Shown here: in pieces, positions 1-40,531 of the stretch | How positions within the stretch are numbered: the first letter of the stretch is position 1 | Layout of the letters: every line of letters starts with the position of its first letter | IMG/VR virus record: IMGVR_UViG_3300012921_000006 | Location: 1-40,531 of that record | Origin: a virus | DNA length: 40,531 nucleotides | Strand: one strand, 5' to 3' | Position numbers and translations under genes: made by a program | Notes under the pieces: model-generated | Databases searched by the model: none | Seen by the model: the letters and a program-made list of their open reading frames with translations, nothing else | What the model was told of the DNA's origin: nothing

Positions 1-123
1 ATCGGTAATGGGAACAGATGCGGGGTGCGAATTGGATGCGGTTCGAATTGATTTGGATGCAGGCAGTGCCTAACGCCATGAAATCGATACAGTTTTTTTG
101 ATCAGTGGTGCCCAAGGTCGGAC
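1..123. repeat. Terminal direct repeat, left copy (identical to 40409..40531). Either an att-type junction or the overlap of a circular/concatemeric unit.
   Basis: Base-by-base comparison shows all 123 nt identical. The copy contains the last 73 nt of the integrase reading frame (TAA at 71..73) and a tRNA 3'-end-like 18-mer at 106..123. Confidence 0.9.
106..123 (-). other. tRNA 3'-end-like segment (acceptor 3' strand + discriminator + CCA); fragment only
   Basis: The minus strand reads GTCCGAC-CTTGGGC-A-CCA, i.e. T-stem 3' half, a 7-nt acceptor strand, discriminator and CCA. The sequence after 123 is not tRNA-like, so this is not a full gene. Confidence 0.3.
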
Positions 124-368
124 GCATGAAAGCGCCCATTTTTTCAGCATAATCCTCCGTAAATGGATGCAACCGCCCATTAACAGAATCAATGACTTAC
201 AAGGATTTGGAAGCGCCCGATCCGCCTTGTCTCGGGCCAGTCTGACCGAATGTCGCTTCCTGCCGTTGCAATGCGGTTTTTGATTATTTGATCAAGAAAC
301 GGCCGTGCTATCAGGGCGCGACGGAAAAAAATGAAGTACGGAATCGTACTTAAACCCTGTGAGGCAAA

Positions 369-602
369 ATGGGCAGATCAACGCGGGTTCGATCAATCGA
401 GGCTCTGGCAAGGGAACTTCAGGCGCAGATCACGGCAGGCGTTCTATCGGCCGAAATCGGCGATCAGATCGAGTTCAGCTTCGTCGTCCCTGCGTCCAAG
501 ACCTTCCCCAACGGCGGTGTGGTATGCAGCTTCAGAACGATGGCCGTATCCGCGCATCGACCGGGACAGGAAGGCAGCGATTTCCGGCTGACAATTTCTT
601 AG
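369..602 (+). CDS. hypothetical protein (77 aa)
   Basis: ORF with GTGAGG-like SD a few nt upstream. Third-position GC is only moderate. No recognisable motif. Confidence 0.3.
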   Translation: MGRSTRVRSIEALARELQAQITAGVLSAEIGDQIEFSFVVPASKTFPNGGVVCSFRTMAVSAHRPGQEGSDFRLTIS

Positions 603-624
603 CCCACCCACAGACATCGCCGCT

Positions 625-939
625 TTGATAAAAGAGCCAGCGTTCCTGTCGTTGACTCTTTCATGGGTCGAGTTTCAGGTGGGCACAGGACACGTGGCGA
701 GAGCGGCAAAATCTTCTGATGTTCGCGGACACTTCGAAGCCCTTGGCTACGATGTGAAGCTCTCCCGTGATGGGTTTGTCCAGATCCGACCAGCCGGTCA
801 GGTGCGCTGGCAAAGCGGACAGTGGGTCCGCGACTACATGGTCACAGATCAAGGACAGGTGTTCCTGGTCAACGTGAACCCAAGCCATCAACCACCTCTG
901 CGCGGATGGTCGGCCATTGTTCACGCTATCCTCAGCTGA
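625..939 (+). CDS. hypothetical protein (104 aa, TTG start)
   Basis: ORF with G-rich first codon positions. It is preferred over the antisense ORF 661..1077, which would run into the bioY start. Confidence 0.35.
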   Translation: MIKEPAFLSLTLSWVEFQVGTGHVARAAKSSDVRGHFEALGYDVKLSRDGFVQIRPAGQVRWQSGQWVRDYMVTDQGQVFLVNVNPSHQPPLRGWSAIVHAILS

Positions 940-1015
940 TCGATAGAATTCGTTCTGCTTGTCTGGGACTACGGAACAGCCTACGACCAACTGGTCCTTG
1001 AAACTGGAGCCAGCC

Positions 1016-1558
1016 ATGGAACGCAGCCTGTCACACATCGCCTTGTTCGCCGCACTGATCGCGGTCCTGGGCTTCATTCCTCAGGTCATGCTCCCCTTTG
1101 GTGTACCGATCACCGCGCAGAGCCTTGGCATCATGCTCTGCGGCACCGTGCTTGGTGCAAAGCGCGGGGCCCTGGCGGTCATGCTGTTCCTTCTGCTTGT
1201 AGCCCTCGGGCTGCCGTTGCTGTCCGGTGGCCGCGGCGGTCTTGGCGTTTTTGCATCGCCGACCGTCGGCTTCTTGATTGGCTTTCCAGTGGCCGCGTTC
1301 ATTGCGGGCATGATCACCGAGACTGTGGAGTTTCCCATCGGCTGGGCGGCAGGGATCGGCGCATTCGTCGGCGGGGTGGTCGTGCTCTATGCGTTTGGGG
1401 TTACGGGTTTGGCGTTCATGCTCGACAAGACACTTGGTGAAGCAGCGTTGCTGGTCATGGCTTTCGTGCCGGGGGATCTGATCAAGGTTGTCCTTGCCGG
1501 GCTCATCACGCAAACGCTGGCGAGGATGCGCCCCGGACTTCTTCCGTCTCGCAACTGA
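1016..1558 (+). CDS. bioY: BioY-family biotin transporter (ECF S-component type), solitary
   Basis: 180 aa and almost entirely hydrophobic helices. BioY-type signature around GVPITAQSLGIMLCGTVLGAKRG. GGAG SD lies 6 nt before ATG 1016; the ORF-table start at 959 is an upstream TTG. Confidence 0.85.
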   Translation: MERSLSHIALFAALIAVLGFIPQVMLPFGVPITAQSLGIMLCGTVLGAKRGALAVMLFLLLVALGLPLLSGGRGGLGVFASPTVGFLIGFPVAAFIAGMITETVEFPIGWAAGIGAFVGGVVVLYAFGVTGLAFMLDKTLGEAALLVMAFVPGDLIKVVLAGLITQTLARMRPGLLPSRN

Positions 1559-1757
1559 CGAAAAGCAAGTCCCGGTCCCTCCAGGAGATGTGGGCCGGGC
1601 CGCTGCCGTCAATCTTCAAAGCACTCAACCAATCAGGGCGTGCGTGAAGCCTTGCGGCTCCGGCTCTGGGTTCACCCCCAGCCCAACCAGAGTGTTGCAA
1701 AGACCTCTTGTGTCGGCAAGAGCGCAAATTTGCACAGGTGGATGGCAGCGTCAGGCC

Positions 1758-2135
1758 TCAATGGAAGCTGGGACTATGACGTGCCATCAGGTCTGCACAG
1801 ACTTGCCGCCTCTCCTCCTGGTCGTCCAGACAGACATACCCGACCTCGGCAGCCTCAGCGGCGATGAACGACCAAAAGCGGCGATGCCCGCCATGGCCAG
1901 AACCGATATCGCTGTCGATGTTGTCCGTTTCACTGACGAACAACATCTCCCCATATCCTCTGGCGGCCTGGGCATCAGTCCGTGGCTGGACCAGCACGAC
2001 ATATACCCCAGGCATCTTGGGTAACGACTGTCCGAACTTGCCGATCTTGAGATCGACGCTCCCGCTGTCGCCAATGGGCACGCGCCGGTAACGTGGCGTT
2101 GGGGTCAATCTCTTCTCCGAAAGGGCAGCAGGCAA
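1758..2135 (-). CDS. hypothetical protein (125 aa)
   Basis: Longest sensible ORF in the 1560..2200 interval; overlapping plus-strand ORFs are Arg/Pro-rich junk. A faint GIY-YIG-like pattern (PGVYVV ... LFVSETDNI) is not strong enough to call. Confidence 0.4.
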   Translation of the reverse strand: MPAALSEKRLTPTPRYRRVPIGDSGSVDLKIGKFGQSLPKMPGVYVVLVQPRTDAQAARGYGEMLFVSETDNIDSDIGSGHGGHRRFWSFIAAEAAEVGYVCLDDQEERRQVCADLMARHSPSFH

Positions 2136-2354
2136 AGAGGCGACACATTCGAAAACTATGATATGCTACAAAAGACGGCATTTAGCCGCAGAGCTTTAAC
2201 GATTTGCTGCGCTACACAGACCCATCCCTATTGAGCTCAACACCCAGACTTTTGACCGCTAAGACTCTTCTGGGGCTATCCGTTATAGTTTGGTTAGCCG
2301 TCGATCGTCGACGTGGGTCCTGGCCGTCAGACATTGGCAGCCCGAGGAATGAAA

Positions 2355-2738
2355 ATGCCGCGCCGTATCGTCTTGTTCGCTGGAATACTGCTGGCAACGG
2401 CGACTTCGGTCTATGCCGTGCGGCCGACTGCCAACCCCCTCAACGCCTTTGAAGTTGACATGGAGGCCGCCGACCTCTGTCACGGCCTGGCGACCGACGC
2501 TGTCCGCGGGAAGAGCGTGCTGCAGGTGGTTCGGGAAAAGGTGAAAACCTCCCGTAGCCGTGAGGCGGAGCGGACCGTTGGGTTGGTTGTCCAGACAGCG
2601 GATGGAGGAGGCGATCGGCAAGACTTCCGGGTAACGTGTCTTGCCACATGGACAGAGAGCGGGATGATGCTGATCGATCTCGACGTCGATCAACTGCCCG
2701 TCTTCCATCGAGGCGTGAAGCTCGACGCTGTTCGATAG
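2355..2738 (+). CDS. exported hypothetical protein (signal peptide)
   Basis: N-terminus MPRRIVLFAGILLATATSVYA-V looks like a Sec signal. GAGGA SD lies 6 nt upstream of ATG 2355. In-frame ATGs also occur at 2349 and 2313. Confidence 0.55.
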   Translation: MPRRIVLFAGILLATATSVYAVRPTANPLNAFEVDMEAADLCHGLATDAVRGKSVLQVVREKVKTSRSREAERTVGLVVQTADGGGDRQDFRVTCLATWTESGMMLIDLDVDQLPVFHRGVKLDAVR

Positions 2739-2750
2739 GACGACGACACC

Positions 2751-2918
2751 CTACTTCCGCTCATCCTCCGGCAGCCGCTCCGGCACCTCGATGCCATGCG
2801 CGACCAACCACTCCCTGATCTCGCCCCACAGGTCCTGCGGGCCGAACTGGCGATAGCCCATGACGTTCTCAAGCTTGCGGCGAAGGTCGGGCGGAATGGT
2901 CTGGGGCCAGTTGGGCAT
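2751..2918 (-). CDS. small hypothetical protein (55 aa)
   Basis: Very high third-position GC. AGGA SD lies about 8 nt before ATG 2918. The ORF-table start 2984 adds an implausible Cys/Arg-rich leader. Confidence 0.5.
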   Translation of the reverse strand: MPNWPQTIPPDLRRKLENVMGYRQFGPQDLWGEIREWLVAHGIEVPERLPEDERK

Positions 2919-3031
2919 GGGGCGGTTCCTGAGAACAAGCTTGACGAGTCGCGAGCGAATGGCGCAGGACCGGCATGTCAACACATTGTTGACGTAAGAA
3001 GTCTAGGATTCCGCCGTTAAGGGATTACTTT

Positions 3032-3280
3032 ATGATTGAGGTCGAAGGTGTTTCTGATGTCATCCGAGAGTTGCGGATATGGTGGATAAACAAAGGTATT
3101 TCGGCTTACTCGCTTGCGTTCTTCATCATCGTCACCGCTGCGATATGGAAGGCACCAGAGATCATTCGCGCCCTCAATGAGCGAAAAAAGATCGATCAAG
3201 AGAACCTCAGGCGTGCTAGCCTGATAGCGAACAAGATTGAAAAAGAGCGGAGCCGGAGAGGAAGGAGGACGAAGGAATGA
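3032..3280 (+). CDS. small membrane protein (1 TM + basic coiled C-terminus)
   Basis: TM segment ISAYSLAFFIIVTAAIW followed by a KKIDQENLRRASLIANKIEKERSRRGRR tail. Visibly AT-richer than the surroundings. Its stop overlaps the next start (ATGATG at 3277). Confidence 0.55.
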   Translation: MIEVEGVSDVIRELRIWWINKGISAYSLAFFIIVTAAIWKAPEIIRALNERKKIDQENLRRASLIANKIEKERSRRGRRTKE

Positions 3281-3783
3281 TGTACTATCTCAGCGCCACT
3301 ATCTTGTCTTTCCTCGCTGTACTCGGAGGCTTTTTGGCACTCCGGATAAAGTCGACCAACGACAAACTGTATGCGATCGGGGCAAAGCAGTTCTACGACA
3401 GTGTCGACAGCATTCTTCAAACACCACGAGAGCTGCCAGACGGGATGCTTGTGCTGATTGCAGACATGAACAGCTCGCTGAACTCAAGACTGAGCCCGTT
3501 TGCCTTCTACGGCGTTCTGAAAGGGGCAAACAAAAGAAAGCACGGCGAGCGACCCAAGTTGGCTTTCGAGAAAAGGGATCTGCGACCGGAGGTCGAGGCC
3601 CTTATGAATGAAGCCTTTGTCGGATGGATTACGGCATTGCGTTACAAGTCGGTCTTGGCTGGCATAGGCATAGAACAACAACTGCGCGCTACAAGAGTGA
3701 AGAGCGGAAGCATTTCTGAGCTTCCTGATCGGTCGGCAGCAATCGAGCTTCATACATATCTTAACTCGCGGGCGGCGGCTTAG
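3277..3783 (+). CDS. membrane-anchored hypothetical protein (168 aa)
   Basis: N-terminal TM YYLSATILSFLAVLGGFLAL. Translationally coupled to 3032..3280 and followed directly by an intrinsic terminator. Confidence 0.6.
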   Translation: MMYYLSATILSFLAVLGGFLALRIKSTNDKLYAIGAKQFYDSVDSILQTPRELPDGMLVLIADMNSSLNSRLSPFAFYGVLKGANKRKHGERPKLAFEKRDLRPEVEALMNEAFVGWITALRYKSVLAGIGIEQQLRATRVKSGSISELPDRSAAIELHTYLNSRAAA

Positions 3784-3786
3784 TTT

Positions 3787-3811
3787 GGCCGGGCGGCGCC
3801 CGGCCTTTTTT
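3787..3811 (+). terminator. Rho-independent terminator
   Basis: GGCCGGGC-GGC-GCCCGGCC perfect 8-bp GC stem followed by TTTTTT, 4 nt after the stop at 3783. Confidence 0.65.
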
Positions 3812-3996
3812 GTGTGCGCCTGCCACCCCACCACCATCCGCGCCCGCGCCTGATCGGCCAGATCCTTTTCGATCGGCCGCCTACCCGTTCTCAGTGTCCA
3901 GAAAATTCATGATCCAGCCCTGCACGCAGCCCTTGGCTAACGCCCTGCTGCAGCATATCTGCGCATGGACCACGGGGACGACAACTGGACGGCTAA

Positions 3997-4266
3997 ATGA
4001 TTGAAGTGAAGGCCTTAATCTGGACAACGCGCAAGTTCGACAACGGCGCTGAAGTCTTCTACCTGACCTGCGCATACACCCCGTTCGGCGTGATCATCAT
4101 TCACTCACTTGCTGGAGCGAAGTACGCGTTTTCCTACGGCCCATCGGAAAAGCCGATCGGACAATATCCGAATGAAGCGACGGCGATCGCTGCGGCTGAG
4201 GAAGATTACCGATCGAAGGTCATCTCGGCCGTGTCCAGCGTTAGCGAAAAAGCAACTCGGACCTGA
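3997..4266 (+). CDS. hypothetical protein; small domain paralogous to the middle of 38353..38901
   Basis: Shared pattern with the 38353 gene: VKAL[IV]W ... Y.I.I ... A.AAA..DY....I.A. Confidence 0.5.
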   Translation: MIEVKALIWTTRKFDNGAEVFYLTCAYTPFGVIIIHSLAGAKYAFSYGPSEKPIGQYPNEATAIAAAEEDYRSKVISAVSSVSEKATRT

Positions 4267-4356
4267 GCGCTCCCCGCAGTGGCGAACAAGCAACGAGTCT
4301 AAGGTCGCTGGGCGCGAGACGCATTTATCATTTCGAGACGAGCTTGGCTGAGGCGC

Positions 4357-4557
4357 ATGGTCTTGAGACTTTCTCACCGCGATTTGCTTGGACATGACAT
4401 GGACATTGCACGTTGGTTTCTTGCATTCACTGAGGCCCGACTGCGTGCTCTGGAAAAGGAGCTTCTTTCAGCCAGTGCGTCCGATCTGCTTGTCCTAGCC
4501 ATTGCCGGTGTTCTGGCCATGCTCATTTCTGTTTACCTGCAAGCTCCTCAATCATAG
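4357..4557 (+). CDS. small hypothetical membrane protein
   Basis: ORF with C-terminal hydrophobic stretch LLVLAIAGVLAMLISVYL. No clear SD; alternative ATG at 4399. Confidence 0.3.
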   Translation: MVLRLSHRDLLGHDMDIARWFLAFTEARLRALEKELLSASASDLLVLAIAGVLAMLISVYLQAPQS

Positions 4558-4568
4558 AGTTCCCGTGT

Positions 4569-4883
4569 TCACGCAGGAACCCGCAGGCTCCGCCGCACGG
4601 TGATGTTCCCCTCCCACACCGTGCGGGGAGCCTGCTCGGACATCGTGACCCTCACCTGCACGGTATAGACGCCCTCATCGAGGTCATCGGAGCCGAACTG
4701 CACCGCGATCTTGTCCGCGGCCGTGATGGCGCAGCTGTCGGCCTGCACGATGACGCCCGCCGCCTCTGCCAGAGCAACAGCCGTGCCGCCAACGATCGAC
4801 GTGACCGGGCTACCTGCAGGGAAAACCACCGTCACCTCGAAGGGCGCGCCGTCCAGCTCGTATGTGTTCAGGTTGTCAGTCAC
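4569..4883 (-). CDS. last gene of the late operon; fibre-associated hypothetical protein (104 aa)
   Basis: GTG start overlaps the stop of the fibre gene (GTGA). High coding GC3. Confidence 0.7.
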   Translation of the reverse strand: MTDNLNTYELDGAPFEVTVVFPAGSPVTSIVGGTAVALAEAAGVIVQADSCAITAADKIAVQFGSDDLDEGVYTVQVRVTMSEQAPRTVWEGNITVRRSLRVPA

Positions 4884-6964
4884 GCCACCCTCCAGGTCGC
4901 CTCGATGTCAAAGTCCGGCCATTCACCGATGATGGTGAAGGCCCCATAGCTGCCAGATGCGGCCAGCACGGGCCAGCTGCCCTGCACGGTCATCGGGCCA
5001 TAACTGCCGCTGGCGGCCAAGACGGGCCAGGCGCCCTCGACGGTGAACTGCGGGATGAAGGCGGCAGGATCGGCCACCGTGCCGGCCGCGCTGCCACCGA
5101 TCGGCAGATCGCCATTCGCCGCGCCCGCGACCAGGACAGCCCCAGCCGCCGCGCCGGTGAGCAGCAGAACCCCAGAGGCCGCGCCAGAGACGCGCACGGC
5201 GCCCTGTGCTACCCCGGTGAGGTCAAGGGCGCCAGCCGCAGCGCCAGAGGCCCGCACAGCCCCGCTTGCGGCCCCGGTGATGGGCAGCGTCCCTGCGGCC
5301 TGCCCGGTGACCCTGACAGTGCCTTGCGCGGCCCCGGTGAGCGGCAAGGTGCCCGAGCCAGCCCCGGCAATCCGCACGGTGCCGCTTGCCGCGCCAGTGA
5401 GGGCCAGATCACCCGCTGCGCTGCCAGTGACCGGCAGAGTGCCCACCACGCCGCTCGCTTGGCCTGTGAGGTCGAGAGCGCCCGAGGCCTGACCCTGAAC
5501 CCTGACGGTGCCCGTAGCTGCGCCCGTGAGAGGCAGCGTTCCCGCCGAGGCCCCGACCGCCGGGTTGTCAGCATCAGCGCTGCCAGTCAGCGGCAGGGAG
5601 CCGGACGCTTCGCCAGTCACCCGCACCGCGCCCGTGGCCGCGCCTGTCAGCGCCAGAGCCCCGGTCGCCGTGCCCGCAACCCTGACCGTGCCCGTCGCCG
5701 ATCCTGTGAGGTCCAGCGTGCCCGATGCCGTGCCGGTGGCTGGCGCATTGCCAACCGTTCCGGCCGAAGATCCGGTCAGGGGCAGATCGCCCGCTGCGGC
5801 CCCGGCCACGCGGACCGTTCCAGTTGCCGCGCCCGTGAAGGCCAGGTCACCGCTGGCCTGACCAGCAACCCGCACCGTGCCTGTTGCCGACCCGGTGAGC
5901 GCAATGGTGCCCGTCGCGGTGCCTGCAACTCGGATTGCGCCAGCCGCCGCGCCGGTGATGTCCAGCGAGCCTGCTGCTGCGCCCGAGACACCGGAGGCCG
6001 CGCCATAGGGCACAAAGATGATGACCGTGCCGCGCCCGCCAGATGCGCCTGCGCCGTTCCGCGTGCCGCCGCCACCACCACCGAGGCCATCCGTGCCCGC
6101 TGTGGGCGCGGTCAGCGGGAACTCGCGCCCACCTGCCCCACCACCGCCTGCGCCACCCGCCCAGAGGTTGGAGCTGTCACCCGCACCGCCGCCACCGCCA
6201 TAGGTGACAGAGGAACCCGTGATCGACCGAGCGACACCCGCTGCGCCGGTCTGGCCCGTTGCCGCGGCATTCGCGCCGCCGCCGCCCCCTGCGATGCCAC
6301 CGGTGTTTCCCGGCCCGCCCGCATTGCCCTGCCCTGCGGTGCCCGTGCCGCCCGTGGTGACTTGCCCACCGCCACCGCCGCCGCCAGAGCCGCCTGCAAG
6401 GCCGTTGCCGGGAGTGGAGAAGTCCAGACCGCGCCCGCCGCCACCGCCGCCCACGGCAGCCGCCGGGGCATTGGTGCCCGTGATCGAGGAATTGCCGCCA
6501 TTCGCGCCAGGCTGCGAAAAGTCGATGCCGTTGTTCTGGACGCCGCCCGCGCCGCCGAGACCGACCGCGACGGTATAGCTTGATGCCGTGCCGATGAATG
6601 TGGAAGAGGTCAGTCCGCCGAGGACACCGCCAGCACCACCGCCGCCGCCCGGACTGCCGAACTCACCACCACCGCCACCGCCACCGCCCGCGACAAGCAG
6701 GTAGTAGATCGTCGCCCCTGCGACGGGCGTGAATGTGCCCGCGCCAGACCATTGAAACACCTGCCCAAGCTGGCCGTCGAACGTGACGTTCTCGGTGATC
6801 GTCGGGCTGCCGGTGGTGGCCGTGATCTGGCTGGATGATCCGCCGCCGCCACCTGACGGCACTCCGAAGAACTCATCCCGCAGCAATGCTGCGACTGAGG
6901 TGGACCCAAGCCAGAGCGCGCTTCCCCCACGGATGCGGGGGAAATTGCGCAGGTATCTAGCCAT
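4880..6964 (-). CDS. glycine-rich tail fibre / receptor-binding protein with tandem 20-aa repeats
   Basis: 694 aa. Residues about 85-320 carry poly-Gly blocks (YYLLVAGGGGGGGG ... RGTVIIFVPYG), as in phage glycine-rich fibre domains. Residues about 325-630 are about 15 copies of the 20-aa unit LTGAATGTVRVAGxASGxLx. The C-terminus has 2 copies of WPVLAASGSYG. Confidence 0.85.
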   Translation of the reverse strand: MARYLRNFPRIRGGSALWLGSTSVAALLRDEFFGVPSGGGGGSSSQITATTGSPTITENVTFDGQLGQVFQWSGAGTFTPVAGATIYYLLVAGGGGGGGGEFGSPGGGGGAGGVLGGLTSSTFIGTASSYTVAVGLGGAGGVQNNGIDFSQPGANGGNSSITGTNAPAAAVGGGGGGRGLDFSTPGNGLAGGSGGGGGGGQVTTGGTGTAGQGNAGGPGNTGGIAGGGGGANAAATGQTGAAGVARSITGSSVTYGGGGGAGDSSNLWAGGAGGGGAGGREFPLTAPTAGTDGLGGGGGGTRNGAGASGGRGTVIIFVPYGAASGVSGAAAGSLDITGAAAGAIRVAGTATGTIALTGSATGTVRVAGQASGDLAFTGAATGTVRVAGAAAGDLPLTGSSAGTVGNAPATGTASGTLDLTGSATGTVRVAGTATGALALTGAATGAVRVTGEASGSLPLTGSADADNPAVGASAGTLPLTGAATGTVRVQGQASGALDLTGQASGVVGTLPVTGSAAGDLALTGAASGTVRIAGAGSGTLPLTGAAQGTVRVTGQAAGTLPITGAASGAVRASGAAAGALDLTGVAQGAVRVSGAASGVLLLTGAAAGAVLVAGAANGDLPIGGSAAGTVADPAAFIPQFTVEGAWPVLAASGSYGPMTVQGSWPVLAASGSYGAFTIIGEWPDFDIEATWRVA
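4928..5035 (-). repeat. Two tandem 54-bp coding repeats at the fibre C-terminus
   Basis: GAWPVLAASGSYGPMTVQ / GSWPVLAASGSYGAFTII. Confidence 0.7.
5075..5992 (-). repeat. Imperfect tandem 60-bp (20-codon) coding repeats inside the fibre gene
   Basis: Periodic peptide VRVAG-x-A(S/T)G-x-L-x-LTG-x-A-x-G-T, read directly from the translation. Confidence 0.8.
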
Positions 6965-7781
6965 GGGCGATCTTGCCCTGACCGCGAACCGTTCCGGTGC
7001 TGGTGGTGCTGCAGTTCATCAGCATGAAAAGGCAGCTATCGTTCGGAATTTCCGGCAGGCCAAGCTGCGACCAGTCGAATGTCTCCCCCTTGTTCGCCAG
7101 AAGCGTGGACACCATAGTCCGGGGCCGCGTGGCGACGATGCCGAAGTTCCCGGCTGTGCCGGTGGTGGCCGAGAGCGTCACGCTGTTGACCGCGCGGATG
7201 AACCGCCCGGCCACCGCCGAAACCAGCGGATAGAGGCGGCCCTGACGAGGGGTAGCGCCGAGGGCAATGGCCGCGAGGTTGCCCGTGGAGGCATCGTCAT
7301 AGGTCACGTTCACCGTAGCGTTCACGCCAGTCGCGCCGAGGGCAATGAAGACCTCCAACCACCACTGAACATCCGAATAGTTTGCATCACCGCGCCGGGC
7401 CGCGCCGGGGTCGGTCGTGACCAGCGACAGCGCACCCTGCGCCGTGGTGACAGTCCCGGAGAGGCCACCCATATGGGCAAGCCGGTCATGGATTTCGACG
7501 TTGGTCGCGTTGTTGCCCGACATGACGGCGAGCCATGCGAGGTATGATGTGGCGGGAGCGGTCTGGTTAGCGAACCCGAAGGCTCCGAGCGTGGCGGAGG
7601 TCGGAACCGCCGCAGCGCCGGGGGCCACACCAGCGCCCGGAACCCCGGTCGCCATCCACAGGCTGAAGAACTGCCCCGCCGCTGCGTTGGCGAGGCTGGT
7701 CTTGTCTATCACGATGCGGCTGGAGTTGTTCCCCAGCGCGTCGAGCAAGAGGGATACGGCATCCGCGCCTTCAATAGCCAT
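6957..7781 (-). CDS. virion-associated hypothetical protein (274 aa), fibre module
   Basis: Long ORF with high GC3. Its 3' end overlaps the fibre gene start by 8 nt. No recognisable motif. Confidence 0.8.
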   Translation of the reverse strand: MAIEGADAVSLLLDALGNNSSRIVIDKTSLANAAAGQFFSLWMATGVPGAGVAPGAAAVPTSATLGAFGFANQTAPATSYLAWLAVMSGNNATNVEIHDRLAHMGGLSGTVTTAQGALSLVTTDPGAARRGDANYSDVQWWLEVFIALGATGVNATVNVTYDDASTGNLAAIALGATPRQGRLYPLVSAVAGRFIRAVNSVTLSATTGTAGNFGIVATRPRTMVSTLLANKGETFDWSQLGLPEIPNDSCLFMLMNCSTTSTGTVRGQGKIAHG

Positions 7782-7942
7782 CAGACGGCCTCCACGAATT
7801 GCGGTGCAAACGCGCCAAGGTCACCGAGAACATAGGCGATCTGCCCGTCCTCGTGTTCGATGACCTCGGTGATTTCATGTTCGCCAGGGAAGCTCTCCGC
7901 GAAGGGCGGAAGCACCCGGACCAATTGCCCGACCGACAGCAT
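7781..7942 (-). CDS. small hypothetical protein (53 aa; below the ORF-track cutoff)
   Basis: Hand-translated as MLSVGQLVRVLPPFAESFPGEHEITEVIEHEDGQIAYVLGDLGAFAPQFVEAV. Its start and stop overlap the neighbouring genes by 1 nt each (TGATG / ATGA), so it exactly fills the gap. Confidence 0.45.
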   Translation of the reverse strand: MLSVGQLVRVLPPFAESFPGEHEITEVIEHEDGQIAYVLGDLGAFAPQFVEAV

Positions 7943-8349
7943 CACGCGCCCCCGGCGGTGAGCGTGAAGCCGGTGATGGAAACCAGCTGGCCCACGCCGA
8001 TGGAGACGTTATCGACGGTCAAGTCGCCGCCGCCGCCCGTCGCCGTCACCGTGCCTTGGATGTGGCAGGTCGCGCCTTGCTTCAGGCGGAAGTGGCCCGC
8101 GTTGCCGGCCGCATCCGCCGCCGTGTCTGTCCAAGGGCCGCCCGCGATGGCCTTCGAGCCGCCCGAGGCCGCAGCCAGCCAGTCCGCCGGAACGGAAACG
8201 GTGGCGAGGACGGTGCCGCTGTCAGCGGCGGCACAGTTGGCCGGGGCCGCGCCGGTGCGGATCTCCAGCGTGAGCGACGTGCTGCCGATCGCCGTCTCGA
8301 TCGCGTCGAGCGCGGCGTTGCGGGAGGCCGTCGAGAATTGAAAGGCCAT
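7942..8349 (-). CDS. phage structural-region hypothetical protein (135 aa)
   Basis: High-GC3 ORF and the first gene after the lysis cassette. The N-terminal pattern STASRNAALDAIETAIG recurs in fibre-proximal phage proteins as far as I recall; not verified. Confidence 0.8.
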   Translation of the reverse strand: MAFQFSTASRNAALDAIETAIGSTSLTLEIRTGAAPANCAAADSGTVLATVSVPADWLAAASGGSKAIAGGPWTDTAADAAGNAGHFRLKQGATCHIQGTVTATGGGGDLTVDNVSIGVGQLVSITGFTLTAGGA

Positions 8350-8381
8350 GAGGTTGTCTCCTGTGAAGGGTGGTTGTCAGA

Positions 8382-8570
8382 TCACCAGCAGCCGCGCTCG
8401 CGGCCAAAGGTGTTGTGGGCGAGGATTTCGCGGGCGTCCTGATCGGTCAGGGCGTCGATGGTGGAGGGGGCCAGCCGGATCGGTTTCCAGCCCGCGCAGT
8501 TATTCGGACCAGTCGCGGCGCAGGCGCTCACGAGGGTCACGGTCAGCAGCAACGCGATTGTCGATTTCAT
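8382..8570 (-). CDS. o-spanin (Rz1-like outer-membrane lipoprotein)
   Basis: MKSTIALLLTVTLVSAC has a lipobox (VSAC). The mature part is short and contains Pro and Cys. GAGGA SD lies 5 nt before ATG 8570. The start lies inside the 3' part of the i-spanin gene in another frame. Confidence 0.65.
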   Translation of the reverse strand: MKSTIALLLTVTLVSACAATGPNNCAGWKPIRLAPSTIDALTDQDAREILAHNTFGRERGCW

Positions 8571-8733
8571 TGCGATCCTCATGGGCTTGGATTTCCCGTT
8601 TCATGCCCGCAGCCTTCGCTTTCGCCGCCGCGAGACGGTTGGACAGGCTGGCCGAGTGGATGCCGACGATGCCGAGGAGGAAGGCCAGCGTGGCGATCAG
8701 GACGAGCTGCCAGTTGCGGAGGGCCCAGATCAT
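8500..8733 (-). CDS. i-spanin (Rz-like)
   Basis: MIWALRNWQLVLIATLAFLLGIV gives an N-terminal TM, followed by a charged coiled region. GGTGG SD lies 5 nt upstream. The gene sits immediately downstream of the endolysin. Confidence 0.6.
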   Translation of the reverse strand: MIWALRNWQLVLIATLAFLLGIVGIHSASLSNRLAAAKAKAAGMKREIQAHEDRNEIDNRVAADRDPRERLRRDWSE

Positions 8734-8806
8734 TTGCGCCACCGCAGGCCGCGCACCGCAGCGTCGAGCATCAGCGACACGCGCCAATCAGGGATGAAAC
8801 GGAAGA

Positions 8807-9589
8807 TCATCGCCAGCCGTCCGCCCAGGCGCGCAGGCGCTGCCGGAAAATCACCAGCGAGGCGACGATGGCCACGCCCAAGAGGCTGACGACTGCCAGC
8901 TGCACCCACCGATCATCGAGGGCGGACAGCGCCGCCACACCTGCGCCTGCCTTGGCCGCCACGTCCACCACGGTCGCTTGCACGGTCGAGGATTCTGCGA
9001 TGCTTTCGCGCGGCAGATCCTCGGCCTTCGATGGCACTTGCATGAATTTCAGGTCAGCCGTGGATTCCGGCTCGGTCGCCATCGCCAGAGCGGCTTCCTG
9101 CACGTCATTGACGCGCCGGGTCCAGCCGTTGCCGAAGGTCTTGAAGTGCTTCAGTCCGCGCAGGAACCGCATCCGGCGGGCGCAAAGGCGCTCGATCAGG
9201 CCATAGACATCCTCGCGATCGATGGCAGCCAGCGTCACCTGCCCGATGATGCCGTCCACCTGCTTCAACCCAAGCTCGCGCTGAATGTCCTGCGCGGCCC
9301 GGCGCGGCCCGGAGTTCACGGCATAGTCGAAGAGGGCATAGTCCAGCCCGGACGGCAGATCATCGCCCCGGATCGCGTCCCAATACTGGCGCTTGTAGAT
9401 GTCCTCGACCTCGCCTGCGGTGATCGCCCGCACGCTGCGGCGCGGGTCACCTGCGCGATCGCGGTAGGCATCATAGACCCGCTGCGTCACGCCAAGGTTG
9501 GTTGCGCCGCCCGGGTCCTTCGGGTGGTTCACATAGCCGCCCTCGTGCTGAAGAACATGCTTCAGCGCGATGGAGATGTTCTCTCTCAT
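8807..9589 (-). CDS. GH108-family lysozyme (endolysin) with PG-binding region and C-terminal transmembrane extension
   Basis: N-terminal signature LQHEGGYVNHPKDPGGATNLGVT is typical of glycoside hydrolase family 108. The C-terminus WVQLAVVSLLGVAIVASLVIF is a predicted TM. Confidence 0.9.
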   Translation of the reverse strand: MRENISIALKHVLQHEGGYVNHPKDPGGATNLGVTQRVYDAYRDRAGDPRRSVRAITAGEVEDIYKRQYWDAIRGDDLPSGLDYALFDYAVNSGPRRAAQDIQRELGLKQVDGIIGQVTLAAIDREDVYGLIERLCARRMRFLRGLKHFKTFGNGWTRRVNDVQEAALAMATEPESTADLKFMQVPSKAEDLPRESIAESSTVQATVVDVAAKAGAGVAALSALDDRWVQLAVVSLLGVAIVASLVIFRQRLRAWADGWR

Positions 9590-9629
9590 CGTTCGGTCCT
9601 TTCGGAATGTCGGGAAGATCAGCCCCGGA

Positions 9630-9875
9630 TCAGGGCTTTGCGTTGTTCTGCAGGATGTTCTGAATCGCGATCAGGCGCTCTTCGATGCGCCCAAAGCCGA
9701 GTTCCAGCGACCGCAGCCGGATCTCGGTGGCATCATCTTCGCGGCGCATTTCGGTGACGGCATCGCGCATGAACGACACCTCTGCCTGCAGCTTCGAGAA
9801 CGCGATGAGGCCACCAACGCCCATCACGACGAGGGTGATGATGTTTCCCCAGTTCAGCACGTTCTCGAACCTCAT
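9630..9875 (-). CDS. holin candidate (single-TM membrane protein upstream of the endolysin)
   Basis: MRFENVLNWGNIITLVVMGVGGLIAF gives a TM, followed by a coiled C-terminus. GAGGAG SD lies 8 nt upstream. ATGA overlap with the upstream gene. The call is positional only. Confidence 0.5.
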   Translation of the reverse strand: MRFENVLNWGNIITLVVMGVGGLIAFSKLQAEVSFMRDAVTEMRREDDATEIRLRSLELGFGRIEERLIAIQNILQNNAKP

Positions 9876-10345
9876 TTCGTGATCTCCTCGACGATCGCGC
9901 CACACTGCGCCTCGGCAAGCGCCACGGCCTGCCGCAGATCGTCGCTCGTGACCGCAGCCGCGATGGCCTTCTCCGCCGCGCGCCGGATGCCTGCCATGCG
10001 CGAGGCGGCGAAGCGGTAAGCCTCAGCCGCCGCAATGATGCGCGCGGCCAGCTCGACCACGGTCTCGCCAGTGATGGATGCCTCGCCCGCCAGGAGCGCG
10101 GTGTCGGCGGGGCTGTCTGTCCCGCCCAGCACGGCGAGCGCCGCCTGTTCCTTGGTAGCCCAGGAGAGCTTTTCCGCCAGCGGCACGCCAGCGGTCAGCG
10201 TCTCCTCGACGGCCTCGATCGCGGCGATGACTGCGGCGTGGGCTGTGGTGGCGGTGAAGGTCGGCACCGGGATCTCGCCCGGCAGCGCGGGCCGGACGAT
10301 CTTCTGATCGCCTTCCCAGACCACGATCATGGCTGCGTCGGTCAT
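9872..10345 (-). CDS. hypothetical tail-region protein (157 aa)
   Basis: High-GC3 ORF, translationally coupled on both sides. Confidence 0.75.
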   Translation of the reverse strand: MTDAAMIVVWEGDQKIVRPALPGEIPVPTFTATTAHAAVIAAIEAVEETLTAGVPLAEKLSWATKEQAALAVLGGTDSPADTALLAGEASITGETVVELAARIIAAAEAYRFAASRMAGIRRAAEKAIAAAVTSDDLRQAVALAEAQCGAIVEEITK

Positions 10346-10977
10346 TGTGCCCCGCTATCCTTTCTGCGGTAGAGGTAGATCGCCGAGGACGCGCCCCCGG
10401 TGATGTTGCCCGTGGCGGCGGTGAGCTGCGCTCGGAGGATCTTCTGCGCGGTGCCGTGGTTCCAGCGGTTCCGCTGGACGGCAACTGCTGCAGAGGTCGA
10501 GTCTGCGCCGTTCTGGTCACCAAAGGTCAGCGCCGAATGGGTGCGACGTGTCTTGCGAACGTGCGGCAATTCAATGAAGCCAGAGCCAGACAGCGTCGAG
10601 CTGATTGAGAAAGTGCCCACCTGCAGCGCGCCGCCATAGGCCCCGCCGGTTTCACGCCAGAGGTTGATATTAAACGCCCCGGCGGCACCGCTGGAGAACA
10701 CCTCATCGAAGAGGATCGCGTATTCCCAGCCGTTGGCGAAGTCCGGGGTGGTGACGGCGGCCACGGCACCATCAACCGAGAAGGACCAGATCCGGCCATT
10801 GTTGGCGTCGTTGTTGATGACCTTGTTATAGGGGTGCCAGGCTGCGGTGTTGACCGGCGCAGTCGGGTCGCCCTCGGCAATCGAGATCGGGTTGTCCCGA
10901 AGCGCCTGCATGGTCGTGGCGAACGGCTTTGCGCCAACCGCAACCAGCGCGTTCAGGATGTTGGTAAATGCGGTCAT
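10342..10977 (-). CDS. hypothetical tail-region protein (211 aa)
   Basis: High-GC3 ORF directly downstream of the 571-aa tail protein. Confidence 0.75.
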   Translation of the reverse strand: MTAFTNILNALVAVGAKPFATTMQALRDNPISIAEGDPTAPVNTAAWHPYNKVINNDANNGRIWSFSVDGAVAAVTTPDFANGWEYAILFDEVFSSGAAGAFNINLWRETGGAYGGALQVGTFSISSTLSGSGFIELPHVRKTRRTHSALTFGDQNGADSTSAAVAVQRNRWNHGTAQKILRAQLTAATGNITGGASSAIYLYRRKDSGAQ

Positions 10978-10983
10978 ATCAGG

Positions 10984-12699
10984 TCAGATCCATCCATAGG
11001 GAATGACGTTTCCGGCGCCATCGGTGCCAGCGGCATCGACCCAGCAGCCGATTTCCGTCACCGGTCGCGCATCGGCATCAGCAACGAACTCCCAAAGGAG
11101 ACCGCCGCTTTCATTGTCTTCGGCCACGAAGCGGTAAACGCCGCCCTGCTCCACCGTCTCGGCCGAGGTGATCAGCCAAGGCGCTAGGCGCTCTGCGCCC
11201 GTGAAATCGGTCAGCATAAAGTGCCGCACCTGCAAAACATCCCCGGTCCACACCTCGGCGATGTCTTTGGCGGTCAGGGTGAAGGTGATCTGCTTGCGGA
11301 CATCACGGAAGCGCCGCAGGTATGCCTCGCCGAGCGTCCGCGCGATGACGTTGGTCGGCACCCAGCGACAGAAGATCTCCTTGACCTTTGTCTCGCCGTA
11401 TTGCCGTTCCTTATCGACATCGATGAAGGCCTCGGCACTGGCAAAGCTGTTCTTGTCGGTAAGGCTCAGGATCGGGTTGCGAGGGTTGAAGTAGACATAG
11501 ACCTGCGAAGCCCGGTCCTTTGGATGCTCCGTCACCGTGAAGCTGTCGGCGATGATGTCGCCTTCCTGCGTCAGCGTGCGAGGCGCGAAGTTCGGCCGCT
11601 GTGCCCGGAAGATGATCTCCTGGACGCGCTCGTCCCACCAGACATTGGCAAGGCCCTGCTGGCACAGTTCGCCCACCAGCCGGTCAACGTCGTTCGGCTC
11701 GGTCACATAGCCCGTGAAGCGGTAAAGCGCCCGCCATTCGTTATGCTCTGCGTCCCAGGCTGGCTTGTCGATGTAGGAGGTTGGGATGTCCCCCCAGACG
11801 GTCAGAAGATCGTAGATGATGTCGTGAAACGGCGTGTCGATGTAGGCCAACACACGCTGGACGCGGGAGTTGGCCGACTGCGCAGCGGCCGTCGTGTTGA
11901 GCGCTCCCCTCGTCAGACCACTGAACAGGATGTTCGTCCCTGAGGTGGCCCGAGAGGTATAGGCGATCAGCTCGGAGCCGATCCGCACCCATCCGGTCGC
12001 CGGGTAGTCGGCGAGCAACGCGCCGGCCACAGTCAGCGATGTGTCAGCGGCCCCTATCGCGGAGGCGAGGATGCCGCTGGAAAGCGCTGGAGCCTTCACA
12101 CCGGTGTCGGTGATTTTCCGCAGGATGTCCTTGGCGGTGATGCGGACTGAGGACCGGCTGAGGTCGATCTTCTCGATGCTGTATTCCCGCTTGATCATCG
12201 CGGAAAGATCGTCACCGAAATAGCCGTCATAGATGTTCAGCGTGAAGCCCACATGGAAAGGGTTTCTCGCCAGCCATTTGGTCCAGAAGCTGCCTCGCTG
12301 CACCGGGTTCCATGAGCGAGTGGAAAGGTAGGGATCAAAGCCGACATCGTTGTACGGAAAGTCCTTGATCGCCACCGTCGCCACGGCGCGAGCCCCCAAG
12401 GGCGAAAGGTCATCGTTCCCGGCGCCCACGTTCAGGACAGTCGGGGCCGTGTCGACGGCCATCAGCGCAGGGATCGCCGTGCCGGGCTGGAAGCCAGAGG
12501 CAAGAACGCGGTTCGCCGCAGGCATGACAAAGCGCATGACGACCGATGCGGTGAGGTCGAGGGCAGTGGTGAACTTGCAGGTCGCGTCGGTGTTCCAGCA
12601 TCGATCACCGGTCGCAAGGCATGGGGCCGTGCCGAAGACGCGCGAGCAGAGCGGCTGGATGATCTCGACCACCTGAAGCGGTTCGCGGACAAAGGTCAT
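10984..12699 (-). CDS. distal tail / tail-tip protein (571 aa)
   Basis: Second gene after the tape measure. Cys-containing N-terminus (PLCSRVFGTAPCLATGDRCWNTDATC), as seen in tail-tip proteins of alphaproteobacterial siphoviruses and GTAs. The call is positional. Confidence 0.8.
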   Translation of the reverse strand: MTFVREPLQVVEIIQPLCSRVFGTAPCLATGDRCWNTDATCKFTTALDLTASVVMRFVMPAANRVLASGFQPGTAIPALMAVDTAPTVLNVGAGNDDLSPLGARAVATVAIKDFPYNDVGFDPYLSTRSWNPVQRGSFWTKWLARNPFHVGFTLNIYDGYFGDDLSAMIKREYSIEKIDLSRSSVRITAKDILRKITDTGVKAPALSSGILASAIGAADTSLTVAGALLADYPATGWVRIGSELIAYTSRATSGTNILFSGLTRGALNTTAAAQSANSRVQRVLAYIDTPFHDIIYDLLTVWGDIPTSYIDKPAWDAEHNEWRALYRFTGYVTEPNDVDRLVGELCQQGLANVWWDERVQEIIFRAQRPNFAPRTLTQEGDIIADSFTVTEHPKDRASQVYVYFNPRNPILSLTDKNSFASAEAFIDVDKERQYGETKVKEIFCRWVPTNVIARTLGEAYLRRFRDVRKQITFTLTAKDIAEVWTGDVLQVRHFMLTDFTGAERLAPWLITSAETVEQGGVYRFVAEDNESGGLLWEFVADADARPVTEIGCWVDAAGTDGAGNVIPYGWI

Positions 12700-13493
12700 T
12701 CGAGGAAGCCCGTGATCGGGAGGGAAACGGACATCAGGTCAACGATGCCCATGTTCGTCGGTGTCGGCGCGGCGTCGGTCCAGCACCATGCCACCGATTC
12801 CGGCATCCGCAGCGGGTTCTGGATAAGGCCGAACGGCGACTGCGGCAAGGCCAGGGCAAAGGGTTGGAAGTTGGCGCGATACCATGCCGAGGTCAGGTGA
12901 TCCCAAGGCATTTCAGTGCTGAGCGCCTGCCGCTGGATGGTGCGGCCAAGCCACTGCCCCGTCTCCGACTGCGATGCCCGGCTTTCGACCATGCGCGATA
13001 GGCCGATGGGCTGGATGCCACCGAAGACGGGCCGCTCCATCTGCAAGGCGACACCCCAGCGAATGATGCCGATCTGGACAGCAGTGGAGACACCGCTCAG
13101 CGTGATGCGGACGCGGCGGATCGTGTGCGGTGCCCCGGCCCCGGTGTTGAACATCACCGCGATGGTGGAATTGTCGGTCGGCACAATGGTCGCGCGGGTC
13201 GTGAAAGCGCCACCCGTGGTGCTCGATGTCTCGACTGTGACGGTCGTGCCGGTGCTGCCAAGATTGTGCGCCGCGATGAAAAGCGTGTCGACATCCGCGT
13301 TGGCTGCTGTTTCCAGCGTCCAGCTTTGGGGAAGCGCGCCCGGGGTCCAGCGCTGATTGGTATAGTCGTTCGCTGCGAGAGCGGCATTGGTCCCGCCGCC
13401 GGTGATCGTGCCAGTGAGCGGGTTCCAGAGGATCCGCGCGTGGTTCAGTGGCCGGTTGCTGCCGAGCGTGTAGCCGGAGGTGGAGAGCGTCAT
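12696..13493 (-). CDS. distal tail protein candidate (265 aa)
   Basis: Immediately downstream of the tape measure, with a 1-nt start/stop overlap. Confidence 0.8.
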   Translation of the reverse strand: MTLSTSGYTLGSNRPLNHARILWNPLTGTITGGGTNAALAANDYTNQRWTPGALPQSWTLETAANADVDTLFIAAHNLGSTGTTVTVETSSTTGGAFTTRATIVPTDNSTIAVMFNTGAGAPHTIRRVRITLSGVSTAVQIGIIRWGVALQMERPVFGGIQPIGLSRMVESRASQSETGQWLGRTIQRQALSTEMPWDHLTSAWYRANFQPFALALPQSPFGLIQNPLRMPESVAWCWTDAAPTPTNMGIVDLMSVSLPITGFLE

Positions 13494-15394
13494 CAGGCGC
13501 TCCCGATCGTGCCACGGATGGAAGAACCATTCCGCTGCGCTTCGTTCAACTGCGTCACCAGCTGGCGCACGATCCGCTCCCCAAAGCCAAAGGGGTCGTT
13601 GGAGATCGTGAAGTTCATGGTCTGAATCGGCGCGGCAGCCTCAGTGGCGCCGCCAGATCCTCCGGCCGATGCGCTTGCAGAAACTCCGCCGCCGGTCTTT
13701 CCGGCACTCTTGATCGCGCCGACGAAGCCCATCCCTTTAGCAATGACAGCGGCCGCGCCCGCAAAGCCAAGCGTCCCCTTTTGCAGCTCCTTTGCCGCGC
13801 CCTGATATGTAGAGATAAGGGCCTGAGCTGCGCCGAAGATGGCTGCAATGCGCTGCTGCTTCTGCCCGCCTTGCTGAAGGATGGTTGCCATCCCTCCCAT
13901 AAAGGCATTGGCCTGATCGAGAACAGTTCCGTAACGCATGACATCAATCTCAGCCATCTTGCCTTGGTGCTGCTCGTTCACCCCTTGCATCAGGGCCGCA
14001 TATTCCTGCTGTGTAACGAGCTGCTGTTCGAGCGCCGCGGCGAGCATCTCTTGCCGCTTGGCATAGCTCTCCATCTCGATCTGCTCTTCAGTCATCATCT
14101 GCTGGCGAAGGGCTTCCAGCTGCGTCTGGATGGGGTTTGCACCGCCACCACCACCTCCACCGCCACTGGCGCCATCAGGCACCGCGAAGTTATCGACGCC
14201 GAACGTGTTCGACTGGCCAGCGTTCGCGCCAAACTGGCGAGGATCGCCACCGCGACCAGAATAGACCATGGAGGCTTGGGCGAACTCTCTTGCCTTGGAA
14301 AGCGCGGCGTCGATCCATCCTGTAACCGCCTGCCACGGCGAGGAGATGTCGGTATTGCCGATTGTGTTCATGATGGCCTGAAATTGTCGCGACAGGTCGT
14401 TCATGGTCTGCTGCATCTGCACGCGGGCTTTTTGGGCCTCGCGAGCAGCCGCCAGCTCGGCACGGATCGCCTTGTCGGCTGCCAGCTTTTCCCGTGCGGC
14501 ATTGATCTGAAGCTGCAGCGCGTTGGCCTGGTCGATCATGTATTGCGCGACTACGCCTTCGGCCTGGACAGCCTCTTCGCGCAGTCGGGTCTGTTCGGCC
14601 ACGAGAGCACCCAGCTCACGCGCGAGCTTGACCTGCTCCATCGTGTCGAGGCCCGTCTGCAGCATGAAGAGTTCGTCTTTTGCTGTCGCGGTGCTGGTGG
14701 CCAAGTCGTCCATCGCCTTCGTGAAAGCGGACGCCTGCTCGGACGCTGACAGGAACGCAATGCCAAGCGGGATCATGACCGCCGCAGCGGTGCCGATAAT
14801 CGCACCCCATTTCCCAAAGCTCATCGCCAACTGCGGAAACTGCTGGGCGAAGGCTTGGGTCGCGGAAGTCCCCGCGCCTACCTGCACCGCAAAGTCCTGA
14901 ATCTGAAAGCCGACATTCTGCAGCCCGCCGCCCATGCCGCGCATACCCATTGCGGCCATATCCGCCGCATTGTCAGCCCGCAGGTAGGCAGCGGCCAGAC
15001 CGTCCATCATGGAAGCATGTTCGCGGGCCGAGATCGCGCCCATCTCCAGAGCGCTGTCCAGTTGGTGAAGCGCGGCCTCGTAGCGCTTCGACGCGGCGAA
15101 GAGCGGGTCGATCGATGCGCGCAGATTGTCCACTTGCGCGCGGGCTTTGTCGAAGGCCTCGAAGGCCGCCGCGCTGTCGCGGGCGCTCTTGCTGAACTCG
15201 GTCGTGACACCAGTCAGCTTGTTCATTTCGCGCTGGAACTGGACGCCCGCCTCGCCGATCTTGGCGATCTGCCGCTCAAGGGTCTTGGCGGCCTTCTCCA
15301 TGTCGGCAAGCGACTGCTCACCAGCCTGCCCGGCGCGGGTCAGACCGGCGACATCGGCCCCGATCATGAAAACGATGTCGCCGTCCTGAGCCAT
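13493..15394 (-). CDS. tail tape measure protein
   Basis: 633 aa, Ala/Gln/Glu-rich coiled-coil sequence with an internal hydrophobic block (WGAIIGTAAAVMIPLGIAFL) and Gly runs. Sits downstream of the G/GT chaperone pair. Confidence 0.9.
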   Translation of the reverse strand: MAQDGDIVFMIGADVAGLTRAGQAGEQSLADMEKAAKTLERQIAKIGEAGVQFQREMNKLTGVTTEFSKSARDSAAAFEAFDKARAQVDNLRASIDPLFAASKRYEAALHQLDSALEMGAISAREHASMMDGLAAAYLRADNAADMAAMGMRGMGGGLQNVGFQIQDFAVQVGAGTSATQAFAQQFPQLAMSFGKWGAIIGTAAAVMIPLGIAFLSASEQASAFTKAMDDLATSTATAKDELFMLQTGLDTMEQVKLARELGALVAEQTRLREEAVQAEGVVAQYMIDQANALQLQINAAREKLAADKAIRAELAAAREAQKARVQMQQTMNDLSRQFQAIMNTIGNTDISSPWQAVTGWIDAALSKAREFAQASMVYSGRGGDPRQFGANAGQSNTFGVDNFAVPDGASGGGGGGGGANPIQTQLEALRQQMMTEEQIEMESYAKRQEMLAAALEQQLVTQQEYAALMQGVNEQHQGKMAEIDVMRYGTVLDQANAFMGGMATILQQGGQKQQRIAAIFGAAQALISTYQGAAKELQKGTLGFAGAAAVIAKGMGFVGAIKSAGKTGGGVSASASAGGSGGATEAAAPIQTMNFTISNDPFGFGERIVRQLVTQLNEAQRNGSSIRGTIGSA

Positions 15395-15603
15395 CAGAGC
15401 TTGCCCTTCTTCGCGTCCTGAATCAGGCGCTTCATCTGCGCCCTGTCGTCTTCACTGAGCCCCTTGCGCTTCGTCGGTTCTTCCAGCGTCTCGCAGAGCC
15501 ACCAGAAGTGCCTCGGGGGCATCCGCCAGAACTCCGAGGGAGCAACCCGGAGTCGCGCGACCGCGATCTGAAACGCGGTCTTTACGAAGCGTCCGTCTTT
15601 TCC
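15394..15603 (-). CDS. -1 frame extension giving a GT-like fusion chaperone (product spans 15394..15923 with the slip at 15597..15603)
   Basis: The -1 frame is open from 15606 down to TGA 15394..15396 and encodes ...APSEFWRMPPRHFWWLCETLEE..., resembling the T-part of GTA/phage chaperones. Its stop overlaps the tape-measure ATG. Confidence 0.55.
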   Translation of the reverse strand, partial: GKDGRFVKTAFQIAVARLRVAPSEFWRMPPRHFWWLCETLEEPTKRKGLSEDDRAQMKRLIQDAKKGKL

Positions 15604-15923
15604 GGCTCACCTGCCTTGCCTTGCGGCGCGCCATCCATCAGCACGGCAACCAGCGATGCCAGAACGCTGAAATAGGCAGCAGGGTTTCCCGCCTGAAAAT
15701 CGGCCATCATCTGAGAATGCACGTCCTTGTCGGTCATGCGCCCACCGGCTGCGCGCAGGATCACCCCAATGCAGCGGGCCATCTTGAAGAATTTCGGGCT
15801 CTTCGCCCAGCCGATGACCTCAGGGAGCGAGGCGATGTCCTCGATCCGCTCCCCGATCTCGAAGGCACGGCTCTCAGGGATGACGTAATCCTCGCCCTGA
15901 AACGTGATCCGGATTTCCGCCAT
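15582..15923 (-). CDS. tail assembly chaperone (G-like)
   Basis: 113 aa, located between the major tail gene and the tape measure. It is overlapped at its 3' end by an open -1 frame. Confidence 0.75.
   Translation of the reverse strand: MAEIRITFQGEDYVIPESRAFEIGERIEDIASLPEVIGWAKSPKFFKMARCIGVILRAAGGRMTDKDVHSQMMADFQAGNPAAYFSVLASLVAVLMDGAPQGKAGEPEKTDAS
15597..15603 (-). promoter_or_regulatory. candidate -1 slippery heptamer G_GAA_AAG
   Basis: This is the only A-run in the 25-nt window where both frames are open. The A-site AAG->AAA re-pairing is classical, but the P-site pairing is imperfect. Confidence 0.4.
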
Positions 15924-16321
15924 CAGGAAAGCGTCCAGGTGCCGGAGGACACAAACTCCGCCGAGAACTCGACGGCGTCGTCATGCGGGTTGCCTTCCTC
16001 ATAGGAGGTCATGAAGAAGTTGCCGGCCAACTGGTCCGCCGCGGTGAGCGCATCGGCGAAGGTGAAGGTCAGGTCGGTGATCAGCGGCGAGCCAGCAGCC
16101 GAAAACGCGATGGTGCGAAGGACCGGGTCTTCATAGACACCTTCGACCGAAAGCGTGATCTGCTTGGTCGCGGCCTGCGTGAGCAGCTCGATCACGCCGT
16201 TGGAATCGCGGTCTGTCACGTCGATCGGTTCGTTCGCCACCGAAACGGTGGTCACGCGCACACCACCGATCGGGGTCGCAGCGCGCGAAAGGACGGCAAG
16301 CCGCCCGGGTGCCTTTGCCAT
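15923..16321 (-). CDS. major tail protein (TP901-1/GTA gp9-like)
   Basis: 132 aa in the canonical position. The pattern (ITLSVEGVYEDP ... AEFVSSGTWT) resembles the small major tail proteins of GTA-type modules. Confidence 0.8.
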   Translation of the reverse strand: MAKAPGRLAVLSRAATPIGGVRVTTVSVANEPIDVTDRDSNGVIELLTQAATKQITLSVEGVYEDPVLRTIAFSAAGSPLITDLTFTFADALTAADQLAGNFFMTSYEEGNPHDDAVEFSAEFVSSGTWTLS

Positions 16322-16333
16322 GGTCAGTCTCCT

Positions 16334-16714
16334 TTATGGCTGCCGTTCCATCAGGCCGCGATACTCGCAGACCCCGTGAAATGACCCGTCCGGCGCGTCG
16401 AGAACTTCGCTCCGCTCGCGCTGGATCAGGATGTGGCGGTGACCGGTGATGGTCAGCGCGCCACGGTGAAGGCGGTCATAGATCGCGCCTTGGATTTCCT
16501 TTGCTTCCCGCATGCTCTCGGAGCGGGACCGCACATGGATGCGCGCGAGGTAGTCAGTGCCGGTCGCGCGCGCCGTGTCGAAGGGGTTCATGACGATGAA
16601 CCCGATCTCAACGTATGGCCACTCGGCTGCCTGCTTGCCTCGATCGACGACTCTCAGTCCAAGCGCGCTCAGGGCGCTGAAGAGCGCCCCCTGAATTGCC
16701 ACTTCGCCAGCCAT
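16334..16714 (-). CDS. tail terminator / tail completion protein (DUF3168-like)
   Basis: 126 aa. Position and pattern (WPYVEIG ... HVRSRS ...) are typical of DUF3168. Confidence 0.7.
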   Translation of the reverse strand: MAGEVAIQGALFSALSALGLRVVDRGKQAAEWPYVEIGFIVMNPFDTARATGTDYLARIHVRSRSESMREAKEIQGAIYDRLHRGALTITGHRHILIQRERSEVLDAPDGSFHGVCEYRGLMERQP

Positions 16715-17109
16715 TAGCGCCCTGCCACCTTGGCGATGCGCGCGGCCAGCCGCTTGACGAACTTCTGCGTGGCGATGGTGTCGATCTTGCTCATCACCTT
16801 CTCCTTGGACCGCAGAAAGAACGCATGTTCAATGCCGTCAGGACCGTCGCCATACTCCAGGAAGCGCCAGTAAAAGGCGCCCTTGACCCGAACCGAAGCG
16901 CGAGCCTCGCCGTCCTTGTCCCTTTCTGCCCGGCTACGCGTACCGGCCCGCATCTTGCCCTCATCCACCGGCATGATGGTCCGGGCCTCGTCCGCGATCG
17001 CTTCTGCCACGTCTTTGACAGTCTGGCGCGAGAGGAGCTTTGCCTCCTTGGGCATCACGTCTCGCAGAACGCGTCGGACATCATCGATGCCCCGGATCTC
17101 GACGCTCAT
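16714..17109 (-). CDS. HK97 gp10-family head-tail joining protein
   Basis: FYWRFLEYGDGPDGIEHAFFLRS matches the gp10-family motif y..f.EfG ... pF. ATG 17109 overlaps the upstream stop (ATGA); the longer ORF-table start is implausible. Confidence 0.75.
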   Translation of the reverse strand: MSVEIRGIDDVRRVLRDVMPKEAKLLSRQTVKDVAEAIADEARTIMPVDEGKMRAGTRSRAERDKDGEARASVRVKGAFYWRFLEYGDGPDGIEHAFFLRSKEKVMSKIDTIATQKFVKRLAARIAKVAGR

Positions 17110-17459
17110 TGGTTCACCCCGCGCTCGGCTTCGATGGTGAGCCGCATAGCCCGACCGCCTTCGTCGCGGATGCCACGGATGTTGTATGGCACGCCCTGCC
17201 ACAGGATACGGTCTGTCGGTTCAATGTCGCGCCGGTTGTGGATGGTGAACAGGACGGTGAAGGTGGCGCTGATGCGGCCCTCATCCATGCCCTCTTTGCC
17301 CGCCTTGGCGCGGACGTTGGCCCAGATCTGCGGATGGGCTGCGAAGTTGGCCCATGTCCGCGTGACGCCGCCGATGCCGTCTGACGTCTCGGTAAAGCGT
17401 TGCAGCGTGATGAGCTGGTCCAGTTTGCCGGGCTGCATCAGATGGGCCTGATCCGCCAA
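17106..17459 (-). CDS. head-tail adaptor (SPP1 gp16 / Phage_H_T_join-like)
   Basis: 117 aa. Pattern GKLDQLITLQR ... WANVRA ... ILWQGVPYNIRGI is typical of this family. Confidence 0.8.
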   Translation of the reverse strand: MADQAHLMQPGKLDQLITLQRFTETSDGIGGVTRTWANFAAHPQIWANVRAKAGKEGMDEGRISATFTVLFTIHNRRDIEPTDRILWQGVPYNIRGIRDEGGRAMRLTIEAERGVNQ

Positions 17460-18007
17460 GATTCCATCAGCGCCTGCGCCGACAGCGGCACCTCGGACAT
17501 CGCCCCAGCCTCGGAGTTTGCACGGCGCTCGAACAGGTCAGCGGCCAGAAGCATCACCGCCGCGCGAAGATCGGCGGGCAGAGAGGCGAAACCTACCATG
17601 TAAACGACCTGCACCGGATACCCCTGTCCGGTCACCACAGGCCAATCCGAGGCGGGCAGAAGCAGCGCAGGGCTGTCACCTGCCACCGTGGCACCCGTAA
17701 CCGCGACACCATCGACGGTGACGGAAGTCACTGCGCCGACCTCACCGCCCGGAAGCTCGACCGCTCCATTCCCGGCCGGAAGTCCCGGCAAACGAAGCGT
17801 GGCAGAGCGGCGGGTCAGAAGCCGCTGGATTCGGCGCTCGATCATCGTCTGCGCAGCGAGGGTGTAGCCGCTGATCAGGGTCGCTTCGCTGCCGTCGGTG
17901 ACGCGCAGGTGATTTGCCATGTTGCCATAGGGCACGCATGGCGCGGCAATGGGGGCAGCCGACCAAACCCGGTTTCTGGGTGCGTAAGCCATGCTGCCCT
18001 CGCGCAT
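17438..18007 (-). CDS. head-tail connector (gp6-like, DNA-packaging related)
   Basis: ANHLRV motif and position between the capsid and adaptor genes. ATG 18007 chosen; GTG 18013 is also possible. Confidence 0.75.
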   Translation of the reverse strand: MREGSMAYAPRNRVWSAAPIAAPCVPYGNMANHLRVTDGSEATLISGYTLAAQTMIERRIQRLLTRRSATLRLPGLPAGNGAVELPGGEVGAVTSVTVDGVAVTGATVAGDSPALLLPASDWPVVTGQGYPVQVVYMVGFASLPADLRAAVMLLAADLFERRANSEAGAMSEVPLSAQALMESWRIRPI

Positions 18008-18009
18008 TG

Positions 18010-18189
18010 TCACTCGGTGGGCTCTTCGGCGGCCGGCACATAAGCCGTCGCGGCACCGAGATCGATGAGGCGAGCCGCCTCTGCAGCGTCGGTCTCCAGC
18101 ACGTCGCCGGGGTTGTAGGACAGCTCAAGGCCAGAATAGATGCACGACAGCACCACCTTGACCAATTCTGCCTTCTCAGCTTTTGCCAT
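18010..18189 (-). CDS. small hypothetical protein (59 aa; below the ORF-track cutoff)
   Basis: Hand-translated as MAKAEKAELVKVVLSCIYSGLELSYNPGDVLETDAAEAARLIDLGAATAYVPAAEEPTE. GGAG SD lies 7 nt upstream. It fills the capsid-connector gap. Confidence 0.45.
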   Translation of the reverse strand: MAKAEKAELVKVVLSCIYSGLELSYNPGDVLETDAAEAARLIDLGAATAYVPAAEEPTE

Positions 18190-18256
18190 GACTTGTCTCC
18201 AATGGCTGACGTAACCGAGGGCGAGACCATCCCGCCCCCGTGCAGATCAGAACAGA

Positions 18257-19468
18257 TCAGGTCGCGGCGTTCACGAAGACGCGGACCTTGTTCGCGTCGA
18301 TCAGGTTGCCGCCGGTCCGCATCAGAGCGAGGAAGCCGACCTGCCCGTTGCGGGTGAAGGCCGAGTCCGTGAACCGGTACATCTCCAGCGCCATCACATC
18401 GCGGATGTAGTAGCCGCTGAAGTCGCCGAAGAGGATCGAGCGCGCGGATGCGGCCATGCTCGCCACGTCTTGGTTGATCGTGATCGGCGAGCCGAGCAGG
18501 CGATCCGGCGAGCCGCCGGGGTTGCCGCTTTCGTAGCCGGGCACGAAGATCGGGCGCTGCTGGCCGTCACGGATCTTGCGGATTTCCCGCAGGGTCGTGT
18601 CGTTGAACATCCAGCCCGCCATCGCCCGGTATGCCGGGTCAACCGAGTGCTGCAGGTTCACAAGGCTGTCATAGGTCACAGCCGTCACCTGCGACGTGCC
18701 GTTGGCAGCGGTCACGCCAACCGTGGCGGCGGTCGCGATACCGTTCGGCTGGCCCGTACCCGTCCCAGTGGTGAACATGCGATTGGTGACGCGACCGATG
18801 CGGGTCACAAGACGGCCCTGAACGAAGCCCTCAATGTCCACGTTGCTGTCTTGGATCAGTTCCAGCGGAACTGCCACGTCGAGCGACGAAAACTTGAAGA
18901 CCGGCAGGCCGACCGTGCCGAAGGCAACGCTCTGACGGCCAACGGTCGCGTTCTCTGCGACGATCTCGCCCTCTTCCGTGGTGCCGTCCGAGGTCGGGAA
19001 CGACATGCCGCCGAAGCCGGAAGTGGCGATCACGGTCGAAACCGCGCGCATGCCGCCGAACTCGCGCAGGCGGTCGATCACGCTCGTGGCGACCTCGGAG
19101 TCGACGCTGAACCCACCCTGCGACCCCGTGGTGGTCGACATGGTGTTGCGGATGGTGGCCCAATCTTCGGCGTTCAGCGCCGCATCGCCGCCGCGCAGCC
19201 ATTTGGCATAGACCGACATGGCCTTGTTGCCCTTGTTCCGGGCGGCGCGGTCGGCACCTTCCGCCATGCTGGCCGTCGACGCTTCCTCAGCCAGCTTGGC
19301 GTTGGCATCGACGATCCGCTTGATGGCAGCATCGATCTTGTCGATCTCGGCCATCGAGTTGTCGTAGGTCGCCTGATCAACGACGGTGTCGAAGTCGGGC
19401 TTGTTGACCAGTTCCTGGAGCGCAGCCGCAATCGTGCCGCGCTTCTCGCGAAGAGCCTGAATGGACAT
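18257..19468 (-). CDS. major capsid protein, HK97 fold/family
   Basis: 403 aa with an N-terminal coiled delta-domain-like region, followed by typical HK97-family blocks (GGF ... LPVFKFSSL ... FGDFSGYYIRD). Confidence 0.95.
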   Translation of the reverse strand: MSIQALREKRGTIAAALQELVNKPDFDTVVDQATYDNSMAEIDKIDAAIKRIVDANAKLAEEASTASMAEGADRAARNKGNKAMSVYAKWLRGGDAALNAEDWATIRNTMSTTTGSQGGFSVDSEVATSVIDRLREFGGMRAVSTVIATSGFGGMSFPTSDGTTEEGEIVAENATVGRQSVAFGTVGLPVFKFSSLDVAVPLELIQDSNVDIEGFVQGRLVTRIGRVTNRMFTTGTGTGQPNGIATAATVGVTAANGTSQVTAVTYDSLVNLQHSVDPAYRAMAGWMFNDTTLREIRKIRDGQQRPIFVPGYESGNPGGSPDRLLGSPITINQDVASMAASARSILFGDFSGYYIRDVMALEMYRFTDSAFTRNGQVGFLALMRTGGNLIDANKVRVFVNAAT

Positions 19469-19524
19469 GATGTCCCTTTCCTTGATGATTGCCGCGTCTG
19501 CGGCGGTGGTCTGGCGCGGCGCGC

Positions 19525-20265
19525 TCAGATCGGATTTGCCACCAAGCGGGCGGCAAGTTTTCGGGCGCGGGAGGCCGCGGCGAGCGCCGGGTCTTCCGCA
19601 GTTGGTTCAGGAGCCAGAGCGTCTTGCGTTGGCTCTGGCATGGCGGGCGCGTTGGCGAATGCGCTCAGGCTCCATTTAGCCTGCGGGCGCTGCGTGTTGC
19701 CTTCCTTCACCTCATCGGCGAGGCCCTCGGCAACTGCCTCCTCGGGCGTGAACCACGTCTCGGCGCGCATCAGGTCCTCATAGACCGGCGCGTCCTTGCC
19801 GCTCTTGCGGGCATAGGATGCAGCGATCTGTCCGTCGATCTTCTCAAGCAGGTCAGCGGTCTGGCGCAGGTCATCCTCGTTGCCGATGACCATGCCCCAA
19901 GCCTTATGGATCATCATCTGCGAACCCGGCACCATCACGCAGCGGGCGCATTCCACAGCGATCACCGAGGCTGCAGACGCGGCGATGGCATCGATCTGCG
20001 CCGTGATGGGATGCGGGAACTCCCGCATCGCCGCGATCATGGCCTGCGCTCCGAAGACAGACCCGCCCGGCGAATTGATGCGGAGCGTCACCGGCCCGTC
20101 GCAGGACTGCAACGCCGAGATGAAGCCCATCGGGGAAACGCCGCCGAACCAGTACGCCTCATCCTCGTCGGCCGCGACGGCGTCATAGAGCCAGATCACA
20201 TTGGCCTCGGCGCGAAACTCGCCTTTGCCCTTGTTCTCCAGCCGCATCTTGAGTTGCGGTGTCAT
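19525..20265 (-). CDS. prohead protease, ClpP-like (S14)
   Basis: INSPGGSVFGAQAMIAAM ... ASAASVIA ... MIHKAW: Clp-protease-type Ser/His blocks. Located between the portal and capsid genes. Confidence 0.9.
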   Translation of the reverse strand: MTPQLKMRLENKGKGEFRAEANVIWLYDAVAADEDEAYWFGGVSPMGFISALQSCDGPVTLRINSPGGSVFGAQAMIAAMREFPHPITAQIDAIAASAASVIAVECARCVMVPGSQMMIHKAWGMVIGNEDDLRQTADLLEKIDGQIAASYARKSGKDAPVYEDLMRAETWFTPEEAVAEGLADEVKEGNTQRPQAKWSLSAFANAPAMPEPTQDALAPEPTAEDPALAAASRARKLAARLVANPI

Positions 20266-21524
20266 GGCGTCGGGTCCTCTTCGGTTTCTGCCGGTGGCGG
20301 GGCGGGCGACGGCTGCAGATTGCCGTTCACCTTGCGCGACAGGTTCAGCTTGTGCCGCACCTCTTCGACGCTCATGATCGGCTGCTCTCCCGCACGGCCC
20401 AGGGCGATGCGGAAGGTCTCGATCAGCGTCTTGAGGTCAGCGTTCTCCAACTCGCTCGTGTCGAACTTCGCCACGAAGCGGGTGGTGCGGAAAAACTTGC
20501 GGTTGATCTCATTCTCGAAGGCGTTCAGGTGATCGCGCAACGTGAACCGGACAAAGCCCGTGCCCATCGCTCCGACGCCTGCGCCCCAGCTGGTCGTCTT
20601 CTCAGTGTGGCCGATCATGAACGGTGGGACGCCGTAGATCCGCGCAATCTCCTCGACTTGAAAACGCCGCGTCTCCAGAAGCTGCATTTCTTCCATCGGC
20701 ATGGTCAACGTCTTAACGTCGAGACCACCCTCAAGGATCATCGGGCGGCCCGCGTTCTGCGGACCCGTGTGATCAGAGATCCATTCCTTCAGTCGCGCGA
20801 ACTGATCGTCGGTCAAGGACGCATCGGTCTTCAGCGCCATTTCAGGGCGGGCAGCGTTCTCCAGAAACTTCGCCGAGAATTGCTGAGCGTTCAGGGCTAC
20901 GCCACCAGTCATGCGCAGAGCATAGCGCAGGGGCGACATGCCCCGGATGCCGTTGTACCCAACCCCCGGAATGTGGAGCATGTCGTCTTGGTCGATCACC
21001 CGCGTCTGCGATGCGGCCTCATCAGGGGTGCGGATCGTTGAATCCGGCCTAACCTCGTAGACCAGCCGCTCGCCGTCGCGCGTAGCGATGACCTCGACCC
21101 GGTTCTGATGGATCGGCACCAGCGCGCGGATGGCGCCGTTGGGTGACCTGCGGATCTCCACAAAGCTGTCACCGTGCAGAAGCTTGGACCCAGCGCTAAA
21201 GGACCACCCCGCAGCAGCGGGCCAGCGAGGCGCAAACTCCTCGTTCAGCACCCACCACAGCGGGTTGTTCTGGTCGCGCTCAAGGTCACCGTTCTGGTCA
21301 CGGCGATAGATATGCACCGGCAGCGTCGAAATCGCCCCGGCAATCAGGTTGACGCAGCCGTAGACCGCCGAGACTGTCAGCGCGGAATGCTCCGACAGCA
21401 CGGCATTTGGCGCGCCCGTGAATGCCTCGAACACCGCATCGCCACGACGCACGAGGCTCGAATCCACTGGCGCAGTGAGCGCCTTCGGGCCGAAAAATGC
21501 GGCGATCCGGGACAGAAAGCTCAT
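20262..21524 (-). CDS. portal protein, HK97 family
   Basis: 420 aa in the canonical position, with typical portal blocks (SAVYGCVNLIAGAIS ... LLHGDSF ... YGVPPFMIG). Confidence 0.95.
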   Translation of the reverse strand: MSFLSRIAAFFGPKALTAPVDSSLVRRGDAVFEAFTGAPNAVLSEHSALTVSAVYGCVNLIAGAISTLPVHIYRRDQNGDLERDQNNPLWWVLNEEFAPRWPAAAGWSFSAGSKLLHGDSFVEIRRSPNGAIRALVPIHQNRVEVIATRDGERLVYEVRPDSTIRTPDEAASQTRVIDQDDMLHIPGVGYNGIRGMSPLRYALRMTGGVALNAQQFSAKFLENAARPEMALKTDASLTDDQFARLKEWISDHTGPQNAGRPMILEGGLDVKTLTMPMEEMQLLETRRFQVEEIARIYGVPPFMIGHTEKTTSWGAGVGAMGTGFVRFTLRDHLNAFENEINRKFFRTTRFVAKFDTSELENADLKTLIETFRIALGRAGEQPIMSVEEVRHKLNLSRKVNGNLQPSPAPPPAETEEDPTP

Positions 21525-21630
21525 AGCGTCCGCGCTCTGATCATCGGTGCCGGAGCATCAGGCTGCCACGTCCCCGCCACGCTCATCGCCATCGCAAGCG
21601 CCACCATCCCGTCGATCCGGCCATTGATTT
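21521..21630 (-). other. displaced conserved C-terminus of TerL in the -1 frame
   Basis: The -1 frame encodes NGRIDGMVALAMAMSVAG..., the usual (K/R)IDG.vA..mA terminase end. Its stop overlaps the portal ATG (ATGA at 21521..21524). Confidence 0.65.
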
Positions 21631-23076
21631 CATCTTGGACAGCTTTCGGTTGCCTGCAGGATCGGCCTGCACGGTTGCGTTGCGGGCGCAGGTCTCCAGC
21701 ACGGGATGCCCGCCATGCGCGATGCGCTTGTTCAGAATTGCGCTTTCCAGATCCCGAAGAGCGGGCGACATGGACTGGAAACCCTGCCCCATCGGCTCGA
21801 ACAGGCCGCCCTCGTCCAATTGCGCGTCGGTGAATCCGGCCTTCTGCAGCCACGGTTTCAGATGCCGCCAGTTCCAACGGTCGAAAGCGATCTTCCGAAC
21901 GTCATTGACCTCGCAGAAGTCCCAGAGGAACGCCGCGACATATTCATATTCGACCGTCGCTCCCGGCGTGGTCTGCAGGTGCCCCTGCCGGTGCCACAGG
22001 TCATAGGGAACCCGGTCAACCCTCGCCTTGTCCGCCAGCCCGCGCGAGGGCAGCCAGAAGGTCGGCTTGACGTGCCAGACCGCATCAACCGGCGCGACCG
22101 CAACGAAGGCCGTGAGGTCCGACACCTCCGACAGGTCGAGGCCCGCATAGACAGGCAAGCCGTCAAAGCTCTTCACCACCGGCGCGGCACAATCTGCCCA
22201 TGCAGACCGACTGACGAACGGCGCGTTCATATCCACGCGCTGGTTCAGGATCAGGTTCCGGTACTCTGCCTCCCGCGAAGGCATCCGGCGGGCATCCTCG
22301 GCCATCGCCATCGTTTCCTGCGCGTTCTGGAAGTCTCCAAACGCCGGGTTGGCGGCCCGGATTGCTTCCTCACTGAACGGGTCCATCTCCTGCGGCGCGG
22401 TGTGGAGCGACACCACAACGCGCGGGTCTTTCCCGCTCAGCCCGTCCTCGATCAGCAGCGACAGCAGGTCCGCATCGGTCGGAGCCTGCGTCGAGATGAT
22501 GATCGACAGCGGATTGTCCTGCGCACCCGTCGCCGTTTCCAGCGCCTCGTAAAGGTCCGACTTCGGCCCCTTCACTTGGCCCAGCTCGTCATGAATGATC
22601 AGCACCGGCGAAAGACCATATGCCGTCGATGCATCCGCCGACAGCGCCCGATAGAGCGTCCCAAGCTCCGTGCAGGCCAACTGCTTCGCCGTGTCCCTCA
22701 CCACGACCACCGCCGCCAGCTCAGGCGACATGCGCACCACCTTTGCCGCCAGCGCGAACAGGATTGCCGCCTGATCCCGCGACTGCGCCGCGCTGAACAG
22801 CTGGCTATTCGGTCGCGCCTCGGGGCCGCAGAGGTGCAGAAGCGTGATGAACGACGACAGCGCCGTTTTTCCGTTCTTCCGCCCGAAGCTCAGGATTGCC
22901 CGGCGCGTCCCTGCCGGATTGTCGTAGATCCTCCGCAGTTCTTCCTTCTGCCATTCCCGCAGGCGCACCGGCTTGCCTACGTCCCGACCCTCGGGAATGC
23001 GGCAGAACCTCTCGATCCACCCGATGTTGCGTTCTCCGCGCGTCTCCGGCGCGGGCTTGCGCTTCACGCTTCCCAA
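21583..23076 (-). CDS. terL: terminase large subunit (Terminase_1-type), reading frame truncated at the 3' end
   Basis: Walker-A-like FGRKNGKTAL, a DE box (IIHDELGQV) and the nuclease-domain block ADPAGNRKLSKMKS. The frame then ends in a non-conserved tail (MAGSTGWWRLRWR). Confidence 0.9.
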   Translation of the reverse strand: MGSVKRKPAPETRGERNIGWIERFCRIPEGRDVGKPVRLREWQKEELRRIYDNPAGTRRAILSFGRKNGKTALSSFITLLHLCGPEARPNSQLFSAAQSRDQAAILFALAAKVVRMSPELAAVVVVRDTAKQLACTELGTLYRALSADASTAYGLSPVLIIHDELGQVKGPKSDLYEALETATGAQDNPLSIIISTQAPTDADLLSLLIEDGLSGKDPRVVVSLHTAPQEMDPFSEEAIRAANPAFGDFQNAQETMAMAEDARRMPSREAEYRNLILNQRVDMNAPFVSRSAWADCAAPVVKSFDGLPVYAGLDLSEVSDLTAFVAVAPVDAVWHVKPTFWLPSRGLADKARVDRVPYDLWHRQGHLQTTPGATVEYEYVAAFLWDFCEVNDVRKIAFDRWNWRHLKPWLQKAGFTDAQLDEGGLFEPMGQGFQSMSPALRDLESAILNKRIAHGGHPVLETCARNATVQADPAGNRKLSKMKSMAGSTGWWRLRWR

Positions 23077-23495
23077 GGCCGTTTCATCGGGCTGCGGCGC
23101 GACTTCTCACCGCCAGCCCCGCGCGCTGAGTAGCTTGCTTGCTGCGAGATGCGCATCGATGCCGCCAGCGCCTTCAGCGCCGAGGATTCCTTCGCCTGCA
23201 TGCCGAGAAGGTCTTTCATCTCGGCCACATTGATCTCTTCGCGTGCCGATGCGGTGTCGATCATCTGCGCCACCCGACGCGCCGTGACCGTGTGGCGGCA
23301 CCACTGCCGGAGAAGCGGCCATGTCTCCCGCTGGAACCAGTCTGCAGGCATCGCATCGACCGTCTCGACCCAAACATCAGCCTCCTCCGGCGTCAGATCG
23401 AGCGGCGCATCGGGGCGGCGAATGACCTGGACGGCCTGCACGCCGACGCCAGCGACTTCAAGTGCCGCCGAGGATGTTTTGCCGCGTTGGCCCAT
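23064..23495 (-). CDS. terS: terminase small subunit (P27-family-like)
   Basis: 143 aa directly upstream of and overlapping terL. The pattern PLDLTPEEADVW ... WPLLRQWC is typical of P27-type small terminases. Confidence 0.75.
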   Translation of the reverse strand: MGQRGKTSSAALEVAGVGVQAVQVIRRPDAPLDLTPEEADVWVETVDAMPADWFQRETWPLLRQWCRHTVTARRVAQMIDTASAREEINVAEMKDLLGMQAKESSALKALAASMRISQQASYSARGAGGEKSRRSPMKRPWEA

Positions 23496-23582
23496 ATCGA
23501 AACCTTGCCATTTGTGTGAAGGAAACCCCCACGCCGGTCCCCCGGCCCCGAGGCCTGCAAGAATGCATACCCCCCCTACCCT

Positions 23583-23900
23583 TCACTCCGGCCAGATCGG
23601 GCTGCCACCTTCATCGAACCCAAGCCGCTGCTTGATCGTCCGACCTTGTGCCTGTGCTGCCTCTGCCGTGGTCTTGGCCTTGTGGCAGTCGGCGCATGTC
23701 GCTTCGAGGTTGGATGGATCGTCGGTCCCGCCCATTGCCTTGGGCTTGATGTGGTCAACCGATGATGCGGGTGTCGGCCTGCCCTTGCGCCAGCAGGGTT
23801 GGCACAGGTGATTGTCGCGCTGCATGATCAGCGCCCTGAGCTTGACCCACTTGCTGCCGTAGCCTCGCGCATGTCGGCTGGTCTTGTGCCATCCTGACAT
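23583..23900 (-). CDS. HNH endonuclease (terminase-associated)
   Basis: CQPC ... VDHIKP ... NLEATCADCH gives an HNH/Zn motif. The position just upstream of terS matches HK97-gp74-type packaging HNH proteins. Confidence 0.85.
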   Translation of the reverse strand: MSGWHKTSRHARGYGSKWVKLRALIMQRDNHLCQPCWRKGRPTPASSVDHIKPKAMGGTDDPSNLEATCADCHKAKTTAEAAQAQGRTIKQRLGFDEGGSPIWPE

Positions 23901-23921
23901 GCTGCCTGTCCCAGAAATGCG

Positions 23922-23953
23922 GAAGGCGGCACCCTTTTCAGATCACCGCCTTC
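23922..23953 (-). promoter_or_regulatory. 8-bp stem-loop between the early and late operons
   Basis: GAAGGCGG-N16-CCGCCTTC. On the minus strand it is followed only by CGCATTTCTGG, a weak U-tract. Confidence 0.3.
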
Positions 23954-23991
23954 AGTCATGATACAGAAGTTGACGCAGTATCTTGCGGTTG

Positions 23992-24615
23992 TCAACGTCC
24001 TCGATACTCCACCTGCCTTCCGGCCAGCCCATCCGCTACACAGGCCAGCGCCAGCTTCACCCCGGCCCAGTCCGACACGCTGGCATCGTCCACCACGGCA
24101 GCGATGCAGGCAGACCGTGCGCGGCCATCGGCATAGCCCAGCCAGCCCTGCACGGCCATGAAGGCGCTGATGGCGCTGCGGTAGCGGTCGGCTTCTGGAC
24201 GATCATCTGGCGCGGGGTCTGATGCGCTGGCGGTCATGGGGTCCACCGGGGCAAGGATGCGCAGGCAGACCGGGTGACGGTTCGGTGCGCCCAAAGCCCG
24301 ATCATAGGCGGCCCAGACGCGGCGCATGTGCTTGACCGCGCCCCACAGGTCCGCCCGCTCGCATCCGGCCAGATCGTCCAGCAGCAGCGCGATGCCGACT
24401 TCACACCCGGCCATGTCCGACCGGGCGAGGATCGGGGCGGCTTGGCCCAGCGGTGCAAGCCTGCGGGTGCGGGCCTCGATGACGGTGGTGGTTTCGTCCA
24501 GCATGTCGGTTCTCCTGCCCTGCCCCGCCCGTTCCTTCATCGGCGCTGCCTCTCCGCCGGGAAGTGTGATCTTGCGCTTGCGGCGTCTGCGCTTGCGTTC
24601 GGCGATGGAGGTCAT
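23992..24615 (-). CDS. hypothetical protein (207 aa), last gene of the early operon
   Basis: High-GC3 ORF with a basic N-terminus (KRRRRKRK). Its start overlaps the helicase stop. Confidence 0.7.
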   Translation of the reverse strand: MTSIAERKRRRRKRKITLPGGEAAPMKERAGQGRRTDMLDETTTVIEARTRRLAPLGQAAPILARSDMAGCEVGIALLLDDLAGCERADLWGAVKHMRRVWAAYDRALGAPNRHPVCLRILAPVDPMTASASDPAPDDRPEADRYRSAISAFMAVQGWLGYADGRARSACIAAVVDDASVSDWAGVKLALACVADGLAGRQVEYRGR

Positions 24616-26102
24616 GCGTGGCTCCGATAGCGTTCATCGCTCTGGAAGGCGCGATAGGTCATCAGCGATGGGTTGAAGGTCAGCTTCGCGCCGCCTGGGT
24701 CGATGTCGTAGAGCTGGCGGTCGCGGACCTTCCAACACTCCACCATTACGAACTCATCGACCTCGCCGTCCTCCCGCGGCTTGCGGTCCTGAAACACGCT
24801 CCAGCCCAACGCTGGCTTGTTGAAGAACGCCGCCGAATCCGCGATGTCGTAGCCTGTCGGGGCGCGCGGCTTGCCGTCTGTCGGCATCTTCTTCGGGTGG
24901 GCGATGACGCAGACGTGAGTGTCGTATTGCTCAGCCCACTGCCTGATCTGCTGGAGGGCGAAGTTGATGTAGGCCGTCATGCTCTCGCCGGGCATCGGCA
25001 TGTGCTCAAGCTCATTCCAAGGGTCAAGGATAATCAGCTTGCACCCATCGCGGACAGCCAGCGTGTAGATCATCGACTTGGCCCATTCGAGATGATGGGC
25101 GCCATCGTCGAACGTCCGATGCACGATCCGGACGCTGCGGTCCAGAGTGGCCCCGACCTCGGCTTGCTGGCGCGCCGAAAGGTCAGCCCAAGGCTTCCCG
25201 CATTCAAGCCTGCAAAGATGGTCACGGGTGCGGTGCGGGTGCGTCTCGAACGACATGAAGCCGACGCGGACGCCCTCATGCTTGGCGACGTGATATGCCG
25301 CAAAGGTGCTGAAGGTTGATTTGCCTGCGCCCGGCGTCCCGGTCCCGACCGACATTGCCCCGATCTCAAATGCCAGCACGAAGTCGAAAGGCTTCATGCC
25401 AAGGCGCAGGACGCGCCGATCTGCGGCCGGCGGAAGATCTGTGATGCCGGTGATGAACCCACCGGCGGGGTCGATCCGCTTTGCCTCCAAAAGGCACCGC
25501 GCCAACTCACCTTCGCCGAAACGGACCAGCACATCGTTCGCGTCCTTGCAGCCTGCAGGCCAAGCCACATAGCGCACATCGTGACCGGCCAGAATGTTCG
25601 CCACGGTCTTCGGCAGTGATGCCCCAGCCGCGTCGTTGTCGCCTGCCACGATCACCCACGGCGAGGCGCGCAAGGCTGCCTCTGCGGAGACCAGAACGTC
25701 TCGCTTTCCGCCGTCCTCGTTCCAACCGTCCGGCAGGGACACGGCGCGACTGTAGCCCGCCTGGATCACCGATAGCGCGTCGATCTCGCCTTCCGTGATA
25801 ACCACCGGGCCATCCCCGGCTTTAAGCGCATCCTCGTTGAACAGGCCCCTCGTCACCCCTTGCGTCGAGCGCCAGTCCTTGCGATCAACGGCGCGGAACT
25901 TCGCCGCGTATCCCTGACCGTTGCGACGATACGGAAAGGCCACGGCTGCGCCCAAGCCGGGATGCTGGGTCAGCTTGACGCCCATATGAGCGATCAGATC
26001 GGCGTCCAGCTTTCGCACCTCTGTCAGCCATTTCATCCCGTCTGTCATCGTAAAATTCCCCACCCTTCCATCCGCAATGCCAGCAGTGCCACTGGACGCC
26101 AT
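24612..26102 (-). CDS. TOPRIM primase domain + DnaB/RecA-type helicase (T7 gp4-like). The first ~15 codons of this ORF are probably not coding.
   Basis: TOPRIM blocks VVITEGEIDALS and AGDNDAAG; Walker A GTGTPGAGKST; Walker B LIILDPWNE. The first credible residues start around NFTMTDGMKW (about 26057). Confidence 0.85.
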   Translation of the reverse strand: MASSGTAGIADGRVGNFTMTDGMKWLTEVRKLDADLIAHMGVKLTQHPGLGAAVAFPYRRNGQGYAAKFRAVDRKDWRSTQGVTRGLFNEDALKAGDGPVVITEGEIDALSVIQAGYSRAVSLPDGWNEDGGKRDVLVSAEAALRASPWVIVAGDNDAAGASLPKTVANILAGHDVRYVAWPAGCKDANDVLVRFGEGELARCLLEAKRIDPAGGFITGITDLPPAADRRVLRLGMKPFDFVLAFEIGAMSVGTGTPGAGKSTFSTFAAYHVAKHEGVRVGFMSFETHPHRTRDHLCRLECGKPWADLSARQQAEVGATLDRSVRIVHRTFDDGAHHLEWAKSMIYTLAVRDGCKLIILDPWNELEHMPMPGESMTAYINFALQQIRQWAEQYDTHVCVIAHPKKMPTDGKPRAPTGYDIADSAAFFNKPALGWSVFQDRKPREDGEVDEFVMVECWKVRDRQLYDIDPGGAKLTFNPSLMTYRAFQSDERYRSHA

Positions 26103-26244
26103 CAGGCTTGAACGTGACGCTGAGGCAGGGGTCGGTCTTGTTCCGCCGCTGTGCGCTGCATTCCGGGCATAGCGCCCTCACCGTGCCGGTCGTCCGCTTC
26201 ACGCTGATGCCGTGGCGCTGGACGATCTCCCATGCCGTTGCCAT
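25885..26244 (-). CDS. primase zinc-ribbon segment. Only about 26059..26244 looks coding; the rest of the ORF is out-of-frame read-through.
   Basis: ALCPECSAQRRNKTDPCLSVTFKPDGVQWHCWHCGWKGG gives a CxxC-N25-CxxC ribbon. GC3 is about 80 percent in this frame versus about 57 percent in the overlapping frame. GGAGG SD lies 9 nt before ATG 26244, and a stop lies two codons upstream of it. Confidence 0.7.
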   Translation of the reverse strand: MATAWEIVQRHGISVKRTTGTVRALCPECSAQRRNKTDPCLSVTFKPDGVQWHCWHCGWKGGEFYDDRRDEMADRGAKAGRRSDRSYGRQADPASRLGRSRGLSVSSQRSGIRGEVPRR

Positions 26245-26383
26245 TCCTCACCGCCTCCATCGCCTGCCACCTGGTCAGGCCTTGCGCTGCCGCCGCTTGT
26301 GTCTCCGCCTCGAACCGAGACAGGCCGCCGTCGAACTCCATGATCGCCGCCCGCTCCTCGAACCCATCCCGGTCAATGGACAA
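26102..26383 (-). CDS. small protein with an ERAAIMEFDGG motif; 3' end uncertain
   Basis: The 5' half has very high GC3 (LSIDRDGFEERAAIMEFDGGLSRFEAETQAAAAQGL...). The last ~140 nt overlap the Zn-ribbon frame and look non-coding. TTG 26383 or ATG 26425 could be the start. Confidence 0.4.
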   Translation of the reverse strand: MSIDRDGFEERAAIMEFDGGLSRFEAETQAAAAQGLTRWQAMEAVRNGNGMGDRPAPRHQREADDRHGEGAMPGMQRTAAEQDRPLPQRHVQA

Positions 26384-27143
26384 TTTTCCACCCCATGAAC
26401 TGATCGAACCGCCGCGTGGTGCCATCCGGGAAAACCCGCTCCTCGCCGTGCTCGGGCTGGCCCGCAGGGCGCGACGACCTCGGCTTGTCGTCCATCGCCT
26501 TCCGAACCCAGTTGCGCCACGTTGCCAGCCAGTCGGCCTTGGTGCCGTCCTTGCCGCTCCTGCCCAGCCAGTAATCCCGAAACCTGTCCGCCTGCCCCAG
26601 AACTGCCGATACCGACATGCCCTGCGAAACCGCCCATTCCCGCCACTCGTCGGGAAGCTGCCAATCAGCCGAAAGGCGACTGCCGATTTTCTTTGGAGAA
26701 CCGTTAGGTTCTCTTTCTTTTAATGAGGGTGAGGGTGAGGGTGAGGGGGCATTGCGTTCGCATTGCGTCTCAGGCATTGCATCCGCATTGCGTTCGCTTG
26801 CCTCTTTTTGCTTATTCCACCGTGACTTAGCGGAAGCGATGTTCTTTTTGCGCTTCTCAAATGTGTATGACCATTCACGCTTAAGGCGTTTCTGCGTCAG
26901 AAAATTTCCGGTCGATTGGCAGAACTCTTTGACGATGGATTCGAGCGTTTCAGCCTCCCCATTCTCCACCCGCAGGCGGCGTCCGATCCATGCCATATCG
27001 TTCGGTATGCGGCATTCCGGCGACCGCCAAATCAGGATCAGCAGGTCCATGTAGAGGCCCCGTTCGGCGCGCGTCAGGTGCGCCGTGTCGGCAATCCACG
27101 AGTCCGTGAAAAGGGGGATGGCGGCAAACTCAGCCACGGTCAC
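26373..27143 (-). CDS. DUF1376 (YdaU-like) replication-associated protein
   Basis: N-terminus FTDSWIADTAHLTRAERGLYMDLLILIW is typical of DUF1376. C-terminal block DRFRDYWLGRSGKDGTKADWLATWRNWV. An AT-richer SPSPSPS linker sits in the middle. Confidence 0.8.
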   Translation of the reverse strand: MTVAEFAAIPLFTDSWIADTAHLTRAERGLYMDLLILIWRSPECRIPNDMAWIGRRLRVENGEAETLESIVKEFCQSTGNFLTQKRLKREWSYTFEKRKKNIASAKSRWNKQKEASERNADAMPETQCERNAPSPSPSPSLKEREPNGSPKKIGSRLSADWQLPDEWREWAVSQGMSVSAVLGQADRFRDYWLGRSGKDGTKADWLATWRNWVRKAMDDKPRSSRPAGQPEHGEERVFPDGTTRRFDQFMGWKIVH

Positions 27144-27312
27144 GCCTCCGCTCTGCCTGCCGCAGGCGCCACTCCACGCAGATCAGGTCGGTGTGCGCCT
27201 GCTCTGCGGTGAACTCGTCCCGCGCGGCTATGGCAGCGTTGACGCGATCCATGAACAGGTCACGGAACACAGCCAGGTGCTGCCAGTTGGTTTCTTCGGA
27301 CCAGTGCTTCAT
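27130..27312 (-). CDS. small hypothetical protein (60 aa)
   Basis: Fills the RusA-DUF1376 gap, with short overlaps on both sides. Confidence 0.45.
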   Translation of the reverse strand: MKHWSEETNWQHLAVFRDLFMDRVNAAIAARDEFTAEQAHTDLICVEWRLRQAERRRDRG

Positions 27313-27746
27313 GCGGCACCGATCCGCTCGACGATGAGGATCGTCTGGTCCTTGTCGCCCCAGAGCTTCTTGCAGCCCTCATATGCCGCGATCTGGCTGT
27401 CGTCCTCCCACGCGATACGATTCAGCCCGTCCTCGATCTCCTTGATGATGTTCGACAGGTCAGGCTTCTGCGTGTGCGGCCGCCACAGATGTGCCTCGCG
27501 GTCCTTCTTCGACCACGACTTCGGAATGGCGAAGATGGCCGTCACCGTGACGCGCAGAGGCCCCCGCATGGGCGTCGGGATGCTGCGCAGAACGATGGCC
27601 TGCAATGTCTCCCGATGCGCCTCGGTGGCCTTGTCCTTGAACCTGAACTTGCCGTTGGACCGCGCCCGCCGCCATGCAAAGGGCTTTCCTGGAATGGTAA
27701 TGGCAACGCGGGAAATCTGTGCCGGAGAAGTTTCCTGTCCGTCCAT
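27309..27746 (-). CDS. rusA: RusA-family Holliday junction resolvase
   Basis: ITIPGKPFAWRRAR ... KPDLSNIIKEIEDGLNRIAWEDDSQI matches the RusA pattern (KPD.DN..K...D.l.....DD.qi). Confidence 0.85.
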   Translation of the reverse strand: MDGQETSPAQISRVAITIPGKPFAWRRARSNGKFRFKDKATEAHRETLQAIVLRSIPTPMRGPLRVTVTAIFAIPKSWSKKDREAHLWRPHTQKPDLSNIIKEIEDGLNRIAWEDDSQIAAYEGCKKLWGDKDQTILIVERIGAA

Positions 27747-28039
27747 CACGCCATCCCCAGCGCGGCCTTGTAGAGGTCCAGAATGGCCTCCTCCTCCGCC
27801 ACCTCATCCGGCTTGCGCTTCCGCAGCGCGATGATCTTGCGGATGATCTTGGTGTCGTAGCCGCGCGCCTTGGCCTCAGCGAACACCTCCTTCACCTGAT
27901 CGGCGATGTCTTTCTTCTCGGCCTCCATCTGCTCGGCCCGCTCGATGAACTGGCGCAGCTCGTCGGCGGTGACGGCAAAGGCCTTGTCGCGGACTTCGCG
28001 GTCGGCGTCGGTCTCCTTCATCCGGCTTTCGTCAAGCAT
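27746..28039 (-). CDS. GapR-like DNA-binding protein (DUF2312/UPF0335)
   Basis: LRQFIERAEQMEAEKKDIADQVKEVFAEAKARGYDTKIIRKIIALRKRKPDEVAEEEAILDLYKAALGM is near-consensus for DUF2312. Confidence 0.85.
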   Translation of the reverse strand: MLDESRMKETDADREVRDKAFAVTADELRQFIERAEQMEAEKKDIADQVKEVFAEAKARGYDTKIIRKIIALRKRKPDEVAEEEAILDLYKAALGMA

Positions 28040-28328
28040 GTCGGGGTGTCCTTGTGCTGAGGATCTGATGCGTCACGGCGCGCAGGTCGGCCTCACAACG
28101 GGAGGCTTCCCTGCTCCGCCGCAGGTTTTTCTGCCGCGCGGCCTCGGCCAGCAGCGCCTGCCGCCGGGCTTGCAGTTGCGCCAGCCCATCGGCGCTCGGC
28201 GTCGTCGCGGTGGGCAGCGCAGGCCCAGAGATAGGAGCGTTTGCGACCGGTGAGGGCTGATAGATGGCCGGGCCAGCGATACCCAAACGGCGCAGGAAGC
28301 GCGCCACAGATGCCACAAGCATGGTCAT
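28032..28328 (-). CDS. hypothetical protein (98 aa)
   Basis: GC3 is about 70-75 percent throughout. There is an 8-nt overlap with the GapR-like start and a coiled C-terminal half. Confidence 0.55.
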   Translation of the reverse strand: MTMLVASVARFLRRLGIAGPAIYQPSPVANAPISGPALPTATTPSADGLAQLQARRQALLAEAARQKNLRRSREASRCEADLRAVTHQILSTRTPRHA

Positions 28329-28442
28329 TCACGCGGCCCTCCCGTGCTGTCCCAGATGGTCCAGGCAATCGCCCTGCGGCGCGGTCATGGGCCCACTTGT
28401 GTTGCGCGTCTGCCGCCCGAGTTTAGCCGGTTCGCCCGTCAT

Positions 28443-29486
28443 TCACGCGGCCTCCAGCTTCTTCATGATGCGGTGGACGGTGGACCAGTTGACCCCGATT
28501 ACCGCAGCGATCTCGCGCACCGTCATCTTCCGCGCCCGCATCGCCTTGACCTGCCGAACGAAGGCGGGGTTCCCGACATGGCCGCGCGTGGAGTTGTTCA
28601 GGCCGAGCTGGAGGATGTCATCGGTGATCGTAGACGATCCGACACCCAGCGCCTCGGCGATCTGGCGCACGGTCTTGCCCTCGGCCCGCATGACCACGAC
28701 CTTCGCCCGCCGCTCGGCCGCAATGGCCTTCATCTCCTCCAGCCGACGCTTCGGCGGCGGGTGGTTGCTCTTCTTCGGCGTCGTGATCAGTGCCGGGTAA
28801 TCCGCGCGCTTGAGCCCCAGGCGCTTGAGGTCAACGTGGACCTCGTTCCGCGTTGACCCGACCTCCTGCTGAATGCGCGGTGCCGTCCAGCCCTGCTTGA
28901 ATAGCTCGGCCACCTTCTCGCGCCGAGCGGCGAGGGCTTCGCGCTTCTGCGCTGCCTCGACCTTCTTCTGACGCCGAACCTGAGCAACCGCGCCCTTCTC
29001 CGGCACCCGATATGGAATCTGCCGCAACCGGCAATAGTTCTGGGCCGCGTTCCATGAAATGCCGAGGAAGTCGGCGATTTGCCTGACGGTCTTGTCACCC
29101 TTGCCGGCAAAGCCCATCGTGCGCTCCAGCCGCTCACGCGCAGCCACCATGCGAGGATCATCGGGCGACCGAGGCCCCAGCTTACGCTTGGGCTTGTAGG
29201 CTTTGACCGCAGGCGGCGCGTCAGCCTCTTCCTTGGCCTTCGCCACCGCCAGCCGCCGCTTCCGGGCCGCCTCGCGCACCCCGGCGCCGATCATCGCCTT
29301 GACGGTGTCCCGCCCGCTCTTGCCATCGACCTGCCGCAGGCCGATGCGCTCGACATATTCATATCCCGGCAGCCCGGACACCCCGCGCGGAACCACCTGC
29401 ACCACGTCCGGCTTGCACTGGACGCCATACCGCGCGGCCACCTCTGCGGCGATGCGGGCCTTCTGATCTTCGCTGATTGTCTGCAT
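28443..29486 (-). CDS. DNA-binding protein with four tandem helix-turn-helix units
   Basis: Four HTH-like units: KTVRQIADFLGISWNAAQNY, WTAPRIQQEVGSTRNEVHVDL, KTVRQIAEALGVGSSTITDDI, MTVREIAAVIGVNWSTVHRIM. ATG 29486 has a GGTGAG SD 9 nt upstream; ATG 29495 has none. Confidence 0.75.
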   Translation of the reverse strand: MQTISEDQKARIAAEVAARYGVQCKPDVVQVVPRGVSGLPGYEYVERIGLRQVDGKSGRDTVKAMIGAGVREAARKRRLAVAKAKEEADAPPAVKAYKPKRKLGPRSPDDPRMVAARERLERTMGFAGKGDKTVRQIADFLGISWNAAQNYCRLRQIPYRVPEKGAVAQVRRQKKVEAAQKREALAARREKVAELFKQGWTAPRIQQEVGSTRNEVHVDLKRLGLKRADYPALITTPKKSNHPPPKRRLEEMKAIAAERRAKVVVMRAEGKTVRQIAEALGVGSSTITDDILQLGLNNSTRGHVGNPAFVRQVKAMRARKMTVREIAAVIGVNWSTVHRIMKKLEAA

Positions 29487-29521
29487 GGGTCTCATCTCAC
29501 CGGGGGCTTCTGGGGACTGGT

Positions 29522-29556
29522 GGGGCCGCCCGCGCCCCCAGCAATCGGGCGGCCCC
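29522..29556 (-). promoter_or_regulatory. perfect 11-bp GC stem-loop in the 5' leader of the 4xHTH gene
   Basis: GGGGCCGCCCG-N13-CGGGCGGCCCC, about 30 nt upstream of the start codon. Confidence 0.3.
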
Positions 29557-29598
29557 GTGGGCGCAGCGGGAGGAGGTGCCGCGCCATTCGATGAAATA

Positions 29599-29622
29599 CC
29601 CCGGCGGTGGTGGTCGCCGGGG
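29599..29622 (-). terminator. candidate intra-operon terminator (tR1-like)
   Basis: CCCCGGCG-N8-CGCCGGGG. On the minus strand it is followed by TATTTCATC, 50 nt after the stop of 29673..30008. Confidence 0.35.
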
Positions 29623-29672
29623 TCAGTTGCCCGCGCTGGGGAACCGTAGAAACGGGCGCGCGGGGAGGCGTG

Positions 29673-30008
29673 TCATGCGGCCATCGCCTCCAGAAGGCGC
29701 TGCCGAAGATCGGGAAAGCGGAGGATCATCGCCACGGCGCGCGGGCCGCTGGGGCAGTTCAGCCCGGCCAGCCAGTTGCGGGCAGTCCTCTCGTCCGTGT
29801 CGAAGAAGAACGCGATGTGCTCCTTGTCGCGGAAGTGCTCCTTCAGCCACCGCGCGACGACCATCGGGAACAGCCGCTGCAGCTTCGGCACATCGGAGAG
29901 GATTCCGGCATCGGCCCCGGCTGAGATACCGGGCGACGTTTCCGGCCAGGCCATGTCATTGGCCGGGTTCGGAGGTGCCGAATATGCAATCACTCGATGA
30001 CGGGGCAT
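29673..30008 (-). CDS. hypothetical early protein (111 aa), possible HTH
   Basis: Its start overlaps the Cro-like stop by 1 nt. The C-terminal half (DERTARNWLAGLNCPSGPRAVAMIL) looks HTH-like. Confidence 0.6.
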   Translation of the reverse strand: MPRHRVIAYSAPPNPANDMAWPETSPGISAGADAGILSDVPKLQRLFPMVVARWLKEHFRDKEHIAFFFDTDERTARNWLAGLNCPSGPRAVAMILRFPDLRQRLLEAMAA

Positions 30009-30211
30009 CAGGACGCCCTCGCCTGTTGTTCAACCCACGACGAAGCCGGAACGGCACCGTTCGTGGCGCGCTCGATCTTCGCGGCAAGCTCAAGGCTTGG
30101 CCGCTTCCCGCGCTTGAGACGCGAAACGGTGGCCTGCTTCACGCCGATCTCGGCGGCGAAGGCCTCCTGCGTCTTCTTGTGAGCTTCAAGGTAGGTTGCT
30201 AGGTTCATCAT
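30008..30211 (-). CDS. Cro-like XRE-family HTH regulator
   Basis: MMNLATYLEAHKKTQEAFAAEIGVKQATVSRLKRGKRPS is a classical HTH. The gene is divergent from the repressor. Tandem ATGs at 30211 and 30208. Confidence 0.75.
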   Translation of the reverse strand: MMNLATYLEAHKKTQEAFAAEIGVKQATVSRLKRGKRPSLELAAKIERATNGAVPASSWVEQQARAS

Positions 30212-30218
30212 GTCGACA

Positions 30219-30247
30219 GATATACCCATAGAGTATATACCCGTCAA
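30219..30247 (-). promoter_or_regulatory. early promoter (PR-like): -35 TTGACG (30242..30247), 17-nt spacer, -10 TATATC (30219..30224)
   Basis: Read on the minus strand. The same 20-nt block AATACTTGACGGGTATATAC and -10 hexamer recur at 32643..32676 on the plus strand. Confidence 0.6.
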
Positions 30248-30253
30248 GTATTC
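30220..30253. promoter_or_regulatory. two overlapping 19-bp operator-like palindromes (30220..30238, 30235..30253)
   Basis: ATATAC-CCATAGA-GTATAT and ATATAC-CCGTCAA-GTATTC. They cover the -10 and -35 of the promoter above. Confidence 0.6.
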
Positions 30254-30305
30254 ACATTCCCCAGGCGTATTTGATCCGCCGGAGCAGTGCGGGCATCATG
30301 CCAGC

Positions 30306-30617
30306 ATGAACAACGTCGCAAACCTCCGAGCAGCCCGGAAGCTCAAGCAGAACCAGCTCGCCGAGTTGGCCGATGTCGCGCAACCCCCCATCTCGCGCCT
30401 AGAGAACGGCGACGAGGGCGTGACGCTCAAGGTTGTGAACCGCGTGGCCACAGCCCTGAATGTTCCTGTGTGGGAGCTTTTCGCGGATCCTAGAACCGAG
30501 GCAGAGCGGCTACTGCTGGACGTGTTCCGCAGACTTCCGCCGGATCGTCAGGCGGGATGGATCGATCTCGCGCAATCAGTTCTAGATCAGCCCGAACCAG
30601 ATCAAGGAAAGCCATGA
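30306..30617 (+). CDS. CI-like XRE-family repressor
   Basis: MNNVANLRAARKLKQNQLAELADVAQPPISRLENGDEGVTLKVVNRVATALNV is an HTH_3-type domain. The gene is divergent from the Cro-like gene across the operator region. The upstream ATG 30210 would read through the operators. Confidence 0.8.
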   Translation: MNNVANLRAARKLKQNQLAELADVAQPPISRLENGDEGVTLKVVNRVATALNVPVWELFADPRTEAERLLLDVFRRLPPDRQAGWIDLAQSVLDQPEPDQGKP

Positions 30618-30807
30618 GCTGCCGATCATTCATCGCGCGCAACTTGGCTTGGAAAACGGCTTCATTCATCAATCACCCCCATTGAGGCAATTCACTCATA
30701 CCAGAACGCACCGTGAACACCAAGCCGCCAAGTCTTGTAGCAGAGCGGACTTATCCACAGAAGGTCACAAGATATTGAATCAAACCGATTCGAAATCAAG
30801 ATTTGGG

Positions 30808-31092
30808 ATGTTTTCGGCGCTGACAGTGATCGCCTTGGCCGCCTGCACCCCGACGCAGGACACGCAAGGCCAGGTGGTCGACATCACGGACCACATGGTG
30901 GTTATCAACGGCGCTTTCGACATGAATATTGCCAACGCTGGCCCGGCCAAGCCGACCGCCGCGATGGTGGCGCAGGCCGAGGCGATCTGCCCCGGCGCGC
31001 AATACCTGACCGCAGAGCCGAGCAACCGCAGCGAATATGACTGGACCTTCAACTACAAGTTCCGCTGCCCGACCGGGCCGAAGCGAGGATAG
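30808..31092 (+). CDS. lipoprotein (94 aa)
   Basis: MFSALTVIALAAC has a lipobox (LAAC). The mature part has 3 further Cys. Located downstream of the repressor on the same strand. Confidence 0.65.
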   Translation: MFSALTVIALAACTPTQDTQGQVVDITDHMVVINGAFDMNIANAGPAKPTAAMVAQAEAICPGAQYLTAEPSNRSEYDWTFNYKFRCPTGPKRG

Positions 31093-31095
31093 GAC

Positions 31096-31578
31096 ATGGC
31101 AACCTGCAAAACCTGCGGCAACAAAATCCCGATTTTCCAGCAGCATGGAGAGCTGTGTTACGACTGCTTCTACAAGGAGGATGCCGCGCGGTTGAAGGCA
31201 GAGCGTGAGGCCGAGGAAAGTGCCGCAAAAGAGACGCGCGCAGCCATAGACGCCGTGATGATCACCACAGAAACTGCAGCGCCGGACCTCAAGATCGCCG
31301 CACGGCTCGGCATCGTGACAGCCGAGTGCGCCTTCGGGATGAACCTGTTCAAAGACATCTTCGCCGTTGGCCGAGACATCTTCGGCGGGCGGGCGGCGTC
31401 GATCCAGAACGCCCTGAAGGACGCCCGCAACACCGCACTCGACGAGCTTCGGCTGGAGGCATCGAAGCTGGGCGCCAATGCCGTGATCGCCGTGGATCTC
31501 GACTATTCCGAGATCTCCGGCGGCGGGAAGTCGATGCTCTTCCTGGTGGCGACGGGGACGGCGGTGAGGTTGGGGTGA
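31096..31578 (+). CDS. zinc-ribbon + YbjQ/UPF0145-like domain protein
   Basis: N-terminus [21 protein letters not shown] is a CxxC-N13-CxxC ribbon, followed by a charged linker. The C-terminal part is [80 protein letters not shown], resembling YbjQ_1. GAGGA SD lies 6 nt upstream. Confidence 0.8.
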
Positions 31579-31579
31579 G

Positions 31580-32113
31580 ATGGCGACCTGGCTTGAGCAG
31601 TGGCTGTCCGGCCTTGGCGCCGACAAGGCGGACTTGGCAATCACCATCTCCGTGTTTAGCCTTGCTGTTTCGGCTGCTTCCGCCTTCTACACTCGCGCTT
31701 TGGCCAAGATCGAACGCGAGAAACTCTACCGGAAACCTCTCGTGCTTGAGCCAAGATTCACGGAAATGAAGGACTGGCCCAACTGCTACGAATGTGGTTA
31801 CCGAGTCAGGAACCTTGAGCCGGTTTCCGCCATCGTGCTTACAGCAAAATCAAAAAGGCGGCGGCTGCAGCTCGTCAGTTTCGATGACGCCCATGTCCCG
31901 GATGGCGCGGGCGGCCTGAAGCTGAAGGAAAAGTTTCCGAACGAACTGGCAGGCCAAGAAATCAAGATTGATCGGCCCGTGGGCGGATGCGACGACATGC
32001 AGTCAGTGGTCAGGGCCGGTCCAGTAATCTACATCCGCTTCTATGCAAACGGCTACGCTAAGCCGTCCGACATCAAGGTAGAGACGGTTTGGGCGGACGG
32101 CGCTAAGCGCTAG
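31580..32113 (+). CDS. membrane-anchored hypothetical protein (177 aa)
   Basis: N-terminal TM LAITISVFSLAVSAASAFY. ATG lies 1 nt after the preceding stop. AT-richer composition. Confidence 0.65.
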   Translation: MATWLEQWLSGLGADKADLAITISVFSLAVSAASAFYTRALAKIEREKLYRKPLVLEPRFTEMKDWPNCYECGYRVRNLEPVSAIVLTAKSKRRRLQLVSFDDAHVPDGAGGLKLKEKFPNELAGQEIKIDRPVGGCDDMQSVVRAGPVIYIRFYANGYAKPSDIKVETVWADGAKR

Positions 32114-32565
32114 GACAGCGCGACAGCAACGCTGAGCAGAGCCAGCACCATACCGACGATGTTGAGCCACATGATGCGCCTGATGATGGTCAGCCGCGCC
32201 CGAGATTCAATCACGTTAGAAGCTTGCTGGCATCGGCAACATTGAACGTCACAAGCGCCGCCTCCGGGCGGCGTTTTCGTTTTTTCGCTTTCCATCCTCG
32301 CCAGATGTCCAAAGACCAGCCCGAGCAGATCGCCGGACGCATCCCGCCAGCGCGACCACACGTCATCATCTGCGATGACCGCCGCAACGCGCTTGCCCAG
32401 CTCGGTGACCGAATAGACGCCCTCGTCCTCCGACAGCAGGGCGAGGTCATTCAGGAGCAGCATGTGATGATGCCGCTCCGTATCGCGCTCAATGCTCTCG
32501 GTGCCAGGCTGACCATCAGCCGCCAGTAGCAGCAGCTCGCGCATCAAATCCGGGTTTTGCTTCAT
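32110..32565 (-). CDS. DUF2513-like winged-helix N-domain with Cys-rich region and C-terminal TM anchor
   Basis: MKQNPDLMRELLLLAADG resembles DUF2513 N-termini. The C-terminus is CDVQCCRCQ ... IMWLNIVGMVLALLSVAVAL. GGAGG SD lies 8 nt before ATG 32565; the ORF-table ATG 32589 has none. Confidence 0.65.
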   Translation of the reverse strand: MKQNPDLMRELLLLAADGQPGTESIERDTERHHHMLLLNDLALLSEDEGVYSVTELGKRVAAVIADDDVWSRWRDASGDLLGLVFGHLARMESEKTKTPPGGGACDVQCCRCQQASNVIESRARLTIIRRIMWLNIVGMVLALLSVAVALS

Positions 32566-32622
32566 CCCCACACCCTCCATCCGCCCCATGCGGCTGAGGT
32601 GATTCTTACCCGTGCCGCTCGC

Positions 32623-32675
32623 ATATACCCATAGCGCATTTTAATACTTGACGGGTATATACCTGTAGCGTATAT
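32623..32675. promoter_or_regulatory. three operator-like palindromes (32623..32641, 32642..32660, 32657..32675)
   Basis: ATATAC-CCATAGC-GCATTT; TAATAC-TTGACGG-GTATAT, which is an 18/19 reverse-complement match of 30235..30253; and ATATAC-CTGTAGC-GTATAT, which has perfect half-sites. Confidence 0.6.
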
Positions 32676-32676
32676 C
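32648..32676 (+). promoter_or_regulatory. early promoter (PL-like): -35 TTGACG (32648..32653), 17-nt spacer, -10 TATATC (32671..32676)
   Basis: Consensus-like hexamers. Drives the plus-strand operon starting at ATG 32703 (SD GGGAGAA at 32691..32697). Confidence 0.6.
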
Positions 32677-32702
32677 TCTCCCCATCAACCGGGAGAACCG
32701 CA

Positions 32703-32984
32703 ATGACGAAACTGCCCCCGATCCTCTACTTCGCGCTTGGCAACTACGGGGCCGCGCTCAACACCACCGCCTGCGACATCGGCGCACTCGATCCGGTCGA
32801 GAACCTGGACGACGCAGCCGACGCGCTGATCGAGGTTGAGACCAGCACGGGCCTCAACGGTCGCGTTCTGGCGATCACCTTCTGCCTCACCAGCAACATG
32901 CCCGAGGCGGTCAGCGACGTGACCGAGGAATGCGTGGCCATCGTCCAGCGCCGCATGCAGGCGCGCGGCATCGCTGCGGAGTGA
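32703..32984 (+). CDS. hypothetical early protein (93 aa)
   Basis: First ORF after the promoter, with an SD present. Confidence 0.65.
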   Translation: MTKLPPILYFALGNYGAALNTTACDIGALDPVENLDDAADALIEVETSTGLNGRVLAITFCLTSNMPEAVSDVTEECVAIVQRRMQARGIAAE

Positions 32985-33328
32985 TGCCGATGACCGCCCC
33001 CGCCGCCATCCATTGCCTCACCCCCGACGCAGCCTTTGCCCTTGCCCGCCGTGTGCTGGAATCCGGCGCATATGACGCCGAGGCCATTGCTGCCGCGCTC
33101 GACGTTCTGGACGCCAGCACCAACCCGACCGACCGCGCCACCGTGCGCTGGTGCCGCGCCTATGTGCAGCCGGTGGCCGATATGGCTCAGGTCGATCAGG
33201 ACGATCTGGTCGCGGCCACGGTCAAGAAGCTGCACTTCACGCTCTACAGCCTTGCGGTGATCGGCGGGATTTTCGGCGGCGTCTTCATGGAGGCGGTGAT
33301 CACCGCTTGGAATGGGGGTGCGATGTGA
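32984..33328 (+). CDS. hypothetical protein with C-terminal TM (114 aa)
   Basis: TGATG overlap with the previous gene. C-terminal LYSLAVIGGIFGGVFMEAVITAW. Confidence 0.6.
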   Translation: MPMTAPAAIHCLTPDAAFALARRVLESGAYDAEAIAAALDVLDASTNPTDRATVRWCRAYVQPVADMAQVDQDDLVAATVKKLHFTLYSLAVIGGIFGGVFMEAVITAWNGGAM

Positions 33329-34287
33329 ACGCGCCCTACCTGATCATCGCCCCCGGCCTGCACAGCATCAGCGCCGATGCATATCACTCCGATCCGGCCC
33401 CGCAGCCCTCGCTGTCCTCCAGCCTCGCGCGGCTGATCCTGAACCGCAGCCCGCTGCATGCCTGGACGGCCCACCCGCGGCTGAACCCGGCATGGGAACC
33501 GACCGAGAAGAAGACCTTCGACATCGGGCGGGCGGCTCACCGGGCGGTGCTGGGCGCGGGCGCGGATTTCGTGGCGATCCCCGGCGAGCTTTTGTCCGAG
33601 GACGGTGGTGTCCGCACCAAGGCTGCGAAGGAGTGGGTGGCCGACGCCCGCGCGTCCGGCCTGACCCCGCTCAAGGCCGAGGAGGTCGACCAGATCGGCG
33701 CGATTGCCGACGCCACGCGGTCGCACCTTGAGGCTTGCGGGATCACCTTCGACCCGGCCCGATCCGAGATGACCGCGCTTGCGCAGATCGAGGGCGTCTG
33801 GTGCCGCGCGATGGTGGACAACGCGCCCGCTGACCGCGCGGTGATCTATGACCTCAAGACCACCACGGATGCCTCGCCCGAGGCGGTGATCAAGGCCGTG
33901 GCGACCTATGGCTACGATCAGCAGCTCGCTTTTTACCGGGCTGTCTGGGAGGCCGCCACGGGCGAGCGCCGCAAGGTCCGGCTGGTGATGGTCGAGAAGG
34001 ACGCGCCCTACGCCTGCTCGGTGGTCGAGCTCTACGACAAGCCCGGCGACGAGGCCGACTGGTTTGACCACGCGATGGGCGCGAACCGCGAGGCGATCCG
34101 CATGTGGGGCGAATGCCTCGCGTCGGGCAACTGGCCCGCCTACCCCACCCGCGTTGCCGTGATCGGCGCGCCCAGCTGGCACACCGGAAAGATGCAGGAC
34201 CGCATTGACCGCGCCGTGTCGAAATCCCCCACCGCCCAGACCATCGCCCGCGCTTCCGCGGGGCAAGCTCCGGAGACTGCACAATGA
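33325..34287 (+). CDS. PD-(D/E)xK exonuclease (exodeoxyribonuclease VIII / DUF3799-like), RecE functional analogue
   Basis: GLHSISADAYHSDPAPQPSLSSSLARLIL ... IYDLKTTTDASP ... YGYDQQLAFY is typical of the PDDEXK_Exo8-like family. GTG start overlaps the upstream stop. Confidence 0.8.
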   Translation: MNAPYLIIAPGLHSISADAYHSDPAPQPSLSSSLARLILNRSPLHAWTAHPRLNPAWEPTEKKTFDIGRAAHRAVLGAGADFVAIPGELLSEDGGVRTKAAKEWVADARASGLTPLKAEEVDQIGAIADATRSHLEACGITFDPARSEMTALAQIEGVWCRAMVDNAPADRAVIYDLKTTTDASPEAVIKAVATYGYDQQLAFYRAVWEAATGERRKVRLVMVEKDAPYACSVVELYDKPGDEADWFDHAMGANREAIRMWGECLASGNWPAYPTRVAVIGAPSWHTGKMQDRIDRAVSKSPTAQTIARASAGQAPETAQ

Positions 34288-35066
34288 ACGCGAACGCCCT
34301 CAGCACCGAAACCCGCGCCAATCCCAAGCCCCCGGTCGAAGCCGGCGGCGCGCTGGCGGCTCTTGTGCCGCAGAACATCGACCAAGCCTTCCGGCTAGCG
34401 CAGGCGCTGTCCAGCGCGGGCGACATGGTGCCGAAGCACTATCAGGGGAAACCCAACGACACGATGGCGGCCATCCTGCGCGGCATGGAGATCGGCCTGA
34501 ACCCGATGCAAGCGCTGTCCTCCATCGCGGTGATCAATGGCCGCGCCTCGCTCTGGGGTGACGCCATGCCCGCTCTGGTGCAGCGCGCTGGCCATCACAT
34601 CGATGTCGAATACGAAGGCCAGGGCGACAACCTGACCGCCGTGGCCACGCTGACGCGGGGCGATACGGGCAAGGTGGTGCGCCGGACCTTTTCCTTGGCC
34701 GATGCCAAGCGGGCTGGCCTGCTGGGTAAGCAAGGCCCGTGGCAGCAATACCCGCAGCGCATGATCGCCCACCGCGCCCGTGCATGGGCCATCCGCGACG
34801 GCGCCGCCGATGCCCTGATGGGCATGCAGGTTGCCGAGGAAACCAGCGACTACGGCCCCGATGCGGCGCGCGACGTGACCCCGCAGGCAGCGCCCCGGCG
34901 CGGCGGCGTGGTCTATGCCGACCCCGATCCGGTGGTGGACGAGATCATCGACGCCCCGGCGCTTGACCGGACCGCCGCGAATGACAGCGAGATCGAGGAC
35001 GCCATCCAGCGCGAGGCCTTCGCCGAGACAGAGCGCGGCTTGTTCGAAGAGACGCGCACCTCCTGA
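34284..35066 (+). CDS. recT: RecT-family single-strand annealing protein
   Basis: AILRGMEIGLNPMQALSSIAVINGRASLWGDAM ... GPWQQYPQRMIAHRARAWAIRDGAADAL are RecT hallmark blocks. ATGA overlap with the exonuclease. Confidence 0.9.
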   Translation: MNANALSTETRANPKPPVEAGGALAALVPQNIDQAFRLAQALSSAGDMVPKHYQGKPNDTMAAILRGMEIGLNPMQALSSIAVINGRASLWGDAMPALVQRAGHHIDVEYEGQGDNLTAVATLTRGDTGKVVRRTFSLADAKRAGLLGKQGPWQQYPQRMIAHRARAWAIRDGAADALMGMQVAEETSDYGPDAARDVTPQAAPRRGGVVYADPDPVVDEIIDAPALDRTAANDSEIEDAIQREAFAETERGLFEETRTS

Positions 35067-35129
35067 CCCCATCCCGAGCGCGGGCGGGTCAGCCCCGCGC
35101 ATTTGCTCCCATCCCGAAAGGACACTGCC

Positions 35130-35411
35130 ATGAAGACCATGATGACTCTGGCCGCGCTTTTGCTCGGCACCACCGCCGCCCTCGCTGGCCCGTTCGGCCT
35201 GCCCGACCACCAGCAGGACGGCTACCGCGACACCGGCTGCGAAGAGACCGCCTTTGTCGACTTCACCAACGATGATGGCGAACAGCTCTACCGCAACAAC
35301 GCGACCTGCCCCGGCGTGGGCGGTGGCTCCAATGCCGACGCGCTGGCGGGCATGCGTTCGCTCTACCCGACGCCCGAGGTCGAGGACGAGGAAGAAGTCG
35401 CCACGAAGTGA
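35130..35411 (+). CDS. small secreted protein (signal peptide, acidic C-terminus)
   Basis: MKTMMTLAALLLGTTAALA-GP signal. AAGGA SD lies 8 nt upstream. Confidence 0.6.
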   Translation: MKTMMTLAALLLGTTAALAGPFGLPDHQQDGYRDTGCEETAFVDFTNDDGEQLYRNNATCPGVGGGSNADALAGMRSLYPTPEVEDEEEVATK

Positions 35412-35475
35412 CGTGGCGCTTCGGTGTCCAGCCCCGCGCGGGCTGGCATCCCAAGCGCCAAAGAGAGGAATGGAC

Positions 35476-35670
35476 ATGAAGATCACCGTCACCGTCACCG
35501 ATGCACCCGAGGACTTCGATCCGCACAACATGCTGCGGAACCTTTCGCGTGACCTGATGTATGGCCTCAAGCGCCTTTCGACCGTCGCCATCACGCACAG
35601 CGAAATGGTCATCGTGGGCGATCCTCCGACGAAAGAGGACCGCGAAATCGAAAGCCTCAACCCCTTCTGA
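35476..35670 (+). CDS. small hypothetical protein (64 aa)
   Basis: GAGAGGA SD lies 7 nt before ATG 35476; an in-frame ATG at 35470 is too close to the SD. Confidence 0.5.
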   Translation: MKITVTVTDAPEDFDPHNMLRNLSRDLMYGLKRLSTVAITHSEMVIVGDPPTKEDREIESLNPF

Positions 35671-35767
35671 CCCCATCCCGGCCGGGCGGGTAATCCCGGT
35701 TCCCTGTTGGACTTGCCCGCCGTGGCCTTTGTCATGGCGGGCATCTTTCCTCAAAAGGATTGGACTC

Positions 35768-36025
35768 GTGGCAACGCTCTCCGAACTCAACGCCCATTTG
35801 TTTGCCCAGCTTGACCGCCTCGATGTGGAGAACCTGACTCCGGAACAGATCGAGGCCGAGGCAAAGCGCGCCGAGGCGATTGTCCAGGTCGCGGATCGCA
35901 TCACCGAGAACGCCAAGGTGCAGCTCACGGCCGCTCGCCTCTTCGCAGAGCATGGGCAGGGGGTGGTCAGCTATCTGCCGCAGATTGGGAAGGTCGCGCC
36001 GGCCAAAGACGAGGCGCAGAAATGA
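35768..36025 (+). CDS. hypothetical protein (85 aa, GTG start)
   Basis: AAGGA SD lies 8 nt upstream. Coiled sequence. ATGA overlap with the next gene. Confidence 0.55.
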   Translation: MATLSELNAHLFAQLDRLDVENLTPEQIEAEAKRAEAIVQVADRITENAKVQLTAARLFAEHGQGVVSYLPQIGKVAPAKDEAQK

Positions 36026-36858
36026 GGGTGCGGCGCATCGCATACATGCCGGAAGAGCTGGCGTGGATCGAGGCGCGCAAGACGTGGCCCCGGTCACAGC
36101 TGCATAGCGCCTTCTGCTTCATGTTTGACCGGACTGACGTGACCGAGGATCACATCAGGGGCCTTTGCAAGCGCAAGGGTTGGTCAGCTGGGCCGGAGGG
36201 GCGCGGGCGGAACAAGGGCAAGTCGCGGGTGTTTAACCGGGAGGAGATTGCATGGCTTCACGCCAATGCCACTTTGCCAATCAAGGACACAGGGGCCGCA
36301 TTCCGTGCCGCTTTCCCGGGTCGAGACATCACCGATGCGCAGCTCACGTCGTTCCGCAAGAACCACAAGCTGCGCACCGGCCGCACGGGTCGGTTCGAGA
36401 AGGGGCAACCGTCGCACAACGCGGGCAAGAAAGGCTTCTACGCTCCCGGCTGCGAAAAGGGCTGGTTCAAGAAGGGCGGCGAACCGCACAACACCAAGCA
36501 CCTCGGCTACGAGAGGGTCAACAAGGACGGTTACGTCGAAATCAGCGTTGACGAGCCGAACCCGCACACGGGCTACGAGCGGCGCTTTGTCCACAAGCAC
36601 CGCTGGCTTTGGGAGAAGGCCAACGGTCCTGTGCCGGAAGGCTATGCGCTCAAGTGCCTCGATGGCGACCGGACCAACTGCGACCCGTCGAACTGGGAAG
36701 CGGTCAAGCGTGGCGTTCTGTCGAGGCTGAACGGCGGCCGTCACAAGAAGCGCATGGCTTATGACGCCGCGCCCGACGAACTGAAGCCCACCGTCATGGC
36801 CATCGCCAAGGTGCAGCAGGCCGTGCATGAGCTGCGGAAGCGGGGAGACCAGACATGA
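36022..36858 (+). CDS. HNH_3-like (homing-endonuclease-type) protein with a duplicated N-terminal helical unit; catalytic His apparently substituted
   Basis: GYVEISVD ... HKHRWLWEKANGPVPEGYALKCLDGDRTNCDPSNWEAV follows the HNH_3 template (HR..we...G..p.g..v.H.DGd..N....NL), but with KC in place of the usual H. There are two EE(L/I)AW(I/L) units N-terminally. Confidence 0.65.
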   Translation: MRVRRIAYMPEELAWIEARKTWPRSQLHSAFCFMFDRTDVTEDHIRGLCKRKGWSAGPEGRGRNKGKSRVFNREEIAWLHANATLPIKDTGAAFRAAFPGRDITDAQLTSFRKNHKLRTGRTGRFEKGQPSHNAGKKGFYAPGCEKGWFKKGGEPHNTKHLGYERVNKDGYVEISVDEPNPHTGYERRFVHKHRWLWEKANGPVPEGYALKCLDGDRTNCDPSNWEAVKRGVLSRLNGGRHKKRMAYDAAPDELKPTVMAIAKVQQAVHELRKRGDQT

Positions 36859-37493
36859 CGCAGAACCGCTCCACCGCCGTCATGCAGCGCCGCGTCGAAC
36901 CGCACGACAGTCTCGACGATTTCACGACGCCGCCGTGGGCCACCCGGGCGCTGCTGCATCGGCTATTCGGTCGTGCACCAACCTTGCATATGTCAGCCCG
37001 CGAACCCGCCGCAAACCGTGGCCACATGGTGCGCCCAATGCAGGAATGGTTCGGCACCGTCGAGGCCTCCGACATCTTCGACTACGGCGCCGGATTCCCA
37101 CAGGCGGACTATCTCTTCGGGCCAGATCGCGAAACGGTGGACTGGACCATCACGAATCCCCCATTCCGGTTGGCCGAGCAGTTCATCGAGCGGATGCACC
37201 GGACCAGCCGCCAAGGCTGCGCTGTGATCGTCCGAAGCGCGTTCCTTGAAGGAGTCGGCCGGTTCGAGCGTCTTTTTCAGATCATGCCGCCGTCGCAGAT
37301 CCTGCAGTTCTCCGAACGTGTGGTTATGCACAAAGGCAAGCTGTCCCCCAACGGCAGCACGGCCACGGCCTATTGCTGGATTGTCTGGGAGAAGCGCCGC
37401 CCGGAACTTGCCGGATCGACGATGTTCGACTGGATCGGACCGTGCCGGAAGATGCTGGAACGGCCCGAGGACTATGAGGAGCATCACGCATGA
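36855..37493 (+). CDS. putative SAM-dependent DNA methyltransferase (NPPF motif), orphan
   Basis: DFTTPPWATRALL, EPAANRG (motif I-like) and TITNPPF (motif IV). No cognate nuclease gene is visible. Confidence 0.6.
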   Translation: MTQNRSTAVMQRRVEPHDSLDDFTTPPWATRALLHRLFGRAPTLHMSAREPAANRGHMVRPMQEWFGTVEASDIFDYGAGFPQADYLFGPDRETVDWTITNPPFRLAEQFIERMHRTSRQGCAVIVRSAFLEGVGRFERLFQIMPPSQILQFSERVVMHKGKLSPNGSTATAYCWIVWEKRRPELAGSTMFDWIGPCRKMLERPEDYEEHHA

Positions 37494-37750
37494 CCATCCG
37501 CTTCATTCCACCGAAGTACCAAGGCGGACGCATCCTGCTGATGTGCGGCGATGTCGACGCCGGGGCGGTATTCCCGCCGGTCGGCAACAACCCCGGCAAG
37601 AACCCTTGGGTGTGGCGCTTCTGGCTGGGCGGGATCGATGCCCGCAACGACCGCGAGGGGCGCGCCAGCACTGAGGAGAAGGCCAAGGCAGCGCTGATGG
37701 AGGCGCTGGCTCAGTGGCTGGCCAAGGCAGGACTGGAGCCGGTCGCATGA
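37490..37750 (+). CDS. hypothetical protein (86 aa)
   Basis: ATGA overlaps on both sides; high GC3. Confidence 0.6.
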   Translation: MTIRFIPPKYQGGRILLMCGDVDAGAVFPPVGNNPGKNPWVWRFWLGGIDARNDREGRASTEEKAKAALMEALAQWLAKAGLEPVA

Positions 37751-37881
37751 CCATCCTCGCCCTCGCCCGCAAGCATGCAGCCGCCCGCACCGAGATCCGC
37801 TTCCGTGCGGGCTGGTGGCTCCTGCCTGCGGTGATCGGAGGGGCTGCGGGTTGGGTGGCGCTGATCTGGGCGGTGATGTGA
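37747..37881 (+). CDS. very small membrane protein (44 aa; below the ORF-track cutoff)
   Basis: Hand-translated as MTILALARKHAAARTEIRFRAGWWLLPAVIGGAAGWVALIWAVM. It exactly bridges two genes with overlapping start and stop codons. Confidence 0.4.
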   Translation: MTILALARKHAAARTEIRFRAGWWLLPAVIGGAAGWVALIWAVM

Positions 37882-38120
37882 TGCCGGACCACACCCTGCA
37901 CGGCAACAACGAGCGGTGTCCGGCCTGCGAGCTGCGGCAGGAGGCGGTGGATCGATCGATGATCCTGCGCCCAAAGATAGAATGCCAGGTCTGCGACGGC
38001 ACCGGGCTTCTGCCCCTTCCCACCGCCGAGATCGTCCGGCGCACATGCGACGAAGCCCGCCGGACCTACTGGTCCCAGTTCGAGGCGCGGATCGCCGCGC
38101 AGATTGGAGAGAGAGGATGA
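37881..38120 (+). CDS. small zinc-finger protein (79 aa)
   Basis: CPACELRQ ... CQVCDGTG is a CxxC ... CxxCxGxG arrangement. Confidence 0.6.
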   Translation: MPDHTLHGNNERCPACELRQEAVDRSMILRPKIECQVCDGTGLLPLPTAEIVRRTCDEARRTYWSQFEARIAAQIGERG

Positions 38121-38356
38121 AGCTGATCGACACATCCATCGTCACCCACGAGATCGAGGTGGGCGAGGACGAGCTGCGCGCCCGGCTTCTGTCGGAGGTG
38201 TGCGAGGCGCTGGGATGCTTCGGCCCGGACGGAAAGCTTCGACCGGGCATCACGACGCAAGTTCTTCGCGGCGAGAACCGGAAGGGCGGATACCGGGTGC
38301 GGATTCGGCGCGACATGTCGAAGGACAACACGCCGAGGATCGAGGGGCCGAAATGA
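38117..38356 (+). CDS. hypothetical protein (79 aa)
   Basis: ATGA overlaps on both sides. Confidence 0.55.
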   Translation: MKLIDTSIVTHEIEVGEDELRARLLSEVCEALGCFGPDGKLRPGITTQVLRGENRKGGYRVRIRRDMSKDNTPRIEGPK

Positions 38357-38901
38357 CCCATATCGACAAGGCCGCAGTGCTGGCAATCCTCGCCCCCGCG
38401 CCGAACTCAAAGGGCGGGCTGTGGGCAAAGCGGAAGCAGGCGCTTTATGACGCCATCATTTCCCTGCCCGCAGTCAGCCCGCAGGTGAAGGCGCTGGTGT
38501 GGAAGGAATATGCCGATGAACGGGCGGTAAGAGCTGTTGGGTTTAACGCAGACTACACCATCAGGATTTCCATGCTGGGACAAGTAGCGTGGCAGTCTCG
38601 GCATATGGCACCGTGGCACCCGGCAGATACTGTTGAAGCCGCCAAAGCCGCAGCGCAGGCCGATTACGAGGCCCGCATCCTCGCCGCCCTCGCCCCCGCG
38701 CCGTCCGATGACGCGGTGAAGGCGCGGGAGGCGGCGCTGAAAGAGGCGGCGGCGGTATGCGCTGAAATGGCCGAGCAGGTGTCCGACGCCGCGCTGACCG
38801 GGCTTCCCGAGCAAGCGCGCGCCCGTGAGGCTATGGAAGCCGCCCTCACACAAGCGCGGTATCGCATCCTCGCCCTTCTCACCAAGGAGGCGCAGCGATG
38901 A
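38353..38901 (+). CDS. hypothetical protein (182 aa) carrying the VKALxW ... AAqaDYeaRI domain
   Basis: ATGA-coupled. Internal LAPAP repeat (ILAPAPNS / ALAPAPSD). The middle part resembles 3997..4266. Confidence 0.65.
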   Translation: MTHIDKAAVLAILAPAPNSKGGLWAKRKQALYDAIISLPAVSPQVKALVWKEYADERAVRAVGFNADYTIRISMLGQVAWQSRHMAPWHPADTVEAAKAAAQADYEARILAALAPAPSDDAVKAREAALKEAAAVCAEMAEQVSDAALTGLPEQARAREAMEAALTQARYRILALLTKEAQR

Positions 38902-39233
38902 CACTGGCGAAGCTGATTGAGGCGGTGGAGGCGGGGACGTTCCTGATGAATGTCCTGCCAGAACACGAGGCTACGGCATACCAAGCCTTTTCCGGCTCCC
39001 TCGACGCCGCCAAGCGCCTGCATGACGCACTGTTGCCGGGGAGTGTGACGGTTTGCATCACTCAGCGGTACGGCGGCGGGTTCCATGCTCGGCTGTTCGA
39101 TTGGGTTGAGCGCGTCCGTGAGGACGGGAGCAGATGGTGGATGGAGGCAAGCGCATGGAGTGACAACCCCGCCCGCGCTTGGTTGCTGGCCATCCTCCGC
39201 GCGCTGGAACAGGAGGGGCCAAAGGATGGGTAA
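38898..39233 (+). CDS. hypothetical protein (111 aa)
   Basis: ATGA-coupled ORF with high GC3. Confidence 0.65.
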   Translation: MTLAKLIEAVEAGTFLMNVLPEHEATAYQAFSGSLDAAKRLHDALLPGSVTVCITQRYGGGFHARLFDWVERVREDGSRWWMEASAWSDNPARAWLLAILRALEQEGPKDG

Positions 39234-39420
39234 GCGCACGGCCTCCCTCACCGATCTTCGCCGCGCCGCTCGTCTCGCGGCCGAGACAGGCCTTCCCGTG
39301 ACGGTCGAAGGCCCGGACGGAACGGTTTACAGAATCGGAGCCGGTGCAGCACCGTCGCCAATGGGCGCGACGGAAAAGGAAACGGATGAATGCGACAAGG
39401 CGTTCGGGTTATCAGAATGA
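39226..39420 (+). CDS. small protein upstream of the integrase (64 aa); excisionase role is only positional
   Basis: Its stop overlaps the integrase ATG (ATGA at 39417..39420). No recognisable Xis motif. Confidence 0.45.
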   Translation: MGKRTASLTDLRRAARLAAETGLPVTVEGPDGTVYRIGAGAAPSPMGATEKETDECDKAFGLSE

Positions 39421-40481
39421 AAGGCCTTTGGGTCCAGCCACGCGATGGCCGCGCCTTCTACCGCACACGAAAGGGCGGCAAGTTAAAGCTGGTGCCACTT
39501 CCCGACCTGCCCCACGATCACCCGGATTTCATCGCCGCATGGGCCGAGGCAGCTCGCGAAGGCGCGCCGCGCGATAAGCCTAAGGATGGAACCATTGCCA
39601 GCACATGGAACGCCATGCAAGCCTCGGACCTGTTCCACAGCTGGACGCCTATCTATCGGGACAAGATCGTCCGCCAGTTCAAGGCCATCACCGCAAAGGC
39701 CGGTCACGTCGCCGCCCGGGTGGTGAAGGATGCCCACATCACCAAGGACGTGGCAGACGCGGCATCGCCAGGCGACAGGCTGCGCGCATGGCGTGCATGG
39801 GGCGCATGGTGCAAGGAGCGCGGCCTGATAGCCGAAGATCCAGCTCGGACAGTTCGAATGCCGCGCCGGGCAAAGGCCAAAGGCGAGATTGGTCATCGCC
39901 GCTGGACCGCAGAGGAGATCGCGCGCTTCCGGGCTCGCTGGCCCATAGGCACCGTCCCGCGCGGCATGTTCGAGGTGCTTCACTATACCGGATGCCGGAT
40001 CAGCGATGCGGTCAGGATCGGACCGCAGAACGTGGACAGCGACGGCGTCCTGGTCATTCGGCAAGGCAAGACGGCCGAGCGTGCCTACGTGCCATGGGAC
40101 TGTTCTTTGCCGTCCTTTGTCGATCCTACAGATCTCGCTGGGGTGAAAGCCGCCATCGCACCCTTCGCCGGACAGATGCTGTTCCTGCCGGCGCGCGACG
40201 GCCGCACTCGATCGGTGAAGGCTGCGACGCAGATGATGCTGAAGGCATGCACAGAGGCTGAGGTCGCAGCCACATCGCATGGCCTTCGCAAACACCGCGC
40301 CGCGTCGATCATCGAAAATGGAGGATCATCGTCCCAATCTGCAGCCTGGACGGGCCACATCAGCCGCAAGATCGCCGAGCATTACCAGCGGGAATTCGAC
40401 CGCAAGGCATCGGTAATGGGAACAGATGCGGGGTGCGAATTGGATGCGGTTCGAATTGATTTGGATGCAGGCAGTGCCTAA
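39417..40481 (+). CDS. int: tyrosine recombinase / phage integrase
   Basis: Catalytic-type blocks HYTGCRISDA (Arg), SHGLRKH (His-x-x-Arg), WTGH and AEHY (Tyr). The last 24 codons lie inside the 123-bp terminal repeat. Confidence 0.9.
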   Translation: MKGLWVQPRDGRAFYRTRKGGKLKLVPLPDLPHDHPDFIAAWAEAAREGAPRDKPKDGTIASTWNAMQASDLFHSWTPIYRDKIVRQFKAITAKAGHVAARVVKDAHITKDVADAASPGDRLRAWRAWGAWCKERGLIAEDPARTVRMPRRAKAKGEIGHRRWTAEEIARFRARWPIGTVPRGMFEVLHYTGCRISDAVRIGPQNVDSDGVLVIRQGKTAERAYVPWDCSLPSFVDPTDLAGVKAAIAPFAGQMLFLPARDGRTRSVKAATQMMLKACTEAEVAATSHGLRKHRAASIIENGGSSSQSAAWTGHISRKIAEHYQREFDRKASVMGTDAGCELDAVRIDLDAGSA

Positions 40482-40531
40482 CGCCATGAAATCGATACAG
40501 TTTTTTTGATCAGTGGTGCCCAAGGTCGGAC
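40409..40531. repeat. Terminal direct repeat, right copy (identical to 1..123)
   Basis: See the left copy. Identity runs to the last base of the window, so its true extent cannot be seen. Confidence 0.9.
40514..40531 (-). other. tRNA 3'-end-like segment; a complete tRNA gene could continue beyond the window
   Basis: Same 18-mer as 106..123 (GTCCGACCTTGGGCACCA on the minus strand). The window ends inside what would be the T-arm. Confidence 0.3.

Follow-up and report, generated by a model that had tools for sequence, protein, structure and literature searches.

Accessory genes behind the repressor of a lambdoid-type temperate phage, and a zinc-ribbon–YbjQ family that follows prophage repressors

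The exclusion genes rexAB and sieB lie next to the repressors of their phages. Three closely packed genes occupy the corresponding place in the viral DNA analysed here (the window, i.e. the whole stretch of 40,531 nt), and an earlier note on this DNA proposed them as an undescribed exclusion or defence module expressed in lysogens. This raises the question of whether the genes form one system or are separate cargo of the same slot.

Layout of the immunity region

The features of the region are as follows (coordinates, strand, description):

30008..30247, minus strand: Cro-like HTH gene
30210..30273, no strand: OR-like operator/promoter arm with two 17-nt operator-like units and a leftward promoter (TTGACG-17 nt-TATATC)
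30306..30617, plus strand: XRE-type repressor in the CI position, 103 aa
30490..30727, minus strand: conserved element with a -35 hexamer TTGGTG, an extended -10 TGGTATGAG, an SD GGGGG and ATG 30669
30775..31092, plus strand: small lipoprotein with an LAAC lipobox; start at TTG 30775 (105 aa) or ATG 30808 (94 aa)
31096..31578, plus strand: zinc-ribbon–YbjQ/UPF0145 protein, 160 aa, with a CxxC-N13-CxxC ribbon, a charged linker, a YbjQ domain and no membrane segment
31580..32113, plus strand: N-terminally anchored membrane protein, 177 aa, with one helix at about residues 19-37 (hydropathy)
32110..32589, minus strand: convergent fourth gene with a C-terminal membrane anchor; start at ATG 32589 (159 aa) or 32565 (151 aa)
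32253..32286, plus strand: intrinsic-terminator-like hairpin and T-run found by a scan (fold energy -23.1 kcal/mol, z=-2.97)
32622..32685, no strand: OL-like operator/promoter arm, the mirror of the OR-like arm, with a rightward promoter (TTGACG-17 nt-TATATC)

A 64-nt inverted repeat pairs 30210-30273 with 32622-32685, and the bracket holds four copies of the 17-nt operator-like unit. The 15-mer TTGACGGGTATATAC was found exactly twice in the window, once per strand and facing outward in both cases (chance expectation ~0.01). The rightward promoter on the OL side points at early genes starting at 32703, and the Cro-like gene is the first of a leftward operon heading toward the replication and late genes. 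The promoters named here are hexamers read by eye on the basis of their conservation; a sigma-70 consensus scan of 29500-33300 found no promoter. Together the two arms bound the immunity region of a temperate phage of lambdoid type, whose host is a high-GC alphaproteobacterium. The cassette thus sits as the earlier note had it, in the rexAB/sieB-type position behind the repressor, on the same strand and between repressor-controlled outward promoters that share operators.

The sequence shows every feature described for the three packed genes, among them spacings of 3 and 1 nt and a GAGGA motif placed 8 nt ahead of the second ATG. The GC content was 0.595 in the cassette and 0.639 elsewhere in the window, so the AT enrichment noted earlier is real but modest. 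An Rfam scan of 29800-32900 gave sub-threshold chance matches only. Besides the three genes noted earlier, the bracket contains a fourth, convergent one (32110..32589, minus strand), which corrects the gene count.

The Cro-like protein matches HTH_3 (E=7e-12), with weak matches to P22_Cro/YdaS, and is 72% identical to a protein of phage Mae-JY02 annotated as 'Cro-like'; gene callers place its start at 30229 (73 aa). The repressor matches HTH_3 (E=4.9e-9), HTH_31 and phrog_3 ('transcriptional repressor') and is without an S24 domain. Its length of 103 aa was also found in independent gene calls (L115), and it is 79% identical to the XRE gene of Mae-JY02 and Mel-JY03.

The minus-strand promoter, SD and ATG (~30669-30727) sit between the repressor gene and the cassette. 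The ORF that follows has 59 aa and overlaps the final ~128 nt of the repressor gene in antisense orientation. The element is an invariant alignment block across five phages, and equivalent minus-strand ORFs of 48-56 aa are present behind non-homologous repressors. Its product may be a protein or an antisense RNA only. Expression of the cassette in lysogens is likely, and a conserved promoter at this point means that simple read-through from the repressor promoter is not a given: the convergent promoter could block it.

At the other end, the hairpin at 32253-32286 lies within the coding sequence of the convergent gene, and the KTPPGGG stretch encoded there is conserved in Pan4_41. The rightward immunity transcript probably terminates at this hairpin.

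The lipoprotein, the membrane protein and the convergent protein

The lipoprotein ORF and its LAAC lipobox were borne out, while the start given earlier (ATG 30808) was not the favoured one. TTG 30775 is more likely, because the resulting 105 aa match the homologue P0005 and this start adds an n-region containing K/R. The homologues form seven clusters in which C13, C61 and C87 are invariant, i.e. two conserved cysteines besides that of the lipobox, which is itself invariant across 8 homologues. No Pfam, PHROG or PADLOC match was obtained. The structural model (pLDDT 77) had no PDB fold match at E<=0.001 and one marginal, unnamed viral match (E=4.7e-3).

A lipobox signal peptide on a small prophage protein is a trait of T5 Llp, phi80/N15 Cor and Ltp of Streptococcus phage TP-J34, to which the window's protein is comparable as a small lipoprotein with conserved cysteines that is encoded in the lysogeny region and, in sister phages, stands by itself behind the repressor. 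It differs in that neither its sequence nor its fold resembles a characterised Llp, Cor or Ltp protein or any solved structure. An Llp-, Cor- or Ltp-like role is a candidate by analogy.

The membrane protein has a single membrane helix, N-terminal as the earlier note described. Positive residues come after the helix, so the C-terminal domain is probably cytoplasmic; it is predicted to be a beta-sandwich in a model of low confidence (pLDDT 62). Its family is uncharacterised; the 111 representatives are ~165 aa long and carry RNLEPV and WxWADGQK motifs.

The convergent protein is 59% identical to Pan4_41. It had no Pfam match at E<=0.1, and its pairwise match to a Pfam-confirmed DUF2513 protein of locus L099 reached E=4e-6. 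The DUF2513 gene of L099 is convergent to a homologue of the membrane protein, which is the same relative position as that of the fourth gene. The N-terminal domain may be described as DUF2513-like. A mirror alignment pairs ATG 32589 of the convergent gene with the ATG of the repressor. A literature search on DUF2513 in phages returned nothing relevant.

Distribution of the cassette genes

One multi-component defence or exclusion system, in which lipoprotein, cytoplasmic sensor and membrane effector work together in the manner of RexA/RexB, would fit three genes packed 3 and 1 nt apart on the same strand, ahead of a single downstream terminator. The identical arrangement was found on two further contigs, and lipoprotein genes adjoin some other YbjQ-domain genes (L016-L018). 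However, two of the three families occurred together only in identical copies of the present phage. A tblastn search with the lipoprotein, the membrane protein and the convergent gene against 98 loci, most of them retrieved via the YbjQ gene, gave no matches. The lipoproteins adjoining YbjQ genes elsewhere had no tblastn match to the window's lipoprotein, and only one of them matches Pfam (DUF2846), whereas the window's lipoprotein matches none. The closest homologue of the YbjQ gene, in Tabrizicola locus L019 (74% identity), is flanked by unrelated genes: it adjoins a HicA/DUF1902 (HicAB) pair, and homology with the window stops exactly at the stop codon of the YbjQ gene. Conservation of the trio as a unit beside repressors, which the earlier note had proposed as a check, was not found at any independent locus, and sister phages carry the lipoprotein alone. 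The trio as one unit was rejected, and a single three-gene operonic system is very improbable.

Each of the three families recurs singly in other, unrelated phages, again within the immunity region and right behind the prophage repressor, which makes the positional part of the earlier proposal stronger than the note could show. Homologues of the lipoprotein stand alone behind HTH_3/XRE repressors in three sister phages (L108, L111, L112). A membrane-protein homologue of 66% identity is preceded by a different secreted protein at a locus without a YbjQ gene, and one of 30% identity overlaps the stop codon of a Peptidase_S24 repressor in L099-L104. A locus scan with an alignment of 10 membrane-protein sequences found further family members that come after a repressor in the same direction, with an S24 repressor ~200 nt away or an HTH_3 repressor and one small gene between (L117, L119). 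The membrane protein that comes after a YbjQ gene in L013 was considered as a homologue of the window's and dismissed, as no alignment was found. The convergent gene also occurs in other phages without the other cassette genes.

The lack of co-occurrence, together with each family standing alone behind repressors, points to a cargo slot and not to one system. We consider it reasonably probable that the slot holds stacked, independently acquired single-gene morons, likely expressed in lysogens and each of benefit to the lysogen by itself. Tight packing in a phage cargo slot should accordingly not be taken as evidence of a single system.

The slot compares well with that of lambda rexA-rexB and P22 sieB. 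The genes are in the same place, behind the repressor, on the same strand and between OR and OL; the segment ends at a terminator before the outward promoter, and the cargo varies among related phages. The cassette differs in having no sequence relationship to these genes (no PADLOC, Pfam or PHROG match) and no multi-pass channel like RexB. Further differences are that the present genes are probably not a functional pair or trio, and that repressor and cargo are separated by a convergent promoter and a small antisense ORF. The expectation that no known defence system would match was confirmed for the three proteins, and the same held for the convergent gene (PADLOC-DB v2.0, no match at E<=0.1).

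The zinc-ribbon–YbjQ family and the roles of the slot genes

The resemblance of the second protein to YbjQ/UPF0145 was upheld by profile and PDB sequence searches. Residues 54-158 match Pfam YbjQ_1 (PF01906) with E=3.9e-27 and 95.3 bits against a cutoff of 23, spanning profile positions 1-102 of 103. A PDB sequence search matched the YbjQ entries 1y2i, 1vr4 and 2gtc at ~1e-19, each of which was deposited with five chains. The ribbon was likewise as described (C4-x2-C7, 13 residues, C21-x2-C24), and both CxxC pairs are conserved in the family; the match to the DUF4428 zinc ribbon (PF14471) was below the gathering cutoff (18.6 against 27.8 bits). Full-length similarity, ribbon included, was found to phrog_15412, a family of unknown function (E=7.2e-52, residues 1-159, profile 1-155 of 159). 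Compared with L019, the last 100 codons of the YbjQ gene carry 34 synonymous and 3 nonsynonymous differences. These comparisons show strong purifying selection on the YbjQ domain and divergence of the zinc ribbon and linker.

This is the most widespread of the three cassette families. In 28 of the 37 usable zinc-ribbon–YbjQ loci the upstream same-strand ORF is a repressor homologue, counted as such when similar to a confirmed repressor (Pfam match or GenBank annotation 'CI-like repressor'), and the gaps are mostly 2-50 nt. Most of the repressor-coupled loci are Mu-like prophages of Rhodobacterales, in which the YbjQ gene is the terminal gene. In phage RS1 of Rhodovulum sp. P122A and phage RC1 of Rhodobacter sp. 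E32 it lies at the end of the genome, directly after the gene annotated as 'CI-like repressor'. Coupling was seen to three repressor types (HTH+S24, XRE and Phage_CI_repr), and variants with a PDZ domain in front of YbjQ likewise come after repressors. In many Mu-like loci the gap of 2-17 nt is too short to hold a separate promoter for the YbjQ gene, which is indirect support for its transcription in lysogens. On this genomic evidence, zinc-ribbon–YbjQ is an undescribed prophage family coupled to repressors. The searchable literature held nothing linking YbjQ/UPF0145/DUF74 to phages or prophages, and nothing relevant on heavy-metal-binding proteins in Mu-like phages. The most useful result is a rule and not the trio: in many Rhodobacterales prophages the repressor, of any of three types, is followed by a YbjQ-domain protein whose N-terminal module varies.

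Such extremely tight coupling (gaps of 2-17 nt in many prophages), extending over three repressor families, would also fit an accessory protein that regulates the switch between lysis and lysogeny, for instance through repressor stability, cleavage or induction, and does not act against phages; the variable N-terminal domain could then match the partner protein. However, Mae-JY02 and Mel-JY03 have the 79%-identical repressor and the same operators with a different gene in the slot, meaning that the YbjQ gene is accessory and not a core part of the switch. Full-length matches among 50,697 phage records were limited to RS1 and RC1 (two records each). The partners include both S24 repressors and repressors without a cleavage domain, which speaks against a role confined to a single mode of induction. 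We regard a regulatory role as quite unlikely.

The C-terminal 105 residues clearly belong to the YbjQ/UPF0145 family (PF01906). The cellular proteins have ~105-115 aa and a single domain, whereas the phage protein adds the CxxC-N13-CxxC ribbon and a charged linker. Stand-alone, apparently housekeeping YbjQ proteins exist in Halomonas and E. coli, so the phage copy could serve host physiology instead of defence. The slot genes would then be lysogenic-conversion or fitness factors outside phage conflict, with YbjQ supplementing cellular UPF0145 and the lipoprotein and membrane protein altering the envelope. Identity between the phage YbjQ domain and the stand-alone proteins of Halomonas is 62-68%, and YbjQ appears in the literature only in stress-related screens and proteomics lists. 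The E. coli gene lies between the lipoprotein gene ybjP and an N-acetylmuramoyl-L-alanine amidase gene, which we take to be amiD. The neighbourhoods of the Halomonas genes showed no consistent neighbours and hence gave no functional hint. Against a fitness role, the prophage form always has the extra, fast-diverging N-terminal domain, and a toxin–antitoxin pair occupies the same slot in the relative L019. Moreover, genes adjoining the repressor in studied phages typically have exclusion functions (rexAB, sieB; PMC9936078). Fitness factors of this kind are unlikely as an explanation.

In the Pseudomonas transposable phage Fc02, olg1 and gene 10 are co-transcribed with the repressor and mediate exclusion (PMC9936078). 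Their place near the end of the genome of this Mu-like phage mirrors that of the YbjQ gene in RS1, RC1 and related prophages. They differ in being upstream of the repressor, much smaller or overlapping, and unrelated in sequence (PMC9936078).

For the cassette genes themselves, it is from their position only that we infer an exclusion or defence role. Under the preferred reading of stacked single genes, the cassette could be transcribed from the promoter of the repressor, from one in the conserved slot leader, or from both, and the plus-strand transcript would end at the terminator at 32253-32286. Each gene would act alone for the lysogen, most probably by excluding or aborting other phages, in three cellular layers. 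The small lipoprotein, presumably with a disulfide, might mask a surface receptor in the manner of Llp or Cor. The membrane-anchored protein might block DNA entry at the inner membrane, similar to SieA or Imm. The YbjQ protein would be cytoplasmic and probably pentameric like the solved YbjQ proteins, and its variable ribbon would bind a phage or host component. More specifically, we tentatively suggest that zinc-ribbon–YbjQ and PDZ–YbjQ proteins may be hitherto unrecognised single-gene immunity or exclusion factors co-expressed with the repressor, with the conserved YbjQ ring as effector and the fast-evolving N-terminal domain as sensor.

Prophage genes next to the repressor have been shown to supply anti-phage functions, and the present slot adds four candidates that are still uncharacterised. 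The YbjQ/UPF0145 family has three solved structures and no known role; if the immunity or exclusion reading of YbjQ were true, it would be the first functional handle on this family.

One match between UPF0145 and an E. coli 'phage' was discarded, as it was host flanking DNA in a prophage record (ybjP-ybjQ and the following amidase gene). The carriers of zinc-ribbon–YbjQ include the sequenced isolates Tabrizicola sp. M-4 and Rhodobacter capsulatus SP18; with these and the cultured phages RS1 and RC1 carrying the gene, the function of the family is directly testable.

Operators and genes of the immunity region

The window holds a temperate phage or prophage of lambdoid type, and its GC content is 64%. 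According to profile matches, capsid, portal, terminase and primase-helicase genes are read leftward, and RecE-like, RecT, HNH and integrase genes are read rightward. The Cro-like gene and the repressor gene were 72% and 79% identical, respectively, to the 'Cro-like protein' and the 'XRE family transcriptional regulator' of phages Mae-JY02 and Mel-JY03.

Features of the immunity region
30008..30247, minus strand: Cro-like HTH gene, diverging from the XRE-type HTH gene at ~30.2 kb
30210-30273: left operator arm (OR), one 64-nt copy of the inverted repeat
30306..30617, plus strand: XRE-type HTH repressor gene, divergent partner of the Cro-like gene
within 30490-30727, minus strand: promoter element with -35 TTGGTG, extended -10 TGGTATGAG (alignment consensus TGCTATGGG), conserved leader, SD GGGGG and ATG 30669
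start at TTG 30775 or ATG 30808, plus strand: lipoprotein gene with an LAAC lipobox
32110..32589, minus strand: convergent fourth gene for a DUF2513-like, tail-anchored protein, opening at ATG 32589
32253-32286, plus strand: terminator-like hairpin and T-run (-23.1 kcal/mol, z=-2.97) within the coding sequence of the fourth gene
32622-32685: right operator arm (OL), the other 64-nt copy of the inverted repeat

Repeat analysis found four copies of a 17-nt operator-like unit in the two arms. The 15-mer TTGACGGGTATATAC has exactly two copies in 40.5 kb, one per strand and facing outward (~0.01 chance matches expected), and at each copy a promoter (TTGACG, 17 nt, TATATC) can be read from the sequence. 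The arrangement described in the earlier note was recovered in full: the repressor, the three genes downstream of it on the plus strand with gaps of 3 and 1 nt, the GAGGA ahead of the second gene, the domain content and the bracket of outward promoters. The segment is also AT-richer, as had been claimed (cassette GC 59.5% vs 63.9% elsewhere in the window).

When reverse-complemented, the right arm (32575-32700) aligns with the left (30195-30320) in such a way that ATG 32589 falls on the repressor ATG 30306. Since OL mirrors OR through the start codon, a PRM-like promoter controlled by the same operators as the repressor may drive the convergent gene. This gene and the last stop codon of the cassette overlap by 4 nt. 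Its similarity to the DUF2513 gene of the locus L099 is weak (pairwise E=4e-6), and its identity to Pan4_41 (phage Pan4) is 59%; Pan4_41 is likewise convergent within the immunity region, yet lies behind two unrelated small genes. The hairpin would end the rightward transcript short of the right operator arm. The peptide that it encodes, KTPPGGG, is kept in Pan4_41, so hairpin and coding sequence coexist.

The stretch from the repressor stop to the cargo was conserved in an alignment of five phages with mutually non-homologous repressors. The minus-strand element was also present in the loci L108, L112/L113, L019 and L111, and Rfam gave no match at this element. Its ATG opens an ORF of 59 aa (48-59 aa across phages), antisense to the repressor gene over its last ~128 nt; it may yield a small protein, or else an antisense RNA that acts on the mRNA of the repressor. 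The minus-strand promoter complicates a simple read-through from repressor into cassette. As the cargo lies beyond this convergent promoter, its expression may depend on signals within the conserved slot leader (CCACAGAAGGnCACAAGATnTTGA), a sequence common to the window, L108, L105 and L019.

Several observations concern the rest of the genome. Mae-JY02, Mel-JY03 and Pan4 (GenBank PP395635, PP395636 and ON968455) showed 75-78% DNA identity to parts of the window. The first two were deposited as Microcystis phages and Pan4 as a Pseudanabaena phage; the other relatives found were in Rhodobacterales. Cyanobacterial genomes such as Microcystis have a GC content far below 64%. The GC content of the window and the Rhodobacterales relatives cast doubt on the assignment of a cyanobacterial host. 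A gene of the early leftward operon, 28443-29495 (minus strand), encodes a 350-aa protein built from repeated HTH units, which many HTH families match weakly; L108 carries a similar gene. Positions 1-4800, where the GC is uneven (0.54-0.61) and below that of the phage body, may represent flanking host DNA or other cargo. Next to this end comes the first large phage gene, 4880..6964 (minus strand), which encodes a glycine-rich domain (Gly_rich_2).

Separate distribution of the three cassette genes

The conserved slot leader points to TTG 30775 (SD GAAGG at 30760-30764), instead of ATG 30808, as the probable start of the lipoprotein. From there the precursor has 105 aa and a K/R-containing n-region, as in the homologue P0005. 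The zinc-ribbon–YbjQ protein has 160 aa, with a CxxC-N13-CxxC ribbon, a charged linker and a YbjQ_1 domain (Pfam E=3.9e-27). The YbjQ-like assignment proposed earlier thus held, with a full-length match to phrog_15412 and matches to PDB 1y2i, 1vr4 and 2gtc at about 1e-19. The membrane protein has 177 aa and a single N-terminal membrane helix; its low-confidence model suggests a long helix followed by a beta-sandwich.

The comparison covered 98 loci: 14 YbjQ-based loci from viral contigs, 80 from species-representative genomes and four earlier GenBank phage loci. A tblastn search of these loci with the lipoprotein, the membrane protein and the convergent gene gave no matches. The lipoprotein has seven homologue clusters. 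Three long contigs were examined; in each, it immediately follows an HTH_3/XRE repressor diverging from a Cro-like gene, and the YbjQ and membrane-protein genes are both absent.

For the membrane protein, a word-indexed search found only four clusters. A profile search found 111 representatives, almost all of them single proteins ~145-200 aa long that bear RNLEPV and WxWADGQK motifs. One homologue (66% identity) lies behind a different secreted protein, and no YbjQ gene separates the two. Another (30% identity), from an unrelated phage, overlaps a Peptidase_S24 repressor gene at the stop codon of the latter, and a convergent DUF2513 gene comes next. Family members are also co-directional after an S24 repressor in L117 (about 200 nt away) and after an HTH_3 repressor in L119 (one small gene between).

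Conservation of the trio beside repressors, which the earlier note had set as a check, was not found, and these gene neighbourhoods argue that the trio is not a unit. That the three tightly packed genes form one system is the least likely explanation. The proposed exclusion or defence module stands as regards its rexAB-equivalent position and falls as regards a single system.

PADLOC returned no match to the cassette, in line with the earlier expectation. The lipoprotein model (pLDDT 77) had no significant PDB fold match and one marginal viral match. In the searchable literature, YbjQ had neither a functional study nor a connection with phages. The best-supported account is therefore positional: the immunity region would hold a cargo slot filled with independently mobile accessory genes. 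These would probably be expressed in lysogens, and analogy with rexAB, sieB, Llp/Cor and Ltp makes protection of the lysogen against other phages their most likely role. A further analogy for this role is the transposable phage Fc02, where exclusion genes are co-transcribed with the repressor (PMC9936078). Host-fitness functions of the cargo genes are a rival to such protection.

The zinc-ribbon–YbjQ family behind repressors

The main value lies in the repressor-coupled YbjQ family, not in the trio. A usable upstream same-strand ORF was available in 37 of 41 zinc-ribbon-form loci, and in 28 of these 37 it was a homologue of a confirmed repressor, mostly with gaps of 2-50 nt. Confirmation meant a Pfam hit (Peptidase_S24 with or without HTH_3, or HTH_3 alone) or the GenBank annotation 'CI-like repressor'. 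Several of the 28 are duplicates, leaving roughly 20 distinct prophages. Two cultured Mu-like phages, RS1 and RC1, have a homologue of 54% identity as their terminal gene, 17 nt after an annotated 'CI-like repressor'. Variants with a PDZ domain replacing the ribbon also follow repressors, one of the Phage_CI_repr type. As gaps of 2-17 nt in many loci leave no room for an own promoter, co-transcription with the repressor is the natural reading for this family.

Such coupling would also fit a rival explanation, a role of YbjQ in the lysis–lysogeny switch itself. Mae-JY02 and Mel-JY03 have repressor and operators in common with the window and carry a different gene in the slot, and among 50,697 phage records full-length YbjQ matches occurred only in RS1 and RC1. 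This distribution argues that the gene is accessory and not part of the switch.

The YbjQ gene is a discrete mobile module with one conserved and one variable domain. The closest homologue, in Tabrizicola sp. M-4 (L019), is 74% identical. The last 90 residues are identical, and the last 100 codons differ by 34 synonymous and 3 nonsynonymous changes; in the N-terminal ribbon and linker, identity falls to about 30%. DNA homology ends exactly at the YbjQ stop codon. In the L019 slot (4940-5990), a HicA/DUF1902 toxin–antitoxin-like pair follows instead of the membrane protein, and a remnant of the lipoprotein 5' end is fused just upstream of the YbjQ gene.

The cellular form consists of stand-alone YbjQ proteins of ~113 aa in Halomonas and relatives. 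An E. coli phage match to YbjQ was rejected as host flanking DNA.

A loose YbjQ–lipoprotein neighbourhood recurs, with lipoproteins that are, by sequence, unrelated to that of the window. In L016 (4698-5833) and L017 (4722-5856), PDZ–YbjQ genes after repressors are followed by overlapping lipoprotein genes (one DUF2846). In L018 (3598-5138), an S24 repressor and a lipoprotein occur together with a truncated remnant of YbjQ. In E. coli, ybjQ adjoins the lipoprotein gene ybjP.
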